Positions 1-64,000 of a stretch of DNA of 64,000 bases are shown in pieces. The notes beneath the pieces were generated by a model. That model searched no databases and was not told the DNA's origin. It saw only the letters and a list, made by a program, of their open reading frames with translations. The number at the start of each line of letters is the position of its first letter. Within the stretch, counting starts at the first letter, position 1. The DNA is taken from the sequence record MW021758.1. One strand, given 5' to 3'. Made by a program: the position numbers and the translations under genes.

Positions 1-60
1 ATCGATTATTCTGGCTACAGGACTAATTTCAATTTTCACTGAGCGTTTATTAATAGACAT
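1..60 (-). CDS. 5' end of a hypothetical protein running off the window (MSINKRSVKIEISPVARIID...)
   Basis: ATG at 60 with GGAG upstream; frame open to the window edge. Confidence 0.45.
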   Translation of the reverse strand, partial: MSINKRSVKIEISPVARIID

Positions 61-97
61 GAGTAACTCCTTGGTTAACTGTTGAGATGATAAATAA

Positions 98-124
98 ATG
101 CCCGTAGGATTCACCTACGGGCAT
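98..124 (-). terminator. Intrinsic terminator hairpin
   Basis: ATGCCCGTAGG/CCTACGGGCAT stem followed by a U-rich tract on the minus strand, just after the stop at 134. Confidence 0.7.
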
Positions 125-133
125 ATGACAGGT

Positions 134-1288
134 TTAAAGCACAGCTTCGATGCGGACTTCAAGTCCAGGGACTAATTCTACCCAGCGCCCCAGGTTGGTG
201 ATATGGAACGCATGATAGAGGATAGGCGGAGAAATGTCTTCGCCCAGGTTACGTTTGATCTGGCGAGCTACGCGGTCGATGACCCAGCTAAACCCCCCTT
301 GTTTACCGTAGACCATATCGTAGGTCAAAACGAAGTTGGTCTTCTTACCATTGGCCTCGGCGGAGCCACGATAGACGATGACCTTACTCATGTCTTCTCC
401 GCGTTTACATAGTGCCTGAAGTTCCTCGTGCCGAGCCGATAACTTTTTGAATACCTCTTCCACCGAATGTTTACCAACCCGACGTGGGGACACGAGATAT
501 TGCAGCGTACTACTGGCCCAGTCGGTGATTGGCGAAACAGCGGCCGAGCATACCTTCAATTGTAATTCAGGGTTAGCTAATTCCCGAAGTTCCCAACGAC
601 CACCGTTCTGAGCTTTGCGGCGATGTAACTCAGAAACCGTACCGATCGCCTCAAGTAATTCCGGAGGCAAATCGATAGTGTCCTTCTTAATAGCCTGCGG
701 ACTGTCACTGACCGCACCGACTTCCACAGGCGTGAAGATCTGAACGATTTTCTCAGCAGGTTGTCCGACCGGAGTAACTTTTAGAGTGTAGTCACTCCCC
801 ATGAGGGCTAACTCATTATCCCCAGAACGTAGTTTGCTCCAGTCTTCGTACTTAAGTGAGCTCAAAAACGCCCTGGCCGTCAAAGACAGTCTACGAAGTA
901 AGTTAACTTTAAACAGCGAGAACATATCGTGGATCTCACCACGATAGCAGATCGTGCGGATCAATCGAGTTGATAGATTCCCAGGAGCTCGGAGAGAAAC
1001 ACTAACACGCTGTAGTTCCAGATCGGTAGGTTTGGATACGCAGGCGGAAATGTTCAGTGAAGTACCGAGTCCAATTACACCGATAAAGCCATCGCGAATA
1101 CGCCACTTGACGCTTTCCATGTAGTTATCGGTTAATTGTTTAAATTCGTCACCGGAGAATACTTCTTTGTTTTCCACAATGGCATCTGACACAGCGTTAA
1201 GGTCATCGACGTCAAAAATACGAGTCAGGCGATGCTGACCATTAACTACGATTTCTACTTTAACCATCTTTTCTTTTTTCACTTTCAA
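134..1288 (-). CDS. Hypothetical protein (~380 aa)
   Basis: Long ORF in an operon ending at a terminator; start is TTG 1288 or ATG 1267; no recognisable motif. Confidence 0.75.
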   Translation of the reverse strand: MKVKKEKMVKVEIVVNGQHRLTRIFDVDDLNAVSDAIVENKEVFSGDEFKQLTDNYMESVKWRIRDGFIGVIGLGTSLNISACVSKPTDLELQRVSVSLRAPGNLSTRLIRTICYRGEIHDMFSLFKVNLLRRLSLTARAFLSSLKYEDWSKLRSGDNELALMGSDYTLKVTPVGQPAEKIVQIFTPVEVGAVSDSPQAIKKDTIDLPPELLEAIGTVSELHRRKAQNGGRWELRELANPELQLKVCSAAVSPITDWASSTLQYLVSPRRVGKHSVEEVFKKLSARHEELQALCKRGEDMSKVIVYRGSAEANGKKTNFVLTYDMVYGKQGGFSWVIDRVARQIKRNLGEDISPPILYHAFHITNLGRWVELVPGLEVRIEAVL

Positions 1289-1300
1289 TGCTCCAGGTAA

Positions 1301-1873
1301 TTATTCGATAAAGAGAACGATGCCACACGGGTGTTCGATAGTTGACCCGCGCTCACCATCGTTTGCAAAGTAGCTCAGGATTTCCGTAATGGAATCTTTA
1401 GCTAGACCTGACTCGATTAGCTCCAGATCTTCAGGGAAATTAGTTTCCTTGATTTTAGTAGCCAAGCGACGATGGACTTTTGTTACCGCCTCTTCCAGGC
1501 TATCTCCTTCCATGAGGATGAACGGGCTCTTCTGACCTTTGTACGTAATGTACCCACGACACGCTCCCAGAGAACGTATAACCGGTTTTAATTCTACCGG
1601 AGTATCATCGATAGGGATAACGTACAGCGACAGGTTATAAGCCGCTGAGAGCATCGCGTAATTGTACTGCTCGGTTTCCTGATAATACTTACCCAGGTAT
1701 TCCGGTAATTGTGATGTTAACCCTTCCACGATGACTTTACTTGCCACGCGGCTGAGTTGTTTACGGATTTCTTTGGAGACTTTGCGAACGAACTCTTCTT
1801 TCGTAGTCTCTCCCGGTAACTTAACACGGATAACGTTTTCTTTAACCGTTAAAATGTATTCTTTGTTTTTCAC
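1301..1873 (-). CDS. Hypothetical protein
   Basis: 190-aa ORF, GTG start with GGAG, close operon spacing. Confidence 0.7.
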   Translation of the reverse strand: MKNKEYILTVKENVIRVKLPGETTKEEFVRKVSKEIRKQLSRVASKVIVEGLTSQLPEYLGKYYQETEQYNYAMLSAAYNLSLYVIPIDDTPVELKPVIRSLGACRGYITYKGQKSPFILMEGDSLEEAVTKVHRRLATKIKETNFPEDLELIESGLAKDSITEILSYFANDGERGSTIEHPCGIVLFIE

Positions 1874-1884
1874 AACAGGCTCCT

Positions 1885-2145
1885 TTAAACTTTCCGGAAC
1901 AAGACTTCCGTTTCATCCAGTGTATCCATTTTAGACGAGCCGTTGAGATAAAGGTTTTCCAACGCCTCTTGGATGTCGTCTGGCTCAGGGCAGAGCATTA
2001 CGCTACACTCTTCGATCCATTCGGCAATCTCATCAGCAACGCACATGAGAGAGCGCTCTTCGCCGCAGTAGTAAGAAAACTCTTTCTCACTAACATCGCA
2101 GTATTCAGATTTCAGTGTAACACTAACGATACTTTCTCTGGACAT
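1885..2145 (-). CDS. Small acidic hypothetical protein
   Basis: 86-aa ORF whose start overlaps the upstream stop codon. Confidence 0.6.
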   Translation of the reverse strand: MSRESIVSVTLKSEYCDVSEKEFSYYCGEERSLMCVADEIAEWIEECSVMLCPEPDDIQEALENLYLNGSSKMDTLDETEVLFRKV

Positions 2146-2708
2146 TACTTAGCTCCTTGGTAGCTTTTAGACACGTTGGCAATAACTTCTTTACCATTGA
2201 TAACAAAGCGTTCTACTACTAGCTGCTTCTTGAGATTTTCTGCGGTCCTTACCCGGTGAGTTATGGTGACCGCGTGTTCCATTAAACCCAGATCGACCGA
2301 AGTCATCGATTTAGCCAACCAAGCACGTACAGCCCAGCTAGTTTTAAAGTCACCAGTGGCATCTAATGCGAAATCCCATTTAAAGATTAACCGGTTATCT
2401 ACGAACAACTTAAAGTCAGCCGTATTCCAAACAGCGATATTCTGACTGTATGAAACTGTGAGATAAAAAGGGACTACAATGATATCCTCATCTGTGCGTA
2501 GTTCACCGCTAACGATACCGCGTACCACTTTAGCGATAGCTTCCAGATGATCCAGGCAGAAACTCCCACCTGCTTCGTTAATGAACGCATGGAGTAATCC
2601 ACGAGATAAGGTATCGTTATCTTCGTAGCTAATGATCGTAGTATTCTTAGCACTACCCCAACCAATTGTAATTGATAAGTGTTTCAATTTACTTCTCCTG
2701 TTATCCAA
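2145..2708 (-). CDS. Hypothetical protein, first gene of a putative early operon
   Basis: 187-aa ORF; TTG at 2687 after AGGAG may be the true start. Confidence 0.7.
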   Translation of the reverse strand: MDNRRSKLKHLSITIGWGSAKNTTIISYEDNDTLSRGLLHAFINEAGGSFCLDHLEAIAKVVRGIVSGELRTDEDIIVVPFYLTVSYSQNIAVWNTADFKLFVDNRLIFKWDFALDATGDFKTSWAVRAWLAKSMTSVDLGLMEHAVTITHRVRTAENLKKQLVVERFVINGKEVIANVSKSYQGAK

Positions 2709-2727
2709 GTAGTAATCTATTCAATCT

Positions 2728-2739
2728 GGTAATATATAC
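2728..2739 (-). promoter_or_regulatory. Putative early promoter core (GTATATATTACC)
   Basis: Identical 12-mer at 12726-12737 and 17914-17925, each just upstream of a minus-strand gene; resembles the TATTAC early-promoter motif of phiKZ (recalled). Confidence 0.6.
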
Positions 2740-2855
2740 CTAAGATCCAATGGAGGTATATTGGTAATTTTACAAAATAGATCAATACTCACCAGTAGAA
2801 CTTAATCTACCAGTGAATATCAATTTAGTTTAAATGGGGTTAATTATCCACGCGT

Positions 2856-2978
2856 TTAGGGAGTTCACTTCGTCTTCCCTTTGGTCATCCTAGTTCACTC
2901 TAAAACCCCTAATAGTCACAGACCCTCCGGGCCGTGACCAAGTTCTGACACATAATTGAAACGTACGTAAAAAATGAG
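2856..2978 (-). repeat. Copy A of a duplicated structured intergenic element (candidate sRNA)
   Basis: Shares TCATTTTTTACGT, GGTCACGG..GGA..CTGTGACTATTAGGGG and GACGAA..GAAxTCCCTAA (minus strand) with 43385-43514. Confidence 0.7.
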
Positions 2979-3006
2979 AGCTAAGTAAAATGGCTAGTTG
3001 AAACAC

Positions 3007-3456
3007 TCATTTACAGATAGTACTGAATGGGTCAGTTATAACTAGTTTACCTGATTTAGATAGCATAATGTTACTTGGGGAAAGGTCTAGGTCGTTTACT
3101 TTCATTCCAGACTTATTAACTAATCTAAACAAGAGGATTGCTTTATTTACACATTGAGATAGCTCTACATCAGCTATTTGAAACGGTAGCTTATGGAAAT
3201 CGTTTATAAACGACCAATTACCCTTAAGTATTTCCATCCTATCTTTAGGGACAGGGTAACATTTCTCTAACATGTAAGAACCGATCCCGTTAGTAATAGA
3301 GTGTCCGAGTATCTTAACCACGTCGTATTTATCCCTATCCTCTGAACCGATCGATAACAATGCCATGAACCCGTCATCAGTAGTTTTACTTATTCTAGTC
3401 ACTGTCCCGTCGTGGTTATCATAAACGATCGCATTGATACCTTCGCCTAATTTCAT
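3007..3456 (-). CDS. Protein kinase-like protein resembling the T7 gp0.7 kinase domain
   Basis: LGEGINAIVY Gly-loop, DLSPSNIML catalytic loop, LVITDP; start moved to ATG 3456 after GAGGGT. Confidence 0.7.
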   Translation of the reverse strand: MKLGEGINAIVYDNHDGTVTRISKTTDDGFMALLSIGSEDRDKYDVVKILGHSITNGIGSYMLEKCYPVPKDRMEILKGNWSFINDFHKLPFQIADVELSQCVNKAILLFRLVNKSGMKVNDLDLSPSNIMLSKSGKLVITDPFSTICK

Positions 3457-3463
3457 AATACCC

Positions 3464-4021
3464 TCACTGAATGTAGAATGCCGATTCTTTACCAGCATTA
3501 CCAGGATAAACATCTACCCCAAACGAGATAAGTTGATAGTACAAACTCAAGTGATCGAGGTCGTTTAGTTCATTAGGGTTAACTCGAGTGTCGCTAACGT
3601 ACTGACAGTCAGTTACAACCTTAATCGGAAGGTTAATTCCCCACATCAGCCCTACTTGATGAATTGTCCATTCCAGGTAAACTTTCTTGCTCAGACTTTC
3701 TTCATGAAGGTAGACGTAGAACGACCCCTTCTGAAAACCTCGCTTACAGGTCAGGACGGCGACATCGCACTTTAGGAAACCCAACGTATGGGCATGGCGG
3801 AATAAATGCGCCATTTCCTCTACAGTGGACTCACTGGCAATGCTTTTGATAATATTGTTAACACCAGCATTAAGCGACTGATTCAAGAAAGTCACTACTT
3901 CGTACTGAGTCGTATTCAGTGAGTTGAGGTTAGTTTGCGCACCCTCCTCACGAAAGCCTACATTGCGGAACAACTTACCCGCAGTACGACGAAGATTACT
4001 AAAGACCATACGAGTTTCCAT
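3464..4021 (-). CDS. Hypothetical protein
   Basis: 185-aa ORF with GAGG RBS. Confidence 0.65.
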   Translation of the reverse strand: METRMVFSNLRRTAGKLFRNVGFREEGAQTNLNSLNTTQYEVVTFLNQSLNAGVNNIIKSIASESTVEEMAHLFRHAHTLGFLKCDVAVLTCKRGFQKGSFYVYLHEESLSKKVYLEWTIHQVGLMWGINLPIKVVTDCQYVSDTRVNPNELNDLDHLSLYYQLISFGVDVYPGNAGKESAFYIQ

Positions 4022-4087
4022 TACACTTCCTCTAATAAACGTTATAGGCCCTCAGAGAGCGTAAGTAGCTCTCTGAGGGTTTTATTA

Positions 4088-4669
4088 TTACAGTTTGATT
4101 GGTGATGTCTTTTTGGTTTTGAATGCTTCCATGGAGCGCTCATCGCTCACCAGGGCGCAGACATCGTCCAGGTTAACTTTCGGATAACCGGCAAACTTCA
4201 AGAAAGTCCCTTTCCAGAAGTAACCCAGGGAAGTCCGGTAGTTACGGCAGGTTTCAATCTTACGAGTTTGAGAGATACGGAACTCTTCACGGCCAGACTT
4301 GATAGTCGCCTGAATGTTCTCGTACATCTTGCTGTCGAAGTTAACTGCGTGCTCCTGGATAAAGGAGATAGCAGACTTATTACCGGTATCGCCATAACGA
4401 GCTTCCAGAGCCGTTTTAAGGACGTCTTTCAAGTTGTCCTTGTACTTCTCTGGAATTTGTGCTTGCTCCAGCACAGAGTTCGTGTAGGAGCTCAGACGGT
4501 TCTCTGATTCAGTATTCAGATACTTGATTTGTTCTTCGCTCTTATTACCTTCATTGTAAGCGGATACGTATGCGACTGTAACCCCTACAATCACAGCGCC
4601 GGAAAGTAACATCGCTACTACTAAAGCTTTAGCGAAAGAGAAAGCGGTTTTATCTGCAGAAACGCCCAT
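4088..4669 (-). CDS. LemA-like membrane-anchored helical protein
   Basis: One N-terminal TM segment, helical body, C-terminal YRTSLGYFWKGTFLKFAGYP resembling LemA. Confidence 0.6.
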   Translation of the reverse strand: MGVSADKTAFSFAKALVVAMLLSGAVIVGVTVAYVSAYNEGNKSEEQIKYLNTESENRLSSYTNSVLEQAQIPEKYKDNLKDVLKTALEARYGDTGNKSAISFIQEHAVNFDSKMYENIQATIKSGREEFRISQTRKIETCRNYRTSLGYFWKGTFLKFAGYPKVNLDDVCALVSDERSMEAFKTKKTSPIKL

Positions 4670-4686
4670 GGTATTTTATTCCTTAA

Positions 4687-5745
4687 TTAAAAGACTCTGT
4701 TGTCTTTGAAGTATATAGCCACGCCACCAGTGACGAGCATGTTGATGAAAATGATTAGAACAATCCACCAAATAGGCGGTGAGTAATTACTGGCCATATA
4801 CGCGAACTCGGCGTTCGGTTTACGGACATACTCGGTAACGATATGTTCAAACTGATGATGTACAAGATCGTAACCCAAACGATTGTTCCGCGCCATCCCT
4901 TCCAGATCAGTAATCAATCTACGATTACCTTCCCCGTCAGCGAATGTCTCTGCTTCGAACCATTTGATCTCATTATTATCCCCGATACCGTAAACTAATA
5001 CAACATCGTTTTTCCGAACCCCTTTCCAGTGGCTACGAAGTGCCTTCCAGTAATCAGGATCGTTTTCTGTAATAACCAGGATAACATTCAATTGTTTCTT
5101 CGCACCGTATTCAATCAGCATTCGATTGAGGTAGTTGTTCAAATAACCGAACGAGAACGGGGTGGTATTTACGATACGATTATAGCGATAGTAATCCTCA
5201 GTCTTAGGATAATCAGGTAACTTACCCTTGTACTTAAGTTCACTCGCTTCCTCAGCCTTATAACGCTCATCATCGATTAACGTATAGTTGGTGACCGATT
5301 CTACTTTGGCAGCAGGCTCGCCAATCTTAGCCGCTAACCAACGAGGCGGTGTGCGAGCTCCCTGATCATCCAGTCGCTTTATTTCAAACTTACCGACGGT
5401 AGTGTAAACGTTGTAATCCCAGTCGTTATCGTGCTCATCGCAATAGACTGGAGTACAGCTTCGATTTTTACCGGTACCTGAGCATATTTCGTCGCACTGG
5501 TACTGATGTTCGCATGAAACTTCTACCCGCTTCTTATCAGTAACTACGCCGTTTAGGATATTGAAATCAGATGTCTTGTATAACTGACCGGCAGACAATG
5601 CTGCAGTCGCTATAGCAGTCGAGACAACAAGACATCCCAGCTGAACCATGAACTCCTTCCTGGTAATTTGACGAGGAAAGAAATACTTAGATCCCAGAAT
5701 AATTAATAAACCAGGAAAGAAGATAAGGACTGAGTAATAACCCAT
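4687..5745 (-). CDS. Membrane protein with Cys-rich hairpin and possible TPM-like domain
   Basis: Two N-terminal and one C-terminal TM segments; CEHQYQC..CTPVYC; W-K-G-x-x-K-N-D-VVLV motif; next to the LemA-like gene. Confidence 0.6.
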   Translation of the reverse strand: MGYYSVLIFFPGLLIILGSKYFFPRQITRKEFMVQLGCLVVSTAIATAALSAGQLYKTSDFNILNGVVTDKKRVEVSCEHQYQCDEICSGTGKNRSCTPVYCDEHDNDWDYNVYTTVGKFEIKRLDDQGARTPPRWLAAKIGEPAAKVESVTNYTLIDDERYKAEEASELKYKGKLPDYPKTEDYYRYNRIVNTTPFSFGYLNNYLNRMLIEYGAKKQLNVILVITENDPDYWKALRSHWKGVRKNDVVLVYGIGDNNEIKWFEAETFADGEGNRRLITDLEGMARNNRLGYDLVHHQFEHIVTEYVRKPNAEFAYMASNYSPPIWWIVLIIFINMLVTGGVAIYFKDNRVF

Positions 5746-5806
5746 GATTAGACGCCCTATAAGCGATTGTGAATAGAGTAGGGCGTTTGCCCTACTCGTT
5801 TGTTGT

Positions 5807-6262
5807 TTAAGAACGATAATCGTGCAGATCGATTTCTACGAGCGTATCTTCCATAGCCTTGTGAATGACATCGAAGACCTCACTACGTTTCAATCCACCA
5901 TGACCGCAGCCGGGATAGGGTATAGCCAGCTCGTCGATGTTAAACTCCTCACATCGTGCCGCTAGCGCCGAGAATATACGAGCCACCCACTCCATTTCAG
6001 ATTTATCTTTCCAGTGTTTCTTGGTCGCCATCAGGAGGATCTTTTTACCAGACCCGTCGTTAGTTGGCATCAACAAGAGACTACCAGGGAAAAACTTACC
6101 TTTACGACATAGGGCATTGTACCTGGCATATTGCTCAGGATAGCGCTCCTTCCATTCTTTAGCATTACCAGCCCCGGCAACACCGACGCAGTTAACTGTA
6201 ACTCCGATGATCTCCCGATCACTTTCAAATACGTTGGACTTCAACACCCTTACGATTGCCAT
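5807..6262 (-). CDS. Macrodomain protein, DarG-like ADP-ribosylglycohydrolase
   Basis: [20 protein letters not shown] and [12 protein letters not shown] match DarG macrodomain motifs (VNTVGVMGKGIA, PTKxHW, AIPPLGAGNGGL). Confidence 0.8.
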
Positions 6263-6716
6263 TATTATCCCCCGAGCCTAAAGTCCATTGAAGACTTTCA
6301 TCGCTAACTAATCTTCGTTCATACGCCTGGAAGTTATCTAACGTAACGATTTCTTTATCGACGCATTTACGATAGAAGATAACGCTTCTGCTATCCCAAG
6401 GAAAACAGAATACACGACGACCTTCTGCCGCTTTGATTAACTGCCGGACTAATTCGTAACCGATACCCATGCCGCGTAACCAGGTCTTTACGTAAAGCAT
6501 AAGACTGTACGCAGCCTCTGGCTTCTTCCTGGTAATACAACCGAGCGCACAACATTTACCATTAGCGTAAACTAAGACGCCTTTGAAACTATAATCAGGT
6601 TCATCGGCAGCACTTCTGATAGTACGCATCATAATCCCACGAGGGAGATGTAGACTGTTTTCCGAAGCCAGAATAAAGAATTGGTTAGCATCATTACATT
6701 CAACATAATCGAACAT
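6225..6716 (-). CDS. GNAT-family acetyltransferase
   Basis: [17 protein letters not shown] acetyl-CoA binding motif A; AGGAG RBS. Confidence 0.7.
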
Positions 6717-6768
6717 CGTATTTCTCCTAAAACAAAATAGATCGGAGGGTTTCCCCTCCGCCTATGAT

Positions 6769-8286
6769 TCAAATGACGCCAGGTAAGTGTTCTGTCCTAA
6801 CCTTCGTTACACGATTGCTGAACAGCCGTTCCTTACTCTTGGCATAGTCGATCTGTTTCTGAATATCCATACAGACAAAGTAATGGAAGATCTGAGGGAA
6901 CTTCTTGTCACCCTTCAGTTCACGTAAACGACCCAACGCCTGAACGTTAGCATTCGGTGAATCGATAGCTACGGTCATGATAGCCTGAGTCAAGTCAGGA
7001 ATATCTACTGCAGTACCGGATTTACCGATTGTAGAAACGATGATGTCAGAATCCAGAAGAATCTGATAATCGTCCCCAGCCGTATAACTATTGATAATCA
7101 GGTCAGGTAGTCGTTGTTGTAACAAGTCCCTGATTTTCTGACAAAGCTCTATCGTAGCAGCAAAGATCAGTAGTTTGTGGCCGTCTAGTTTACTCAGAAC
7201 CCATTGATTCAAAGCGTACTTATAGATAGCTTCGATGTAGTTCTTTTCTCTTTCGGCATCTTTCATTATCCACGCTTCATAAGCCGTGTGGGAATAACTC
7301 CCTTGTCCGCCATTGAACCTAACCTTACTAGGGTCTTTGAGACGATACAGAACACGAACAGTCTCAACGTAGACATTCAACTTACCGCCTTCTTTCCGGA
7401 ACTTACGAGGGAGTAAAATCTCGTACATTCGCTTCATGAAGTCCTGATTAGAGAACAACGTAGCGGTCAGATAAATAGTCCTAGGAACATGGCTAAAGAG
7501 ATCAGCTATAAAGTTTGCATGGAAGTCTTTGTGAGCTTCGTCAGTGATCCTTAGACCAACGCCCAGTACTTCCCAAATGTCACGGGGATCAATATCTTCG
7601 CAACCCGTACCTACCACCTTACCGTTTTTGTAATTCTTGAAGAAATCACGCAACGTTGCAGTGGAGAGGAAGATTGCTTTAACATCGGGAATCCCAGTCT
7701 CTTTAACTTCACGCAGAAGCTTATAGAGTTTAGTACAACCGCAACAAGACCGAACTTCGCTAGGCTCAAATCCTAAGAGACGATACATCTCAGGAACCCA
7801 TCGGTCTTCGTAGCCACCTAATGTAACGACGGCGAACCGTACACCCATCTGGGCGGCAACGTAAAGGGAGATCATCGTCTTACCGAACCCAGGCTGGGCG
7901 GTTACGACTTTCTGTTTCCCTTCTGCAAGACAGAAATCAATTACAGGTAATTGCTCTGGCCATGGCGTTGCATCTATTGACATCTCAAACTTAACAGGCT
8001 CGTACATCGGGACAACGTCAATCTCAAAAGAGTCTTCATTGAATCCCTCATACATCGCCTTTTGATAGAACTCTTCCCAGAGGTTATCATGGAAACAGAT
8101 TTCTTCTCTTTCCAAGTCACGACGAGCATAGATCCTTTTTTGCTCTTGGACAAAGCGTCCACGTTTCTTGGTTAGGTTACTCTCGATAAGCGTCTCTGCT
8201 ATAGACCTACGGAATCCGCGAGCCTTGGCAGTTATCGCCGCCACTGAGAAATAGTGACTGTATCGAGTGATCTTAAACTCTACCAT
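6769..8286 (-). CDS. Superfamily 2 (DExH) helicase, phiKZ gp75-like
   Basis: AQPGFGKT Walker A, ITDEAH, LTAT, QALGRLR; start moved to ATG 8286 after GAGGA. Confidence 0.9.
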   Translation of the reverse strand: MVEFKITRYSHYFSVAAITAKARGFRRSIAETLIESNLTKKRGRFVQEQKRIYARRDLEREEICFHDNLWEEFYQKAMYEGFNEDSFEIDVVPMYEPVKFEMSIDATPWPEQLPVIDFCLAEGKQKVVTAQPGFGKTMISLYVAAQMGVRFAVVTLGGYEDRWVPEMYRLLGFEPSEVRSCCGCTKLYKLLREVKETGIPDVKAIFLSTATLRDFFKNYKNGKVVGTGCEDIDPRDIWEVLGVGLRITDEAHKDFHANFIADLFSHVPRTIYLTATLFSNQDFMKRMYEILLPRKFRKEGGKLNVYVETVRVLYRLKDPSKVRFNGGQGSYSHTAYEAWIMKDAEREKNYIEAIYKYALNQWVLSKLDGHKLLIFAATIELCQKIRDLLQQRLPDLIINSYTAGDDYQILLDSDIIVSTIGKSGTAVDIPDLTQAIMTVAIDSPNANVQALGRLRELKGDKKFPQIFHYFVCMDIQKQIDYAKSKERLFSNRVTKVRTEHLPGVI

Positions 8287-8373
8287 AACAGTCCTCGTAG
8301 AAAATATCGCTCCATAACTAGAAGCGGATACGTGCTTTCTTACGCCCTCCCTCATGGTGAAAACAAAAAAAGA

Positions 8374-8394
8374 AAGGGAGCCGAAGCTCCCCTT
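8374..8394 (-). terminator. Intrinsic terminator after the RNAP subunit genes
   Basis: AAGGGGAGC-TTCG-GCTCCCTT hairpin followed by a U-tract on the minus strand. Confidence 0.7.
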
Positions 8395-8403
8395 ATGACG
8401 TTA

Positions 8404-10395
8404 TTACGCCTTTATCTCAGTACCGTTACGGCGATGCTTACGACGCCAACCCTCTACATCCACAAGTAGATAATCAAATGGATGCGAAGGTCTAACTGGG
8501 TTCGTGTAACTGCTCGCAGACTGAAGCATTTCATACTGCTGCTCGTAACTGGACTTAACGGACAAGGAGCGCCCGTTCATAATGTTGGATTTAGAATCAA
8601 ACCAACGCCCAGTTCCTTTCTTCGGCAGACGATAATCGCCGTTGGCAGGATCACGAGACATCATCGCATAGAGTACCATTTCGACGATTGCCAAGTTAAC
8701 CGAGAACTTACGGTTAGTCATCTCACACATGTCCTTCATGGCCATGGACAGAATGTCCGGGTCAGTCAGGTCATAGCGCAGCTTAGCTTTCGATTCTTTG
8801 GTAGACATGAACAATGCAGACTTCAGTTCAGCCATCAGCTCCAGGGTAGATTGGTGACGTTCTGGGAATCGCAGGATGGACTCTGTGTTATCCCAGTTAG
8901 TCATGTCGATCTTAATCTTCTTCCCTAACGTTTCATAACCGTAATCCAGCATGTGCTTAACCATCACTTCCGTCAGGAACGGACGATAGGAGCCATGGGA
9001 TGTAGGTACGATGACTGTCGTGATAGACTTATCTTCATCGTCGTTATGGATCAGCAATGTCAAACTACGAATAACAGAGAAGCGTGCCAGCTCTGCGTTA
9101 CTCAGGTTCTTCATTACAGTGATGTCGGACAGACGAGGGATATCAGCCAGATCAATTTCGATCTCTACGCGTTTATCCCAAACACCCGTGGAGAACATGA
9201 TCTCGGAGATGTCACCGGCGTTAACCAGATACTCCGAATAGAACGGATCTACTTCAAAGCCTTCACTGGTCGCAGAGATCAATAAGTGCTTCGTTGAGAT
9301 TACGTCCTGAGATACACGTTCGTTCTGAGTTACAGTACAGGCATGACCGAGGTTGGTACCGCGCTGGATGGACTCACCGATATCACCCATACAGGTGCTA
9401 CAGATTACCCCATCGTCCGGATGCCAACAGCTGGCTACGTTACGCAGCTGAATGACTTTACCACGGAGATGACGATCGCTCGGCTTGATCATCTTCAACG
9501 TGCCGTCTTCTGCTACATAGCGTTTCCCTGGCAGGATTGTATCCAGCTCATCAGCTTCCACTAACCACGGAACTGTCTCGGTGGAACCACAGTCACCAAC
9601 CCAGATACTTTTCACGACGAACGTAAAGAGCTGCAGCTCTCGGTTATAATACTCAGTTTGTTTTACCGGGTCATCGGTTGCTTGCATCGCTTTAGATGCA
9701 TCTCGACTACACATCAGATAATGAGACAGCCGATGTAGACCGCGAGAGAACCCAGACGATACCATGGTTGGGAAAATGGTCTGATCGATCTCAGAACAGA
9801 ATCCCCTGGCGCCGACTACCTGGTCAAACTGAGCGATCTTGATTTGTTTGTTGCGGTTAGCTGCAACCATCGGATTGAACCGAAGACTCGGTTTATCCAT
9901 CAAGACCTTATTGATACGAGAGTACAGTTCGTTAATCCCCGCCTTGGTGTGGCGGGTTTCGTTCAACGCTTTAGAGATATCCGGATCTCTGTGGATTTGC
10001 AACAACGCCAGTGCATCTACAGAAGCCTGATAACTTTCCCCTTCAGACGAGAATGCGTTGTGAAGCATGTTAGACAACCGATATGCAGTCGCTTGCAGAT
10101 CTTCACGATCGGTTTCCGGATGCACCGCTAGAACAGAGTTCATGCCGCGGTTACGGAGCTTGTCTTCCATGCCAGGTTCCAGTCGATCGTCCCAAAGGAA
10201 GTGCTTCAGTTCCAATGGTACGTTCGGATATTCCCGGTGATACTGCCAGAAATACCAGGATACTAAAACCTGTTCCCAATGAGTTGGTAACTCACCATCA
10301 TCAAAGACGATAATGAATTCCTCTGGGTCTTCTGCGTGTGCCCAGATCTCACGTTCTTGCCAGTTAACTAATTCACGAGCGTAACGGGTTTTCAC
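8404..10395 (-). CDS. nvRNAP beta'-like subunit, C-terminal part (phiKZ gp74-like)
   Basis: VGARG, bridge-helix-like YLMCSRDASK..TEYYNREL, Zn site C..CWHP..ICSTCMG, trigger-loop-like ERVSQDVISTKH. Confidence 0.85.
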   Translation of the reverse strand: MKTRYARELVNWQEREIWAHAEDPEEFIIVFDDGELPTHWEQVLVSWYFWQYHREYPNVPLELKHFLWDDRLEPGMEDKLRNRGMNSVLAVHPETDREDLQATAYRLSNMLHNAFSSEGESYQASVDALALLQIHRDPDISKALNETRHTKAGINELYSRINKVLMDKPSLRFNPMVAANRNKQIKIAQFDQVVGARGFCSEIDQTIFPTMVSSGFSRGLHRLSHYLMCSRDASKAMQATDDPVKQTEYYNRELQLFTFVVKSIWVGDCGSTETVPWLVEADELDTILPGKRYVAEDGTLKMIKPSDRHLRGKVIQLRNVASCWHPDDGVICSTCMGDIGESIQRGTNLGHACTVTQNERVSQDVISTKHLLISATSEGFEVDPFYSEYLVNAGDISEIMFSTGVWDKRVEIEIDLADIPRLSDITVMKNLSNAELARFSVIRSLTLLIHNDDEDKSITTVIVPTSHGSYRPFLTEVMVKHMLDYGYETLGKKIKIDMTNWDNTESILRFPERHQSTLELMAELKSALFMSTKESKAKLRYDLTDPDILSMAMKDMCEMTNRKFSVNLAIVEMVLYAMMSRDPANGDYRLPKKGTGRWFDSKSNIMNGRSLSVKSSYEQQYEMLQSASSYTNPVRPSHPFDYLLVDVEGWRRKHRRNGTEIKA

Positions 10396-12641
10396 TCTTC
10401 TTCACCTTCATCGTCGTAGTCAGCTTCAGGTTCAATGTACTCTTCTTCGTCCTCATCCTCGACGACTTCTTCCAAGGACTTAGCCAATGAACTTACCCGT
10501 GGGCGGTTGATTGGATCAGGGTATTTACGAAGCATCTCGATTTCCAGATCCGATGCAGTATCGACTTCAGCATATGCGAACTGAGCGCCGTTACAATACA
10601 TCGCATTGTTCAGATAACTCAGAGACAACGAGTTGCCGACTGGGATCTGATTACGATCGATAGTGATGTCCAGATCGGTTGGACGTTCATTCTCGATAAC
10701 CTGTTTCCAGATTGCTTCTTGAGCTTTCGGATTGTTTGCACGATCCAACATATCGGCAGCCCAGTCACCACCCAGGATACCTGAATAGTTACGGATCTCT
10801 GCTTCACCGAAGAATCGGAGCGGAGACTGACGATATGGTAAGTTGTGCTTATCGCGAGCACTCACCTTAGTTGGAACGCCGTGTACCTGACGTTTCGGTA
10901 CATCGACTGCAGACCAGTCGTGACCAGTTTTCTCGAGCACCATGATATACATGTCTCCGATCATTACTGGATCAACACTACGTTCTTCACGACCCAAATC
11001 GCCGATCCAGGTTACATGCTCTACCTTAGAAGGTAACGCATCTTCAACCCGACCAATTTGCTCAATACCTAACCCAGGAGTATTCGGCGGCATATACGCA
11101 AAGATCTTATCGTCATAGACAGCTTTCACATGCTCACGACGACGCTTCTCCGACCAGTTCTGAGAAACGATCTTGTTGTAATACAGCGGAACACCTGCCT
11201 GATAATACGTCATCAGAATATCGAAGGCATCTTCCCAACGATCCTGATCAACGAAGTCCCGGACTTTCTTCTCAACCTCTTCGGCCTTATAGTTCATGTA
11301 ATGCTCGAACAAGACCGACGGGTTCATACGGTTGATAGTACTTAAGCCATCGCCGATGAAATCAGCAACTGTACCATCAGGATAAGTTGGCATCTCCGAA
11401 CGCGGTTTAATGCGACAGATTACGCCCTTGCCACCGTACATATTGGTTAATTTGAAACCGATCGTCGGCACGATATCGTACATGAAACGAATCGCAATAC
11501 GCACCGTTGGGATCGGAGTGTTCTTGTAACGATAACGACGCTTCCCTGGTTTGGTCAGCATGAAGTCACGGGAGTCTGTAATGAACCGATGAAGTGCACG
11601 GCTCAGACGAGGTTTCCCACGGCTACGGTTCTTGATCAGCGTATAGGCAGCATCCACTTGCTTGTGGAACTTCTGCTTAGCTTTCCAGAACTTGTCGATA
11701 TAGTCAGACTCATTCGGACCAGTGGCTTCAAACGTCGGCATCTTATCAACGCCGTCGCCATCAGTACACCAGATATCGACATCCAGTACACGGGCATTCA
11801 GAGAACCCGCCTCGATGTAATAACGCTCATCGAAGAAGTGATCCACTGTACCCATGGCGTCTTCGGTCATCTCTACCGCACCCAGGATATCGTCATAATC
11901 CCGAAGAGATGCAATCAGTCCATCTGGACGGATCTTATCACCCGGACCTGGGAACGGAATATACGATCCTTTCGACCCATAGCTGTTAGTCAGATACTTA
12001 CCCTTAGGTACGTTGATGACAATCTCGCCATAGCCAGTCGTAGTGTTTTCCTCACACCACTCCTGAGACACCATGAAACCATCCTCGGTAACATAGTGCG
12101 ACGACATGAACGCCGTTTTGGTTGGGGTACCGAAGATATAGTCGCCCTCAGGCATAACACCAGGACTTTTTGTCAACCAGGTATTTGCTTGAAGTACGTT
12201 ACCCGCTTGAGTACGGAACATCGCTTCTTCATTGATGTCGAACTCAAAACCAAAGTTATTGTGATGAGAGCAATACTTAGTGACTTCCATCAAGTCATAT
12301 TCTTGCTTCTTCACGTTGAAGACGAACAGATACCGAGTTGGGTTATATTTGAAACTACGCTCACCGAACCCGACATTATATTTATCGATTGCTGCGATGA
12401 TCTCTACCGGCTCGTCCACTTTAACGCCAAAAGTATACTTGGCATATTCGTGTTCAACACCGGTGAAGAATCGTTGACGCTTCAGTCCTTTGGTCAACAG
12501 CTTCTGCTGAATCTGAGAACCTAACATCACCAGACGACTTGGAGATGTACACGGAGCATACGGTGCCAAGTTGGTCGCTGTTCCCGCTACCCTTACGTCC
12601 ACTTGTCCTTGCTCTAGTTCCGACATCTGATATTCAGTCAT
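10392..12641 (-). CDS. nvRNAP beta-like subunit, C-terminal part (phiKZ gp71-73-like), uninterrupted here
   Basis: GFKLTNMYGGKGVI, NRMNPS and RFFGEAEIR match conserved beta regions; start moved to ATG 12641 after GAGGAG. Confidence 0.9.
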   Translation of the reverse strand: MTEYQMSELEQGQVDVRVAGTATNLAPYAPCTSPSRLVMLGSQIQQKLLTKGLKRQRFFTGVEHEYAKYTFGVKVDEPVEIIAAIDKYNVGFGERSFKYNPTRYLFVFNVKKQEYDLMEVTKYCSHHNNFGFEFDINEEAMFRTQAGNVLQANTWLTKSPGVMPEGDYIFGTPTKTAFMSSHYVTEDGFMVSQEWCEENTTTGYGEIVINVPKGKYLTNSYGSKGSYIPFPGPGDKIRPDGLIASLRDYDDILGAVEMTEDAMGTVDHFFDERYYIEAGSLNARVLDVDIWCTDGDGVDKMPTFEATGPNESDYIDKFWKAKQKFHKQVDAAYTLIKNRSRGKPRLSRALHRFITDSRDFMLTKPGKRRYRYKNTPIPTVRIAIRFMYDIVPTIGFKLTNMYGGKGVICRIKPRSEMPTYPDGTVADFIGDGLSTINRMNPSVLFEHYMNYKAEEVEKKVRDFVDQDRWEDAFDILMTYYQAGVPLYYNKIVSQNWSEKRRREHVKAVYDDKIFAYMPPNTPGLGIEQIGRVEDALPSKVEHVTWIGDLGREERSVDPVMIGDMYIMVLEKTGHDWSAVDVPKRQVHGVPTKVSARDKHNLPYRQSPLRFFGEAEIRNYSGILGGDWAADMLDRANNPKAQEAIWKQVIENERPTDLDITIDRNQIPVGNSLSLSYLNNAMYCNGAQFAYAEVDTASDLEIEMLRKYPDPINRPRVSSLAKSLEEVVEDEDEEEYIEPEADYDDEGEEE

Positions 12642-12725
12642 ACGCTCCTCGATGGAATAGTGAATAATACGGGTGTTGGCTTTTAAACCAACACCTTTCT
12701 TTTGTTTTGATTTACCTATCATTTA

Positions 12726-12737
12726 GGTAATATATAC
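12726..12737 (-). promoter_or_regulatory. Putative early promoter core upstream of the beta subunit
   Basis: GTATATATTACC on the minus strand, preceded by ATTTCAT. Confidence 0.55.
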
Positions 12738-12761
12738 ATGAAATCATTTTAGGAAATCATC

Positions 12762-13109
12762 ATGGCGACTAACTTAATCGACGCAATGAATAATCCTGGG
12801 CCAGCTATCTACTACGAACGCGGGTTCTACAATATCGTAGAAGATCATTTGCAGTGGCTCCAAGATCCGGCAAACTCTAATCTTCACAAAGTCAGCGGGA
12901 TGGAAGCTCACCGTTATTACGGCCGCTTTTATGCATTCCTTCGCGATGTAGTGAACGCCAATAAACCGGAGTACTACTACACGATCCTCAGAGTTAATAA
13001 CATGACCTCACCGATTCAGTTCGATGAGAATTGGCATGAGATACTCATCCCTAAAGATGGTAAGATTGAAACCCTGATGGAAAAGTATTTGGCCTTTAAA
13101 GCCAGTTAA
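12762..13109 (+). CDS. Conserved-looking hypothetical protein, possibly LysM-like or baseplate-associated
   Basis: 115 aa, AGGA RBS, YYTILRVNNMTSP resembles a LysM-type helix-loop. Confidence 0.6.
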   Translation: MATNLIDAMNNPGPAIYYERGFYNIVEDHLQWLQDPANSNLHKVSGMEAHRYYGRFYAFLRDVVNANKPEYYYTILRVNNMTSPIQFDENWHEILIPKDGKIETLMEKYLAFKAS

Positions 13110-13211
13110 CAAATCAAGTGTAGCCGGCGTAAATTGCGACCTATTTACGTAAAAAAATAAATCGACTAAGCATAGATCCCCTCTCTACCTATTAAGGTAG
13201 AGAGGGCTATG

Positions 13212-13436
13212 TCAGAACCAACGAACGACTTCTGCTTCGGTGGAGTTGGAATACTGTTGGACTTCTTCAACCGAGATATCCAATACGGCTGCGATAGTTT
13301 CATCGTCAATCGATTTCTCTTTTGCAACCTGAACCTGGCGCCACAGAGATAGCTCAAGAACTTCCCCGTATAACAGAACAGCTTCTTTCACAATACCGCT
13401 AACTTCTTTACATCCAGACATAGTTTCCTCGAACAA
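13212..13436 (-). CDS. Small protein with a possible helix-turn-helix
   Basis: DETIAAVLDISVEEVQQY; lies between two terminator hairpins. Confidence 0.45.
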   Translation of the reverse strand: MFEETMSGCKEVSGIVKEAVLLYGEVLELSLWRQVQVAKEKSIDDETIAAVLDISVEEVQQYSNSTEAEVVRWF

Positions 13437-13474
13437 AATAGGGAGGAGGGCTTTACCCCTCCTCTATGTTTAAC

Positions 13475-14800
13475 TTACCAACGGCGACGAGTACTTACGT
13501 TGTCGAACCAGGAATCGTCATTACCGCCGCGAGTATCTCGGCGATCATCGCGACTGAACCGGTCTTCACGGCTATAGCGGTCGTCTCGACGACCGAATCC
13601 GCGGTCATCACGTTCATCACGATAGCGACTATCCCGGCCACGATCACGATCGTCGTAGCGATCATCACGACGGCTGCGATAACGATCTTCACGACCATAT
13701 CCGCGATCGTCGTCCCGACCAGCGCGACCACGCCAGCTAACAGTTCTTTCATCTTCACGACTTTCTTCCTGACGCACGAAGCGGTTACCTTCGTCACGAG
13801 GACGCAGGATACTCTGGCGACCTGCAGACACTTCACGACGCAGAGTACGACGCTCTTCACGTTTAACTTTCTCTTCCTGACGAGACTTCATCTCAGCGAG
13901 TTCATCTTCATTCGCTTCACCGATATTACCGTCCAGTGGCGGGATATCGTTTTTGTAGTCGTTCAGGTCGGCCATGTTTTTCACCCAGTTGGTCTGGATG
14001 ATACAACCTTCCAGCTCCGCGAAGTCTTCGCAGAATACTTTGGTGACCTTGTTCAGGTCATTGGCCAGCAGAGAGAACGCCATCATCAAACTGTGGAAGT
14101 TTGGCGCTACCTGAGAACGGCTACCGTAAGAATAGTCGTCCATGGAAGTATCGATGTTCGGGAAGATCCGACGCATCACCTTGAAGAAAGTACTGCGATC
14201 ACGAACCAGGAACGGTACGTCGAAGATTTTCTTTTCCGGAGAATGTTCTTCATCCATGATCGGGAAGGTGGTCGTACAGACACGAGGATATTCCTCACCC
14301 TTCCACAGGCCGCTACGTTTCACGAACATGTTGACCAGGGCATACTGACCTTTGAAGTCTACTTTCTCCTGGATCAGTTTTTGCACCGCAGTCAGCGTCT
14401 TCTTGGTCACGTCCGGCACGTCGCGCAGATACTCACGTTGTTCCGGAGTCAACTGCGGGTGTTTGTCAGTATCCAGCGCCAGCGTGAAGATGAAGTTCAG
14501 CAGAGTGCAGGTTACGCGATATACCCGATTAGAAACCGCCAGCGCCAGACGTTCCTGGACTTCGGATTTCTTACGACGTACGTTCTCAGACAGAGGATGG
14601 AACGGGATCTGGTTATCGTAGTCCGGATTCTTCAACCACTCATCGGTCGGGATGGTCAGTTGCTTACCTTTGATCGTGAACGGGGTTTTCACCCCGGCCT
14701 CGTTCAGTAGTACGTGCATCTTGGAATCAACTTCGAAACCTAATGCGATCATGATCTCTTTATAGATCGTAGTCAGTTTCTTTTTGTTCTCTGCGCTCAT
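13475..14800 (-). CDS. Core hypothetical protein (phiKZ gp70 position) with an Arg/Asp-rich low-complexity C-terminal tail
   Basis: 441 aa; synteny; RDDRY/RDDRG repeats. Confidence 0.75.
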   Translation of the reverse strand: MSAENKKKLTTIYKEIMIALGFEVDSKMHVLLNEAGVKTPFTIKGKQLTIPTDEWLKNPDYDNQIPFHPLSENVRRKKSEVQERLALAVSNRVYRVTCTLLNFIFTLALDTDKHPQLTPEQREYLRDVPDVTKKTLTAVQKLIQEKVDFKGQYALVNMFVKRSGLWKGEEYPRVCTTTFPIMDEEHSPEKKIFDVPFLVRDRSTFFKVMRRIFPNIDTSMDDYSYGSRSQVAPNFHSLMMAFSLLANDLNKVTKVFCEDFAELEGCIIQTNWVKNMADLNDYKNDIPPLDGNIGEANEDELAEMKSRQEEKVKREERRTLRREVSAGRQSILRPRDEGNRFVRQEESREDERTVSWRGRAGRDDDRGYGREDRYRSRRDDRYDDRDRGRDSRYRDERDDRGFGRRDDRYSREDRFSRDDRRDTRGGNDDSWFDNVSTRRRW

Positions 14801-14832
14801 TATACTTTACTCTCTTTTAAAATTGGGTTGGA

Positions 14833-16326
14833 TTAATAACCGTCGCGGTCGAAGTAGTCGCGAGTTGGCTCATCAGTTTCAGCACGCATTTGGTCTACGA
14901 CATCGTCGATGATTGCACTCAGATCGTTACCGATCTTAGCTGCCTGATCGTAGTCAGGAGTTTTCATCGGAGAAGTCAAACCATCACAGAAGCACGGAGC
15001 TACGAACTCTTCGTCCTCATCACCTTCAATGCTGATGGTGATTTTGATATCGGTGATGACAGAACAGTCGATCTGAACATCGATCAACATTTGGTTGTTG
15101 TGCGATACCACTTCGCCGACTTGCAGAACCAGCAGGTCTTCCAGCGGAGTCAGATACGGAGTTACGTCCATACCTGGGATCATTGCACGAGGGCCTTCTA
15201 CCAGCGCTTTCATTTCACCAGTCAATGTATCATTAGTGATCTTAATGATAGCATCGGAGATGAAGTGTTGCATCATCAACGCCGGAACAGATTGCGCGAT
15301 GATAGATGCTGCGATGGTCTTACGGTCAGAGCCTTTCCAGTCGCTACCACGACCACGTTCGTAACCAGTATAGCCACGTTTACCCACTTCGCCGGCATCG
15401 ATGAAGCGCGTTGCACGCTCATCCCAATCGGTGCAGTCTGCAAACTCACGCAGAGTGATGGAACCACTTACGCCGAAATCACAGCTGGCCAGGAATTCCA
15501 TGAACAGTGTGTTTGAACCGATATCGTTCGGCATAGTTGCCGCTGCTGCATGTTCTGCTGGAGTCAGCTCTTCTGCCGCAAAACGAGATTCGACATTGAA
15601 CTCCGGCTGAGTGTTAGTTTCAGCCATGATCCCTGCACGAAGAACGCGAGACAGATAGTTGGACGCATTGTTATCAGTACGACGACCCAGTTTGATTTCG
15701 TTACCGAGATCGCCACGAGTATCGATGATTTCGTCACTACCGCCCAGGAAGCGAGTTTGTTCTGCAATAGAACGGTTATTGAAGATATCGTTTGGACGAA
15801 GCAGACGTTCAGGTTCGTCAAAGCCCAGACGACGAGTACGGTCGTTACGCAGCGCGTTTGGTCGGATGATGTAATCGTTGCTCTCAATACGAGAACGACG
15901 AGTATTACCACGACCGGTGCTGAACACGGTATCTGCGATAGTGGTGGAGTTGTTGACATACAGCAACATCTCATCATCCAGAGAACCACTTACACGAGAC
16001 ACGCCGTTATAGTCAGTATAGCCAGTCAATACCTGACGACGACTACGACCATTATAATCGTCGATCAGTACAGTGATGATGAAACTGAGACGTTTTTCGC
16101 CCCAGCCGCCTGGGATTACGATTTCGCCACGGTGACGAGATTGCATCGTGATCGCAGAACCCACAGAACGGGACAATGCAGTCGGTGACAAGTTACGACC
16201 GTTGTTGGTGTTACGCAACAGGTCATTCGATACATCTCCGTCGAAGTGAGTATCGAAAGAACGAGAGAACTGATCATCGTAGTTAGAAGATTCGAAGAAG
16301 ATTGCGTCGATAACTTGAGGTTTCAT
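14833..16326 (-). CDS. Probable phage-nucleus import factor (PicA/Imp1, phiKZ gp69 position)
   Basis: 497 aa, directly after the sigma-like subunit; called by synteny only. Confidence 0.55.
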   Translation of the reverse strand: MKPQVIDAIFFESSNYDDQFSRSFDTHFDGDVSNDLLRNTNNGRNLSPTALSRSVGSAITMQSRHRGEIVIPGGWGEKRLSFIITVLIDDYNGRSRRQVLTGYTDYNGVSRVSGSLDDEMLLYVNNSTTIADTVFSTGRGNTRRSRIESNDYIIRPNALRNDRTRRLGFDEPERLLRPNDIFNNRSIAEQTRFLGGSDEIIDTRGDLGNEIKLGRRTDNNASNYLSRVLRAGIMAETNTQPEFNVESRFAAEELTPAEHAAAATMPNDIGSNTLFMEFLASCDFGVSGSITLREFADCTDWDERATRFIDAGEVGKRGYTGYERGRGSDWKGSDRKTIAASIIAQSVPALMMQHFISDAIIKITNDTLTGEMKALVEGPRAMIPGMDVTPYLTPLEDLLVLQVGEVVSHNNQMLIDVQIDCSVITDIKITISIEGDEDEEFVAPCFCDGLTSPMKTPDYDQAAKIGNDLSAIIDDVVDQMRAETDEPTRDYFDRDGY

Positions 16327-16358
16327 TTATTGTCTTTCCTTTTCTTAGTCGATTTATT

Positions 16359-17876
16359 TTACAGGCCAGTTGGGCCGTTTAATGCAACGATGAAGTCAGC
16401 CAGGATCAGTCGGATATCGCTAGGGATAACCATACCGCCTTCCCGAATAACCATCTTGGAGCTTTCCGCAATGACGTCATCGGTATCACGATACCAATAA
16501 TAGCCTGCGAATTTACTTGTTAATGTTTCAATGGCAATTGTGCCCGGATCTTTCAATACCGTCTTAGAGCCAGTACCCGCTTTTACTTGGCGACGATATG
16601 GATAGATGGTTGCCAGTATAGTTTTGTGGTGATCTTTGATCTGCTCGCTACCAGAGATCGTATTACACGGCTCACCGCGACTTGCACCTAACAGATCAGC
16701 CAGAGTAGAGAACCCTTTCTGATGCAGATAGGTCTGAGCTACCGACAACATGTTAATCGCACCGGTACGATCGGTGTGAGGCATTGCACGAGTCGGGTTA
16801 ATTTTCGCTAACGTCAGTGCCGTTAACTTAACTTGCTCTTCGGTCGGGTTGAAATACTTACGGAGCGAGTTACGACGAACCAGTCGTTTCAACAGATCCA
16901 GATCGATATCGTTCATCAACCGACGACCCATCAACGCCGCATCTGCTGCAGAATAGTCGAACTCAATTCGAGTACCATCACTGATACGTTCCTTGGGCTT
17001 ATAACTTTCCGCTGTAGACGAGTTGTCTTCTTCGCTACCGTTCGCCGACGTAAACGTCTTAGGACGAACATCTCCTTTCTTACGGTTCTGGTCAGGGCTC
17101 AGTTTAGCCCGAGTTTGTGCCCAGAGCGTAGAGATCAGGTTAACTGTTTGCTCTTTGTTCGCATCGTCGTTGTGAGACACTACCGCAGCTGCCAGTCGTT
17201 CTACCATCATCAGACTGAAGATCCACTCCGGCATGTCCAACGTCCCGATACCTTCGAGAATGTTTCTCATGCCCGGATCGTTATCCGATGCGATATAATC
17301 CACGAATACGCGGAACCGCTGGAATGGAGCACTCTCTTCAATACCACTACGTTGCAGCAACGCCATGGATACTACTTCCTGCTGGTTCTCACGCAACCCC
17401 AGTTTGAGCATGGTATACTCAGACCAGATCGGCAACATGAACTTCAGGATTACCGACAGAGACGTCAGCTGACGATAGTCGTCACGCAGATACGTTTGCT
17501 CAGGTCGGTCACGCTCATCCATTTCGTCTTTCAGGTTATCTGGAAAACGAATCTGAGAACGCGTTCTTACCCAGTGATCAACCAGGTCGATCGGATGATA
17601 CTTCGCGATCTTAATGACTTCCTTGTTGATGATACTGAACAGGACGTTTGGATCGAATACTACACCGAGCACATCGCGGATATTCCTGAACGCCTGGAAG
17701 ATCGCAGCCTGCTCTTCTTCTGGACGCCACCGCCAGAAATCGTTGATGTCCCGAAACATTTCCGCGTTTACCTTCTTGTAATAACGCATGTCCCAGACCA
17801 ACGGCTCTTCTCCGGGATGTCCCATCAAAACGAGCTTTTGTTTCTCGTCGATTTCCGGATCAAAATAGATTTCCAT
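16359..17876 (-). CDS. Probable nvRNAP promoter-specificity (sigma-like) subunit, phiKZ gp68-like
   Basis: 505 aa, mostly helical; position and size in the core block. Confidence 0.65.
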   Translation of the reverse strand: MEIYFDPEIDEKQKLVLMGHPGEEPLVWDMRYYKKVNAEMFRDINDFWRWRPEEEQAAIFQAFRNIRDVLGVVFDPNVLFSIINKEVIKIAKYHPIDLVDHWVRTRSQIRFPDNLKDEMDERDRPEQTYLRDDYRQLTSLSVILKFMLPIWSEYTMLKLGLRENQQEVVSMALLQRSGIEESAPFQRFRVFVDYIASDNDPGMRNILEGIGTLDMPEWIFSLMMVERLAAAVVSHNDDANKEQTVNLISTLWAQTRAKLSPDQNRKKGDVRPKTFTSANGSEEDNSSTAESYKPKERISDGTRIEFDYSAADAALMGRRLMNDIDLDLLKRLVRRNSLRKYFNPTEEQVKLTALTLAKINPTRAMPHTDRTGAINMLSVAQTYLHQKGFSTLADLLGASRGEPCNTISGSEQIKDHHKTILATIYPYRRQVKAGTGSKTVLKDPGTIAIETLTSKFAGYYWYRDTDDVIAESSKMVIREGGMVIPSDIRLILADFIVALNGPTGL

Positions 17877-17913
17877 GAAGTCTCCTGTAGACCATTTGGT
17901 TTGTTATCAATTA

Positions 17914-17925
17914 GGTAATATATAC
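17914..17925 (-). promoter_or_regulatory. Putative early promoter core
   Basis: TTTTCAC-GTATATATTACC on the minus strand, ~40 nt upstream of ATG 17876. Confidence 0.6.
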
Positions 17926-17979
17926 GTGAAAAATAGTAGAGACTGCTGAGGGCAAGTAGCCCTCAGCAGCTTTACCGTA

Positions 17980-18765
17980 TTACCACGGAATGTCGTTATC
18001 GAAGCCGCCATCGGCTGGAGGAGCAGATTGTTGCTGTTGCTGACCGCCGCCCCAGCTATTGCCGCCGCCGTTACCACCACCATTTCCGCCCCATGAATTT
18101 CCGCCGCCACCCTGGCGACCTTGGTTCTGGCTGAAGCGTGCTTGGTTGGCGCGTTTCTTCGCTTCCTTTGCTTGCTCCAGTTCAGGAGCGTCCAGGTATG
18201 CGCTTTGCATCAGATAGTTGATGTGGCTTTCCCACATGTTCGCACGAGCGATTGCGAAGATTTTGCTGGTGACCGAGTTATCGAACACTTCACCTGCACG
18301 GTTGCGCAGAACGGTCATGCGCGGACCGGTGAAGTAGAACTTCACGTTATCGCGGCCTTTCTGAGTGATCCCGATGAATACACCTTCCTGGTCTTTCCCG
18401 ACCACGATCATGAATTCGGTTTCTGGACGATCCAGTTTCTTACCGAACATGAACGTAGTCATGACTTCCATTTTGACCATACCGTCAGGGATCTGGTCGT
18501 TAGCTACCATGCGGATAGCTTCGCACAGCGCGTTGAACTGAACCAGGTTAGGGAAGAAGTCGATCTTACCGTCTTTACCGCCTTTGCGCAGGTTTACACC
18601 CATCTGGATATCGCGAACTTTATCCTGATGATTGTAGCGGAAATCAATAAACAGGAATGGTTCTTTACCATCGCTGTTTTGAGTAGCCGGAGCAAACAGG
18701 CGACATGCCCAATCATCGAGTGCACGTTCGCGACGACCCAGGCTATAAGACTTTTGTTCTGCCAT
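17980..18765 (-). CDS. Probable ChmC-type nucleic-acid-binding protein (phiKZ gp67 position) with a Gly/Asn/Gln tail
   Basis: Beta-rich N-terminal domain, G/N/Q low-complexity tail ending GGFDNDIPW; synteny; start moved to ATG 18765. Confidence 0.6.
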   Translation of the reverse strand: MAEQKSYSLGRRERALDDWACRLFAPATQNSDGKEPFLFIDFRYNHQDKVRDIQMGVNLRKGGKDGKIDFFPNLVQFNALCEAIRMVANDQIPDGMVKMEVMTTFMFGKKLDRPETEFMIVVGKDQEGVFIGITQKGRDNVKFYFTGPRMTVLRNRAGEVFDNSVTSKIFAIARANMWESHINYLMQSAYLDAPELEQAKEAKKRANQARFSQNQGRQGGGGNSWGGNGGGNGGGNSWGGGQQQQQSAPPADGGFDNDIPW

Positions 18766-18842
18766 TTGGTAAACCCTTAATATTCGGTTTGAAGATAAAT
18801 TTGTAAGTTGGCTCATATCACTAGAGCCGGCGTAAAATACTA

Positions 18843-19667
18843 CTAGAGGGCCTCTCTGAGTAGCTCCACGATCGATTTGTCAGGTATCCATTGGATGTTC
18901 TGACGGATCTTTTCAGTGGTAGTCATCGGTGTCCATTTGTACTTAATTGCACAATCGATAACCGCTCGGCGAATTGCAATTGGCATACGCAAGAACTGCG
19001 TCGGGCCATCGCCAAACACCTGAATAGTGAAATCGTTGAAAGGCATGTTCTTGAGGTTCTTACCTTCCGTCAACTTCGTGTTCCATTGCGACTTAGACTT
19101 AATCGCAGCCGTGTACGACTCCAGCAAACGTAGCTGAGTGAACTTGGTACGAGAAAGTAAGTCAACCGGGTAGTGAGTAATGATCAACGCTTTGGTAGGC
19201 TCACCGCGCAATATCGATCCCTTATCCCATTCAATACTTTGGTCGACATCACGAGCAATGACAATGTCCAGTGTCTTGTTCATGAACGCATCGTATTGTT
19301 TTTGCAACGGGGTATTAGGAACCTTAATATACGCTTTCGGGAACCGACGAAGTAGATCTGCGTACTCACGGTGGTACAACTGAACGTGATCAATCTTACC
19401 GCTAGCAAAACGACGAATATACTGAACTTCTTCGATCAATGTATCCGCAATTGCTTTTGGCGTTAATAAAGGTCGGCGGATATTCTCCACCGATTCGTAG
19501 ATGTTACGGTACAGCGTGCGAATGTTAATCCACAAAGCACCATAGCGCTGATTACCAGAATCACCAGCGCTAATGTTTTTCTCTAGCCCCTCAAGAGCTA
19601 GAGCCGTGCCTATAGAAATCGGAAGTTCGCCGACAGCCCGCTGAGAAAGGACGTCGTATGCGTTCAT
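18843..19667 (-). CDS. Core hypothetical protein, possible PIN or 5'-nuclease-like fold
   Basis: 274 aa; LWINIRTLYRN strand-helix, ITHYPVDLL, QVFGDG. Confidence 0.6.
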   Translation of the reverse strand: MNAYDVLSQRAVGELPISIGTALALEGLEKNISAGDSGNQRYGALWINIRTLYRNIYESVENIRRPLLTPKAIADTLIEEVQYIRRFASGKIDHVQLYHREYADLLRRFPKAYIKVPNTPLQKQYDAFMNKTLDIVIARDVDQSIEWDKGSILRGEPTKALIITHYPVDLLSRTKFTQLRLLESYTAAIKSKSQWNTKLTEGKNLKNMPFNDFTIQVFGDGPTQFLRMPIAIRRAVIDCAIKYKWTPMTTTEKIRQNIQWIPDKSIVELLREAL

Positions 19668-19670
19668 AAC

Positions 19671-20075
19671 TTACCCTTTTCGTTTATCGAACCATAAGCG
19701 AATCAACGGTACGGCAGATGCCGCTAACAGACAGACGATAGATGCGTTAGCTGTATCAACTCGTACTCTGTAGTCGATAAGGTGGAGTCCCCAGTTGATC
19801 AGAACAAAACCAATACTGACAGCCAGGTAAGACATTACCCCAGCTAACCAGCCAGGGATACCGTCGTTTTCAGTAGTGTTAGTCATCACCCACGAACACC
19901 AGTGAACGATTAACCCAACACCTGCCCCGAAGATCAAAATACTGGAGCCGCCGTAAAACGACCAGAACGTTACCTTAGCGATAAGTCCTAATACAGGCGA
20001 CAAAGCCAAAAGTAGGATATAAGGTACCGTATTGTCTACGGTGACCTCCATTGAGTTTCTAACAATTGCCTTCAC
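19671..20075 (-). CDS. Integral membrane protein with about 4 TM segments
   Basis: Four hydrophobic stretches in 134 aa; overlaps the upstream stop codon. Confidence 0.65.
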   Translation of the reverse strand: MKAIVRNSMEVTVDNTVPYILLLALSPVLGLIAKVTFWSFYGGSSILIFGAGVGLIVHWCSWVMTNTTENDGIPGWLAGVMSYLAVSIGFVLINWGLHLIDYRVRVDTANASIVCLLAASAVPLIRLWFDKRKG

Positions 20076-21229
20076 AAAAGTCCCCTTACCAAATCAAGAT
20101 GTTCTTCGATGGTTGCTGAATCAGTACCACGATCAGACCAGCGCTTCTCTAAAAGAGAAGATACGTTTGCACGAGTAATCGGCGTAGCTACGTATTTCTG
20201 CTGGACAAACGCAGTGCCACGATGCATTGTTTTTAACTTCTTACCGTTGACTTTCTCAGTAAACTCAATATCTCCGTATATTGCTTTTACCGCTTCCATT
20301 ATAGCCATCTTAGGATCTTCAGGATCGAACAGAAGACGAATCGCAGAACCGGGTTCCCACGGCCCCTCCGAATCAATAATCTGTAAGACGTCATTGATCT
20401 CCATACCCTGAACATCAAGAGTACGGTAAATCCTAGCATCATGGTTGAATTTACGCACATAGTCCGTCTCACGCCCATTTGCATAGGTCATGTAGACTAC
20501 GCCCTTGTTTTCTTCTTCGCCGTGCCCAAGGCGCTCCAGAGAGCCTACAGACATGACGTTAAGATAACGAGAGTGAGTGTGAATGTGCCCACTAAATACC
20601 GCATACTCAACTAACTCACTCCATGCTACTGCGTCGTGCAACGCTGGAGATGGGATGCCGGGTAATTGGTAAGTGAATCCGCCATGCATAAAGACAAAGT
20701 CAACTTTTGCCAAGCCACGAGAGTGAATCAAGTCTTTGGCCTGTTGCAGAGTAACCTCAGCATTAGGCGACCATTCATCAGGTAAGAACAGAATGTTAAT
20801 CCCGTGCTTTTCCAGATACTCAATACACAGCGTGTCTCGGTAGATAACGTTACAACCTAATTCCAGTATCTTGTTCAATTTGTCGAACATGATGTTTTGG
20901 TTTCGGTCATGTGATTTGGTACCTTCCAGGACGATAAGGTCAATGTCCCGTTTGGCACAGAGTCGCATCAAGTAAATCGCCGCTTCCTGGGCGAAATATA
21001 CATCGGGATCATCTAACGATACTAAGTGATCTGTCCAGTCACCGGTAATCGCAATGATGTCTAATTCTCCCGTCTCGTCATTATCCGGAAATAGACGACG
21101 GATGGCCGCCAGCATACGTGGCGACCGAGTCCGTTTATGGAAAAAGTGAACATCACTGACGAGCCCAATACGCAGGCCTTTTTCGTCAGAAATCATACTC
21201 ATCTTCTTCGTAGACATCATCACTACCAT
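20072..21229 (-). CDS. sbcD: SbcD/Mre11-like metallophosphoesterase nuclease
   Basis: VSDVH, TGDWTD, EGTKSHD, FMHG and SGHIH calcineurin-like motifs, GSLER. Confidence 0.8.
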   Translation of the reverse strand: MVVMMSTKKMSMISDEKGLRIGLVSDVHFFHKRTRSPRMLAAIRRLFPDNDETGELDIIAITGDWTDHLVSLDDPDVYFAQEAAIYLMRLCAKRDIDLIVLEGTKSHDRNQNIMFDKLNKILELGCNVIYRDTLCIEYLEKHGINILFLPDEWSPNAEVTLQQAKDLIHSRGLAKVDFVFMHGGFTYQLPGIPSPALHDAVAWSELVEYAVFSGHIHTHSRYLNVMSVGSLERLGHGEEENKGVVYMTYANGRETDYVRKFNHDARIYRTLDVQGMEINDVLQIIDSEGPWEPGSAIRLLFDPEDPKMAIMEAVKAIYGDIEFTEKVNGKKLKTMHRGTAFVQQKYVATPITRANVSSLLEKRWSDRGTDSATIEEHLDLVRGLL

Positions 21230-21749
21230 TAGCCGCTTCTACATTAGTAGCAGCAACCGCCTTTCCAGATTCATCTTTCAGGTGACCGAAGTCACGGAGA
21301 ATAACAAACCAGTTCAGCTGATAGAACTTATTGATATCTGCGGCAGTGCCATCTGAATTGGCGATACCCTCGAACATTTTGTCCTGGGCAATGTCGCCGT
21401 TGGCGAGCAGACGGTTACGCATAGTTGCTACCATCTGGTTCTGAGTATTTACTGACATCGGGTTGGCAGTGTAACCCGAGTTAATGGTACCGATGACAGG
21501 AGGAACTAACCACTTACGTTCGCCATCCTCGGTAACATAGACCGGCAAGGAGAAGCTTTTAGCAACGTCAGCTTCCCAAGCACGCCAGGCGTTTTCACGA
21601 ATAACTTTATCTTCGCTGGTCAAGGCAGGGAGCCAGGTACGAGCAAAGGTTTCTTTATCGATGGATCCGATGGAGGCTTCGCTCCAGTCTAAGATCGCAT
21701 CCAGGAAGCTAGTATCTTCCTGAGGAATTGGAGGGGTGAGATCGGTCAT
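21186..21749 (-). CDS. Core hypothetical protein with an acidic C-terminus
   Basis: 187-aa ORF coupled to its neighbours. Confidence 0.7.
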   Translation of the reverse strand: MTDLTPPIPQEDTSFLDAILDWSEASIGSIDKETFARTWLPALTSEDKVIRENAWRAWEADVAKSFSLPVYVTEDGERKWLVPPVIGTINSGYTANPMSVNTQNQMVATMRNRLLANGDIAQDKMFEGIANSDGTAADINKFYQLNWFVILRDFGHLKDESGKAVAATNVEAANGSDDVYEEDEYDF

Positions 21750-22141
21750 TTGTCAAGTATCCTTGTAATCTCTTTAACGACGCCATCGTAGTGCTCGATG
21801 ACACGCGCGAAGTCGTACCGTATACCATCTCGCAGATATCTAATTTTTAACACTACGTTGAAAGTGTCTTTACCTTCAGGCTCCTCAGAAGTAGCCTGAA
21901 CCCGTACGTCCACAAAGTGACGACCAAACAACTCGGTGTATTGATCTTCCAACTCCTTACAAAGCTCAGTGGGTCGATCGCTGAATTGTCGAATCATGTC
22001 GTCCAAGGAGACAATCTTCCCGAAGTAGATCTCGGTCTGAGAGCGCCTGCTATAGATGCTCTCGCCGAATAACTCATCGGCAATGATAGTTGGGTCTTTG
22101 GTGTAACCGTACCCGTTTAAAGAGGCATGTACAGTTGCCAT
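21746..22141 (-). CDS. Core hypothetical protein, possibly gp25-like alpha/beta fold
   Basis: 131 aa; helix followed by three alternating beta strands (VDVRVQAT, FNVVLKIRY, RYDF). Confidence 0.65.
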   Translation of the reverse strand: MATVHASLNGYGYTKDPTIIADELFGESIYSRRSQTEIYFGKIVSLDDMIRQFSDRPTELCKELEDQYTELFGRHFVDVRVQATSEEPEGKDTFNVVLKIRYLRDGIRYDFARVIEHYDGVVKEITRILDK

Positions 22142-22223
22142 CTAGAACTCCTAATGAATGATTACTTGTCCATAGAATTCGAACAAAAAAAGAAGAGGGG
22201 CAAACGCCCCTCTTCTTCGTCTA

Positions 22224-22844
22224 TTAAAGACGCTCTTTCATTACTGAAGTCGGATCGATTCCGTCTGCGATGCAGTCGTCAATAATATCCCAGGTAGCCA
22301 GGATATCCATCTGCTCTTCCAGAGAGATAGTACCCGCACCAGGAACAGAACAACCGCCAAACGTATATTCGCTCCACCATTCACCTTTCTCGTTCTTCGT
22401 TGCCAGACCATTGGTCGCTGCACGATAGAAGAGATCTTCATAGCCTTTACCTTCCAGATCCCACTGACCGGGTTTACTACCCCAAGCATCAATGGACTGG
22501 GTATCATAACGACTACGGATGAATGGGTGCGCCAGAATCCAACGACGCATGGTCATCGGTGCTGTGGCAATTTCCGTCTGATCATCCAAGAACTGGATAA
22601 CGTCATCACGGAACAGCCCGCGTTTAACCCGGCCCAGAATACGTAGCGAGTTACGCACCGTATCGTCATACATGGATTCAATCAACCCACGAGTACGCTC
22701 CAGACCTTCCCTTGCCCGAGAAGACAACCCACGACTGAATTCTTCCAGACGAGAATATGTCCGCTCTACGGAGTCACGATCAGGCATCCCGAACGCAGCC
22801 GCTCGGAACGATCGCTCATCTCCGCTAACTATAGAAATTTTCAA
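22224..22844 (-). CDS. Core hypothetical protein
   Basis: 206 aa; TTG start directly after the exon-2 stop, with AGGAGG RBS. Confidence 0.7.
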   Translation of the reverse strand: MKISIVSGDERSFRAAAFGMPDRDSVERTYSRLEEFSRGLSSRAREGLERTRGLIESMYDDTVRNSLRILGRVKRGLFRDDVIQFLDDQTEIATAPMTMRRWILAHPFIRSRYDTQSIDAWGSKPGQWDLEGKGYEDLFYRAATNGLATKNEKGEWWSEYTFGGCSVPGAGTISLEEQMDILATWDIIDDCIADGIDPTSVMKERL

Positions 22845-23018
22845 TTACTTCCTCCTGTGAAGGTAGTTGTTTATCGTAGCCCTTACCGGAGCACCCAACG
22901 CCATATTGTTGTTCAAGGCGTGTGGTTTGTTCAGGTCGAATGTACCCGTGTGAGGTGCTAATTTGCGCACACGATGATAATCCGCCTTACTCAGGATAGG
23001 CATCCCGCCCAACATGTC
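22845..23018 (-). CDS. Exon 2 of the nvRNAP beta'-N subunit (DMLGGMPILSKADYHRVRKLAPHTGTFDLNKPHALNNNMALGAPVRATINNYLHRRK*)
   Basis: Open 57-codon frame starting with the GAC that completes NCDFDG-D; stop abuts the next gene; absent from the ORF track. Confidence 0.85.
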   Translation of the reverse strand, partial: DMLGGMPILSKADYHRVRKLAPHTGTFDLNKPHALNNNMALGAPVRATINNYLHRRK

Positions 23019-23314
23019 CCTCGGCTAAATGCACCGAGTACTTAACAGACTATATCTTCACTTGATTCTTTCAAGTGCTCCCCGTTTCGGGTTTTCCCTA
23101 CTCTACTCACTACGTTTACCACATCCGTGTTACGTGCTTTCGATAGTCGTTGAACCTTCTCCATTTTACAGGAGCTTGGATGCTGATTGTCTCTATTAGA
23201 TTGTTTTCAAGCATTCACGCTTACCGTTTCCGGTTACGTTGTAGCCAATCTACCTAGCAAGAGTTCCCAGCAGTTAAAGGAGTTTTAAGACGGCAACTTA
23301 GTTGGGTTACTTCT
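23019..23314 (-). mobile_element. Group I self-splicing intron (IA-like), 296 nt, no homing endonuclease ORF
   Basis: P AACUGCUGGGAA (23264-23275), Q AAUCAGCAUC (23179-23188), R GUUCAACGACUA (23144-23155), S AAGAUAUAGUCU (23047-23058); P1 GACGGU/GCCGUC with U.G at the 5' splice site; P9 CUCGG/CCGAG followed by the terminal G. Confidence 0.9.
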
Positions 23315-24592
23315 ACCGTCGAAGTCACAGTTCGGTGCCTTCAGCACTAGCAGCGATAGGCCGATAGTATTGTCGTGCACGTCCCTTTTGATTTTGGTGA
23401 CAAACAGGTTCTGAATCGAACGTAAGTTCAACGTTGGATTTCGACCCAGCAACTGAGGCAGACCACGTTTACCGCTAATTGTCGTAAACGGAGATTCGTC
23501 AATCAGCTCATCCAGCAGTGTGGAGATCAGCGGATTATAACGCCCTACCGAAGAGATCAGTAGATCCTCAGAGTCTTGGATGGTGAATCCGCGACGAACT
23601 AACTTTCCGATCAAGTGGGTGTGATAAACACCTAACGCAATCCCCCACGGCATATGCATTTCTTCATAGTCGTGAGATCCCGCGATAGACGTTACTACGC
23701 CACGATAAGTTGGCCCGGTACGAGATCCATAGATCTGTTTACGGAACCAGCCTTCTTTCTTACCCAGGATGTTCTTGTCGATATATTCCCGATACTTCAC
23801 CAACATCATCAGTGCTCGGAATACGTGATATTCCTTAGTCACTTGATAACGCGGTTCATCTTTACCGACCAAGCTATAAATAGCTCGTGCAGCATCGACA
23901 ACATCTGCATAGCCTTCAGCACAGAAGCGAGTTTTGTTACTAAGCTCCGTGATGATAGACCGGCGAGATGGCAGCGGGAGGACGGTTGGGAACAGGAGAT
24001 CCCTGAACTTATCGAAATACACCAACGCATCGTTACGGTTAGCGGATGGCTTGAATATCTTACTATCTACCATCGCTCCCAGGATGTCATCGAAGTTCTC
24101 GATAAAGTGATTATAGCCACGAGGGATGTTCAGTTCTTTGAACCGACGGAACGTGGCACTGGTATCGTTGGTTGGCTTATATTTGGTGTTACAGAGCCAT
24201 TCAATTGCCGAGAAGTTCTCCTGGGTGAAGTTCTTCAGCAACATGACCAACGCATTGATACGGATGAACGCACGAACACCGTTAGGTGCTCTCAGCCACA
24301 CAGAAGATTTAAACCCTCGATCGATTGGGCTCATCACTTCAGTCTGACATTTCGGACATACCGTGTTAGGGATACTTGGGTCGTTCGATGAATTATACCG
24401 ACCATGGGTGTGGCCACACTCACACGCCGGTAATGTCTCAATGAAGTCGTCGCTATATTCGGTCATGGTCAGTTCTTTGACTGGATCAGTACCTTCATAA
24501 TGCGCCGGGTCGATATCATTGAGGATAATTGGAGGACGAGGCAGAGCTGCGATATCCCTGTCATAGTCCGGATTTAACAGATAAACACCCAA
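23315..24592 (-). CDS. Exon 1 of the nvRNAP catalytic beta'-N subunit (phiKZ gp55-like)
   Basis: Zn finger CECG..CPKC, RNPTLNLRSIQ, ends in APNCDFDG; predicted spliced product 483 aa. Confidence 0.9.
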
Positions 24593-24693
24593 TTACTTTC
24601 CCCTCTTTTCTGAAAAGATAGAAAAAAAGAAAGGAGGCAAACGCCCCCTTTCTCACCCTTACGGGAGTACTTCAATTACTTCCGAACTATTAC

Positions 24694-26526
24694 TTAGAAG
24701 TAATCGTTGCGACCAGTACCACGCATACGGAACGCTTTGCCGGCGTAACCGGAAGTAGCGTACTGAGATTGGAAACCACGACGGAAACGAGTATCCTGAT
24801 AGATACCGTCAGCCTGAGTAACCATACCAGCGCGCTCGGCGGCGTTGGTCAGAGTGAACAGCCACTGGGTGTTAACCAGTACTGGAACACCGTGACCGGT
24901 GATGCGATAGGAACCGCCGGTGAATTGGTCGATGATCTCTTCCATTTTCGCCAGACGGATTTCGATCGGCAGGCTTACATCGTTCTGGCAACGATCCCAG
25001 TCTTCTACGATGCGACGATCTTTCTGGCCGAAGGCAGTCAGGATCGCGTAGTAGTCGATTTCGGTCAGAGAACGGATTTGGCCACGGTCGTCAGTCCATT
25101 CGCCCAGCAGGACGATACGGTCTTGACGTTCGCCGATATCCAGCGGGTTGATACGCGCTGCGCCCAGGCTTTCCATGAAGGCGCCTTTGGTCAGGTTATC
25201 AGCCGCTTGTACCAGCATGTCTGCGAACAGGTCGCGGTTCGGGTTCATGCGGTCGGTCGCTTGCAGCAGCAGTTTCTGCTGTTGGGTGGTGATGCCGGTT
25301 TCGTCGATCAGTACGGTTACGAAGTTCTGATCCGGTTGGATCACTACGTCGGTCAGGTCAGCCCACTCTGCATCGTCCAGAACGTCCGGCACTGCTTCGA
25401 ACTCTTCGTCCAGCTCGTAGGTCAGAGCAACCGGAGTACGCAGTTTCGCGTTGTCGCCGGCTGGCTTCAGACCAGTGGTCAGAACGTTTTCGTTGATCAG
25501 TACAGGGATCTGGGCCAGTGCCAGGCACAGGTGCTCAGGAGAAGCTTCGTGCTTCATGTGGGTGATGACCAGGTTTTTACCGTAGATCTGACGCGCTGCG
25601 TCTTCTTCACGCTGAGAACGGTAGCGAGAACGACGTTGCTGACCATCCGGACGACCCAGGAACAGCAGATCAACGTAACCTTCGATGGTTGCGATGTCCA
25701 TTGCGCCTTCAGCGTTTTCCAGTGCGTTAGACACACGGTTACGCTGACCTTTGGTTGCCAGAGATACTTCGACGGCCAGATCGCGACGACGAGGACGCTC
25801 GGTGATTTCGTCATGGGCATCGCCCTGATTGTAGATCACGCGAGAAACGAACTCGCTGCGCTGAGAGTCGATCGCATCGGTCAGAGAGAAGTGTTCGGTA
25901 CGCAGCATGTTGCCCAGGTAACCGAAGACGGAGTTCACCGCGGAGATGATCAGGTCTTCACACTTCGCTTCGCTCAGTTGCGCGTTGGTTACTGCCACGG
26001 CGCCCATCAGAACGATGTTTTCAGCTTCGCCCATGTAAGGCGCTTTGCGATTGATGATTTCGGTCAGCTTTTTCTGATACGCTTCAGTGAACTGATCGTT
26101 CGCGACGGCAGAGTACTGACGCTCGTTACGGTTGCTGATCTCTACGACTTGCTTCGGCAGAGGCTGGCCGCCGGTGAACAGCAGAGTCAGTGCAGTGGTG
26201 ATCACGCCTTCGGAGGTAGTGGCTTTACCGACAACGACAGCTGCATCCAGCTTCATTTTGGTTTCGCCAGAAGATGCTGGGATTACGGCCCAGGTCAGTT
26301 GACCGCCGGCAGACAGAGCAGCTTTGTTTGCGTCGTGATAAGCGTTGAAGCGCTCGATGAAAGTGGTCAGTTCGTTACCGGAAACGCCGGCTTGTACCAG
26401 TTGGCCGCTTTCGAAGATGTTGGTGTTCAGACGACGGCCTGCTTGTTCGCGAGGTTGTTGACCCTGTGCAGCTGCAGCGCGTTGGGTGTTTTTAGCTTCG
26501 TTAACGTTTTGGTCAGACAGACTCAT
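24694..26526 (-). CDS. chmA: Chimallin, the major phage nuclear shell protein
   Basis: 610 aa directly upstream of the beta'-N subunit, strongly biased codon usage, N- and C-terminal extensions; start moved to ATG 26526 after AAGGAG; called by synteny and size. Confidence 0.8.
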   Translation of the reverse strand: MSLSDQNVNEAKNTQRAAAAQGQQPREQAGRRLNTNIFESGQLVQAGVSGNELTTFIERFNAYHDANKAALSAGGQLTWAVIPASSGETKMKLDAAVVVGKATTSEGVITTALTLLFTGGQPLPKQVVEISNRNERQYSAVANDQFTEAYQKKLTEIINRKAPYMGEAENIVLMGAVAVTNAQLSEAKCEDLIISAVNSVFGYLGNMLRTEHFSLTDAIDSQRSEFVSRVIYNQGDAHDEITERPRRRDLAVEVSLATKGQRNRVSNALENAEGAMDIATIEGYVDLLFLGRPDGQQRRSRYRSQREEDAARQIYGKNLVITHMKHEASPEHLCLALAQIPVLINENVLTTGLKPAGDNAKLRTPVALTYELDEEFEAVPDVLDDAEWADLTDVVIQPDQNFVTVLIDETGITTQQQKLLLQATDRMNPNRDLFADMLVQAADNLTKGAFMESLGAARINPLDIGERQDRIVLLGEWTDDRGQIRSLTEIDYYAILTAFGQKDRRIVEDWDRCQNDVSLPIEIRLAKMEEIIDQFTGGSYRITGHGVPVLVNTQWLFTLTNAAERAGMVTQADGIYQDTRFRRGFQSQYATSGYAGKAFRMRGTGRNDYF

Positions 26527-26610
26527 TGTTTTGCTCCTTAAAAGCATTGTTTATTGTTTCATTGCAATGAAAGTAATTAGTTGAAGAACAAACATCTTTG
26601 TTTATCTTCA

Positions 26611-26634
26611 TAGTAGGAATATAGACGTGAAAAA
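26611..26634 (-). promoter_or_regulatory. Early-promoter-like variant upstream of chmA
   Basis: TTTTCACGTCTATATTCCTA resembles TTTTCACGTATATATTACCTA at 17912-17932. Confidence 0.45.
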
Positions 26635-26752
26635 AGTTTCATTTCGGCTATATAGCCTATAGTACGACCTGAGCACCCCGAGGCACCCAAGAATAGTTTG
26701 TACATATAATAGATTATACGTACCTAGCAACAATTCCAATCGGAATAGTTAC

Positions 26753-26782
26753 TTTTACATATCTAATGGATCGTATGTAAAA
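26753..26782. promoter_or_regulatory. Back-to-back TATGTAAAA motifs, putative divergent late promoters
   Basis: TTTTACATA-N12-TATGTAAAA inverted repeat between the divergent chmA and 26815 genes. Confidence 0.5.
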
Positions 26783-26814
26783 AATTACCTAACCCTTTAC
26801 CCATGAGGTAAACG

Positions 26815-27912
26815 ATGATCGAAATATTCAAAGACCTAAGGACAGATAACGTCAGGGATTATACGCCTGGCGCCATGAATCTCCTCAGGAACAATGCTCA
26901 ATCGAATTTGGTTCGTACCAAATACTGGTACCGTAAATCTGTACACGCAGTGGAGTCAGACCATATCCTGGTCCAGGTTCTTCAGCACGTAGCAGTCCAG
27001 TACCTGGGTAATGATGAAGACTTTTATTACCGTGTTAACACCCAGGCTGATAAGATCATCCGTGCACTTGGGCTGAACAATGAAGTTCAACTCTCAGGTG
27101 CGCTGAGTAAGAACTCTTTCTTCCCTAAAAGCGTTCGCGAATTCATTATCTGCGTCAAGCGTCGCTACCCAACCAATTTGGACGTGACAGACATCTGGAT
27201 GGACTTGGAACCTATTAAGGTAATATCTCATCCATTTACCGACTTGACCATGCAGACTCGTAATGGTGAAGATTATCCGATCGGTAAGGCCGGTGCTTTC
27301 CTAGAATTGGACATCGGTTTACTTGCTCTCCAGTTCGTTAAATGGAAAGCTAATGTCCAGGCATATAGCGAAGTCAAACCGCTAGTTACTCAGTTCGTTT
27401 ATCAATACCCATTGGTGAACATGATCAGTAGCGATATCGATACTTGCTTCTTTAACCGTCTGGCAGCGAGATGGGAGCATAAACCCATGGTAAGCCAACC
27501 CAAACGAATTGGACTGGCCTCCGTGGATTTAAACACACCTGCAGATTCAGTTATTGCCGACTTGATCAATCGGTTACGTACAGCCAACAAAGACTTCCTT
27601 ACTTTGCCAGCTCAGATCCCTCTGATCTTCCTGGATAACCTCGCAGATAAACTGCGAATCCCGGATACGTTCTTCAACCGACAGAACCTGGGTATTTATA
27701 CCTTGGCTTATATGCGATACCTGGCGTTCCTTGCCTGGGCAGGTAAAGAGACTAAGACGCAGAACAATACCCGCGTTGCTCAATACCTTGATCGCTATTT
27801 CAATCGGTTAAAGAACGGTAACTACTTCAATGGGATTACCGGCGTCGATGTTAATCGAACTCTTCAACTACTTGAGTCCGAAGTGCTGAGTCCACTTGGT
27901 CTACGTCCATAA
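26815..27912 (+). CDS. Conserved phiKZ-like protein, probable virion structural protein
   Basis: 365 aa, GAGGT RBS, opposite strand between chmA and the polymerase, TATGTA upstream. Confidence 0.7.
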   Translation: MIEIFKDLRTDNVRDYTPGAMNLLRNNAQSNLVRTKYWYRKSVHAVESDHILVQVLQHVAVQYLGNDEDFYYRVNTQADKIIRALGLNNEVQLSGALSKNSFFPKSVREFIICVKRRYPTNLDVTDIWMDLEPIKVISHPFTDLTMQTRNGEDYPIGKAGAFLELDIGLLALQFVKWKANVQAYSEVKPLVTQFVYQYPLVNMISSDIDTCFFNRLAARWEHKPMVSQPKRIGLASVDLNTPADSVIADLINRLRTANKDFLTLPAQIPLIFLDNLADKLRIPDTFFNRQNLGIYTLAYMRYLAFLAWAGKETKTQNNTRVAQYLDRYFNRLKNGNYFNGITGVDVNRTLQLLESEVLSPLGLRP

Positions 27913-30079
27913 AGGCTACGTCACGGTCGATGTGGTCAAAGATAAGGCGAGTCTGGTTACTGTCAAACAGATAGTAGTCCAGGCTCTCTAAGACCAGGTA
28001 CATCGGGCTCATTGCTGAACCGATAATCTTGCGAACGTCGATTGCATCCAGAATCTCTGATGGAATACCCATGGAGATAATGATACTCTCAGGCAGCAAC
28101 ATACGACCAACGTAACTCTTCCCTTTAGACGCTAACCATTTACGGAAGCGACCAGCCATCTCCTGATCTTCCCACGTATTCAACCAGTTATCCGTTTTCT
28201 TCTTGGTGTCATGAATAATGCTAAACGCCAAAGCAGAATACGGAGGTGGTTCGATCAAACCATACTTAGGTGCGAACACTTCCTGCCACAACTCATAGTT
28301 CAGGTAAGGGGTGTTTTCACCTTCGTAACCATCTTCCTCTTTTACACGAGCAGCTTTCAGGTAAGTTACTTCACCGTTACGAATAGAATCGTAAATGGTG
28401 TATTCCCAACGAGCTACCCAGCGTAAGTAACGAGCGAGGTTAATCTTTTTATCTTCCGTAGCCAGGTCAGTGATTTCCTCGATGATTCTGTCAAGGTCAG
28501 CACGTACCCCGGCCGGTGAGTTAGATGCGATTAACTCCACACCTTTCTTCTCACGTTTATACTTCTTAAAGATTACCCCCTCTTGTACCGCCATGTTAGC
28601 AAAGTAGTGCTTAGCACGAGACGTAAGAGTAAAGATAGGGAACAGGTATTCGTTCTTCATTGAGAGGCGGAATACTTCTTTAGGTTCTACAACACCCATG
28701 TTACCCGCCAAGCTAGCCAGGTTGTGTGTTGTGGTTTGAGATACAATGAAGCCCATAGATTCGGCTATGATGATGTTCTCATGGTTCACGCGGTTGTGAC
28801 CAGAATACCATTGTACCCAATCCTGCACCGTAAAGATTGCGGAGTCTGTATCTGAACCTACACCACTACGACGGATGGAGTGAGGGAAGTCACACGTCAG
28901 GAACGGAATGTTCTTAGACATGAAGAAGACGTTGATGATCTCCTTATACTTGTCCAGCTTCTGGTAGATCTGTTTGCACGTTGTGCCCATCAGACCAAAG
29001 CCTTCACGTTGACTCACTTCCTCGTAGTCGTCCCAAAGATCCTCTTCCAAGAGAATGTGTGGGAACATAACTTTCATCTGTGCGATGGTGTCATCATCTA
29101 CGTGTTTCAGCCACGCTTCGTGATCAGGATCGATCTCGGTAGCTGGAGTAACCAAACCAGAGATGAAGTCACGTACTAACGGTTCGTTGTATTTACGTAA
29201 GTGGTAAAGGTCGCCGGTATAAACAATACCTGCACGCTCGATATCCGTGCAACCCTCTACGTACTTACGGATCGTACGGTGAGCTGGTGAGTCAGGGTTA
29301 CCACGACCCCAATAAAGGTCACTGCCCCAACGGATAACTTCCATAACTTCATCCACTGTCGGGATATGGAGGTTATGCTTCACTACCGCTTCTTCCACTT
29401 CGTCCCAATTGCTCAGGCTGAGGATACTACTGATATTGTTCAGTACAACTTCAGGCTTCCAATAGTGACGGTTACCGGACAACAACCGATCATCGTTGGA
29501 GTTAGCACTACCGTTAGCAATACGACAGCACGAAGTCAACACCGGGTGAGTACTACGGTCATGTAACGGACTGTGCTCAGAACGGTGGTTGCCTGAGATG
29601 GCGTTGTTCAGGATCTTTTTGTTGTTCTGGTTGTTCTTGTGGAACGTTGCTTTAAACCCGTTACCTTTACGCTCGGCTTCAAACATCAAGTGCTTCTCAG
29701 CGGAACGTTTGCTCAAGTTTCCTTTGATGTATTCAGAAAGCAGAGACTGTTTGATGTGCGGTGGCAGTACCGTAGTGAAGGTAGGTGCCAGTAACCAGCC
29801 GTTTGAAGTCACTGTACTGATGTACTGAGTAAACTTCACTGCTTTAGGATGCTGATCGAGTTCGTCGTCCCTTTCCAATAACAGGAACTCAGGATCCTTC
29901 ATTTTATTCGGGCCTTCGAAGAGTTCTTCCCTTACGAAAGCTTCGCACTCATCCATCGGAAGTCCGGTTGACTTATGGAGGAGTAAAGTATTCTGTTCGA
30001 TGTAACCCGTAATGACATCGATGTTACGCGTGTAGTGTGACGCAGGACGATTAAATGGGTTCTGAATATTAGCGGACAT
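27851..30079 (-). CDS. Family B DNA polymerase, polymerase domain (phiKZ gp50-like)
   Basis: KILNNAISG (motif B), GSDTDSAIF (motif C), KRY-like RAKHYF, KKGVEL; start moved to ATG 30079. Confidence 0.85.
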   Translation of the reverse strand: MSANIQNPFNRPASHYTRNIDVITGYIEQNTLLLHKSTGLPMDECEAFVREELFEGPNKMKDPEFLLLERDDELDQHPKAVKFTQYISTVTSNGWLLAPTFTTVLPPHIKQSLLSEYIKGNLSKRSAEKHLMFEAERKGNGFKATFHKNNQNNKKILNNAISGNHRSEHSPLHDRSTHPVLTSCCRIANGSANSNDDRLLSGNRHYWKPEVVLNNISSILSLSNWDEVEEAVVKHNLHIPTVDEVMEVIRWGSDLYWGRGNPDSPAHRTIRKYVEGCTDIERAGIVYTGDLYHLRKYNEPLVRDFISGLVTPATEIDPDHEAWLKHVDDDTIAQMKVMFPHILLEEDLWDDYEEVSQREGFGLMGTTCKQIYQKLDKYKEIINVFFMSKNIPFLTCDFPHSIRRSGVGSDTDSAIFTVQDWVQWYSGHNRVNHENIIIAESMGFIVSQTTTHNLASLAGNMGVVEPKEVFRLSMKNEYLFPIFTLTSRAKHYFANMAVQEGVIFKKYKREKKGVELIASNSPAGVRADLDRIIEEITDLATEDKKINLARYLRWVARWEYTIYDSIRNGEVTYLKAARVKEEDGYEGENTPYLNYELWQEVFAPKYGLIEPPPYSALAFSIIHDTKKKTDNWLNTWEDQEMAGRFRKWLASKGKSYVGRMLLPESIIISMGIPSEILDAIDVRKIIGSAMSPMYLVLESLDYYLFDSNQTRLIFDHIDRDVAFMDVDQVDSALRTQVVEEFD

Positions 30080-30195
30080 GTTAATCCCTTTTTCTAATCT
30101 TAAACTTTCATCTATACCATCAGCCCATGACGTAAAAGAAAAAAGAAAGAGAATAAATAGCCCTCCCTCTGCCATTAGGCAGAGGGAGGAGTATG

Positions 30196-30621
30196 TTATC
30201 GTTGATTGATTTCGACGTCGTTGAAACCTGCGGCAGAGAGTGCCAGTCGAATCTTCTCTTGATCTTCTGGGGCAGTGTTCGGGACAGTCACGTAGGTGTT
30301 AACTACCTGGATTACCTGGATTGTATCAACCTTAATCCAAGGTAACCCGATTACGCGCTCATCGCCGTTCTCCAGAGTAACTACTAACCACTTATAACCC
30401 GCAGGGTCATTTGGCGCTTGGCCAGGTGGAAGTAAGTTGTAGACCTTAGCGTGTTCAGCCGCAGCATCGACATTAAAGCGAGGCGTTGACTTGAACGAGA
30501 TAAGGTCAGTAGGGACGCAGTTACGGAAAATGTCACCGTAAAGTGTCACCGGGTAAATCTGGAACGTAACCCGATCACCCAGGTTAAACTTACCCAGGAT
30601 CTTGTTACCTGCTTCAGCCAT
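30196..30621 (-). CDS. Conserved hypothetical protein (phiKZ gp49 position)
   Basis: 141 aa, beta-rich (GDRVTFQIYP, KWLVV, GLPWI), directly upstream of the polymerase. Confidence 0.7.
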   Translation of the reverse strand: MAEAGNKILGKFNLGDRVTFQIYPVTLYGDIFRNCVPTDLISFKSTPRFNVDAAAEHAKVYNLLPPGQAPNDPAGYKWLVVTLENGDERVIGLPWIKVDTIQVIQVVNTYVTVPNTAPEDQEKIRLALSAAGFNDVEINQR

Positions 30622-30994
30622 TTTTACTTCTCCATTTCAGAGTTACTAAGATTTCGCAAGAATTCATAACATCCAGACTTACGAAGTCGAACTCCTCATT
30701 GCGTAGATGGGTGAAGACATCGGTATCCATCAAAGAACGATAGAAGTTGATTGCAGGTAAACTCGAGTTAATTAACCAATCGAAAGTAGGCGGCGCTCCT
30801 TCCTCGAGAGACAACAGTTCAATGAAACACCATTCAATCTCTTTAACGGCTTCTTCCATGACGAAGACGGGGTCGATCTCCAGATCTTCCCCAGACTCGC
30901 TAGCCTCTTTCTTAATACGCCCGGTTATCGCGTCTACGTATTCCCCAATTACGACGGGGAGATATACGCTGCTGTGGTAACATTTCAGAATCAT
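30614..30994 (-). CDS. Small acidic hypothetical protein (array member)
   Basis: 126 aa, overlapping neighbours. Confidence 0.65.
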   Translation of the reverse strand: MILKCYHSSVYLPVVIGEYVDAITGRIKKEASESGEDLEIDPVFVMEEAVKEIEWCFIELLSLEEGAPPTFDWLINSSLPAINFYRSLMDTDVFTHLRNEEFDFVSLDVMNSCEILVTLKWRSKNG

Positions 30995-31370
30995 TTGTCA
31001 GGTATCTCATCGCAATGGATTTAGTTAACCCGAGTATGGTGAAGTTATCAATGAAAGAGGCATCTTTGATTACACCCATGCACTGACGCATCATTACCTG
31101 AGTCAATTCATTCCTTAATAACTCACGCTGCTCTTCGATTATTTCAAGAGCAACATCCATTTTACATTTACTATCGGCAAACACATAGCCCCGCATAGAA
31201 CCCTCGAATGTGCCGCCGCTCATGATATCATCCAGAATACAATGGGTAATACCTTCACGGCTGACATATACCATTTCGTCAGAGGCTTCTACTACAGAAC
31301 ACAGGTTTTCCAACAGCCTTAAATACTCAAGTGCTTCAAAGACAATTACTTTAGCTACGGTGCTCACCAA
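30912..31370 (-). CDS. Small hypothetical protein (array member)
   Basis: 152 aa, GTG start after GGAGG. Confidence 0.6.
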   Translation of the reverse strand: MVSTVAKVIVFEALEYLRLLENLCSVVEASDEMVYVSREGITHCILDDIMSGGTFEGSMRGYVFADSKCKMDVALEIIEEQRELLRNELTQVMMRQCMGVIKDASFIDNFTILGLTKSIAMRYLTNDSEMLPQQRISPRRNWGIRRRDNRAY

Positions 31371-31804
31371 ACCTCCCGGTCATAATCGACTAACTGTAAA
31401 CCGAATGTGTGCCCGCGTACGAAAGCACGATCAATACTGACTCGGCTCAACGGGATGTCGATACGGTTGGCGATGCGTTCGATTTCTTTATCAAGATACC
31501 TTGCGAAGTCAGATACGATTTCCACATATACTTGCACTTCACGTTCAATTTGCTCATAAACGTAATCCGGGCTATCTTCCGTCAACTCGTTATAACCAAA
31601 CTGTTCTTCAAGATTATCCTGGAGATTATCAAACGCTTCTCCATTGGGATGGATGTAGTAATCCAAAGACAACTGAGCAGCATACTTAAGTAACTCCGGG
31701 CCAGTTAGATCCGGAGCGTGCCTCTTTACGAATGCATCTAGAACACTTGCATTCCATCCACGAATCTCGAATAGTGCCGTGGAAGTGAAGTTACGGTTAA
31801 TCAT
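31364..31804 (-). CDS. Small acidic hypothetical protein (array member)
   Basis: 146 aa, ATGA overlap with the upstream gene. Confidence 0.65.
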   Translation of the reverse strand: MINRNFTSTALFEIRGWNASVLDAFVKRHAPDLTGPELLKYAAQLSLDYYIHPNGEAFDNLQDNLEEQFGYNELTEDSPDYVYEQIEREVQVYVEIVSDFARYLDKEIERIANRIDIPLSRVSIDRAFVRGHTFGLQLVDYDREVW

Positions 31805-32208
31805 GGTTTCTCCAACATCAACCTTATTGAAGATTGACTGAAGTCGATAGATGATACGGAGTACTCTCCGGTTAAGTTCCTGGCAAGCAGAACATGCGCA
31901 TAGAACTTTTGAAACATGCCGTAAAAAACGAGCGCGTCAGACATCCAGTTGTTCATGTCCCAATTCTCTTTCTGGAAGAACGGATTACGAACTAACATGA
32001 TGATTTCGGAGAGTTCCTTAAGTATTACCTTAGGAGGCGTAGAGGCCGTAATAGAGTTGATAGCCCCTTCGATCAACAATCGAGGTGCTCCAATGATCCC
32101 CCAGTCTTTACTAAGGCTGAGATAGAGATCGTGGATTTCCTCTTTGTAGTCGAGATATAGAACTATTCTCTTTGAATGCCTCCCAGGCGGGCTTCTTAAA
32201 TCTAACAT
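31801..32208 (-). CDS. Small hypothetical protein (array member)
   Basis: 135 aa. Confidence 0.6.
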   Translation of the reverse strand: MLDLRSPPGRHSKRIVLYLDYKEEIHDLYLSLSKDWGIIGAPRLLIEGAINSITASTPPKVILKELSEIIMLVRNPFFQKENWDMNNWMSDALVFYGMFQKFYAHVLLARNLTGEYSVSSIDFSQSSIRLMLEKP

Positions 32209-32614
32209 AGAGCGTTCCTAAGGTGAGATCAAAATCGAACATTATATCCTCTATAGAATCAATAACGCCGAAGTACCCTGAGGATTGCGGCCCTAGATTA
32301 CGAGACATTTTCTGAATCATCAGGTAGATATTAGTCCGATGTAATTCATACTCCTCTTCGTTATTAAGCGGATGTTTGATCAACGATTTCTCGACCAGTA
32401 CCTCCATCTCATTAACGATACGATAACGTAACCTCATGTCAAAGACAGAGGATCCATCGCTATTTACTGAATAGGTCATGGCATAAAGGAATGCTACCCG
32501 AACACAATCAGCCACGGAGAGCCCATACGGACTCACCATGACTTTAAATAGACTGAGTAGGTTCGAGATATCAACAATATGCACTGACCGATAACGTTCT
32601 TGTTGGGAAGTCAA
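32111..32614 (-). CDS. Small hypothetical protein (array member); start uncertain
   Basis: Track ORF 32111-32731; TTG at 32614 after AAGGA is a plausible start. Confidence 0.55.
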   Translation of the reverse strand: MTSQQERYRSVHIVDISNLLSLFKVMVSPYGLSVADCVRVAFLYAMTYSVNSDGSSVFDMRLRYRIVNEMEVLVEKSLIKHPLNNEEEYELHRTNIYLMIQKMSRNLGPQSSGYFGVIDSIEDIMFDFDLTLGTLYVRFKKPAWEAFKENSSISRLQRGNPRSLSQP

Positions 32615-32918
32615 GGTGCCAGTTTCCTTCGAAAAGATGCGGGGGTAAGCCGGTGTGATAGACGATTTGTTTCTTGAAGAAATCACTAACCTCCAAGACC
32701 AAACAATCAAAGACAATATGGTCGAAACCAAACATACTCAAGTCGTTCGCTATCTCATCAACACGGTAGGAGAAGAGATCGGGTTCCATAAGGTTAGCCA
32801 ACAAGTATTTCAGATGCACCTCAACGTTAACTGAGTTCTTCGCATCCCGATCTACATTATCGAGTAACCTCGTGTATCTTGCCCGTAGCGTTTCTACTGG
32901 AATCAACCATGTCCTCAT
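32571..32918 (-). CDS. Small hypothetical protein (array member)
   Basis: 115 aa, GAG RBS. Confidence 0.65.
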   Translation of the reverse strand: MRTWLIPVETLRARYTRLLDNVDRDAKNSVNVEVHLKYLLANLMEPDLFSYRVDEIANDLSMFGFDHIVFDCLVLEVSDFFKKQIVYHTGLPPHLFEGNWHLDFPTRTLSVSAYC

Positions 32919-32921
32919 AAC

Positions 32922-33401
32922 TCACCCATTACGTTTGTGATAATCGTAAATACGATAGTCACCGTGACTCCGTAATAGAAGAGCGGTTGGTGTAGATTTC
33001 TCGTACTCCAAATATTCCCAGCTGAGATCTACGCCGATCGATCCCAATACTGACCGGATACGAACTTCGTACATGTCGATAACTTCACGGAAGAATTCAC
33101 CTGACATCTCATCGCTATTTTGCTCTTCACCACGGTCGTCTATATAAACGCCTTCGGGATCGTAGCCCTTGAACCACTTCCCGATTTCCTGAACCTCATC
33201 CCAATACTCCGGGGAACCGAAACGCTTGTCCTTCTGAATGATATTCCAGATGATGCGCTCGGTAGTTTCTTGCAAATTGTTTATCGAAATGTTCGGATCG
33301 ATTCGTTCACGGTACTCAGGATACCGACGGATAAACTGTCGTATTGTACTGAGCAAGAACCCGGTTAACGAATAACTATCTACGACAACTAACTTGCCCA
33401 T
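32922..33401 (-). CDS. Small acidic hypothetical protein (array member)
   Basis: 159 aa, GAGGA RBS. Confidence 0.7.
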   Translation of the reverse strand: MGKLVVVDSYSLTGFLLSTIRQFIRRYPEYRERIDPNISINNLQETTERIIWNIIQKDKRFGSPEYWDEVQEIGKWFKGYDPEGVYIDDRGEEQNSDEMSGEFFREVIDMYEVRIRSVLGSIGVDLSWEYLEYEKSTPTALLLRSHGDYRIYDYHKRNG

Positions 33402-33410
33402 TGCAATCCT

Positions 33411-33827
33411 CTAATCCATAACTGAAACATCGTAGTGACTAATCAAGGCGGTTTCTACAGCCAGAACTGGATCGGCTAAACCGTCTACGATATCTGACAA
33501 AGAACGACCCATTGTAGCCAGGCTGTTCTCGAAGAGATTGATTCCCTCAGGTCGAGTGAATAAGTCAGATAAGAAATCCAACTCCTTCATCCTAGCCTGT
33601 AGAGTTTCTTCAGACATCTCTTCGTCGTCGTATACGTACTCGATGTGATCGTTGTAATAATGTTCGTTGAAGGAAAGGGTTTTATCCGATTCCCCTTCGT
33701 AGATCCCTGTCCATATAGCGGTGTTCACTAACGAATAAAGGAATCGGTATTTAGCTTCCAAACCATCCAGCTTATTCAGGATTACTTGAACAGACATTGG
33801 GTAGTCGAGACGGTATATTCTCTCCAT
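33411..33827 (-). CDS. Small acidic hypothetical protein (array member)
   Basis: 138 aa, GGAG RBS. Confidence 0.65.
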   Translation of the reverse strand: MERIYRLDYPMSVQVILNKLDGLEAKYRFLYSLVNTAIWTGIYEGESDKTLSFNEHYYNDHIEYVYDDEEMSEETLQARMKELDFLSDLFTRPEGINLFENSLATMGRSLSDIVDGLADPVLAVETALISHYDVSVMD

Positions 33828-34147
33828 GACTTACTCCTAGGGATTGCATTAGGGTTTCTGTCGTAGAACTCCTCTTCATCTACGTGTATTGCTACACGGC
33901 CGAATGGAGCGAGTTGAACATCCTCTATATCCAAGAAATTATAACCTGGCATGAACCGCCATAATCTCCTGACTGTCTCAGCTACTCTTCTGTTTGATCC
34001 GTCAATATAAGTCGGATGTACCAAATTTAGATCATTGTCTTTCGTAATGCAAAATATGAATATTTCAAGCAAGTCTCCTTGGCTCAGTTCTGGGTCTATC
34101 TTTCTCGCTATACTGATCATCGTGTTGATGTCGTAAAGTATAATCAT
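33782..34147 (-). CDS. Small hypothetical protein (array member)
   Basis: 121 aa, ATGA overlap. Confidence 0.65.
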   Translation of the reverse strand: MIILYDINTMISIARKIDPELSQGDLLEIFIFCITKDNDLNLVHPTYIDGSNRRVAETVRRLWRFMPGYNFLDIEDVQLAPFGRVAIHVDEEEFYDRNPNAIPRSKSWREYTVSTTQCLFK

Positions 34148-34536
34148 TTTCTCACCGCTAGTTTCAGTGTGAATTCCCTTTTCCTAAAATAGATTTCCTC
34201 AATGTACAGATGTCGATAATGGTCGAAGCTCGAGATCATGTAGTCAGTGAGGATGTCTTCGTGATCACAGACGTTATCAAATATCTCGAATAACATCCTA
34301 TCGTAATCGACCGGGTTCCTTCCCGGTAGTAGCATGGCTGCTCGAGGAAGCTCATCCTTACCAGTCCTGATTACCCAGGTATACAACTGCTCTGCCCAGC
34401 CGAGGTCACCTACACTCCACCAAGTGAATAACATCAATTGGAAGATCGTGTTCTCATGGACTAAGTAAGGATAAGGTTTCGTGATAGAACGTAACACCAA
34501 TGGTACGTTACCTACTACTGTAGTTTGCCCAATCAT
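34144..34536 (-). CDS. Small hypothetical protein, first of the array operon
   Basis: 130 aa, AGGGA RBS, TATATTAC motif upstream at 34662-34669. Confidence 0.65.
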   Translation of the reverse strand: MIGQTTVVGNVPLVLRSITKPYPYLVHENTIFQLMLFTWWSVGDLGWAEQLYTWVIRTGKDELPRAAMLLPGRNPVDYDRMLFEIFDNVCDHEDILTDYMISSFDHYRHLYIEEIYFRKREFTLKLAVRK

Positions 34537-34660
34537 AATTGTCCCTGTAATCCACCAGATTCAATTTAATACCAAATGTGCAGCAACTACCCTCATTATA
34601 AGTGAAAGCTACGTACAATTTGATACAGTAAGTTCTAGAGTATAAAACTCCTATCATTGT

Positions 34661-34680
34661 AGTAATATAGTTCTGAAATC
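34661..34680 (-). promoter_or_regulatory. Putative early promoter for the small-gene array
   Basis: GATTTCAGAACTATATTACT on the minus strand. Confidence 0.5.
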
Positions 34681-34706
34681 ATTTCGAGCAAAAAGTCATA
34701 ATAGCA

Positions 34707-35019
34707 TATCTCTCCCCGACGACCGGTTAAGGTCGCCGAGGGAGATAGCTACGGAAGGAAGACGCTACAGCGTTCAATCGTTCAACGTTTGTTTGCAGAT
34801 CTATAGTGCGGTATATCTTGTTTAGAGCCGAATACGATTTAGTCGGCTAATGTACGGAACTTAATCCGCGAGGGGTTGGTCTTCTTCAGACCTTTTCCAA
34901 ATTGTTAAACGGAGCGGGAGGTTAACCCCGCCCAGAGTTTTATCCGAATCCAAGCGCAGCGTTAACTGCCGAAGATCAAGATTGAACTACTTTGAAACAC
35001 GAAGAATGTTTTCTACATA
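34707..35019 (-). ncRNA. Candidate structured non-coding RNA downstream of phuZ
   Basis: No ORF; TATGTA at 35014-35019; at least four hairpins; long terminal hairpin at 34707-34747. Confidence 0.45.
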
Positions 35020-35022
35020 CTA

Positions 35023-35985
35023 TTAGGAGAAAAACATCCCGTCGTCTTCGGACGGCCCAGAGTTCTTCATTACAGAAGAAGTCAGTTTCTCACGAGAGGC
35101 CTTACGACGCTCGTAATCGTCCTTGATGGTTTTCAGTTCATCCATCAGCGAACCCAGGCCATGGGTGTAGATGCTGAAGTACAGAGAACCTTTACCACTT
35201 TCGCGACGGTTACCATACGCGCTGTAGTCAGCGGCGATAGTACCTTCACCACGATAGTCGTCACCGTGCAGTTCAGCAACAGAGATTGGTGCTTCGATTT
35301 CGATCGCTTCGTTGCGATCTTCGGTGATGTCCAGCAGGCAGAGCTGAGGTGTTACTTTGGCGCCGCTAGTAGGACGAGCCCAGTTGAGAACATCGGCGCT
35401 ATCAAGGCCGTGGTGAGTACCTGCGTAGAGATCCAGGATCCAACGCATACCGGTCAGCATGTTGATGTCGACTTCAGAGTTACGGACGTTGCTGCCATTG
35501 GTGTCGTAGTAGACAACCGCAGAGACGTTTTTCTTCCGAGCCATGGTATCGATCGAATACAGAGTATCCAGAACGTTACCGGTGGTTTTACCGCTTTCGG
35601 TCGAACCGACGACGAACAGCAGAACGGCTTTGTTTTGTTCCCACAGCGCTTCGGCGATTTTCAGTGAGAATACTGAACCAGTACCGCCGGATGCAGAGAA
35701 GACCAGGATGTTCAGGTCGGATGGTTTGTGTGACAGCAGAACATCGTCTACTGCACGAGCGATCAGAGGGTAGTTGATCGAACGCTCTTTACCGGAGCCA
35801 TCTACGCCTTCCAGGACGTAACACGTCTTAGGATCGTAGCGGCCGTTGAAGTTGGATTTGCTGCTGTCTACGAAGGCAGCGTTGACATAAGCCAGACCAC
35901 TGAGGTCTTGATCGAGCAGACGGTTTACCAGGTCGATACCGGCACCGCCACAACCATAGATAGAGACGCTATTACGAGTTTGCAT
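35023..35985 (-). CDS. phuZ: PhuZ tubulin/FtsZ-family spindle protein
   Basis: YGCGGAG, VDSS, DGSGK and SASGGTGS tubulin signature, LDSAD, acidic C-terminal tail. Confidence 0.95.
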   Translation of the reverse strand: MQTRNSVSIYGCGGAGIDLVNRLLDQDLSGLAYVNAAFVDSSKSNFNGRYDPKTCYVLEGVDGSGKERSINYPLIARAVDDVLLSHKPSDLNILVFSASGGTGSVFSLKIAEALWEQNKAVLLFVVGSTESGKTTGNVLDTLYSIDTMARKKNVSAVVYYDTNGSNVRNSEVDINMLTGMRWILDLYAGTHHGLDSADVLNWARPTSGAKVTPQLCLLDITEDRNEAIEIEAPISVAELHGDDYRGEGTIAADYSAYGNRRESGKGSLYFSIYTHGLGSLMDELKTIKDDYERRKASREKLTSSVMKNSGPSEDDGMFFS

Positions 35986-36091
35986 ATTTCCTCACTACTG
36001 ATAAGAAAAAACTACTTTATCTGTGTAATTGCTACACATCTTCAGAAGAGATGTAAAAAATAACCTGACGGATCCTACTAGGAGGTAGCCC

Positions 36092-36925
36092 ATGTCAGTC
36101 CTTCATAAAGTTATCTCGGATATTCGGTTTGAAATTCCAACCGATGTCCTTGAAATAGCATTTCTCGGTAAACGAGGAAGGGAACGAATCTCTCCGGGGT
36201 CATTGGACTGGGAGATCCGTAACAAAGTTATCGATGCGAAAGTCAGGGCAGATTGTAACCTTCTCGGTGCTCTTGAGATTAACATCCCATTAGCTCAAGC
36301 GGAAGTAATCCCTGATCCAACTGGTGACTATCGTACCGTGGTACGTATCCCTAAACGTTTAACTCAGGGTCGTACTATTGTTGAAACGTTGTACTTCAAC
36401 TATACGTATAACCTGGGTGCACAAACCATGATCGGTGGTACGTTGAACAACGACTACTCGATGAACAACTGTGGTAACTCCCAGTTGATGAACTACGCAT
36501 CTAAAATCCTCACCTCCGCCGCCCCAGGTGGTCTTACGGGTTCAGCAGCTGTCCGTCTGATTGGTGAGAATACGATTCTCATCACGGACTACATGGGTTC
36601 TGTTAAACAAGGCTCTATTACCTGCCGTGTTTCCCATGACGCTGATATGAATACCCTGCCACCTAGGGCTGTTCCACAATTTGTTCAGCTGTGCGTCTAT
36701 GCAACGAAAGCATGGATCTATAATAATCTGAAGGTAAGTCTTAATCAGGGCTACTTGGAAGGTGGTAGTGAAATGCCAGTCATCCAAGAGTTCGTCGACG
36801 GATACTCGGATGCAGCAGAGCTCTATAAAGAATACTTCAGGGAAGAATGGCAAGCTGTCAACTTCCTTTCGGATGCCAGTGCAGCTGGGAACTATTACCG
36901 AAACCTTATCGGCGGATTCATGTAA
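36092..36925 (+). CDS. Conserved phiKZ-like protein, probable virion structural protein
   Basis: 277 aa, AGGAGGT RBS, divergent from phuZ. Confidence 0.75.
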   Translation: MSVLHKVISDIRFEIPTDVLEIAFLGKRGRERISPGSLDWEIRNKVIDAKVRADCNLLGALEINIPLAQAEVIPDPTGDYRTVVRIPKRLTQGRTIVETLYFNYTYNLGAQTMIGGTLNNDYSMNNCGNSQLMNYASKILTSAAPGGLTGSAAVRLIGENTILITDYMGSVKQGSITCRVSHDADMNTLPPRAVPQFVQLCVYATKAWIYNNLKVSLNQGYLEGGSEMPVIQEFVDGYSDAAELYKEYFREEWQAVNFLSDASAAGNYYRNLIGGFM

Positions 36926-36965
36926 GGTCACAAGTAGGAGGGGAAACCCTCCTACCTATTTTGTT

Positions 36966-37772
36966 TTAGTGAAGTGAGGCGATATAGTGCTCTTTAGGAA
37001 TTTCGAAATCGTACTCAGTTCCGTCTGGTTCTGTTACTGTCGCTGCAAGGTAACCTGGGTCAATATCACCTAAGTCGCTCTTAGCCAAACTAAAGTCACC
37101 TGTCATGAAACTAAATTGACCAAGTGATTGAGTTTGAGTCAACCAAACCATGGCGCAGATGTAGTTGGTCTTTTCTTCATCGTCTTTACGTTTGTAGTTG
37201 TAAAGGTTGTAGATGAAGTTCTCCTTGGTATCGATATCAAAGATTGTAGCGATACAGTCTCCAGTTTTAACCGGTTGATCTTCAGTCACCATGTGGACGG
37301 TAATATCTTCACTGTTGACTTTATCGTGAACAACAATGAGATGACGATCAATACGGTGAACCGACATATCGAGTTCAGTATCGTCAGCCAAAACCTGATA
37401 GTCGCTAACGAACCCATCTTCGTCTACGTGTGGAACGCAAACGACTTCACCAAACTCAAAGCGATACATATCGTCGATGAGGCTGACCTTGTGGACCAGG
37501 AAAGTAGAAACAATCCTCCAATCATCCGTGAACTTAGCGCCACCTTTCATCAACGTTTCAATAATCTTCTTAACGTCCCCGGTGTTCTCAAATGGAACTT
37601 CATAGCCCAGCGGTACAGAGAGCAGTACGGGGTAAGTTTCCCCATTGGCATACAAGTCGATAATCAATGACCCAGGTGTTACATTCTCTGGTTTGAAAGA
37701 AAGCATGAAGGTCATGGCATACTTGTTTTCATCTACAGTAGACTCAGGTATAGCTGAGGTGACTTGTTCCAT
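36966..37772 (-). CDS. Acidic hypothetical protein
   Basis: Start moved to ATG 37772 after AGGAG. Confidence 0.7.
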   Translation of the reverse strand: MEQVTSAIPESTVDENKYAMTFMLSFKPENVTPGSLIIDLYANGETYPVLLSVPLGYEVPFENTGDVKKIIETLMKGGAKFTDDWRIVSTFLVHKVSLIDDMYRFEFGEVVCVPHVDEDGFVSDYQVLADDTELDMSVHRIDRHLIVVHDKVNSEDITVHMVTEDQPVKTGDCIATIFDIDTKENFIYNLYNYKRKDDEEKTNYICAMVWLTQTQSLGQFSFMTGDFSLAKSDLGDIDPGYLAATVTEPDGTEYDFEIPKEHYIASLH

Positions 37773-37847
37773 GGGCACTCCTAACAAAAAAGAAAAGAGG
37801 GTAACAGAAAGAAAAACCTCTGCACACAAAGTGTGCAGAGGCTCTCT

Positions 37848-38309
37848 CTATTCTTCTTCTGGCTCAGGTGTTTGGAAGGTAAAGTACTTGATGAACTCGA
37901 CAAGTCCAGCTTTGGGAACTGTGTCTAGCCCAGCCTTTTCCAGAGTCTCTTTAAAGACTTCGGTGATTTCGCCTTCCCAGGTACTAATAAAACAGGTATT
38001 GAGTACGAAGTGGTTAACGCCATTGTAAACAGAGTAGGACGGCTTACCCCAGCATACGCCACGGAACATTAAGTTATAGTGGCTTTTCAGATCTTCTTCG
38101 ATGAGATTAAGTAGTGGGCGGATCGGTAACTTACGACCAGCCTGCGTACGAGTAATGCGGTAAACTTGTAAACCGTCTTTGGTACCAACGATTAAACAAT
38201 GTCTGGCTACCGAGGAACGACGGGCGATGTTCAGCACTACGTCGTTACTATCATCGATCACTGAAACGTTCTGAACAATACCTTCAGAAAGTTTAACGGT
38301 GACTTTCAT
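37848..38309 (-). CDS. Hypothetical protein
   Basis: 153 aa, coupled to the upstream gene, terminator follows. Confidence 0.65.
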   Translation of the reverse strand: MKVTVKLSEGIVQNVSVIDDSNDVVLNIARRSSVARHCLIVGTKDGLQVYRITRTQAGRKLPIRPLLNLIEEDLKSHYNLMFRGVCWGKPSYSVYNGVNHFVLNTCFISTWEGEITEVFKETLEKAGLDTVPKAGLVEFIKYFTFQTPEPEEE

Positions 38310-38746
38310 CCACGTCTCCCTTTACAAACCGTATAACAGTAAAAGCTATACCCTGTTTCGGAGGTTGTTGATATTTTAAAATCTCCACTCGTTGTGGCAC
38401 TAATGCGACCGCAACGATAACAGCGGCAAAGCGTTTGAGATTTGGGCGCGAATGCACCCAAGAGTTCTTTGTTTTTTGCACTTCGTTTTTCGAGTGCTTC
38501 GGTACGACAGGTATTGCAATAACGATATACCTTGTAGTCCTTTGTGAACTCTTTAATCGATTTCTCTTCTAAACACGTCGGGCACTTGCAGGTATCTTTT
38601 ACCTCAGTAACACGTTCAAATACTTTGGCAGCAGGCTTCGCTTTTTGGAAGCAGTTGCAACCATTGCAATCGGCATGTTCTTTACCGTCACGCATGAATT
38701 GGGAAAGATCGAAGGTTACGTTACAAATAATACATTGTTTGCGCAT
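38306..38746 (-). CDS. Cys-rich protein with three tandem C4 zinc-finger-like units
   Basis: CIIC..CNGC, CPTC..CNTC, CYRC..CYTVC. Confidence 0.7.
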   Translation of the reverse strand: MRKQCIICNVTFDLSQFMRDGKEHADCNGCNCFQKAKPAAKVFERVTEVKDTCKCPTCLEEKSIKEFTKDYKVYRYCNTCRTEALEKRSAKNKELLGAFAPKSQTLCRCYRCGRISATTSGDFKISTTSETGYSFYCYTVCKGRRG

Positions 38747-38816
38747 GGAGATATACTCCTCAAAAATAAATGGGTGTTTTGGCGTAGAGGAATTCCCCTA
38801 CGCCGTGCGGTTGGCT

Positions 38817-39416
38817 TTATGCCAGGTTCCAGGTATTCTGCATCAGGTCACTAATAGTGGATTTGATACGTTCGTTGTAAATACCAGGTGGGTTAATCAG
38901 GTTTGCAATAGTGATGCCTGATTGCGGCAACTTAGTCAGTAACTGATAGAGCTTACTGTCAGTGATGCCTTCCTCAGGAACATTGATATCCAGTTTAACC
39001 CATTCGCCGAAGTCGTTAGACTCTTTCTCGACGAACCAGTCAAGGTCTGCTTCAAATCCAGCTAAGTTGAATGAGAAACGACGCTTGTGGTAAACTCGCT
39101 CACCAAAAGGCAACGCAAGTTCGTATTCTTCTTCGCTAACTTGGAATTCACGTTCCAGACAACGAGAAGTCATATCGCCGGGTTTACCAGGGAACCGATA
39201 TTTAGTCGCGCACTCAAACACAACCCCAACTGAGGTCTTAGCCTGAACAGCTTCGGTACGACGAACACGGTTAGTTAACCGCAGGCCGTTGTCGGCTACG
39301 GTTTGGATTTCCGACTGAGTGATGATGAGGTAGTCTGGTGTCTCCAACAGAGTCTGCCGTGTTTCGGGCGTAATCTGGAAGAAGAACGCTACTTCATTCT
39401 CATTACTTTTAGCCAT
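38817..39416 (-). CDS. CYTH (triphosphate tunnel metalloenzyme)-like protein
   Basis: N-terminal ENE, RVRRT, EREFQVSEEEY, HKRRF, DLDWF. Confidence 0.65.
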   Translation of the reverse strand: MAKSNENEVAFFFQITPETRQTLLETPDYLIITQSEIQTVADNGLRLTNRVRRTEAVQAKTSVGVVFECATKYRFPGKPGDMTSRCLEREFQVSEEEYELALPFGERVYHKRRFSFNLAGFEADLDWFVEKESNDFGEWVKLDINVPEEGITDSKLYQLLTKLPQSGITIANLINPPGIYNERIKSTISDLMQNTWNLA

Positions 39417-39505
39417 GAGAAATCTCTCTTCGTTAATGAACTAAAGGATACTCTAAAGAGAATCCCGTACATAGACTACGATGATGAGTTTATTTTTTAC
39501 GTAAC

Positions 39506-40084
39506 TTAGTTAAGGAATATCTTTTTGAATTCCGTACGGGAGCACGCGGCAGGGTAGATCAAATCAGCGCATTTAACGAAGAAGTCACTAAGTTCCGTAC
39601 CCTTATGGATAATACCATAATCTTCTTTAGTATCCGAGAATGATAACCACCAATCCTCATCTTCATCGAATTGGCGCAGTAAAGGGTGATCGTGGATATA
39701 GCGCAGACCCTCGACGTAACATGTATCGAAGTGCAGACCGTCTTCCAAGATGAAAGTGTGAAGGAATACCGAATCACTGAAGTCTTCATTCGGTACTTTA
39801 AGATCCTGCCTAACTACGCCATACCCGTAAACATCCTGCATATAGGCAGTAACGAATAATGCACAGGGTAGGCAGATACCACGTAGAGGATCAATGTCGA
39901 AGAGATCTACGTGATCTGTAATGTTAATCAATGCAGCCGTATGGATGTGTTCTTCTGGTAAATCAGTTTCAAATTGGTGGAATAAGGCAATACCGCCATG
40001 GTCGCTAATGACTCGAGATGGCTCTATCTCAGTACGGTATGTTTCAAGTATGGTACGAAACGCGTGCTTAATTGAATCTTTCAT
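39506..40084 (-). CDS. Hypothetical protein with a possible Cys-His-Asp papain or transglutaminase-like triad
   Basis: GICLPCALFV ... LHTFILEDGLHFD. Confidence 0.6.
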   Translation of the reverse strand: MKDSIKHAFRTILETYRTEIEPSRVISDHGGIALFHQFETDLPEEHIHTAALINITDHVDLFDIDPLRGICLPCALFVTAYMQDVYGYGVVRQDLKVPNEDFSDSVFLHTFILEDGLHFDTCYVEGLRYIHDHPLLRQFDEDEDWWLSFSDTKEDYGIIHKGTELSDFFVKCADLIYPAACSRTEFKKIFLN

Positions 40085-40144
40085 GACTACTCCGATATAC
40101 GGTATAAAACGCCTAGGGAATTCCCTAGGCGAGTATGTTGTTAT

Positions 40145-40753
40145 TTAGCCGTTGATGTCACGGATAACTAAATTGACTTCAGCACGCATAGCTTGAGCCA
40201 ATTCTTGGTAATTAAACGGATAAGCGCCTTGTGGAACGACGCGAGTAAAGGTGACCGTTTTGGTCGGTCGGAAATGATCTTCGCCGAAATCGAATACCGC
40301 TGACAGAGTTTGAATTACCTGGAACTTGCTGTCGGTACTCAGTTCGAAACGTTGTACCCTAACAGTAAAATCTTCGGTACCCATATCGATCAACTTAGCA
40401 ACTTCCCTCACCATGTGGGGAATGTTCAAACGACCCTGGCCGGAAACGATCAGACGCTTGAAAGTATCGAGATAAACTTCCCCGACCAGATGAGTAGTGC
40501 TGATGGTACGAAGGGCTTCCGCGATAGCAGAAGGGACCGCTTTCTTCCAATAGTTAGAACCACCATAGTTTTCGTAGTAGTGCAGGATATAAGCTCGCTC
40601 GAGTACGAAGGTCAGTGGAAGTTTTACGGAGGTGAATGTAACCTGAACGCCACCATCAATGCGAATGACATAATGGAGTTGGTCGTTGCCTACTCTGCGA
40701 GATTCAACGTTTACTGAGCCGGAGTTAAAGACTTGGATATAATCAGTTTTCAT
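40145..40753 (-). CDS. Hypothetical protein
   Basis: 202 aa, AAGGA RBS. Confidence 0.7.
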   Translation of the reverse strand: MKTDYIQVFNSGSVNVESRRVGNDQLHYVIRIDGGVQVTFTSVKLPLTFVLERAYILHYYENYGGSNYWKKAVPSAIAEALRTISTTHLVGEVYLDTFKRLIVSGQGRLNIPHMVREVAKLIDMGTEDFTVRVQRFELSTDSKFQVIQTLSAVFDFGEDHFRPTKTVTFTRVVPQGAYPFNYQELAQAMRAEVNLVIRDING

Positions 40754-40759
40754 TTTCAG

Positions 40760-41284
40760 TTATCCTTTTGCACGAGACATGTTTTGTTTAAGTTCACGAG
40801 GATTGAACGCTGACGCGAATACGTCGAAGGTCAACGCATCATAAAGCGTAGGTCGGTTAATCGGGTTGAGGTAAGGTACCGGTCGACCTGCGGCCTCTAC
40901 GATAGACTTGAAAAGGTCATCGTCATAACCTGGCTTGAAATAGAGCTCGACCACAGAGGCATCTTTACCACAGAAACTCTGAACGAACTTAGGGAACTCT
41001 TTCGAGTCGTCTAAGTAATACGGCAGGTCGGAGAAGAACTGAACCTTTGGAGGCACGCCGTGTTTCTGAACATGCAGCCAAACTCCGTAGAGCTCACACT
41101 TCTCGATAGCAGCCTTATGTTCCTTAGGGAGCTTCTTATCTACGGAAGAATCGTAGACCCGAACACCGCGTACGTTAAAGTGGAAATTCCCCTTGGCGAT
41201 ATTAGCAGTGACGATAGTTGCATCTCCTTTCTTAGAGACACGTTCGATCAAACCACATGGAAAAGTCAGAGAATAGTGAATCAT
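40760..41284 (-). CDS. Hypothetical protein
   Basis: Start moved to ATG 41284 after AAGGA. Confidence 0.7.
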   Translation of the reverse strand: MIHYSLTFPCGLIERVSKKGDATIVTANIAKGNFHFNVRGVRVYDSSVDKKLPKEHKAAIEKCELYGVWLHVQKHGVPPKVQFFSDLPYYLDDSKEFPKFVQSFCGKDASVVELYFKPGYDDDLFKSIVEAAGRPVPYLNPINRPTLYDALTFDVFASAFNPRELKQNMSRAKG

Positions 41285-41393
41285 TTTGTTTCCTTGTTTT
41301 AACAAAATAGTGAATAGATCCCTTTCCTCTAGAATTAACTAGAGGAAAGGATGAGTTACTCTCGCCATGGTCACTTCGTTATTCCCGGAACGC

Positions 41394-42062
41394 TTAAGTT
41401 GCGTCAGCTAAAGTTAGGGGGAGTTGATGTTTGTAAGCTAAGAGAACCACTTCGCTTTTATAAGCTTTGCGGTGGCTGTTAACTTTCGAATGAACGTATT
41501 GCTTAAATCCTGCTACAGTACGGGCACGTCCTTTATCGTAGAAGAACGCTTTATTGCCCCGAGCAGCACTAGGCGTTACGGAAGAAGCGTAACGGTTGTT
41601 ACGCGCTTTGAGGATCTTGACAGCGTCTCCAGGCCCGAGCAAGTGAGCCATGTAGATTTCTTCGATACCGACTTTACGGTGAAGTTGCTTCTCAAGATAT
41701 CGTTGATTTTCCTTGATGTATTCCGCAGCCATCAAAGCGTTGGCTCGCGGGTTTTGTTTACTTGTACCAGGTCGAATGCCGTACTGTTTACCGTAACGCT
41801 TAACCATTACACGCCACGTACTGTCGGTGAACCCAAACAGACCTGCGGCGGAGCTGGAACGGTTATGACGGTTTTGACCCATAGTTGATTCGATGCTAGC
41901 CAAAATGACTAGATCCATCATGTTTACGTCCGTACGTTTGGACGTAGAAAGCAAGACGGTTTTGTGTTTATTCCAACCGGCCTGGTTCACGGATACAGAT
42001 GCGGTTGCTGGGAAACTGAATGTTACCAAGCAAAGGACAAGAGTCCAGAATACCATGCGCAT
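41394..42062 (-). CDS. Lytic transglycosylase (SLT, phiKZ gp144 catalytic-domain-like) with a signal peptide
   Basis: ASIES, SSAAGLFGFTDSTW, ANALMAAEY, IYMAHLLGPG; N-terminal hydrophobic segment ending PATA-S. Confidence 0.85.
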   Translation of the reverse strand: MRMVFWTLVLCLVTFSFPATASVSVNQAGWNKHKTVLLSTSKRTDVNMMDLVILASIESTMGQNRHNRSSSAAGLFGFTDSTWRVMVKRYGKQYGIRPGTSKQNPRANALMAAEYIKENQRYLEKQLHRKVGIEEIYMAHLLGPGDAVKILKARNNRYASSVTPSAARGNKAFFYDKGRARTVAGFKQYVHSKVNSHRKAYKSEVVLLAYKHQLPLTLADAT

Positions 42063-42182
42063 GTTCTTTTTTCCTCAAGTAGTCGTGTTTAACGAGTACC
42101 TTGGCGAGAGGAGAGTGTTACCACTTCGCGTTTATATCCTCCTGTACAAAAAGAGGGAGCGAACTCCCTCATGTCGAATGAA

Positions 42183-42830
42183 TTAGTGTTTTACTTCCGT
42201 GGCCATGGATGGGAACACGAAAGAGATACGACACGCACCTGGGTTGCTCATCGCCATTTCCTGGTCGATATAAGTAACCGCTACGCCTTCGTTGTCTTCG
42301 GTGCGAGAGATGCTTACCGCCGGCGCGCCGATACCGAGCTGTGCCAACGCAATGCTGAATGCATACAGAACTTCAGATGGGTTGAGTGGACGACGTTGAA
42401 TCGCCTGTACCCGATCGGTAGAGGAAGTATAGATCACGCCCTGGTTAGGTACCCACCAGGCCAGCGTGGTACTTTCGTTGCTTTCCAGCAGCGCGGTGAT
42501 CGTTTTGTTAGCGCTCACCATGATGGAGATACGGAACGTCTCGCTGAAGGTAGCGATCAGTTCGAACAGTTCCCACGGCAGGTTTTCGTAGTGAGGTTTA
42601 ATCGCCTCGTTCAGCTCTTCGATAGAGCTGGCGCAACCGAACATTGCCATTGGGTTCTGGAATACTACCGGATCTTTAGTGAAGCCGAAGGCTGGATTGA
42701 ATGCTTCCATATCCGGGCGTTGTGCACCGTTTTGATCCAGAAGATTAATATCGACCACACGAACCATTTGCTCTTCTACTACGAGCTTACCCATGCTCAG
42801 GATCTTAGTCGGCTTACGAGTATCAGACAT
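42183..42830 (-). CDS. Hypothetical protein, codon usage suggests high expression
   Basis: 215 aa, GGGAAGAG RBS, TATGTA at 42885-42890. Confidence 0.7.
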   Translation of the reverse strand: MSDTRKPTKILSMGKLVVEEQMVRVVDINLLDQNGAQRPDMEAFNPAFGFTKDPVVFQNPMAMFGCASSIEELNEAIKPHYENLPWELFELIATFSETFRISIMVSANKTITALLESNESTTLAWWVPNQGVIYTSSTDRVQAIQRRPLNPSEVLYAFSIALAQLGIGAPAVSISRTEDNEGVAVTYIDQEMAMSNPGACRISFVFPSMATEVKH

Positions 42831-42957
42831 GTTTCTCTTCCCTTGTTTTCAATAGTTAAACTAGCATAATCGCTATACCATGGATACATAGCGTCAAAAA
42901 ATAAAAGGAATAACCCAACCCACTCCCGGTTAGAGGAATGAGCTGGATCATTTTTAC

Positions 42958-43317
42958 TTAGTACGGAGTACCGATATCATCAACGGCTGCGGCTGGAGCA
43001 CCTGCTTCATCCAGGAACACGAAGCGAGTGAACGTCGTGTCCTGCCAACCGATGCGTACACGGAAGACTACGATCTGGCCGTAGATACGACTAGACGCTA
43101 AACTTACTTCAGCGAATGAATCGTATTTGCCCAGAGGATACTTCCCTTCCTCAGAGGCACTTACCATCAAGCCTAAGCCGTTGGTAAAGATCTGCATCAT
43201 AGCAGAGCTGATTGCCAGAGTTTTCTCTTTAGTCTCTGGACCACCAATGCATAGATCGTTCAGTTCTTCGATTGATTTATCGATTACTGCTTGGTTTCTT
43301 CTCATCGTATTTTCCAT
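42958..43317 (-). CDS. Hypothetical protein
   Basis: 119 aa, GAG RBS. Confidence 0.65.
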   Translation of the reverse strand: MENTMRRNQAVIDKSIEELNDLCIGGPETKEKTLAISSAMMQIFTNGLGLMVSASEEGKYPLGKYDSFAEVSLASSRIYGQIVVFRVRIGWQDTTFTRFVFLDEAGAPAAAVDDIGTPY

Positions 43318-43384
43318 CTCTTAGACGTGGATTATTGAGTTATAATCACACTAATTCATCTAGGGTATTTGACTAGCTGTACTC

Positions 43385-43514
43385 TTAGGGAATTCCTTTC
43401 GTCATTACATTCCTCAGTCATTCTAACCCCTAATAGTCACAGGCTCCGCCGTGACCCCTCTTGCGAGATGTCTTGTGTGCTTTTAGCACACTATAAGACA
43501 CGACGTAAAAAATG
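43385..43514 (-). repeat. Copy B of the duplicated structured intergenic element (candidate sRNA)
   Basis: Matches 2856-2978 in four blocks, with length variation inside the hairpin stem. Confidence 0.7.
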
Positions 43515-43530
43515 AATTAAAGAGAGTGGT

Positions 43531-43941
43531 TTACCACGACTTCAATGCGTTTTTCAGTTTGTCGTAAACGTGGTTAGGAATCTCATTCCGGTATTTTTCA
43601 ATCACGGTTTGAATTTCTTCCTGAGGCTTCTTCAGCTTAAACTTGAATACGCCAAACTTAGTGAGTACCCACTCGCTATCTTCATAACGAGACAGTGCCT
43701 TGACGATATCCTGCACGGCCATAGGCAAACTAGTGAAGTCAGACTTGGCTTTAGAAACCTGGATCAACTGACGCAGAGGATGCGCGTTAATAATCCCACG
43801 GAGCAACGAAATGTTTACTTGGCCGTTGTAACCAATAATCCCTTCGGGCAACTTAGGTTGAGTACGCAGACCCAAAGCTTCGAAGAAAGATTGTACAGTT
43901 AAGCGTGCTTCTGCATTGTGGTGCTCTTCGTTCTTACTCAT
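43531..43941 (-). CDS. Hypothetical protein
   Basis: Start moved to ATG 43941 after AAGGAG. Confidence 0.65.
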   Translation of the reverse strand: MSKNEEHHNAEARLTVQSFFEALGLRTQPKLPEGIIGYNGQVNISLLRGIINAHPLRQLIQVSKAKSDFTSLPMAVQDIVKALSRYEDSEWVLTKFGVFKFKLKKPQEEIQTVIEKYRNEIPNHVYDKLKNALKSW

Positions 43942-43951
43942 TACTGACTCC

Positions 43952-44272
43952 TTACTTATTAACAATAATGTCGATGTTGTAGCAGCCGATGATACGATCC
44001 AGAACAGTTTGGATACCTTCACGGATCAGTCCAGGGTATTGCAGAGTGTCTTCGTCCATCTTACCGAAGTCCACTTGAACAAAAAGATCTTTACGCTCAC
44101 CAAAGAAAGAGAAACGAACAAAGCCAGTAGCTTCATCTTTAGTGATCGAAACGAAAGAAGCGACCTTTTGAATTTGGTCAAGCGGAATAACTACAGTTTT
44201 ACGATCTAAAGTACGGATGATAGTCTTTTTGTAGTCTGCAACCAAAACTGAATCGAAGATGCACTGTTCCAT
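43952..44272 (-). CDS. Small beta-rich hypothetical protein
   Basis: 106 aa, AAGGA RBS. Confidence 0.65.
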   Translation of the reverse strand: MEQCIFDSVLVADYKKTIIRTLDRKTVVIPLDQIQKVASFVSITKDEATGFVRFSFFGERKDLFVQVDFGKMDEDTLQYPGLIREGIQTVLDRIIGCYNIDIIVNK

Positions 44273-44337
44273 GATAGTATCCTTTTTAAAATAGAGAAAA
44301 TAAGCGGAGAGAGCCGTAGCCCTCTCCTATAGTTTTA

Positions 44338-44715
44338 TTAACGAATGATAGGCAGTCTGCGAATGCGTTCGATAGTGAAGCTTACAGGCGCAGTATTACC
44401 GGTTTCCAGACGACGCTTCAGTTCACCAACTAAACGGATTGCATCCAGTCGACTGAGGGTATAAACGATTTCGGTTTTGTAGATGAATTTCCAACCAGAC
44501 CAGAACTTAGCGGTGGACAACTCCAAAACCTCATTCACAGAGTCGCTAATCCGATCACGCATCGCGTCATCTTCAAAGTTGACAAACTGTACAGGTTCAT
44601 CCAACAACTCTTCTAAAGCCGATACAGCGCGTTTCATTTCACGATAGCTAATATCGATAGTCTTGCGCCAAACTTTAGATTCGACGTGAGATAACAGAAT
44701 TTCCATGGTGCTCAT
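44338..44715 (-). CDS. Hypothetical protein, probable paralog of 44737-45087
   Basis: 125 aa; YTLSRLDAIRL..L...E C-terminal block. Confidence 0.65.
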   Translation of the reverse strand: MSTMEILLSHVESKVWRKTIDISYREMKRAVSALEELLDEPVQFVNFEDDAMRDRISDSVNEVLELSTAKFWSGWKFIYKTEIVYTLSRLDAIRLVGELKRRLETGNTAPVSFTIERIRRLPIIR

Positions 44716-44736
44716 TTGTTCTGGCCTCGAGGTTAA

Positions 44737-45087
44737 TTATTTTACGAAGTTTACGATCGGCTGATACTGAACGATGGTACGACTCAACTTGACCGGATAG
44801 CTGTCCTTTTCGATCGCACGATAAAGTGCGGCACGCAGGCGAGAGATTTCAGTCCGGCTAAGGATCCAGTGATCACCACCGACCGGAGTTTTGAACCAGC
44901 TATCGCCAGTTTCGATTCTGATGACATACAGCTCAGTAGGCTCGTTAGCCAAAGACTCGATCATCTTGATCATCTTTTTGACTTTACCTTTACGAGCCAG
45001 AACCAAAGTACGGTTGAACGGCGCCGCGATTTTGTCAAACTCTGGGTTAGTTTCGATAGTACGGATAATGGCGTTTACGCTATGCAT
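44737..45087 (-). CDS. Hypothetical protein, probable paralog of 44338-44715
   Basis: 116 aa; WILSRTEISRL..L...E block. Confidence 0.65.
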   Translation of the reverse strand: MHSVNAIIRTIETNPEFDKIAAPFNRTLVLARKGKVKKMIKMIESLANEPTELYVIRIETGDSWFKTPVGGDHWILSRTEISRLRAALYRAIEKDSYPVKLSRTIVQYQPIVNFVK

Positions 45088-45097
45088 GATGGTTTCC

Positions 45098-45862
45098 TTA
45101 TTTGAAATTGTAACGGATTGACTGCTGAGAACCTTTTAAGGAATATTCAGCAGGGAGCTTTTTGTTAATGTAACGGGAATAGAGTGGCTCTGAAGCCACC
45201 CTTCCTGAGAAAGCTTTTCTTTTGCTTTCTTTAGCAACATCTTCGATGGTTCTTAAACGATACATCTCAGGGAAGTTTTCTGGAGTAGCAGGTTTCCAAC
45301 TTTCTACTTCAAAAACGCCACGTACGATACCGTTAGCAACAGCCAGCACAGCTTTAGCTCTACTAGCGCGACTAACGACTACTGGCCAGGAGAAACGTAC
45401 TGCGTCGTAAGTACTCATCTTATCGTAACTGTCATTGATCTTAATGATCAAGACGTCATCTTCCAGAACAGCTTCCTCAGCCCCGTATTGGACATTGGCT
45501 TCTTCGACAGTAAGTACGCCGAATTTATTACCGTGTCCTTTGACTTCATTTGTCAGGTTAGGGTAGACGTTAATCAAAGCGGATTCTACGGCAAAGGCTT
45601 CCGCCTCATCCCTTAAGTTGTAGGCCACGATGTTGTGACCTACTTCCAGACCGGATTCATGAATCTCTTTAATCGTTCCCAGTTTAAGTGAAAGGTTACT
45701 CGCATCCTTGGCTTTGAGTTGATCATTAACATGAGCGAAGATGCGATTACCACAACCCTTACCAACGTAGAACACCTCGTCATTATTCACAGGGTTAGTG
45801 AGAGTATAAACGTACCAGCCCAATTTCTCAGAGACTTCATGAGGGAATTTGTTAATGGTCAT
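45098..45862 (-). CDS. LEM-3-like GIY-YIG nuclease domain protein
   Basis: WYVYTL..FYVGKGCGNRIFAH..EAEAFAVESALI..NLTNEVKGH. Confidence 0.8.
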   Translation of the reverse strand: MTINKFPHEVSEKLGWYVYTLTNPVNNDEVFYVGKGCGNRIFAHVNDQLKAKDASNLSLKLGTIKEIHESGLEVGHNIVAYNLRDEAEAFAVESALINVYPNLTNEVKGHGNKFGVLTVEEANVQYGAEEAVLEDDVLIIKINDSYDKMSTYDAVRFSWPVVVSRASRAKAVLAVANGIVRGVFEVESWKPATPENFPEMYRLRTIEDVAKESKRKAFSGRVASEPLYSRYINKKLPAEYSLKGSQQSIRYNFK

Positions 45863-45897
45863 TTTGTTTCCTTACTTATCGAAAAGTGGCGATGATT

Positions 45898-46332
45898 TTA
45901 AGCGCGTACGATCGCGTGGCCGCTACCAGTTTTAGTTGCAACAGCGTAAACGACTTCGTAGCCTTTGTATTTGGCTTCGCGGTTACGGATGACGGAAGGA
46001 AAGTCCTTACCGCCAGTTGAGTTTTGCGCTTCGATTTTAGAAGCTACTTCCAGAGTCAGGCCTTTGAACTGGAAGCCGAAACCCAGATCGGTTTTGTGGA
46101 ACGCGATACCGTGGTTGCGCTCCAGATCCTGTAGCAGCATCCATTTGATGTCGCCTTTGGCATTGAAGCCCAGATCCTGCAGTTGAGAGTACAGTGGCAG
46201 GTATTCGGTTTCCAGCAGGGTTTGCGGATCACGACCGAACATTGCGACTTCATGAGCCAATGCCTGAACCAGACCAGCGATACGTGCAGCAGTGATAGAA
46301 CGAGTTTGTTTTTCGGTGAAGTTGATAGCCAT
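45898..46332 (-). CDS. Hypothetical protein, codon usage suggests high expression
   Basis: 144 aa, GAGGT RBS. Confidence 0.7.
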   Translation of the reverse strand: MAINFTEKQTRSITAARIAGLVQALAHEVAMFGRDPQTLLETEYLPLYSQLQDLGFNAKGDIKWMLLQDLERNHGIAFHKTDLGFGFQFKGLTLEVASKIEAQNSTGGKDFPSVIRNREAKYKGYEVVYAVATKTGSGHAIVRA

Positions 46333-46372
46333 GATAAATACCTCTTTATTAGTGAAAATGGATTAAATGGAA

Positions 46373-46705
46373 TTACAGTTTTTCGAGCTGATCTTCAATC
46401 TGATCGTCGAGGAAATGGATTGCACGAATTAACTTAGAAGAGTTATCTTCTGTTAACATCTTACTGCAGTAGAACGCCGTAGCAGTTGCCCAGCTATAAA
46501 GCTGATAATGACCGGCGCTGAGTAAGAGCCGAGCGTAATCGTTACCGAAGTCATGCATGATGACGTCAGCAATACCTACTGTAATTGTACGCACCGTTAA
46601 AAAAGCGTGCTTACGCGATTCGTCGTTATTGAGAGAAACGGAACCTACCACTTTACGAAGTTCTTCGAGACGAACCTTTGCATCTAGGATAGTATTGATA
46701 GCCAT
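46373..46705 (-). CDS. Hypothetical protein
   Basis: 110 aa; early-promoter-like TTTTCAAGTCTATATAACC upstream (about 46763-46781). Confidence 0.6.
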   Translation of the reverse strand: MAINTILDAKVRLEELRKVVGSVSLNNDESRKHAFLTVRTITVGIADVIMHDFGNDYARLLLSAGHYQLYSWATATAFYCSKMLTEDNSSKLIRAIHFLDDQIEDQLEKL

Positions 46706-46832
46706 TAAGAATTACCCTATTTGATTATTAAACTTTACCCATTACTTCCGGATATTCGCCACGGTTATATAGACTTGAAAATTGTTTGAAATCGGTTGGT
46801 ATGTAACTTTTTGAATAACTGACCAAAGGACC

Positions 46833-48086
46833 TTGTCCGTGGAAATCAAACAGCTTTTCGACAGCACCTATTCGCACATCTCCTTTGACCCTAGCTTAGC
46901 CAAAAAAATAAATACTTTTGTCCGTGTATTCATGAACAAAGGCGAGCACTCAGCCTTCTTTGGTTCAGGGCTATTGGCAGCGCACAAGGTTCGTTGGACG
47001 ATGACCGAACTGAAAGAATGGTTCGACAATATCGCAGTGACCGATATGGACACGTTAAAGATCAACATCGATAACCTGGACAACATCGATCCTAACCACA
47101 TCGTTACAACTGACGCTTTCAACCTGACCACGATTTACTTCGTTCACCGGGTATTGACTAGCGATAAGTTGAACCCGACTCAAAAGACGAACTGTGCAAT
47201 CGACATTATTCGTGTCCTGCACTTTAAGTTCATCTGCGGTATTTTAACCCAGTACTTCCCGTACGGCACCGATCCCCAGATCGCCCTGCGTACTTACGAG
47301 GCAATGTCCTACAAGTACGACCTTAAGCAATACAAGACCTGGGCTAAGTTAATCGAGGAACGTGCCAAGTCAATCATCGCTACTAACGGGATTCACTACG
47401 AATCCTTTATTCGCTTCAATGACGACGACGATGTGAAATACATCCTGTCAGATATACAGACCCGTATCCGCGTAGTGATCAAGACGCTGACTGCGCTGTA
47501 CTATCAAGTCAAAGAAGCAGGCGACCGTGTAATTGCTACATCGACTATGGTTGAAGTAGATGGCTCGTTAGAAGTACGCGACGTTAAACGTCTGTTCCCG
47601 ATGTACCGTCGTTACCTCAACGAAACTATCACTGATACAAGCTCCTTCGTCAAACCAGAACTTGTTGATCTGATTAGTAAGACAAACCCTAGCCTTCAGC
47701 CTAAACTCTTAACAGAGACGCTTACGTTCATCTCTACGATGTACTCTAAGCCACAAGGCAAGAAGGTGAAAAGTTTTGTTGAGAGAACGTTGGAATATAC
47801 TTTCGACTTTATCCATGCTCGTGGTATTAACCCTCAAAACCTGGCAGAGCTAATCTCTGGGTTGAAAGGTGTTATCAACGCCTCGCGTAACAAAGAGCCG
47901 GATGTCATGTTCCTGCGTACCAACGGCGACGATCTCGTTCGTAAAGCCACAGGTCGTAATCCACCTACCCCAGTAAGTTCAGAACGTACAGGTGTTATTC
48001 TCTACATCGTTCTGCGTACTGTTACGATGAAGTATTATCAAGCTGGCGGTAGTTCTCATTCTCGTACTGGTGTTCGTCCCTCTTAA
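46833..48086 (+). CDS. Conserved phiKZ-like protein, probable virion structural protein
   Basis: 417 aa, AAGGA RBS, TATGTA at 46800-46805. Confidence 0.75.
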   Translation: MSVEIKQLFDSTYSHISFDPSLAKKINTFVRVFMNKGEHSAFFGSGLLAAHKVRWTMTELKEWFDNIAVTDMDTLKINIDNLDNIDPNHIVTTDAFNLTTIYFVHRVLTSDKLNPTQKTNCAIDIIRVLHFKFICGILTQYFPYGTDPQIALRTYEAMSYKYDLKQYKTWAKLIEERAKSIIATNGIHYESFIRFNDDDDVKYILSDIQTRIRVVIKTLTALYYQVKEAGDRVIATSTMVEVDGSLEVRDVKRLFPMYRRYLNETITDTSSFVKPELVDLISKTNPSLQPKLLTETLTFISTMYSKPQGKKVKSFVERTLEYTFDFIHARGINPQNLAELISGLKGVINASRNKEPDVMFLRTNGDDLVRKATGRNPPTPVSSERTGVILYIVLRTVTMKYYQAGGSSHSRTGVRPS

Positions 48087-48132
48087 AAACACAAAAAAAA
48101 GAAAGGGCGCAATGCCCTTTCTTTTATGCCAC

Positions 48133-49125
48133 TTAGACGGTGGTGTGCTGAATAAGACGATGGTAACCACGAAGGAAACTTTCTACCAACAACGGTTCCA
48201 ACAATGGAATTTCGTTGAGAGCAAATCCATTAACGCGATATGTCCATTTAACGTGCTTGCGAATATCACAAGTGTTATCCGGACGAACCCCTTTGACCAA
48301 GTGACCAATCTCGCCGATCGTAGAGTTTAGGATCCAGCGGTCGGCAACGCGATCGTAGTTAACATCCGTAGCGAAGCGTTCGCCTTCGAGTTCGACAGAT
48401 TCGATTGGAGTCTGCGTGATGTCAGCAACCGACCGACGGACGTAGTCATCGATCTGAGTGATTTTAGGTTGATTGCCGTCGATGTGGTAACCGAACGGTT
48501 TACCGTAGAGCGTACCGACGTAGAAGCCTTCGCAGCTATCTTTGTCATTAGGACGCTTAATCAACTTCAGTACCAGATCTTTAGTGGTATCGAAGAACAG
48601 CGCAACGTCGGGCAGATATTGATATTCACCACGACGCTGACAAATGGCTTTGTGAGCCCATTGTAAGTCGAACTGTTCTTTCAGGTAGTCTTTGAATTTA
48701 CCACCCAGATCTTCTTTCCACTGACGACCACTGAACGGCCCACGCCAGTTGTTGAAGTCTTCGTTCATTGCCCCTTCTGCGATACGATTGCCCGCAGATG
48801 TCAGGAAGCGTTGATTGCCGTCGATTTTGAAGCGGATCTTTTCGAAGAACTCAAACTTAACGCCCTTAGGTGCATTTCTTTTCAGGAGACGTTTAATCTC
48901 CTTACGGTTATTCATGTTGCCGGACTGCAAGCCCAGATACCAGATACCCGACTCACCGCGCTCAGTAATAACGACGATCTCTGTTTCTGAATCCAGAGGT
49001 CGATCTTTACGTAGCACCGAGATAATTTCATCGTTATCTTTCATGACGTACATTTCATGAAGCTTGTAAACAGAATAACGATTCTTTTCACGGGTAACAA
49101 ATTTCTCAAAGTTCATAACAGACAT
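48133..49125 (-). CDS. Hypothetical protein
   Basis: 330 aa, GAGGAG RBS, TATATTAC at 49212-49219. Confidence 0.7.
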   Translation of the reverse strand: MSVMNFEKFVTREKNRYSVYKLHEMYVMKDNDEIISVLRKDRPLDSETEIVVITERGESGIWYLGLQSGNMNNRKEIKRLLKRNAPKGVKFEFFEKIRFKIDGNQRFLTSAGNRIAEGAMNEDFNNWRGPFSGRQWKEDLGGKFKDYLKEQFDLQWAHKAICQRRGEYQYLPDVALFFDTTKDLVLKLIKRPNDKDSCEGFYVGTLYGKPFGYHIDGNQPKITQIDDYVRRSVADITQTPIESVELEGERFATDVNYDRVADRWILNSTIGEIGHLVKGVRPDNTCDIRKHVKWTYRVNGFALNEIPLLEPLLVESFLRGYHRLIQHTTV

Positions 49126-49237
49126 AATGTTCTCCTCAGTTGGTCATAGTTATTTCAGGATGGATGTAAAATAGGAGTAGTGACCGAAGCCACTACTCAG
49201 CTATCATTAAAGTAATATAGATCTCAATCCAAGTGGA

Positions 49238-51352
49238 TTAGTAATAGTTGTTGTAAACCTTACGTCTCCGCTCGTCATTGATCTCTTCGATCTTACCTGA
49301 GATGTTTACAGAATCGATACCCATCTCACTTAACATCTCGCTGAGGTGAGTGATTCGTTTCTCGTAGCGAATAGCCAACGCTGGACTATCTGCACTCTTG
49401 AGTTGCTCAAGGGTACTTTCAATCTGACGTTGCAACGCTTCGATGTCCATGTGGCGTTGTTCTTCTTCCTTAGACATCCCAGAGCTTTCCAGAGCACGTG
49501 TCATTACACGACGAGCATCAATGCCGTAGTAGTCGAGGTTACGACCGTATACGAGCAACCAGACGCTCAGTAACCATGCGATGACGGTATCATCGTGTTT
49601 ACCCGAAGCGTGGTCGACACGACCGTTCTTGGACACCAGTCCAGTCAGTTCGGAGATCAGTACTTTATCGTGCACACGACTCGCGCCTTTCTTACCAGCA
49701 ATCTGAAGAATCTCGCTGTAGAGAGTACGGCGAGTTGTGGTACCGGTACAGAAACCAAACTTCGTTTTACGACGAATGTAGAACGAGTCATCGCGATGAT
49801 CCATCGACCCTTTGATTTCCTGGAATGCAACACGGTCACTGTCCGACTCGTTTACGATAGTGTTGTAAATACGAGTGAATGGATCGATACCGTCTTTGTG
49901 CAACATGATACACAAGTAGTCGATAAAGGTTTGACCGGTTGACTTACGTTCAGGGATAAAGACTGACTTAGGATAACGAACTAACATCTGATGGAGGAAC
50001 TCAGCGTACTTAGGAATAAGCGCCTCGTTAATGACCGAAGTACCTAGCACCGACAAATCATACGGGTCAGTGAAGATGAGCGTCAAGGCATCGTTACCGC
50101 CGCCTTCGGAGGTATCGGCGCCCACAATCATCTGAAGGTTAGGTCTACGTTCCTCTAGCTCTTCTTTACTCAAATACCAGTGGATAACGTAGCCGCCAGC
50201 GAATACTTCAGAGTAATCCGAGTAACGCTGACTTGCAACGATCTGAGCCAGAGTACCTTTATCCAATGGGTTATTAGCACCACCGGAAGTCCAGATGTTA
50301 AAGAAGTCACGGTCTGCCTCTGGGCCATCAGCCTGCGCACGTGCCATGTTATCGTAGTGCTCACGGTCACTAACACCAACCTGAGTATGTGACCACGTAC
50401 CGTTGATCAGAACCTGACGGCCTTTACAGGATAACTTAACCATCCCTTCCAGTTTATCCTGATCCCCTGCGTCCAGGAAGTGTTCAGTCCATGGAGCTGC
50501 TTCAGTCCACATTTTGTGGATGAACTCACCGTCACGGTCTGTTTGCTCACCGGCAGTAGTTGTCATGATGGTACCGTATGGCATACCACGGTCACGCGCT
50601 GCTTTGATCGCGGCGTTCATACCTGGCATTGCTGCGGTGTAAGCAATCTTGATGTGGGTAATGAAGGGGGCCTCATCCCAACCTACGGTAGGGGAGGTGT
50701 TACCACGACCAACTTTGTTAGCACCCGCTGGGTCAGAACGCGATACCGCAACAGCCAGTAAGTTTTGACGAACGTTGTAAGTCGCCTTGTCACCTGCGAT
50801 GGTATCGGTCTTATCCGTAATGGTCATGTACGGAGGAAGAAGCTCGCGAATCTGTCTAACCTTAGTTGTGGTTTCAGCACGCAGTTCATCCGACTTAGTT
50901 ACCAGGGAGATACGGGTCTTACGATACTTGATGTAAAGTAACCAGCTGTACAGTACATAAGAGGAAATCGATTTACCAGTCTGACGAGGCTGAATCAGAA
51001 GATATGCTACGTGATTCATGTAAGACCAGATCAAGGACATGTTCGCACGGTTAGCACGGAACATATCGCCACCATCACCTGCAGGGTTAGGTACGAGAAC
51101 GCATTCCCTCAGGTAATACCAGATGTTGTATTCAGCTTCCAGTTTGACTGCTGCTTTCTGCGAGTCAGTCAGGTTAGGGTCGAATGGGTCGACATTAGCC
51201 AACTCCGGGTTGAGCAGTGCCAAAGGCCACCAACAGTTCTCGATCCCCATTTTCTGCAGCACACCGACGAATCGTTTGAACGATTTATTTTTTGTCGTAA
51301 TATGCGGAATTGCGCTGGGGAACTTATCCCAATCTTTTTTGTGCAGTATCAT
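49238..51352 (-). CDS. terL: Terminase large subunit (phiKZ gp25-like)
   Basis: PRQTGKS Walker A, WDEAPF Walker B, GADTSEGGGND and HDDTVIAW RNase H-like nuclease motifs. Confidence 0.92.
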   Translation of the reverse strand: MILHKKDWDKFPSAIPHITTKNKSFKRFVGVLQKMGIENCWWPLALLNPELANVDPFDPNLTDSQKAAVKLEAEYNIWYYLRECVLVPNPAGDGGDMFRANRANMSLIWSYMNHVAYLLIQPRQTGKSISSYVLYSWLLYIKYRKTRISLVTKSDELRAETTTKVRQIRELLPPYMTITDKTDTIAGDKATYNVRQNLLAVAVSRSDPAGANKVGRGNTSPTVGWDEAPFITHIKIAYTAAMPGMNAAIKAARDRGMPYGTIMTTTAGEQTDRDGEFIHKMWTEAAPWTEHFLDAGDQDKLEGMVKLSCKGRQVLINGTWSHTQVGVSDREHYDNMARAQADGPEADRDFFNIWTSGGANNPLDKGTLAQIVASQRYSDYSEVFAGGYVIHWYLSKEELEERRPNLQMIVGADTSEGGGNDALTLIFTDPYDLSVLGTSVINEALIPKYAEFLHQMLVRYPKSVFIPERKSTGQTFIDYLCIMLHKDGIDPFTRIYNTIVNESDSDRVAFQEIKGSMDHRDDSFYIRRKTKFGFCTGTTTRRTLYSEILQIAGKKGASRVHDKVLISELTGLVSKNGRVDHASGKHDDTVIAWLLSVWLLVYGRNLDYYGIDARRVMTRALESSGMSKEEEQRHMDIEALQRQIESTLEQLKSADSPALAIRYEKRITHLSEMLSEMGIDSVNISGKIEEINDERRRKVYNNYY

Positions 51353-51495
51353 CTTATTGCTCCATAAACGGTTGGCTTTAATAGTTAATACCGAGCCAGA
51401 AGACTCAGTTAATAGGCTAGTAGCCTCTATAGGGCCTCACAATAAGACAAAATAGAGAGAGGGAACCCTAAGGTCCCCTCTCGGTCTATAATCGA

Positions 51496-53217
51496 TTATG
51501 GGATGTTCTGGCGGATAATGAAGCCGCTAGTACCCAACTGCAAATCGACATCGTCGACTTCTTTGATCCAGTGAACTGCTGCCAGATCACCAACTTTACC
51601 ACCGGTAGGAACAGTGAACGGTTGGTTCCAATCAGAGATCGGACGACGTACACGCATCCCGTCAACAACCAGTACGAAGTGAGTCGGTGCCGGAGGTGCC
51701 AGTTCGTTGCTGCTATCGTACAGAGGGTGAGTACGGTAGTAAACACGATCCAGCCACTCTTCCAGGGTTTTAGCCTGAGCAGCGATATCGACGCTCCAGT
51801 TCTGAGAACTCACGAACTTCAGACGACATTCCAAACCACCGCCGTAGTCCTCGTCACCATTCTCGAAGTTAACGAACCAGGCGGTACCGTCATCGGTAAC
51901 ACCGTCGCGAACCAGAGAGATGTCGTTACGTTGAGTGTGACGATACGCTTGATAGCTAGGATCAACACGAGACAAGTCCAAGTCGAACTGCATGTGTTGT
52001 TTAATCCCGTAACCTTTCGGATCCCAGGTAGCTGAGCTCGGAGAGATTTCGATCAAGTTAGTCACGTCGTACATCGACAGACGATCCAAGGAGTGCAGCC
52101 AGAAGCGCAGACGGTAGCCGTTGTTATCATCTACCCAGTAAGGATACATGAACAGCTTAACGGCAAATGCGTTACGGACAGCAACTGTTTCGATCGTGTA
52201 ACGAACAGCAACCACGCCATTAGCCGAAGTGTTGGTACCGGAATAACTCTCGGTACTGTCCAGCTGATAGAACAACGTCAGTGGGTTCTCACGACCAACT
52301 TCAGTAGACACGTACTCACGGAAACCAGACAGACGAATCTTAGAGTCATCAATCGGTTTCAGTGGAGACACAGTACCGTCGCTGTAAGTAACCCGGCAAC
52401 CCAGATCGATAGAATCCATCAGAGCCTGAGAAGGAATCAGGAGACGAGTCTTATCGGTAGGTGACAGGTAACTCGATACCAACTCAATAGAGTGGATCTC
52501 GCGCTGTGCAGTGTTGTTCTGACGGATGATACCGGAGTCGATGGCGCGCATCACTACTTTAGAAGTAGGGATACCTTCCGCACTGTAGCAGACAACCATG
52601 ACAGATTCACCCTGTTTGATTGGTCGTTTAGACCAGGCTTCCAGAGGAACCTTGTAGTCGGCATTACCAGCAATGTCGTTTACCTTAACCAGGTCAATCG
52701 TGTCGCCACGATAAACACCGGACTGGTCGTACCATGCAGACAATACCTCTGGGTTAGAAGTAATATCTTCCCCAGCATAGACGCGAACTTTAATCGCACT
52801 CTTAGAGTAGTAGTGAAGCATGGAGTCGAAACTCATCCGTGGCGGGTTAACGGTACTGTCAACGTAGACAAAGTAACCAGCCTGCGGATAACGCGGGCCA
52901 ACACCGAGGAGTTTATCAGGAAGATTGGAACCTTCGGTGGTCGGCGGCGTATAAGAGATCAACGTAGAGAGCAGAGTTGATTGATCAACTTCGGATACCA
53001 GGTAATCGCCCGTTTCTGGGTCAAATACTTTATCGCCTTTATTAGGGACATAACGACCGATATTACCCTGGCCAATATTTTCACGACCCCTATAAATTTC
53101 ACTGATGTGCCGATACTGCCACAGGGCCTTGGGGTTCCAAACCGGGACATCGCCCGGTGTGGTATCCGTAAGTCCTGTAACGTAAGGCAAACCGCCAGTC
53201 GTTTTCAAGACAGTCAT
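51496..53217 (-). CDS. Virion structural protein, baseplate region (phiKZ gp26 position)
   Basis: 573 aa, beta-rich, synteny between terminase and sheath. Confidence 0.7.
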   Translation of the reverse strand: MTVLKTTGGLPYVTGLTDTTPGDVPVWNPKALWQYRHISEIYRGRENIGQGNIGRYVPNKGDKVFDPETGDYLVSEVDQSTLLSTLISYTPPTTEGSNLPDKLLGVGPRYPQAGYFVYVDSTVNPPRMSFDSMLHYYSKSAIKVRVYAGEDITSNPEVLSAWYDQSGVYRGDTIDLVKVNDIAGNADYKVPLEAWSKRPIKQGESVMVVCYSAEGIPTSKVVMRAIDSGIIRQNNTAQREIHSIELVSSYLSPTDKTRLLIPSQALMDSIDLGCRVTYSDGTVSPLKPIDDSKIRLSGFREYVSTEVGRENPLTLFYQLDSTESYSGTNTSANGVVAVRYTIETVAVRNAFAVKLFMYPYWVDDNNGYRLRFWLHSLDRLSMYDVTNLIEISPSSATWDPKGYGIKQHMQFDLDLSRVDPSYQAYRHTQRNDISLVRDGVTDDGTAWFVNFENGDEDYGGGLECRLKFVSSQNWSVDIAAQAKTLEEWLDRVYYRTHPLYDSSNELAPPAPTHFVLVVDGMRVRRPISDWNQPFTVPTGGKVGDLAAVHWIKEVDDVDLQLGTSGFIIRQNIP

Positions 53218-55781
53218 ACAGTTTTGTCCTTGATGATGAAGAAGCTATTTAACTTGAGTTTCCCACGAAGGTACACTTGGTTAACCTGCTCGAAGAACAG
53301 CCAAGTTGCTTTATCGATAGGAAGCATATCGTCAAACGGGTGACAATCAATCCGTAGATAGTTCTCGTTCAAATCGAAACGACAAGGGTCGATGTTCAAG
53401 TAATCGAGATAATCATTGATCACGTTAGAGAGCGTTACACGATCTTTCGGATTGGACGGAGGAGTCAATGTTCCCAAGTTGATTTCATAGTAGAGGCGGG
53501 TGATCAACGGACTGAAGAGACGATAATGTTCCTCAATCGGGTTCGGGCCTTCTACCACTACTTCCGGGTACTTCAGCGTCATGTAATCGCTCAAACGCTT
53601 ATCGCTTTCTTCACCACGCAGCATGAGGATCTCATTCTGTTTAGTGGACAAACCGAACAGCGGAACGTACATGGTCATTTCTGAATACGCCGTACCATTA
53701 GGGACAGTAATAATTCCCGGCTTACCGTAGTTCTCAGCAAATGGCAATTCACTTGCGATCCCGAGCTTGCCATCAACAACACAACGCATGACTTTATCGT
53801 CACGTACATCGAAGCGACCGTTGAGGCTCAAGATTCCTTGGTAAGCGAACCCTGCATCATCTGGCTTGCGACGTTTAACAGTCGGAGTCTCCCAGCCCAT
53901 ACCGCGAATGGTAAACCGCTGCACATCACCCGGTACGTTGTAACGCGGAGTGATAACCGTAACTACCGGCCACTCTACGATATAGTCCAAACCTTCAATA
54001 AGCGAATAACTCCCTTGGAAGATATCGAGAACTTCAGGTTGGATAGGAAGTACGGTACCTAGCTGATTAGAGTGGGTGATGGAGAACCGCATGATGCCAT
54101 CGGACGGATTAACATCCTGGGTGTAACAGAGGAAGTACTCGTTAGAGAGCACCAAACCCATGTTACGCGCTTTTACGTGGATCCAGGTAACCAGTCCATT
54201 AGGACTAACCATGTAGTCTTTACCTTCCTCTGCAGGACGCCATGCTCCGGTAATAACCCCGTTCTTGACTGGACTTACGAAGAAGTAATACTGGTACTTG
54301 TCGCCCATCTGGAAATCATCGTTAGAAGGATTCCAGTTGATATCCTTTCTACCGTGACCCATGAGCATCTCTACCATTCCAGTCCCTTCGAACTTGGTAA
54401 AGAAGCGATCACTGAACCCGTCAAAACTCCACCCTAAGAGTTTACCATCTTTGGTGTACTCGAAGAATGTCCCGCCTTGTTGAATCCCGAATGGCACTTG
54501 CGCCCAGTCACCATTACTATCCGGGTTACTGTCTACTGGGGTGTCAGCAAACAGCTTAGCCAATGCGTTATACCCGTAAGCGTTCACTACGTCTTCTGCA
54601 GTGAAGGTTGCGTACTGGTCACGCATGATAGCGGTGTACATGGACTCTTCCAGATTCTCAACCTTCCATTCCTTGATCGTCGCATCAATGCCCAGCATAG
54701 CGCGAAGAATATCCATATCGTCTAAACGATACAGAGTTTGGATACGGTTGACCTCATTAATGAGAGGACGCTTAAATCCGCTGTCACGCAGATGTAAACG
54801 GATGTAGAAGTTGTCACGGTTAGTCCACCCATCAACGACGTAGTTGTAGATGTAACCCGTTGGGATCGAGTAGTCGGCGTGAGTGACCATGCGCATCGAG
54901 TCTTCTCGGTTACGCTGGTAATAACGACCAATCAACTTGTCGTTGCCATCACCACTCTTGGCATAAAGGTAAACGTCCACATCGTCACGATAGTAGATCA
55001 TTTCCTCATGAGAGTTCTTACTGGGGTGGAGCAAATACTTTTTCGTTTTATCTAAGGTAGAAGTGAAGTCCGGTAACGACGTCAACTTAAAGTCAACGAT
55101 ACGGGAGACAGCACTGTCATAAACCCATTCGACCAAATCGCCTGTAACCATCGCAGAGAGATTTAAATCGTCTACCCATACCCCATTGACGAATACGTTC
55201 ACGATGCCGCGTTTCTTACGCCATGCACGAATTTCGTCACGCCACGTTTTCCCATCATTAGGGTTTTTGTATTCACCACCGCCGTAGGCAACTTTCGTTT
55301 CGATCGTTGCTGAGCGTTTAGAGGAGAAGAAGGCGTTGTTGTAAATGCGGAGGTAGAGATTGTCTTCGTCCAGATTCCAGCGAGACTTATACAGCTTCAC
55401 TGCGACAATCAAGTTGTCATTCTTGGTACGAAGGACGTAACTGCTGAAGGTAGGGATTCTTTCCCCGTTGTTCAGATAGAGGTCAGTAATGAGATTACCC
55501 GTAGCAGACCACGCGCTCATCTGGAACCAAATGTTTCGTTGGTCAGGCAAGTTAGTACGCCAGCTACTGTTGTTACCGATCTGGTAGACGTGGTAGAACT
55601 CATCCTTAGTAGGCAGTGGAATATCTGTCCATTGAACAAGGATAGATTGCAAAGCACCGCCATCTCGGCTGATACGGGTCAGGTCTAAGATGACCTGTCG
55701 GTCTTGGAATGGTGCGCACCAAAGGTTAGTGCGCGCATGATCGAGTAAATAACTAGCTGTAAGACTATTCATGTCGCGCAC
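53214..55781 (-). CDS. Virion structural protein (phiKZ gp27 position)
   Basis: 855 aa, ATGA coupling, synteny. Confidence 0.7.
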   Translation of the reverse strand: MRDMNSLTASYLLDHARTNLWCAPFQDRQVILDLTRISRDGGALQSILVQWTDIPLPTKDEFYHVYQIGNNSSWRTNLPDQRNIWFQMSAWSATGNLITDLYLNNGERIPTFSSYVLRTKNDNLIVAVKLYKSRWNLDEDNLYLRIYNNAFFSSKRSATIETKVAYGGGEYKNPNDGKTWRDEIRAWRKKRGIVNVFVNGVWVDDLNLSAMVTGDLVEWVYDSAVSRIVDFKLTSLPDFTSTLDKTKKYLLHPSKNSHEEMIYYRDDVDVYLYAKSGDGNDKLIGRYYQRNREDSMRMVTHADYSIPTGYIYNYVVDGWTNRDNFYIRLHLRDSGFKRPLINEVNRIQTLYRLDDMDILRAMLGIDATIKEWKVENLEESMYTAIMRDQYATFTAEDVVNAYGYNALAKLFADTPVDSNPDSNGDWAQVPFGIQQGGTFFEYTKDGKLLGWSFDGFSDRFFTKFEGTGMVEMLMGHGRKDINWNPSNDDFQMGDKYQYYFFVSPVKNGVITGAWRPAEEGKDYMVSPNGLVTWIHVKARNMGLVLSNEYFLCYTQDVNPSDGIMRFSITHSNQLGTVLPIQPEVLDIFQGSYSLIEGLDYIVEWPVVTVITPRYNVPGDVQRFTIRGMGWETPTVKRRKPDDAGFAYQGILSLNGRFDVRDDKVMRCVVDGKLGIASELPFAENYGKPGIITVPNGTAYSEMTMYVPLFGLSTKQNEILMLRGEESDKRLSDYMTLKYPEVVVEGPNPIEEHYRLFSPLITRLYYEINLGTLTPPSNPKDRVTLSNVINDYLDYLNIDPCRFDLNENYLRIDCHPFDDMLPIDKATWLFFEQVNQVYLRGKLKLNSFFIIKDKTV

Positions 55782-55788
55782 CTTAGCA

Positions 55789-56724
55789 TCAAACGATTTT
55801 CAATTCACGAATCAGACCATCGATCCGCTGACAGTAAGCCTGTGCACCCAGGGTGCGACCTTCTTTCTCAATCAATTGACTGAGAGCAGCTTTACGAGCC
55901 AGGCGATCGGTAGTCCCGGTATAAACCATGGAAACAAACGCTGGAGGGAACTCCAGAGAGACAGCCAATACTTCTTTAGTATCAGCAGAGCCGAACCAGC
56001 CGGTGCCAGTCATGGCCCAGAGAACACGACGGTCAATACCGCTCAGTGCTACAGTACCGCTGTTCTTGACCAAGGCGATATTGCAGAAGTCGTCCAGGTT
56101 AGCTAAATAAGGAAGCGGCGCTACCCAGTCGATGACTTTCTGTACAGGGAGACGAAGAGCACGTGAGATACGAACGGCCAGCATTTTGTTCGAATCAGCA
56201 GTGAAGTCTTCCTTATTAAAGTGCAGGCACATGTAGTAGTAAGCTGCAAACACCTGAACACGCGGAGAGCTTTCTTCGTTCAGATTGAAACGGCTACGAA
56301 GCAGACCGCCGATCCAACGTGCGAAGATAACTACCGGAACATCCCCGGCGAACAGCAGAGGACGACCACCGAATTTGTCCCAATGCATTTCCAGCAGAGC
56401 ACGGCGAGTGAAGTGACCAACAGTACCTTCGTTAGACAGGATAGGGCGACCATTACCACCGTCACGAAGTTGGCTACGATAAGGACGCAGGTCGATAACG
56501 TAGAACGGCGCTTCATTGGCGGAAGCTGAAACTTTCATCAAGTGGAAGAAAGTCGGGATCATGTCGGTACGAGCAGACTTCTCTACCAGACAGTAAAGGT
56601 CAGGGATACCAGGGATCAGATCTGCAGTCAGGGTTTGTTCTGCTTTTGCTACCAGCAGACGACCTGGTAAAGTGTTCTGGTAGTGGATACTTCCTGCGGT
56701 AGTATCGTAGGTTCGTTTGAACAT
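55789..56724 (-). CDS. Virion structural protein (phiKZ gp28 position)
   Basis: 311 aa, GGAG RBS, divergent from the sheath gene. Confidence 0.7.
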   Translation of the reverse strand: MFKRTYDTTAGSIHYQNTLPGRLLVAKAEQTLTADLIPGIPDLYCLVEKSARTDMIPTFFHLMKVSASANEAPFYVIDLRPYRSQLRDGGNGRPILSNEGTVGHFTRRALLEMHWDKFGGRPLLFAGDVPVVIFARWIGGLLRSRFNLNEESSPRVQVFAAYYYMCLHFNKEDFTADSNKMLAVRISRALRLPVQKVIDWVAPLPYLANLDDFCNIALVKNSGTVALSGIDRRVLWAMTGTGWFGSADTKEVLAVSLEFPPAFVSMVYTGTTDRLARKAALSQLIEKEGRTLGAQAYCQRIDGLIRELKIV

Positions 56725-56784
56725 TTCTACTCTCCAAATGTTTAACTAAGGCTTAAATGCTTATTATGACGCGTAATGTCACAC

Positions 56785-56813
56785 GTGATATGTACATACT
56801 TACGTAAGATCAC
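56785..56813. promoter_or_regulatory. Palindromic divergent control region (TATGTACATA + CTTACGTAAG)
   Basis: Two adjacent perfect 10-bp palindromes flanked by GTGAT/ATCAC between divergent structural operons. Confidence 0.5.
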
Positions 56814-56833
56814 TCTGTATACGGAGCAACACC

Positions 56834-58912
56834 ATGTCTGAGCAAATCACAAGCTCTACTCCCAATATTTATTATCGGGGTACTCGGGACACATCTTATC
56901 AGCGTAGCACTGGGGCACCAACCACGCTCCCTTTGCACCGCCCTCTGATTCCGTTCTTCTCGCGGAAAGGGCCAACTACGCCGATGTGGATCGACCCGAA
57001 CAAGTTCGAAGATATCTTCGGTTCCGAAGCTGTTGACCTGAACTCCCCTTATGCTACTCACTCTACGCCATTCGTTATCGAAGCGCGTAAAGCCGGCAAC
57101 CAGTTCTTGGCAATGCGTGTTGAGCCGGAAGATATTCCCGACCCAGCAACTCTCGGTCTGTCTGTAGACTGGATGAAGAAAGATCTTCCAGAATACAAAC
57201 GTGACGAAGAAGGTCGCTACATTCTGGACTCCAATGGCCAGAAGCAAGCAACTGGTACCACTATCCCTGGCATCCTGATGTCGTTCCATTTCGGCGCGAT
57301 TCCGGTTGACAAAGATAGCCAACAAACAATGTACGGCCGCCGTGAAAAAACCGACGGTACCCTGGGTGACGACACCGCGGGTAAATCTCAGTTGCTGCCG
57401 TTGGTAGACTGGATCGCTCGCGACAAATCGTCTCTGGGTCCAAATACCGCACTGCGCATCTGGGCTCCGACCACCCAATCTCGTCAAGCGGCAGATTCCG
57501 ATCTGCAAGCTCGACTGAAGTCTTTCCTGTATCGCTTCCAGATGCTGGTTCGTGAAAACGAACTGTCTTCTCCGGCAATCCTTGAGACTCTGTCTCAGGA
57601 ATCTTCCGTATTGGTAAGCCTGGGGACTGACACCATCGACCGTGAAACTGGGATCGTTTACGATTTCGCTGAACGCATCGATGAGCGCTACAACGATAGC
57701 GACCCGTCTACTTGGTTGGAATCTCCAATCGATAAGCCTTATCTGTACCAGGCTAACGTAGACATGCTGCTGAAAGAAATCCAGGCTCTGGAATCTGCGG
57801 CTAACCCTGCTGTCTCTGACAACCCGGATGACCTGTACGAGATCAACCTGTTCGGCGCGCAAACTGTGGAAGGCGTACCTTACCACACTGTGCAAATCCA
57901 GCCGGTTTCTGAAGGCGGTACTGTTCTCTCTGAGAACGCATCCTTCTACATGGTAGGTGGTGGTGACGGTACTCTGGGTAACGCTTCCTTTAACAAGGCA
58001 GTGGCTAAAATCCTGGGTAACCTGACCAGCAACACCGGTATCAACCTGAGCAACATGGCGCGTTATCCGTTCAACGCCTTCTGGGACTCCGGTTACGATC
58101 TGGCTACCAAGCAACTCATCCCGGCAATTATCGGCTTCCGTGCTGATACCTGGATCAGCTTGTGTACACAGGATATCAGCCTCCCGGACAACACCAACGA
58201 AGAAGAAGAGTCCATCGCTCTGTCTCTGTTGACCCGTGTCCAACAGTTCCCTGATTCTACAGATTTCGCTACCCCGGCATTCCGTGGTCAGATCGTAGGT
58301 CAGTGTGGCGACTACACCGGTACTACTCGCAAGTTCCGTGTTCCGCTGAACCTGGACCGTTTCGCTGCAATGTGCTCTTATGCCGGCGCAGCTAACGGTG
58401 TACTGAAATCTGAAAACGCGATCGACGACGGTGCGAACCGTATCGTTCAAGTAGTCAAAAACGTAACCAACCTCGACAAGTCCTGGCGTGTAAAACGCCG
58501 TCAGTGGGCAAGTGGTCTGGTGTACGTGGAAGACTACGACACCCGCTCCCAGTTCTATGCCGGTCAGCAGAGCTTCTACCCAGAACCTGGTTCTGTGCTG
58601 AAGTCTTCCATGACTGGTCTGCTGGTTGCCAACATCAACCGCTTCGGCTTCGATGCATGGCGTGATCTGTCGGGTAACGGTAAACTGTCTGACGATCAGC
58701 TGTTGGAACGTACCGAGAAGATCGTAACTGATCGCGGTGCAAACGCCTTCGATAACCGTCTGCGTTATATCCCTCATGCTCAGATCACCGACGGTGATCG
58801 TGAACGTGGTTACAGCTGGTCGTTGCGTGTTGATTTCGGTGCGAACCACATGCGTACCGTACTGGACATGTCGTCCGTAGCTTATACCGCCGAGGAGTTA
58901 GCGAATGGCTAA
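56834..58912 (+). CDS. Contractile tail sheath protein (phiKZ gp29-like)
   Basis: 692 aa; N-terminal IYYRGTRD..P.HRPLIPFF..KGP, GGGDG, FWDSGY; followed by the tube gene. Confidence 0.88.
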   Translation: MSEQITSSTPNIYYRGTRDTSYQRSTGAPTTLPLHRPLIPFFSRKGPTTPMWIDPNKFEDIFGSEAVDLNSPYATHSTPFVIEARKAGNQFLAMRVEPEDIPDPATLGLSVDWMKKDLPEYKRDEEGRYILDSNGQKQATGTTIPGILMSFHFGAIPVDKDSQQTMYGRREKTDGTLGDDTAGKSQLLPLVDWIARDKSSLGPNTALRIWAPTTQSRQAADSDLQARLKSFLYRFQMLVRENELSSPAILETLSQESSVLVSLGTDTIDRETGIVYDFAERIDERYNDSDPSTWLESPIDKPYLYQANVDMLLKEIQALESAANPAVSDNPDDLYEINLFGAQTVEGVPYHTVQIQPVSEGGTVLSENASFYMVGGGDGTLGNASFNKAVAKILGNLTSNTGINLSNMARYPFNAFWDSGYDLATKQLIPAIIGFRADTWISLCTQDISLPDNTNEEEESIALSLLTRVQQFPDSTDFATPAFRGQIVGQCGDYTGTTRKFRVPLNLDRFAAMCSYAGAANGVLKSENAIDDGANRIVQVVKNVTNLDKSWRVKRRQWASGLVYVEDYDTRSQFYAGQQSFYPEPGSVLKSSMTGLLVANINRFGFDAWRDLSGNGKLSDDQLLERTEKIVTDRGANAFDNRLRYIPHAQITDGDRERGYSWSLRVDFGANHMRTVLDMSSVAYTAEELANG

Positions 58913-59774
58913 GAAAGATCCAAATACCATTCTCCCTTCCAACACAGCGTACGTCAACGGGTCCTTCGGGCCCGTAACCAACCTGCCTAACTCAGGCATG
59001 ATGGGGTACGCTCCTGATTTCCGTTACTACCACGGTGCAGCTGACTACACCCGTCGTCCGGTTATCCCATTCCTTCTGGAATGTCCTGCAGCAATGTTGG
59101 ACACGGATGACCCGGCGAAATGGCAAGCAGCTCTGAAGGCCCTGATCGAACTGCACCCGCGTTCTATTTCCGGCCTGGATCAGTCGTTGGACGTTGAATA
59201 CGTCGAAAACCCGTTCGGTGGTTCTGGTGAGATGATGCAGTCTCTGGCTAAAGTTCGCCGCGCTCGTTCTGTTCCTCAGTTCGAGTGGGTAGAGAAGATC
59301 GGTCGTCCGGTCCTGAACTTCTGGCAGCGCTACATCATTTACTTCCTAGGTAACCCAGAGAGTAACGTTCCAGGCATCATCGCCAAAGGCAACATCACCC
59401 CTGGTACCAGCTACCCTGACTACACTGCGTTCACCGTACTCTTCGTAGAGCCGGATGCATCTCAGCGTTATTGCCAGGAAGCATGGTTGGTTACCAACAT
59501 GATGCCAATGCAGGGTCCACGTAACGAAGGTAGCCGTGACATCACCGCTACCCCTGAATCCGTAACTCACTCGATTACCTTCACGGGTATTCAGCAAGTA
59601 GGTGACGGTGTTCGTAAACTGGGCCAGCAGTTCCTGGATCGCGCTCGTCAAACTGGTATTGACATCAACACCCGTCCGGCCTTCCTGCAATCCGCAGAAG
59701 CTGACGTTGCTGCTGCTGATACTGGTTACGTTGAGTGGATGCAGAAAATGTCCAAAGGCGGCGTCGGTATCTAA
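58905..59774 (+). CDS. Tail tube protein (phiKZ gp30-like)
   Basis: 289 aa directly after the sheath gene, 8-nt overlap. Confidence 0.8.
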   Translation: MAKKDPNTILPSNTAYVNGSFGPVTNLPNSGMMGYAPDFRYYHGAADYTRRPVIPFLLECPAAMLDTDDPAKWQAALKALIELHPRSISGLDQSLDVEYVENPFGGSGEMMQSLAKVRRARSVPQFEWVEKIGRPVLNFWQRYIIYFLGNPESNVPGIIAKGNITPGTSYPDYTAFTVLFVEPDASQRYCQEAWLVTNMMPMQGPRNEGSRDITATPESVTHSITFTGIQQVGDGVRKLGQQFLDRARQTGIDINTRPAFLQSAEADVAAADTGYVEWMQKMSKGGVGI

Positions 59775-59790
59775 TCGACAAAATAAGATA

Positions 59791-59819
59791 ATAGACCAGG
59801 GCAAAACGCCCTGGTCTAT
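59791..59819. terminator. Bidirectional terminator between convergent operons
   Basis: ATAGACCAGGGC-AAAAC-GCCCTGGTCTAT with A/T-rich flanks on both sides. Confidence 0.75.
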
Positions 59820-59829
59820 GTTTGCTTTA

Positions 59830-59952
59830 TTACTTAGGTCCAAACTTAACAAACGCAATTGCTCCCGATATCCCAACCAGGATAGCCAAGATAACCACGG
59901 AAGTGATTAAGACCTCAGCTGCGGAAATAGTAATTACTATCTCTGCATTCAT
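59830..59952 (-). CDS. 40-aa single-TM peptide (MNAEIVITISAAEVLITSVVILAILVGISGAIAFVKFGPK)
   Basis: ATG 17 nt after the endolysin stop, AGGGGTGG RBS-like sequence, stop just before the terminator; below the track cutoff. Confidence 0.65.
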   Translation of the reverse strand: MNAEIVITISAAEVLITSVVILAILVGISGAIAFVKFGPK

Positions 59953-59969
59953 ACGCCACCCCTACGAGG

Positions 59970-60641
59970 TTACGCGATCTTCTTACGGTTCTTGATCAGA
60001 AGACCTTCGCCGTAGATTTTCCAAATGGTAGTACCCACTTCTGCACGGGTAATCTTACCGTCCTTATCCACGTCCAGGCCACGGTTTTGCTCGTAGGCCT
60101 TAGCTTGACTTGGAATATTTTTATCCCACATGACGTAAGAGTTCGGTTTGGTAACACCAACCGGCCACAGGATACGCATGTAGCATGAAGTCAGATCGTA
60201 GAGCTTACCGGTGTACGGTTTGAAGTATTTGTAGACGCAGTCTAATTGCTGAACTGCAGTCATCGCCAGCAGTTGTGCTTTAGTGACACCAATGTCCTGC
60301 ATCGCCATGGATCCAAACTGCACGAGGCCCCAGTAGCTTGCTCCTGCGCCATTCTGGATGGTAGGGGAGAAAGTACGACCTGTTTCGAATGCCATGCAAG
60401 ACATTAACCAGCCGCCATCATCTGTCTGCTGCAGATCCTTAGCAATTTTCTTAGTCTTAGTAACGAACTCGTCATTGACGTTCTTGTTACCCGACCAAGC
60501 AATATCGTACTGCTTATAAGATGCTTCCAGCGCAGCCTGGGAGTTCTTTCCCCAAATACCGTCAGGAGTGCCACAGTTAAAACCTGCAGCGTTCAGAGAC
60601 TCTTGCAGAGCCTTAGCAGTGTTACGATCGAATTCCATCAT
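59970..60641 (-). CDS. Modular endolysin: peptidoglycan-binding domain plus lysozyme-like or transglycosylase domain
   Basis: ALQESLNAAGFNCGTPDGIWGKNSQAAL (PG_binding_1); MAFETG..YWGLVQF; start moved to 60641 after GAGGT. Confidence 0.88.
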   Translation of the reverse strand: MMEFDRNTAKALQESLNAAGFNCGTPDGIWGKNSQAALEASYKQYDIAWSGNKNVNDEFVTKTKKIAKDLQQTDDGGWLMSCMAFETGRTFSPTIQNGAGASYWGLVQFGSMAMQDIGVTKAQLLAMTAVQQLDCVYKYFKPYTGKLYDLTSCYMRILWPVGVTKPNSYVMWDKNIPSQAKAYEQNRGLDVDKDGKITRAEVGTTIWKIYGEGLLIKNRKKIA

Positions 60642-60716
60642 TAGGTTATACCTCAATAAAAAATAAAAGAGTGCATAAACAAATAAACGGAGTACGCTTT
60701 TGCGTACTCCGTTATT

Positions 60717-61334
60717 TTAATAACCCAAATGAGAAACAATGAAATCAACCGTTTGCTTCTGAACATCCTTGAAAGACTCAACGCGACGATAACCCTGCAG
60801 TTCAGAGTTCCACGGCCGATTAACCAAAATGACATTATCCGATCCGCCATTACCGTTCGTCCAATGAGGACGATCGTCGAATAACAGGAAAGGTAAGTTA
60901 GTCTGGGTTTTCAGCCAGGCTTCTTTATCTGGGTGAACTTCAGGATCCAAAGCGACGCCTTCCATAACGAGGCCATGTTTCTTGAAGTTCTCTAACGTGT
61001 ACTCCATACCGCGTTTGTGGTAACCACGGTGAGTAACGAAGAGGTGACCAACTTCAGGATACGCGAATTCCATAAAGCGTAACCATTCAGGGAACTTTTC
61101 CCAGCCCGGACAGAATACTCCGTCACGCATGAAGAATGCATCTTCCAGTGCATCCATCAGACGTTCACCTTCAACACCTTTACGACCCAGTCGATTACCC
61201 CAGACGTAGTTGGCGTTATACTTTTTGTTAATCCAATTAACTAAAGCATGTTCGGTATCAAATACGGTATCGTCCAGATCCCAGACAATAAACATTTTGT
61301 AACCGGGAATATTTTGAGCGAGCTGTTGTTCCAT
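60717..61334 (-). CDS. HAD-superfamily 5'(3')-deoxyribonucleotidase-like protein
   Basis: WDLDDTVFD motif I, VTHR, K, LLFDDRP motif IV. Confidence 0.8.
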   Translation of the reverse strand: MEQQLAQNIPGYKMFIVWDLDDTVFDTEHALVNWINKKYNANYVWGNRLGRKGVEGERLMDALEDAFFMRDGVFCPGWEKFPEWLRFMEFAYPEVGHLFVTHRGYHKRGMEYTLENFKKHGLVMEGVALDPEVHPDKEAWLKTQTNLPFLLFDDRPHWTNGNGGSDNVILVNRPWNSELQGYRRVESFKDVQKQTVDFIVSHLGY

Positions 61335-61347
61335 TTACTTTCCTTTC

Positions 61348-61623
61348 TTAGTTGGTCTTTCGACGTAAACGTCGGGCGTTAGTTTCTACCGCACTGATCA
61401 AAGCGATCTTCAAGCGGATTAATTGATCACGATTGGCCACGAACCTGACGGCTTCACCGGAGGTGAAACGTAAGTCGAGGAACCAAGATCCTACCAGACA
61501 ACGACGGAAGACATTACCGACACTGAGGATCTTATCTGCCATTACTACAGTGTTACTGTTTTTATCCTTAACGATGAAAGAAGTCTCATCTTGGTTAAGG
61601 GCCATAAAGATGTCTTTTTGCAT
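61348..61623 (-). CDS. Small hypothetical protein
   Basis: 91 aa. Confidence 0.6.
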   Translation of the reverse strand: MQKDIFMALNQDETSFIVKDKNSNTVVMADKILSVGNVFRRCLVGSWFLDLRFTSGEAVRFVANRDQLIRLKIALISAVETNARRLRRKTN

Positions 61624-61644
61624 ACGAGGACTCTGCTGTGATTA

Positions 61645-62157
61645 TTACACTATCAGTCTGCCTTGTATCTCCTTGTTAACTGTATCCAGGAGATCCACTC
61701 GAGCACTCAGCAGCCTGATAACTTTTCGATTACCGTAATCGATGACCAATTGGTCACCTAAATGCCTAACAGTTTCGAGTCCATCTTTGTAGACGTTAAC
61801 TGTATTACCACCCCACTTGATAGCCAATAATTTTCTATCAGCATAATATCTCATAACAGGCGGTTCAATATCGTTAACAAAGCCAGCAGTGTTACGCAGC
61901 CAAACTTTCCAGATATCGATAACACGGAGAGTGAACTCTTCGTAGAGAGCAAAGTCGTTACCTTCGACTTGGACGACTTGTTGGAACCCGGTGTTGTCAA
62001 TAAAGACTATCGAGGAACGATAGCCAAAGGAATTTGGTTTATTGATTGAAATGTTCGCCAGTGTATCGAAGTCGACTACGATGGTCGTACCGGCGTAACG
62101 AATCATTTGTTTAGATCCCCCGCAGGGCTCTATAGAGAGTTCAGGAGCTTCGATCAT
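61645..62157 (-). CDS. Hypothetical protein with two similar beta-rich halves
   Basis: 170 aa; IRYAGTTIVV and IKWGGNTVNV. Confidence 0.65.
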   Translation of the reverse strand: MIEAPELSIEPCGGSKQMIRYAGTTIVVDFDTLANISINKPNSFGYRSSIVFIDNTGFQQVVQVEGNDFALYEEFTLRVIDIWKVWLRNTAGFVNDIEPPVMRYYADRKLLAIKWGGNTVNVYKDGLETVRHLGDQLVIDYGNRKVIRLLSARVDLLDTVNKEIQGRLIV

Positions 62158-63086
62158 TCACAGGCCTCTTTCACCAGTTCTTCGTAACTCTTAATACCCG
62201 CACAACGACCACCTGCTGCATCAGGGTGGCCACCACCAGAGAACTTCTTAGCTACATGGGACGCTAACCCGGAACCGGCACGAGAACGGAAACTGAATCC
62301 CATACCCTTACCGCTAATACTTGTACCGATCACCAGATCTACACGCGGGTTCTTCTCCATGATCTGAGAAGCAACCTCAGAGATGAAGATATGCGGGCAG
62401 TTCAGAACGGCGATGGTGGTATCGACTTGACCTTTAGGGCCGCGAATAACCTGACCGCGATACCACCAAGTAGCATTCTTCATGAACCACTCTACTTGCT
62501 GATCGCGTGCTTTGACCAGGATATCAGCCATCGCAGTAATTTCATCTACACCAGCTTGGTCTTGGGTGTAAAGGACTTTAACGAACGGCGGGAAGATAAC
62601 ATCCGGTTCACCCTTAGCCAGGAAGGTAGCGAAGTACTCATGATACTTACGCATGTCCGGGGTAAGTAACCAAAGGTCACGCAGTTCTACCAATTTAACC
62701 ATAGGCGGCATTGGTTCGTTTGGATAGAGGTATTCCCATGCCAGGCCTGCACCTGAGTGAGCCATATCGAAACCGATGTGGTCACCTGGACGCATGTGCT
62801 CTTTCGCATGACCGGCACGGTCAGTAGAGTCTTTGTGATGATCGAGTAGAATGCAACGCTGGGTCTTTTCCCAGTTAGCGCTTGTCCACTCAGTGTCAGG
62901 GCAGAAGTCTACGAAGAAGACTACCTTACCTTCGACGTCCAGAGTATTAGGACGACCGTAGTTAATTGGTTGATACGTGGCCAATGGATAACGAGTATAC
63001 ATCAGCGCAGCGGCTGCGAAGCCGTCCATGCAGCTATCGTGATAGAAGACTACAACGTTTTTATCATTAACAGGATAATCGTACAT
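62154..63086 (-). CDS. DHH/DHHA1 phosphoesterase (NrnB/oligoribonuclease-like)
   Basis: YHDSCMDG, VDFC, LDHH, SGAGL, SFRSR, GGGHPDAAG. Confidence 0.85.
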   Translation of the reverse strand: MYDYPVNDKNVVVFYHDSCMDGFAAAALMYTRYPLATYQPINYGRPNTLDVEGKVVFFVDFCPDTEWTSANWEKTQRCILLDHHKDSTDRAGHAKEHMRPGDHIGFDMAHSGAGLAWEYLYPNEPMPPMVKLVELRDLWLLTPDMRKYHEYFATFLAKGEPDVIFPPFVKVLYTQDQAGVDEITAMADILVKARDQQVEWFMKNATWWYRGQVIRGPKGQVDTTIAVLNCPHIFISEVASQIMEKNPRVDLVIGTSISGKGMGFSFRSRAGSGLASHVAKKFSGGGHPDAAGGRCAGIKSYEELVKEACE

Positions 63087-63087
63087 T

Positions 63088-63366
63088 TCATTCCCCCAAC
63101 AGTGAACTGATTAACTCGCACTTTTGATGGAGCTCTTCACGAGTTCCACCGAAGTTCTTTAAAGGAGTAAGGGTAATGGAAGTACCATCCTTCTTCTCCA
63201 CTTCGAATACCCAGAGAGCCCATTTACCTGGCCCGCTACGATAAGGTTTACCGATAGTTTTAATATCGACTAAAGGCAGATAAGTAACTTCCTTAGAAAT
63301 TACCCCGGTGATGATTAAACTGGAGTCTTTGGTTAACTCCCCCTCAGGTAAATTTACGTATGGCAT
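63088..63366 (-). CDS. Small beta-rich hypothetical protein
   Basis: 92 aa, GAGGT RBS. Confidence 0.6.
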   Translation of the reverse strand: MPYVNLPEGELTKDSSLIITGVISKEVTYLPLVDIKTIGKPYRSGPGKWALWVFEVEKKDGTSITLTPLKNFGGTREELHQKCELISSLLGE

Positions 63367-63471
63367 TTTGACCTCAGATGTTTATAAACGTAAACCATAA
63401 TCCGAACAAAAAAGAAAAGCCAGCAACAAAAAGGAAGGCGCCTCCGAAGAGGCAGCCTTTAATTAATCGTT

Positions 63472-64000
63472 TCACTCAACCAACCATGCGAGTAAAGTTT
63501 CTTCATCGATCACAGGGACATTTAGCTTTGTCGCCTTAGCCAACTTACCTCCTGCGTTTTCCCCAGCAAATAAGTAATCGGTATTCTTAGATACTCCACT
63601 CGCTACGTTTGCCCCCAGCTTGCGAAGTTTATCCTTGATGTCGTCCCGGTTCATCCCAGAGAAAGAACCAGTAACTACAACGACTTTACCAACCAACCTA
63701 CCTTCGGTTCTAACGACAGGAGCCGACTCGTCCCAGTGAACACCCAGTCTGATCATTTCATCCAGAATAAAGTTGTTCCTATCTGATTGGAACCAGGCGT
63801 AAATACTGAGAGCAACTACATCACCAATCCCCTCAATCGCCTTCAGATCATCTACACTCGCTTCTTTTAGTTTAGCCAAGCTATGGAAGTGGTTAGCTAA
63901 CAAAAGCGCTGTCGACTCCCCTACTTCGTTTATCCCCATGGAAAAGAGTACTCGGGCAAGAGTTGTCTCTTTAGCCTTGTTGATAGATGCGATCAACTTA
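63472..64000 (-). CDS. ligA: NAD-dependent DNA ligase, C-terminal HhH and BRCT part (gene continues beyond the window)
   Basis: RVLFSMGINEVGESTA, IEGIGDVVA, VVTGSF, SGVSKNTDYLFAGENAGGKLAKA. Confidence 0.92.
   Translation of the reverse strand, partial: KLIASINKAKETTLARVLFSMGINEVGESTALLLANHFHSLAKLKEASVDDLKAIEGIGDVVALSIYAWFQSDRNNFILDEMIRLGVHWDESAPVVRTEGRLVGKVVVVTGSFSGMNRDDIKDKLRKLGANVASGVSKNTDYLFAGENAGGKLAKATKLNVPVIDEETLLAWLVE

Follow-up and report, generated by a model that had tools for sequence, protein, structure and literature searches.

Here, we identified a small and previously undescribed family of structured RNAs of ~80-105 nt on the minus strand, to which the intergenic element at positions 2,856-2,978 of the analysed DNA belongs. 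According to the sequence comparison, Moabitevirus genomes carry three paralogues (copies A, B and C), and Klebsiella jumbo phages (Maaswegvirus, Siatvirus) have orthologues that are diverged but syntenic. The family is novel as such, yet its kind, the leader or small RNAs of phages, is already known. With regard to function, we tentatively favor a promoter-proximal leader or small-RNA module of middle-type transcripts, which would act in cis and whose core would bind a protein or a ligand. Nucleus-forming jumbo phages use their own polymerases, and the regulation of their transcription and of the fate of their RNAs is little understood. The RNA is compact, with strong support from sequence comparison, three paralogues per genome and orthologues in phages of a second host genus, and offers a handle on an RNA-binding partner or a regulatory step.

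The stretch of 64,000 nucleotides analysed here (the window) is identical in sequence to record positions 124001-188000 of Serratia phage vB_SmaM_Yaphecito (MW021758.1), a phiKZ-like jumbo phage of the genus Moabitevirus with a genome of 275.5 kb. Yaphecito encodes subunits of both a virion and a non-virion multisubunit RNA polymerase, as well as tubulin. Its terminase shares 52-65% identity with the terminases of Klebsiella phage FBKp24, Erwinia phage PhiEaH1 and Serratia phage PCH45, which forms a nucleus, and ~38% with that of PhiPA3; by this comparison, the closest genus outside Moabitevirus is Maaswegvirus, represented by FBKp24. The terminase relationships and the presence of its own polymerases place Yaphecito among the phiKZ-like phages that are independent of host sigma-70 promoters. 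No sigma-70 promoter was found at copies A and B, which fits a phage that encodes polymerases itself.

Architecture and covariation of the RNA

The earlier note on this DNA had described ordered blocks shared by two intergenic regions on the minus strand, and all of them, GACGAA and CCCUAA included, were found in place at copies A and B (Table 1). When up to one mismatch was allowed, TCATTTTTTACGT had three matches in the window, a number equalled in none of 100 shuffles, and GTGACTATTAGGGG was found exactly twice (2906-2919 and 43427-43440). Copy C has the same T-rich box, and its P1 reads GGUCAC-GGCC-GUA-GGCC-U-GUGACU, followed by AAUAAG-UACCC, the P3 arm and GGGUA.

Table 1. Features of copies A, B and C in the Yaphecito genome (window positions unless marked as record positions)
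Copy	Feature	Positions	Strand	Remarks
A	Whole copy, T-rich box through terminator-like site	~2771-2977	-	
A	T-rich box TCATTTTTTACGT	2965-2977	-	Putative upstream element of a phage middle-type promoter
A	TATG, putative start-site motif	2951-2954	-	G2951 as putative +1, from the sequence and the phiKZ promoter description
A	P1 hairpin GGUCAC-GGCCC-GGA-GGGUC-U-GUGACU	2914-2939	-	Bulged U and triloop; from sequence, fold and pair counts
A	AUUA linker and P2 5' strand GGGGUU	2904-2913	-	UAUUAGGGG identical in A, B and FBKp24
A	P3 arm with cap CC-AAA-GG	2861-2900	-	Irregular rod, short Watson-Crick runs between tandem G-A/A-G steps
A	Proximal CCCUAA	2856-2861	-	Candidate 3' partner of UUAGGG (first of two); both Totoro copies carry mutations in it
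A	Distal AACCCC	2836-2841	-	Second candidate 3' partner of GGGGUU (P2); chosen by the minimum-energy fold
A	Intrinsic-terminator-like site, 19-pair hairpin and CUAUUUUG tail	2771-2824	-	Also marked as terminator by the Moabite annotators
A	TATATTAC, early-promoter-like box of the next gene	2729-2736	-	Downstream of the copy A terminator, outside the RNA
B	Whole copy	~43360-43515	-	
B	T-rich box TCATTTTTTACGT	43503-43515	-	Same 13-mer as the copy A box (2965-2977)
B	Additional hairpin GUCUU..GUGUGC-UAAAA-GCACAC..AAGAC	43470-43499	-	Between the promoter-like box and P1
B	P1 hairpin GGUCAC-GGC-GGA-GCC-U-GUGACU	43435-43456	-	From sequence, fold and pair counts
B	AUUA linker, GGGG strand and P3 arm GAAU...AUUC	43390-43434	-	Tandem G-A steps, AU-GUA-AU cap
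B	Distal CCCUAG, candidate P2 3' strand	43360-43365	-	Proximal alternative CCCUAA at 43385-43390
C	Third copy	122445-122582 (record)	-	1.4 kb beyond the left end of the window; found by a genome-wide survey of the T-rich box

Each copy lies downstream of a T-rich box with a TATG or TATA motif, at a distance of a few up to some tens of nucleotides. Among the conserved parts, the hairpin P1 has a bulged U and a triloop of the form G-N-A; it is followed by the A/U linker UAUUA and by a short helix, P2. A GA-rich rod, P3, is inserted into P2 in Moabitevirus only and is absent from the Klebsiella-phage copies, which have an extra hairpin, P4, with six compensatory pairs. Pairs were counted for a 22-pair structure on a model-based alignment of ten distinct sequences. 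Standard pairs filled 95.4% of the cells, versus 32-41% when the 3' partners were slid by 1-3 columns, and changes on both sides were present at 10 of the 22 pairs (25 cells); none of 500 shuffles reached the observed values, which refer to an alignment fitted to the model and to an effective number of sequences of ~2. Judged by these compensatory changes, which go beyond both the slid and the shuffled controls, the structure is under selection at the RNA level. The earlier note had argued the same from copies A and B, and covariation is also present in the homologues.

At the base of P1, two pairs are swapped between genera, from G-C and U-A in Moabitevirus to C-G and G-C in FBKp24, with the bulged U and UAUUAGGGG kept. 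P2 is formed by UAGGG...CCCUA in copies A and B and by UACCC...GGGUA in copy C, whose 5' strand has CCC at the place of GGG; the three Klebsiella phages have GGGG/CCCC (a plain GGGG...CCCC hairpin in FBKp24), GGUGAC/GUCACC and GACC/GGUC. Within P3, seven pairs show compensatory changes between paralogues. Its stem is GAGU/ACUC in copy A, GAAU/AUUC in copy B and GUAU/AUAC in copy C; the next step occurs as ACU/AGU, CU/AG or CC/GG, together with a single R-Y pair (G-C or A-U), and the cap as AU-GUA-AU, AC-GUA-GU or CU-GAA-AG, or in copy A as U-A followed by CC-AAA-GG. These Watson-Crick runs are set apart by conserved GA/AG steps.

The GGG strand of copies A and B has two possible partners, the proximal CCCUAA and a distal CCCUA. 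Minimum-energy folds mostly pick the distal one, and the proximal one is lost in both Totoro copies. Copy A extends in the 3' direction beyond 2856, to the distal partner of GGGG and then to the end of the terminator-like site, which starts 12 nt past the core. The hairpin previously noticed at ~2785-2818 is real and represents the core of this site, in which the 19-pair hairpin precedes a T run. Where Yaphecito has G-U pairs in it, Moabite has G-C or A-U, and the changes in Totoro preserve pairing. The predicted 181-nt RNA of copy A has a z-score of -3.6, and its minimum-energy fold gives P1, P2, P3 and the terminator, as does the covariation model. We also noticed by eye a possible competing pairing between AGUGAR of P3 and the 5' strand of the copy A terminator, which is without statistical support. 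Both the rod-like P3 and the 19-pair hairpin of copy A are duplex-rich.

Because of its G-U pairs, the RNA was assigned to the minus strand, which agrees with the earlier suggestion. Such pairs occur at four pair positions (19 cells) of the alignment and would be A-C mismatches if read from the other strand, and five more are found in the terminator hairpin of copy A.

The earlier note had further proposed that the element is a sponge which binds CsrA/RsmA by presenting GGA in hairpin loops, a reading that we now consider very improbable. CsrB/Rsm sponges have many GGA sites, and the element resembles CsrB, CsrC and RsmX/Y/Z in being a noncoding RNA composed of hairpins; copies A and B carry GGA in the P1 triloop and two or three more GGA triplets, and ACUAGGAUGA in copy A is similar to the published CsrA SELEX consensus. 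However, copy C has GUA in the P1 loop, and all Klebsiella-phage orthologues (FBKp24, Centimanus and KpLz-2_45) have GAA there. The observation that the stem differs (5 bp in A, 3 bp in B) around the same GGA loop and bulged U is correct for these two copies, but a fixed GGA does not extend beyond them. GGA triplets number four in copy A, three in copy B, one in copy C and zero in each of the three Klebsiella-phage copies, versus 1.4-2.8 expected from composition. They are thus neither enriched nor conserved, and no GGA position is common to all family members. In addition, the curated models of CsrB, CsrC and RsmX/Y/Z gave no match at E-values up to 10 (copies A and B) or up to 1 (copy C and the orthologues). 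What is conserved is the stems, the bulged U, UAUUA and the G-A steps, which are not features of CsrA recognition. 'GGA in a loop', as deduced from two copies, proved misleading once further homologues had been seen.

Distribution and genomic setting

Copy B of Yaphecito and of Totoro, together with copy C, served to build a first covariance model, from which copy A and FBKp24 were left out. This model recovered copy A with 44 bits (E=4.5e-8) and nothing else credible across the whole Yaphecito genome; a second, broader model found the same three copies and no more in the 275-kb genome. The blastn matches of each of the three copies were confined to ten Moabitevirus records. Weak matches of the models (L036 15862-15886, L035 48692-48770 and L049 15316-15357; E-values 4.6-8.7) were taken as noise.

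A search of jumbo phages by covariance model, which the earlier note had recommended, was productive. Within the first 100 kb of FBKp24, the model had one match (E=4e-4), located in the gp307-gp308 gap and syntenic with copy B. Of the two FBKp24 proteins, gp308 is orthologous to Yaphecito gp173 (31% identity, E=3e-25), and gp307 has weak similarity to Yaphecito gp175 (26%). The site consists of TTCATTTTTTAA, 15 nt, TATG, 8 nt and CGCAC-GGC-GAA-GCC-U-GUGCG-UAUUA-GGGG-(6 nt)-CCCC. Centimanus and the Siatvirus group, with KpLz-2_45 and LPKP23 among its members, yielded further relatives; the KpLz-2_45 copy lacks the T run. FBKp24 also has a second structured region (L050 4990-5262, z = -5.3), which is syntenic with copy A and much more diverged; it has GUGACUAUUA and UUAGAGUGAAGG in common with copy A and was undetected by both models.

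Scans of IMG/VR with exact patterns returned only known isolates and chance matches, and neither a metagenome scan with the Moabitevirus P1 pattern nor a pattern scan of bacterial genomes gave any match. One pair of IMG/VR contigs (L038/L041) contains a P1-like hairpin (E=9e-4), which was preselected by pattern and lies in a different context. No homologues of the proteins encoded next to the copies (gp173, gp174, gp175 and gp118) were detectable in PhiEaH1, PCH45 or more distant jumbo phages. Rfam contained no matching family for copies A and B (E up to 10) or for copy C and the orthologues (E up to 1), and no description of this RNA family was found in the literature or among curated families.

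Several other identities were considered and rejected. The 14-residue peptide that could start from the ATG at 2953 in copy A has no equivalent in copies B and C, and a plus-strand ORF of 48 codons across copy B has no counterpart at copy A. A note in the Moabite annotation prompted us to consider a group I intron in a split terminase; the terminase is intact elsewhere, the flanking ORFs contain no terminase or other shared domain, and the upstream ORF at copy A varies between phages. The only match of an Rfam intron model in the window is at 23029-23338. For the hammerhead ribozyme, CUGARGA ... GAAA is present in copies B and C only, where the flanking strands pair mutually to form a two-way rod; the core is missing in copy A and in Totoro B, and there is no Rfam match. 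A tRNA or tmRNA cloverleaf was not indicated either, as ARAGORN called no gene in the window. Finally, the T run is not the terminator tail of the upstream gene: it is preceded by no conserved hairpin, and the upstream sequence of Moabite differs.

The element is much better conserved than its surroundings. The island of copy A, which takes in its box, its terminator and the promoter-like box that follows, has 76-92% identity, while the flanks align at 16-50%. Yaphecito and Totoro have the same 79-nt core in copy C, whereas the protein encoded downstream is 42% identical between them. Between genera, P1 and the linker keep 24 of their 30 nucleotides, compared with identities of 26% and 31% for the flanking proteins; the two compensatory pairs at the base of P1 account for four of the six differences.

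This pattern might also be read at the DNA level, as a PeSL-like cassette in which a promoter and a stem-loop serve as a recombination substrate for the shuffling of accessory ORFs. Copy A lies exactly between two ORF-insertion sites, with unrelated optional ORFs up- and downstream in different phages and identity falling to background at both edges of the island, and a precedent exists in the PeSLs of T4-type phages, which are composite promoter-terminator motifs flanking variable ORFs (PMC2839356, PMC4122927). On the other hand, there are just three copies per genome, the flanks of copies B and C are stable, and the substitutions between paralogues are compensatory in RNA helices, although recombination substrates would be expected to stay alike; the G-U pairs and tandem G-A steps are strand-specific features of an RNA. 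Such a cassette is distinctly improbable. A strict version with many near-identical copies was rejected, as three diverged copies were found instead, with variable flanks at copy A only. The shuffling of ORFs at copy A may result from the conserved island without being what the island is for.

Transcription signals and possible functions

Among the oriented intergenic 8-mers of the genome, TATATTAC shows the strongest enrichment; its extended consensus, TATATTAC-N5-TGATAG, fits the AT-rich early-promoter class of phiKZ-like phages (PMC7598289). A composite motif, TTTTT[TCG]A[CA]-N9-16-TAT[GA], has 11 sites in the genome, nine of which are located in the 7.7% of the DNA scored as intergenic; the remaining two coincide with gaps in the deposited annotation, and one of these precedes the tRNA genes. 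The count of 11 is not above Markov simulation (mean 5, maximum 17), and the significance lies only in the restriction to noncoding DNA. The spacing between the T-rich box and TAT(G/A) ranges from 9 to 15 nt. In phiKZ, T(-3)ATG(+1) belongs to the late promoters, and the middle promoters are marked by an AT-rich motif near -24 (PMC7598289). By its motif, the box with TATG or TATA resembles a middle-type promoter of phiKZ-like phages, from which we infer a putative promoter and start site. With G2951 as +1, a copy A RNA of ~180 nt is predicted as a unit of transcription. This work thereby supplies candidate promoter and terminator motifs for Moabitevirus.

It had been proposed that the element is an independently transcribed small RNA, and copy A does look like one, with a promoter-like box, a folded RNA of ~180 nt and a terminator. 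A terminator-like site and a second promoter-like box lie between it and the next gene. Copies B and C and the Klebsiella-phage copy are positioned as 5' leaders of small genes without assigned function. The genes downstream of copies A, B and C are mutually unrelated, contain no Pfam domains and are restricted to the genus.

In the explanation that we tentatively prefer, the folded core would bind a protein, or perhaps a small ligand, and would act in cis on the transcript that carries it, setting the choice between an early end and onward use. At copy A, the strong terminator 12 nt after the core would yield a free RNA of ~180 nt, and transcripts that read through it would give a gene with an early-type promoter of its own additional expression in the middle phase. 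The Klebsiella-phage copy, like copies B and C, would serve as the 5' leader of a small gene. A leader position fits these copies, with the promoter assigned by its motif, and a candidate expression platform is present after copy A alone. Small RNAs derived from 5' UTRs by premature termination have been reported in 201phi2-1 and phiKZ (PMC11512511). The absence of any relationship among the downstream genes argues against cis regulation, since no regulon logic can be recognized.

A more specific form of cis action would be the control of the phage's own multisubunit non-virion RNA polymerase, with the element as a riboswitch-like sensor or a put-like RNA acting on the enzyme during elongation, and thereby setting read-through of phage terminators in the phage nucleus. 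HK022 put is a processive antitermination RNA, and to our knowledge no such controlling RNA has been described for a phage multisubunit polymerase. We consider this quite unlikely; if true, control of a jumbo-phage polymerase by an RNA element would be known for the first time.

The main rival of the cis leader is a small RNA or sponge acting in trans on a partner other than CsrA, such as the phage RNA-binding protein ChmC or a host factor, which the three paralogues would titrate or guide. In that case, copies B and C would be leaders only incidentally, or processing of a 5' UTR would release the small RNA. The anatomy of copy A is that of a stand-alone small-RNA gene with a promoter-like box, a folded body and a strong terminator, and the core is far better conserved than the adjoining genes, which show no relationship among themselves. 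Families of paralogous sponge RNAs are also common. Moreover, ChmC has been reported to bind phage mRNAs and small RNAs (PMC13282480). However, a clear terminator is present at copy A only: no convincing one was seen after copies B or C or the Klebsiella-phage copy, all of which run into ORFs. No single-stranded seed longer than ~5 nt is conserved in all members, and the sequence names no partner. We regard action in trans as a real but lesser possibility.

An element of RNA processing or stability, i.e. a site for RNase III or RNase E or a protective end structure at the 5' or 3' ends of messages, appears unlikely. Intercistronic RNase III sites are known in T7 and serve as the model for this reading. 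Every copy begins ~5-30 nt from the stop codon of the upstream gene with no terminator between them, so that read-through transcripts would also carry the element, and duplex is abundant in P3 and in the 19-pair hairpin of copy A. Nevertheless, a simple end-protecting hairpin needs no conserved linker, bulged U or tandem G-A steps, P1 (10-11 bp) is short for RNase III, and three sites among ~330 genes are few for a general signal. Taken together, we rank the cis leader first, followed by the trans-acting small RNA or sponge, the processing or stability element and the PeSL-like cassette.

Comparison with known systems

With cis-acting leaders such as riboswitches, protein-binding attenuators and antitermination RNAs (HK022 put), the family shares a promoter-proximal position and a small number of copies, each ahead of a different gene. 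Further common features are junction nucleotides that are conserved, stems that covary and differ in length, an arm that may be absent and, at copy A, a terminator after the core. It differs from them in that the terminator is found at one copy only and in that no riboswitch or leader family of Rfam was matched.

Tandem sheared G-A motifs are characteristic of k-turns, k-loops and box C/D-like elements, and P3, with up to three GA/AG steps, resembles these. Copy C also has CUGA ... GUGAUGA in the same order as D'/C' k-loops. In contrast to a canonical k-turn, the non-bulged strand is not continuous, and CUGA is absent in copy A and Totoro B.

The PeSLs of T4-type phages (PMC2839356, PMC4122927) resemble copy A as a conserved intergenic promoter and hairpin bordered by variable accessory ORFs, whereas the present family comprises three diverged copies of a multi-helix RNA with compensatory evolution, two of which have stable flanks.

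A close comparison is with the small RNAs of 201phi2-1 and phiKZ identified by ONT-cappable-seq (PMC11512511). No sequence relationship between them and the present family was found by blastn, which with all three copies led to Moabitevirus only, and the published jumbo-phage RNA lies upstream of a tail gene (PMC11512511), whereas the present family is upstream of small genes without assigned function. In both cases, however, nucleus-forming phiKZ-like phages have short structured RNAs that extend from a phage promoter, here a putative one, to a terminator just before a gene, and among the published RNAs the position of sRNA005 is conserved across genera (PMC11512511).

Surroundings and possible relatives of the RNA family

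The location of copy A, a structured RNA element of Serratia phage Yaphecito, is a hot spot of ORF insertion, and the optional ORFs bordering the element are unrelated to each other. Immediately 5' of copy A, Yaphecito has gp125, Kodama and Totoro have a 127-aa ORF, and Moabite, 2050HW and ParM-25 have no optional ORF; immediately 3', an HTH protein is encoded in Moabite and Totoro and an 88-aa ORF in Kodama, with none in Yaphecito.

The syntenic gap of the Klebsiella jumbo phage FBKp24 has a very stable fold on its minus strand (z = -5.3) and shares the short motifs GUGACUAUUA, UUAGAGUGAAGG and GUCGUUGACCUUGAC with the family; it was not detected by the family covariance models. A hairpin resembling P1, the first hairpin of the family, was observed at two IMG/VR loci in GC-rich, unrelated surroundings, and may be either a chance occurrence or a distant relative.

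Coordinates of the features discussed (window positions unless a locus is named)
Feature	Position	Strand	Remarks
FBKp24 gap syntenic with copy A	L050 4990-5262	-	360 nt, gene-free
P1-like hairpin GGUCAC-GGC-UGG-GCC-CU-GUGACU	L038 660-706, also L041		then terminator; IMG/VR contigs 3300031556_000002, 3300030722_000002
ORF-insertion hot spot	2709-3513		matching loci L001, L024, L026, L028
TATATTAC-N5-TGATAG	2729, 12727, 17915, 34662, 49212	-	10 further genome sites
T-rich box copy TTATTTTTTACGT	39490-39502	+	1 mismatch; inside 89-nt gap
Hairpins with GATCTATTTTG-type tail (examples)	6717-6768, 13110-13211, 41306-41393		intergenic
Group I intron	23029-23338	-	Rfam RF00028, 58.8 bits
ORFs on either side of intron	23285-24592, 22845-23015		phage RNA polymerase subunit gene

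Putative transcription signals

The probable early promoter of Moabitevirus, used by the virion polymerase, is TATATTAC-N5-TGATAG, which showed the strongest enrichment among oriented intergenic motifs. The T-rich box, a promoter-like sequence 5' of the RNA element, has a plus-strand copy with no RNA element 3' of it. The same tail, GATCTATTTTG or a near variant, recurs after many terminator-like hairpins, which suggests a phage-specific termination signal.

An intron-split RNA polymerase gene

The phage RNA polymerase subunit gene annotated as 'RpoBC' is split by a group I intron. Its homologue in FBKp24, gp331, is unsplit; in the alignment, the ORF upstream of the intron corresponds to residues 1-426 of this protein and the ORF downstream of it to residues 429-482.

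Follow-up and report, generated by a model that had tools for sequence, protein, structure and literature searches.

In phiKZ-like phages the nvRNAP transcribes the middle and late genes, and in nucleus-forming phages transcription is kept apart from translation. The closest described counterpart of the element analysed here is the intron in the phiKZ nvRNAP β′-N gene, which is cited as known (PMC11512511, PMC10914365); the mature phiKZ protein is the exon fusion (PDB chain PHIKZ055...PHIKZ056.1, reading DFDG-D-QLNL), and in the phiKZ structure the catalytic Mg2+ is coordinated by DFDGD (PMC8287921). Another group I intron in a chimallivirus RNA polymerase gene, that of PhiPA3 gp210, likewise lies beside conserved catalytic aspartates; it interrupts the virion RNAP β subunit (gp211/209) and encodes a nuclease of the HNH nicking endonuclease family, and work on it has supplied a framework for intron-based phage competition and protection (PMC11620839). 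Phage introns that have lost or lack a nuclease are represented by T4 nrdB, with a deleted I-TevIII, and by nuclease-free introns of the Bastillevirinae, which are self-splicing, sit at catalytic motifs of essential genes and are patchily distributed among close relatives (PMC2988022, PMC11878797).

The DNA analysed here, a window of 64,000 nucleotides to which all coordinates refer, comes from the Serratia jumbo phage vB_SmaM_Yaphecito, a phiKZ-like Moabitevirus (MW021758), and contains a 296-nt group I intron without an endonuclease ORF at 23019..23314 on the minus strand. Introns at this spot have been described before in phiKZ-like phages, and the present one is an unexceptional relative of them; the statement in an initial annotation that nvRNAP genes of this group carry introns agrees with both the literature and the name of the PDB chain. 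Gene, shell-protein synteny, interrupted catalytic loop and intron type are those of phiKZ gp55/gp56/gp56.1. The phiKZ-type intron, however, is inserted behind the GAT codon of the last Asp (DFDGD^Q), 3 nt downstream of the Yaphecito site, which follows GGT (DFDG^D); with the same gene and a different insertion position the Yaphecito intron does not qualify as an orthologue of the phiKZ gp55/gp56 intron. The phiKZ-type intron also carries a 366-aa HNH ORF, whereas that of Yaphecito has none, and the two cores can be aligned but are only ∼60% identical; the intron of fnug, a phage of the phiKZ species, scores 74.8 bits in Rfam. Compared with PhiPA3, both gene and site differ, and since the Yaphecito intron encodes no nuclease its only possible part in such competition is that of defender, not attacker. 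The T4 nrdB and Bastillevirinae introns share its patchiness but occupy other host genes; the Yaphecito case adds intron-plus, intron-minus and endonuclease-bearing states in one genus and a sharply bounded exon patch. A more distant relationship is seen with the Twort-like Staphylococcus Herelleviridae, for example the intron in the recA-like gene of Romulus, which shares a homologous core from P3 to P8, with identity throughout a 51-nt block and in most of P5a-c, while host gene, host phylum and peripheral elements differ and an intron-encoded endonuclease is present.

Results

Interruption of the catalytic loop in the β′-N gene

Exon 1 (23315..24592, minus strand; 426 codons) ends ...APNCDFDG and encodes the nvRNAP β′-N subunit, the homologue of phiKZ gp55. 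Its best PDB match by phmmer is phiKZ gp55 (7ogp_A, E = 7e-56), aligned up to DFDG, which bears out the subunit assignment of the initial annotation; Pfam searches of the exon products and both neighbours returned no match, and the identity of the subunit was thus taken from the PDB search. Upstream lies a gene annotated as that of the nuclear shell protein, as in the phiKZ gp54-gp55 arrangement. Without splicing, the reading frame (23285..24592, minus strand) continues into the intron and yields the C-terminus ...NCDFDG-RSNPTKLPS, translation of the unspliced RNA being terminated by an in-frame TAA at 23285..23287, nine codons into the intron and just after the guide sequence described below.

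The third catalytic Asp and the strand that follows it are encoded in exon 2 (22845..23018, minus strand), which comprises 57 codons (DMLGGMPILS...HRRK) and a TAA stop (22845..22847) abutting the TTG start of the next gene, as had been predicted from the sequence. Exon 2 aligns to phiKZ gp55 residues 457-496. Joining GGU|...G|GAC gives DFDG-DMLGGMPILS... in a continuous frame of 483 codons. In the related phages Moabite, Haymo and vB_ParM-25 a single 483-aa CDS is the exact fusion of the two exons: the exon 1 protein is identical to residues 1-426 of the Moabite CDS and the exon 2 protein 100% identical to its C-terminal part (57 aa), so that the predicted restoration of DFDGD by excision corresponds to an existing allele. 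In Klebsiella, Erwinia and other relatives, β′-N is likewise contiguous across DFDGD. As a separate observation, the catalytic-loop region of β′-N is a hot spot for insertion: a stretch of 8 codons contains at least three such points (LKA^PNADFDGD, DFDG^D and DFDGD^Q).

The GenBank record has no intron feature at 23019..23314; it annotates a 40-aa 'hypothetical protein' (gp147) within the intron and, beginning at the second codon of exon 2, a 56-aa CDS of its own named 'RpoBC' (gp146). The earlier description of exon 2 as unannotated thus does not hold in full. The β′-N genes of Yaphecito, Kodama, BUCT660 and 2050HW are mis-annotated as a truncated CDS plus fragments, the correct form being a two-exon gene of 483 codons, and the same repair is needed for Totoro, pEa_SNUABM_54, PS119XW and LucasX.

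Boundaries and ribozyme structure

The Infernal-type search with a group I model that had been suggested gave a match to Rfam RF00028 (Intron_gpI) at 23029..23338 on the minus strand, scoring 58.8 bits, above the gathering score of 50 (E = 2.3e-12), and covering the model in full (1-253 of 253). When the entire 64 kb was scanned with Rfam at a permissive cut-off (E ≤ 0.1), no other RNA family and no second intron came up. By blastn the intron has a second match in the Yaphecito record besides this locus; a local blastn comparison of intron and window gave no further match, and the second match therefore lies outside the window.

The P, Q, R and S elements, P4, P7, P9, the U.G pair of P1 and the terminal G listed in the initial annotation were all located at the stated positions; the features that follow are on the minus strand. 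In P1, GACGGU of exon 1 (23315..23320) pairs over 6 bp with the internal guide sequence GCCGUC (23289..23294, intron nt 21-26), which places the splice-site U (23315) in a U.G wobble; the intron-less alleles have C at 23315 in place of this U. Immediately 5′ of the guide, GUU (23295..23297) is able to pair with the exon-2 GAC as a 3-bp P10. As read from sequence, the boundaries 23314..23019 are fixed by P1 with its U.G wobble together with the uninterrupted Moabite gene. Rfam's own placement of P1/P2 and P9 was rejected, as it put P1 inside exon 1 and gave P9 a 1-nt loop; P1 (GACGGU/GCCGUC) and P9 (CUCGGU/GCCGAG) were used instead on the basis of manual reading and comparisons.

The remaining helices were assigned with the aid of eight homologous introns. 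In P3 (CUCCUU 23277..23282 with GGGGAG 23078..23083), taken from the MFE fold and pair counts, each of the six pairs takes 2-3 standard pair types among the homologues. P4 (UGCUGG 23267..23272 in element P with UCAGCA 23181..23186 in element Q) is invariant and paired in 8/8 of them. P7 (GACUA 23144..23148 within element R, GUUCAACGACUA, with UAGUC 23048..23052 within element S, AAGAUAUAGUC) is invariant across the eight, and the pEa_SNUABM_54 copy reads GGCCA/UGGUC, a compensatory change. The P8 hairpin (CACUUGA-AAGAA-UCAAGUG, 23059..23077) has 2-3 standard pair types at 6/7 pairs, and differences among the four intron-plus isolates fall in its loop. Overall, P3, P5, P5a-c, P6 and P8 stay paired through 2-4 pair types per position. 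P9 (hairpin CUCGGU/GCCGAG) and, after it, the terminal (omega) G at 23019 take up 23019..23038, leaving only 27 nt from P7′ to the 3′ splice site. With P7.1/P7.2 between P7 and P3′, the predicted structure is that of a phage-type group I intron. Taken by itself, the intron has an unremarkable MFE z-score (-0.66), which was counted as evidence neither way.

There is no room in the intron for a homing endonuclease gene. Pfam gave no match for the only two ORFs inside the intron, of 40 and 56 aa, and tblastn with the Totoro HNH protein gave no match in the window, in line with the earlier conclusion that no endonuclease is encoded.

Presence and absence among isolates and the exon patch

Comparison of the site in related phages, which the initial annotation had proposed, divided the isolates into four with the 296-nt form (Yaphecito, Kodama, BUCT660 and 2050HW) and three near-identical ones without an intron (Moabite, Haymo and vB_ParM-25, ∼99% identical to the intron-plus set), with a 1410-nt form in Totoro. 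Endonuclease-bearing, endonuclease-free and empty states thus occur within one genus, in Totoro, Yaphecito-type and Moabite-type isolates, respectively. The four intron-plus isolates are plaque-forming and originate from the USA, Germany and China. Their introns vary at five sites, Yaphecito differing from each of the other three by 4-5 changes, and every variable site is in a loop or keeps a standard pair (C-G to U.G, U.G to U-A), which is indirect evidence for an active ribozyme.

Moabite, in which the gene is uninterrupted, is 99.6% identical to Yaphecito here, with 108 substitutions in 26 kb; 11 of these, all synonymous, fall within 43 nt of the insertion site, a clustering that against the 0.37% background has a Poisson P of 4e-17. 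Ten synonymous sites within this 43-nt stretch separate the four intron-plus from the three intron-minus isolates perfectly: six in an upstream exon patch at 23315..23345 (23345, 23342, 23339, 23321, 23318 and 23315) and four in a downstream patch at 23007..23016 (23016, 23012, 23010 and 23007; both minus strand). Polymorphisms elsewhere in the gene do not follow the intron, BUCT660 (plus) and vB_ParM-25 (minus) having a common upstream haplotype. As a sequence pattern, the patch is as expected of a co-conversion tract; it could equally mark loss of the intron in Moabite, Haymo and vB_ParM-25 through recombination with a divergent intron-less phage. When polarisation was attempted with Totoro and Klebsiella-phage outgroups, these were saturated or themselves intron-plus. 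The locus therefore combines the presence/absence polymorphism and apparent co-conversion of flanking exon markers that characterize a mobile intron, but does not encode a homing endonuclease. IMG/VR returned only the three known isolates, and two metagenome scans, with a P7.1 24-mer and with an exon1/intron junction pattern, gave no match; accordingly, no intermediates with a decayed endonuclease were found in these sources.

Endonuclease-bearing introns at the same site

Serratia phage Totoro has its 1410-nt intron at the identical site, with a 319-aa ORF of the I-HmuI-like type (HNH_3 + NUMOD1) downstream of the core; this ORF also has a weak tblastn match in PhiPA3 gp210. Nucleotides 18-269 of the Yaphecito intron are ∼97% identical to the Totoro core, one replaced hairpin excluded, compared with ∼20% of sites differing between the two phages over the surrounding 26 kb. 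Where Yaphecito has P9 and the 3′ end, Totoro has 1143 nt including the HNH ORF; its guide is GCUGUC, and its UAUAUU pairs with its own exon-2 GAUAUG. The first 17 nt and the last 27 nt of the Yaphecito intron cannot be aligned with the Totoro intron, so that simple deletion from the Totoro form does not account for the 296-nt form. The description 'degenerate remnant' in the initial annotation proved too strong, because the ribozyme core is intact; what is absent is the endonuclease module only.

In Erwinia phage pEa_SNUABM_54, a 1376-nt intron at the same GGT|GAC site has the same guide as Yaphecito (GCCGUC), a core that can be aligned pairwise with that of Yaphecito end to end, and a 334-aa HNH ORF that is 30% identical to the Totoro HNH protein. 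Both introns resemble that of Yaphecito in insertion site (GGT|GAC or GGT|GAT) and in their identical or nearly identical guides; unlike it, they carry an I-HmuI-like HNH ORF 3′ of the ribozyme core. Rfam at the gathering threshold missed the pEa_SNUABM_54 and Romulus introns, the cores of which became visible by pairwise alignment, and in literature searches we found no publication describing the Totoro or pEa_SNUABM_54 elements as introns.

Discussion

The best explanation, to which we assign a probability of roughly 0.85, is an intron from a mobile lineage, able to splice but without an endonuclease, in the nvRNAP β′-N gene. It starts from the observed identity, boundaries and structure of the intron, its polymorphism and its exon patch, and from these we infer splicing activity and a homing history, in which the endonuclease gene may have been lost or never present. 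In the proposed pathway, the pre-mRNA would fold so that the last six bases of exon 1 pair with the guide GCCGUC, placing a U.G pair at the cleavage site; exogenous guanosine would attack after U23315, the terminal G23019 would then take the G site in P7, and ligation of the exons would yield the 483-aa subunit with its Mg-binding Asp triad intact. The intron lies between the codons for Gly and the last Asp of DFDGD, and splicing would thus be obligatory for the polymerase. It probably belongs to the mobile lineage that holds the same site with an I-HmuI-like HNH ORF in Totoro and pEa_SNUABM_54. Entry into, or exchange within, the Moabitevirus moabite population may have occurred by endonuclease-type gene conversion, with donor exon sequence brought in on both sides, ∼31 nt upstream and at least 12 nt downstream, and the Yaphecito intron would persist as an endonuclease-less stage of the homing cycle, harmless because it is spliced and hard to lose because only a precise deletion leaves DFDGD intact. 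Long-read sequencing of the phiKZ transcriptome showed no splicing of its predicted introns under the conditions used (PMC10914365), so that detection of splicing may not be trivial.

If the RNA were not spliced, the gene would be either broken or expressed as two polypeptides, of 435 aa ending DFDG-RSNPTKLPS and of 56 aa from the ATG at 23015, that assemble non-covalently like other natural splits of jumbo-phage RNAP subunits. The GenBank record does call the pieces as two CDSs, a Shine-Dalgarno-like GAGG stands five bases upstream of this ATG, and jumbo-phage β and β′ are naturally split among several polypeptides (PMC7598289). Yet both polypeptides would lack the third Asp of DFDGD, a Mg2+ ligand (PMC8287921), the GAGG sits in the 3′ arm of P9, the exon 2 protein is 100% conserved and in frame, and the 296 nt form a complete, covariation-supported ribozyme whose exact excision recreates the sister-phage allele; we regard this explanation as extremely improbable. 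The colonisation of introns by endonuclease genes is known, and the 296-nt form might instead be the original one, the HNH gene having invaded the P9 region independently in Totoro and the Yaphecito copy being 'not yet invaded'. The 3′ tail of the Yaphecito intron would fit, being a clean P9 hairpin without ORF debris that cannot be aligned with the 1143-nt Totoro tail. Pseudomonas phages offer a pair with the look of a clean insertion, a 362-nt intron without an ORF in PS119XW and a 1524-nt intron with an ORF in fnug, the latter ORF lying within a P9.x hairpin between copies of a repeated GACATGTC. Nuclease-free phage introns are reported, as is a decoupling of intron subgroup from nuclease type (PMC11878797), and in Pf-WMP3 the intron and the endonuclease gene are proposed to have been inserted independently of each other (PMC3428280). 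However, the co-conversion-like patch implies past nuclease action at the site in these alleles, the occurrence of HNH-bearing copies at the identical site in two genera, with related proteins at 30% identity, suggests a long association of nuclease family and site, and the first half of the Yaphecito tail (AAGUACUCGGUG) can be aligned with the endonuclease-bearing intron of the Erwinia phage. An original endonuclease-free form is thus possible, although we do not favour it.

The splicing-competent, endonuclease-less intron may in addition have been selected as a shield, kept since it interrupts the sequence at which Totoro-type or other intron endonucleases act and makes its carrier immune in co-infection without the cost of a nuclease; this proposal, also raised in the initial annotation, would add to the best explanation rather than exclude it, and it is already in the literature and not new. 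A cognate endonuclease-bearing intron does exist at the identical site in Totoro, and co-infection is plausible, as one host strain yielded both Totoro and the endonuclease-less Kodama within the same month (PMC10070969). In competition between PhiPA3 and phiKZ an intron endonuclease does confer an advantage, and intron acquisition has been called protective in that case (PMC11620839). Occupancy by an intron need not protect, though: I-PfoP3I spares its intron-plus allele, but I-HmuI and I-HmuII cut both intron-plus and intron-minus alleles (PMC3428280), and protection is not guaranteed here because the endonuclease at this site in Totoro is I-HmuI-like. Moreover, the persistence of three near-identical intron-less isolates speaks against an overwhelming selective pressure, an occupied site confers immunity automatically in the standard homing cycle, so that the state can be explained without special selection, and the metagenome scans found no relatives from which a frequency could be judged. 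We consider a selected shield rather unlikely. An extension that we offer only as speculation is that one genus samples three responses: a weapon in Totoro; a disarmed intron as a cost-free immunity allele in Yaphecito, Kodama, BUCT660 and 2050HW; and a target recoded by ten synonymous changes to resist cleavage in Moabite, Haymo and vB_ParM-25.

For Yaphecito itself, the splicing-competent intron would mean that the middle and late transcription machinery depends on an RNA-catalysed step. Were the defensive interpretation true, the DFDGD-coding DNA of the nvRNAP would be an arms-race locus of co-infecting nucleus-forming phages, and the endonuclease-free intron an adaptive defence rather than a decaying parasite. 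The Moabitevirus isolates, in their endonuclease-bearing, endonuclease-free and empty states, two of which were co-isolated on one host strain, constitute a natural set, in a tractable host, for comparing protection by occupancy with protection by target recoding.

A group I intron splits the active-site motif of the non-virion RNA polymerase gene

Serratia phage vB_SmaM_Yaphecito, a phiKZ-like nucleus-forming jumbo phage of Moabitevirus moabite, matched the interval 22400..24700 at 100% identity (MW021758; window coordinates equal record coordinates minus 124000); its genes lie here on the minus strand. The ORF 23285..24592 (-) terminates in ...APNCDFDG-RSNPTKLPS*, as the initial annotation had read it. 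Exon 1 (23315..24592 (-)) matched chain A of the phiKZ non-virion RNA polymerase (nvRNAP) structure (7ogp, gp55; E = 7e-56) with an alignment stopping exactly at DFDG, and exon 2 (22845..23018 (-)) matched residues 457-496 of the same chain, confirming that the split gene encodes an nvRNAP subunit. DFDGD coordinates the catalytic Mg2+ in the phiKZ structure, where the next strand belongs to the double-psi beta-barrel (PMC8287921); a subunit made from unspliced RNA would lack both the third Asp and this strand. The upstream 617-aa ORF (24694..26547 (-)) had no Pfam match; its counterpart is annotated as nuclear shell protein (chimallin) in the Moabite RefSeq and in vB_ParM-25, so that a shell-protein counterpart precedes the beta'-N gene in a synteny like that of phiKZ gp54-gp55.

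The Rfam group I intron model matched at full length across 23029..23338 (-) with 58.8 bits (E = 2.3e-12; gathering score 50), and was the sole match in an Rfam scan of the whole 64 kb at E <= 0.1. The P1 exon strand GACGGU (23320..23315 (-)) pairs with intron GCCGUC (23294..23289 (-)), placing the splice-site U in a U.G wobble, and the intron ends with G at 23019 (-), immediately past the P9 hairpin. The following bases, GAC AUG UUG..., encode D-MLGGMPILS..., 57 codons to a TAA immediately followed by the TTG with which the next gene begins. The predicted GGU...G/GAC joining, which restores DFDGD and adds a 57-aa exon abutting the next gene, equals the coding sequence of Moabite, a phage with 108 differences from Yaphecito in about 26,000 aligned positions: its unbroken 483-aa CDS joins the 426 aa of exon 1 directly to the 57 aa of exon 2, with neither extra nor absent residues. 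The same uninterrupted allele is carried by Haymo and Pectobacterium phage vB_ParM-25, and in more distant relatives, among them Klebsiella FBKp24-like phages, PhiEaH1, PCH45, SPLA10, RTH11 and Eowyn, the frame also runs unbroken across DFDGD; none of these homologues ends at DFDG. At the sequence level, the intron boundaries are thus independently proven by the Moabite-type fused CDS, and the Yaphecito group I intron is genuine, has its limits correctly drawn and has so far escaped annotation.

The intron encodes no endonuclease, as first proposed: the only two ORFs that it contains (40 and 56 aa) had no Pfam match. MW021758 annotates exon 1 as the 435-aa 'putative RpoBC' gp148, a 40-aa 'hypothetical protein' gp147 (23042..23164 (-)) inside the ribozyme, and exon 2 from its second codon as the 56-aa 'RpoBC' gp146 (22845..23015 (-)). 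The description of exon 2 as unannotated therefore holds only in that no intron feature is recorded; in the Kodama record, exon 2 has no annotation. A GAGG resembling a ribosome-binding site lies five bases 5' of the exon-2 ATG, in the P9 3' arm (23015..23023 (-)), and probably misled gene callers. Passages in PMC11512511 and PMC10914365 credit the phiKZ gp55 introns (with gp56) to Mesyanzhinov 2002 and Ceyssens 2014, in keeping with the earlier statement that phiKZ-like nvRNAP genes carry introns, and PDB entries of phiKZ nvRNAP contain the spliced gp55 sequence. Neither the genome announcement of Moabite nor the paper on Kodama and Totoro (PMC10070969) mentions an intron, and literature searches for the Serratia phage intron found nothing.

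Fold and covariation

All core elements initially claimed (P1 with U.G, P4, P7, P9 and the terminal G) were present, and the Yaphecito intron contained P4 UGCUGG/UCAGCA, P7 GACUA/UAGUC, P3, P5 to P5c, P6, P8 and P9. Between P7 and P3' sits a 60-nt P7.1/P7.2 insertion, which we take to be the arrangement of subgroup IA phage introns in Michel and Westhof's scheme. Pairs were counted per helix in an alignment of eight introns (Yaphecito, Kodama, Totoro, two from fnug, PS119XW, LucasX and Staphylococcus phage Romulus): P4 and P7 were invariant, and P3, P5, P5a, P5b, P5c, P6 and P8 held to standard pairing, with two to four pair types at each position and frequent double changes. P7 of Erwinia phage pEa_SNUABM_54, GGCCA/UGGUC, differs from GACUA/UAGUC by a compensatory change, and the P10 partner covaries with the first exon-2 codon (GAC-GUU in Yaphecito, GAUAUG-UAUAUU in Totoro). 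The four 296-nt copies vary at just five sites, all in loops or with the standard pair kept. We infer that the intron is catalytically active.

A 51-nt block running from P6 through P7 into P7.1 (23138..23188 (-); L010:2501-2551 among the compared sequences) is 100% identical to introns of more than 50 Staphylococcus Herelleviridae phages, such as that in the recA-like gene of Romulus, and most of P5a-c is likewise near-identical. Such core identity between phages of Gram-negative and Gram-positive hosts, without helix covariation, suggests fairly recent common ribozyme ancestry.

Intron states across related phages

Yaphecito, Kodama, BUCT660 and 2050HW carry the 296-nt endonuclease-free intron at DFDG^D (^, insertion point), and Moabite, Haymo and vB_ParM-25 have an empty site. 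Totoro holds a 1410-nt intron at DFDG^D with a 319-aa HNH_3 and NUMOD1 ORF (I-HmuI-like) within the 1143 nt 3' of P7', an ORF that the Yaphecito intron lacks. Although Totoro belongs to the same genus, about 20% of sites differ over the surrounding 26 kb, whereas nt 7-267 of its intron and Yaphecito nt 18-269 share about 97% identity, save for a replaced P7.2 hairpin; that the cores are far closer than the genomes points to recent horizontal movement of the core. The pEa_SNUABM_54 intron (L018:2091..3466; 1376 nt) shares the exact insertion site and guide sequence and encodes a 334-aa HNH protein 30% identical to that of Totoro; Rfam at the gathering threshold did not report it, though its core aligns end to end with that of Yaphecito.

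In the phiKZ lineage the insertion lies 3 nt downstream, at DFDGD^Q: fnug (phiKZ species) has a 1524-nt intron (L004:1426..2949; 74.8 bits) encoding a 366-aa HNH protein, and PS119XW a 362-nt intron (L006:1788..2149) with no endonuclease. LucasX carries a 411-nt endonuclease-free intron (L005:1769..2179) seven codons upstream, at LKA^PNADFDGD. The PS119XW and LucasX introns, from other genera than Yaphecito, are unannotated and their gene is called as fragments. The gp55 homologue of fnug has a second intron (L004:56..1299; 87.5 bits) in the conserved RNPTL motif (HRN^PTLQ), with a NUMOD4+HNH ORF. Because several phages carry introns at nearby sites, some nuclease-free, this catalytic loop is an insertion hot spot and Yaphecito is not unique in having an endonuclease-free intron there. 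As a blastn query, the Yaphecito intron matched two places in MW021758, the second outside the window, so that a further related intron may be present in the genome.

Proposed gene conversion and origin of the intron

Yaphecito and Moabite are separated by 108 substitutions over 26 kb, of which 11, all synonymous, fall within 31 nt upstream or 12 nt downstream of the site (Poisson P = 4e-17 at 0.37% background; about 1e-12 corrected for position). In a seven-genome alignment, 10 of these sites split the four intron-plus from the three intron-minus isolates perfectly, and polymorphisms elsewhere in the gene do not track intron status, BUCT660 (plus) and vB_ParM-25 (minus), for instance, having the same upstream haplotype. 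The junction-nearest variants, TTC GAC GGT ... TTG GGC, are common to Yaphecito and Totoro. A co-conversion tract left by endonuclease-initiated homing from a roughly 20% divergent donor would be expected to look like this exon patch; in an alignment that does not polarize the direction, the same patch would also arise by intron loss from Moabite-type alleles through recombination with a divergent empty allele.

As the most likely mechanism we infer a past homing event, in which a functional self-splicing intron lineage would have homed into the GGT/GAC site through an I-HmuI-like HNH nickase; in Moabitevirus moabite the intron exists without the nuclease. Loss of the nuclease gene from this intron is the reading we favour (probability roughly 0.6), as the first half of the Yaphecito tail aligns with the endonuclease-bearing pEa_SNUABM_54 intron. 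The same alignment counts against a nuclease gene never having been present, a history that would fit the clean hairpin of the tail and the PS119XW/fnug pair, which resembles a clean ORF insertion. Its splicing may explain why the intron is tolerated, and the need for a precise deletion to restore DFDGD why it is retained.

The proposal that the intron shields its site from intron endonucleases is reasonable and not new, protection through intron acquisition having been mentioned (PMC11620839). For the I-HmuI-like family such protection would not be automatic: I-HmuI and I-HmuII cut intronless and intron-plus alleles alike, nicking in exon 2, but I-PfoP3I leaves intron-plus DNA uncut (PMC3428280). 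A single host strain, S. marcescens LVF3, yielded both the armed Totoro and the disarmed Kodama in July 2019 (PMC10070969); endonuclease-bearing and endonuclease-free states therefore co-occur in nature, and a test of the shield is feasible. The Moabitevirus intron is of modest interest in itself and more useful as one of three naturally occurring states in which conflict between introns and endonucleases can be tested.
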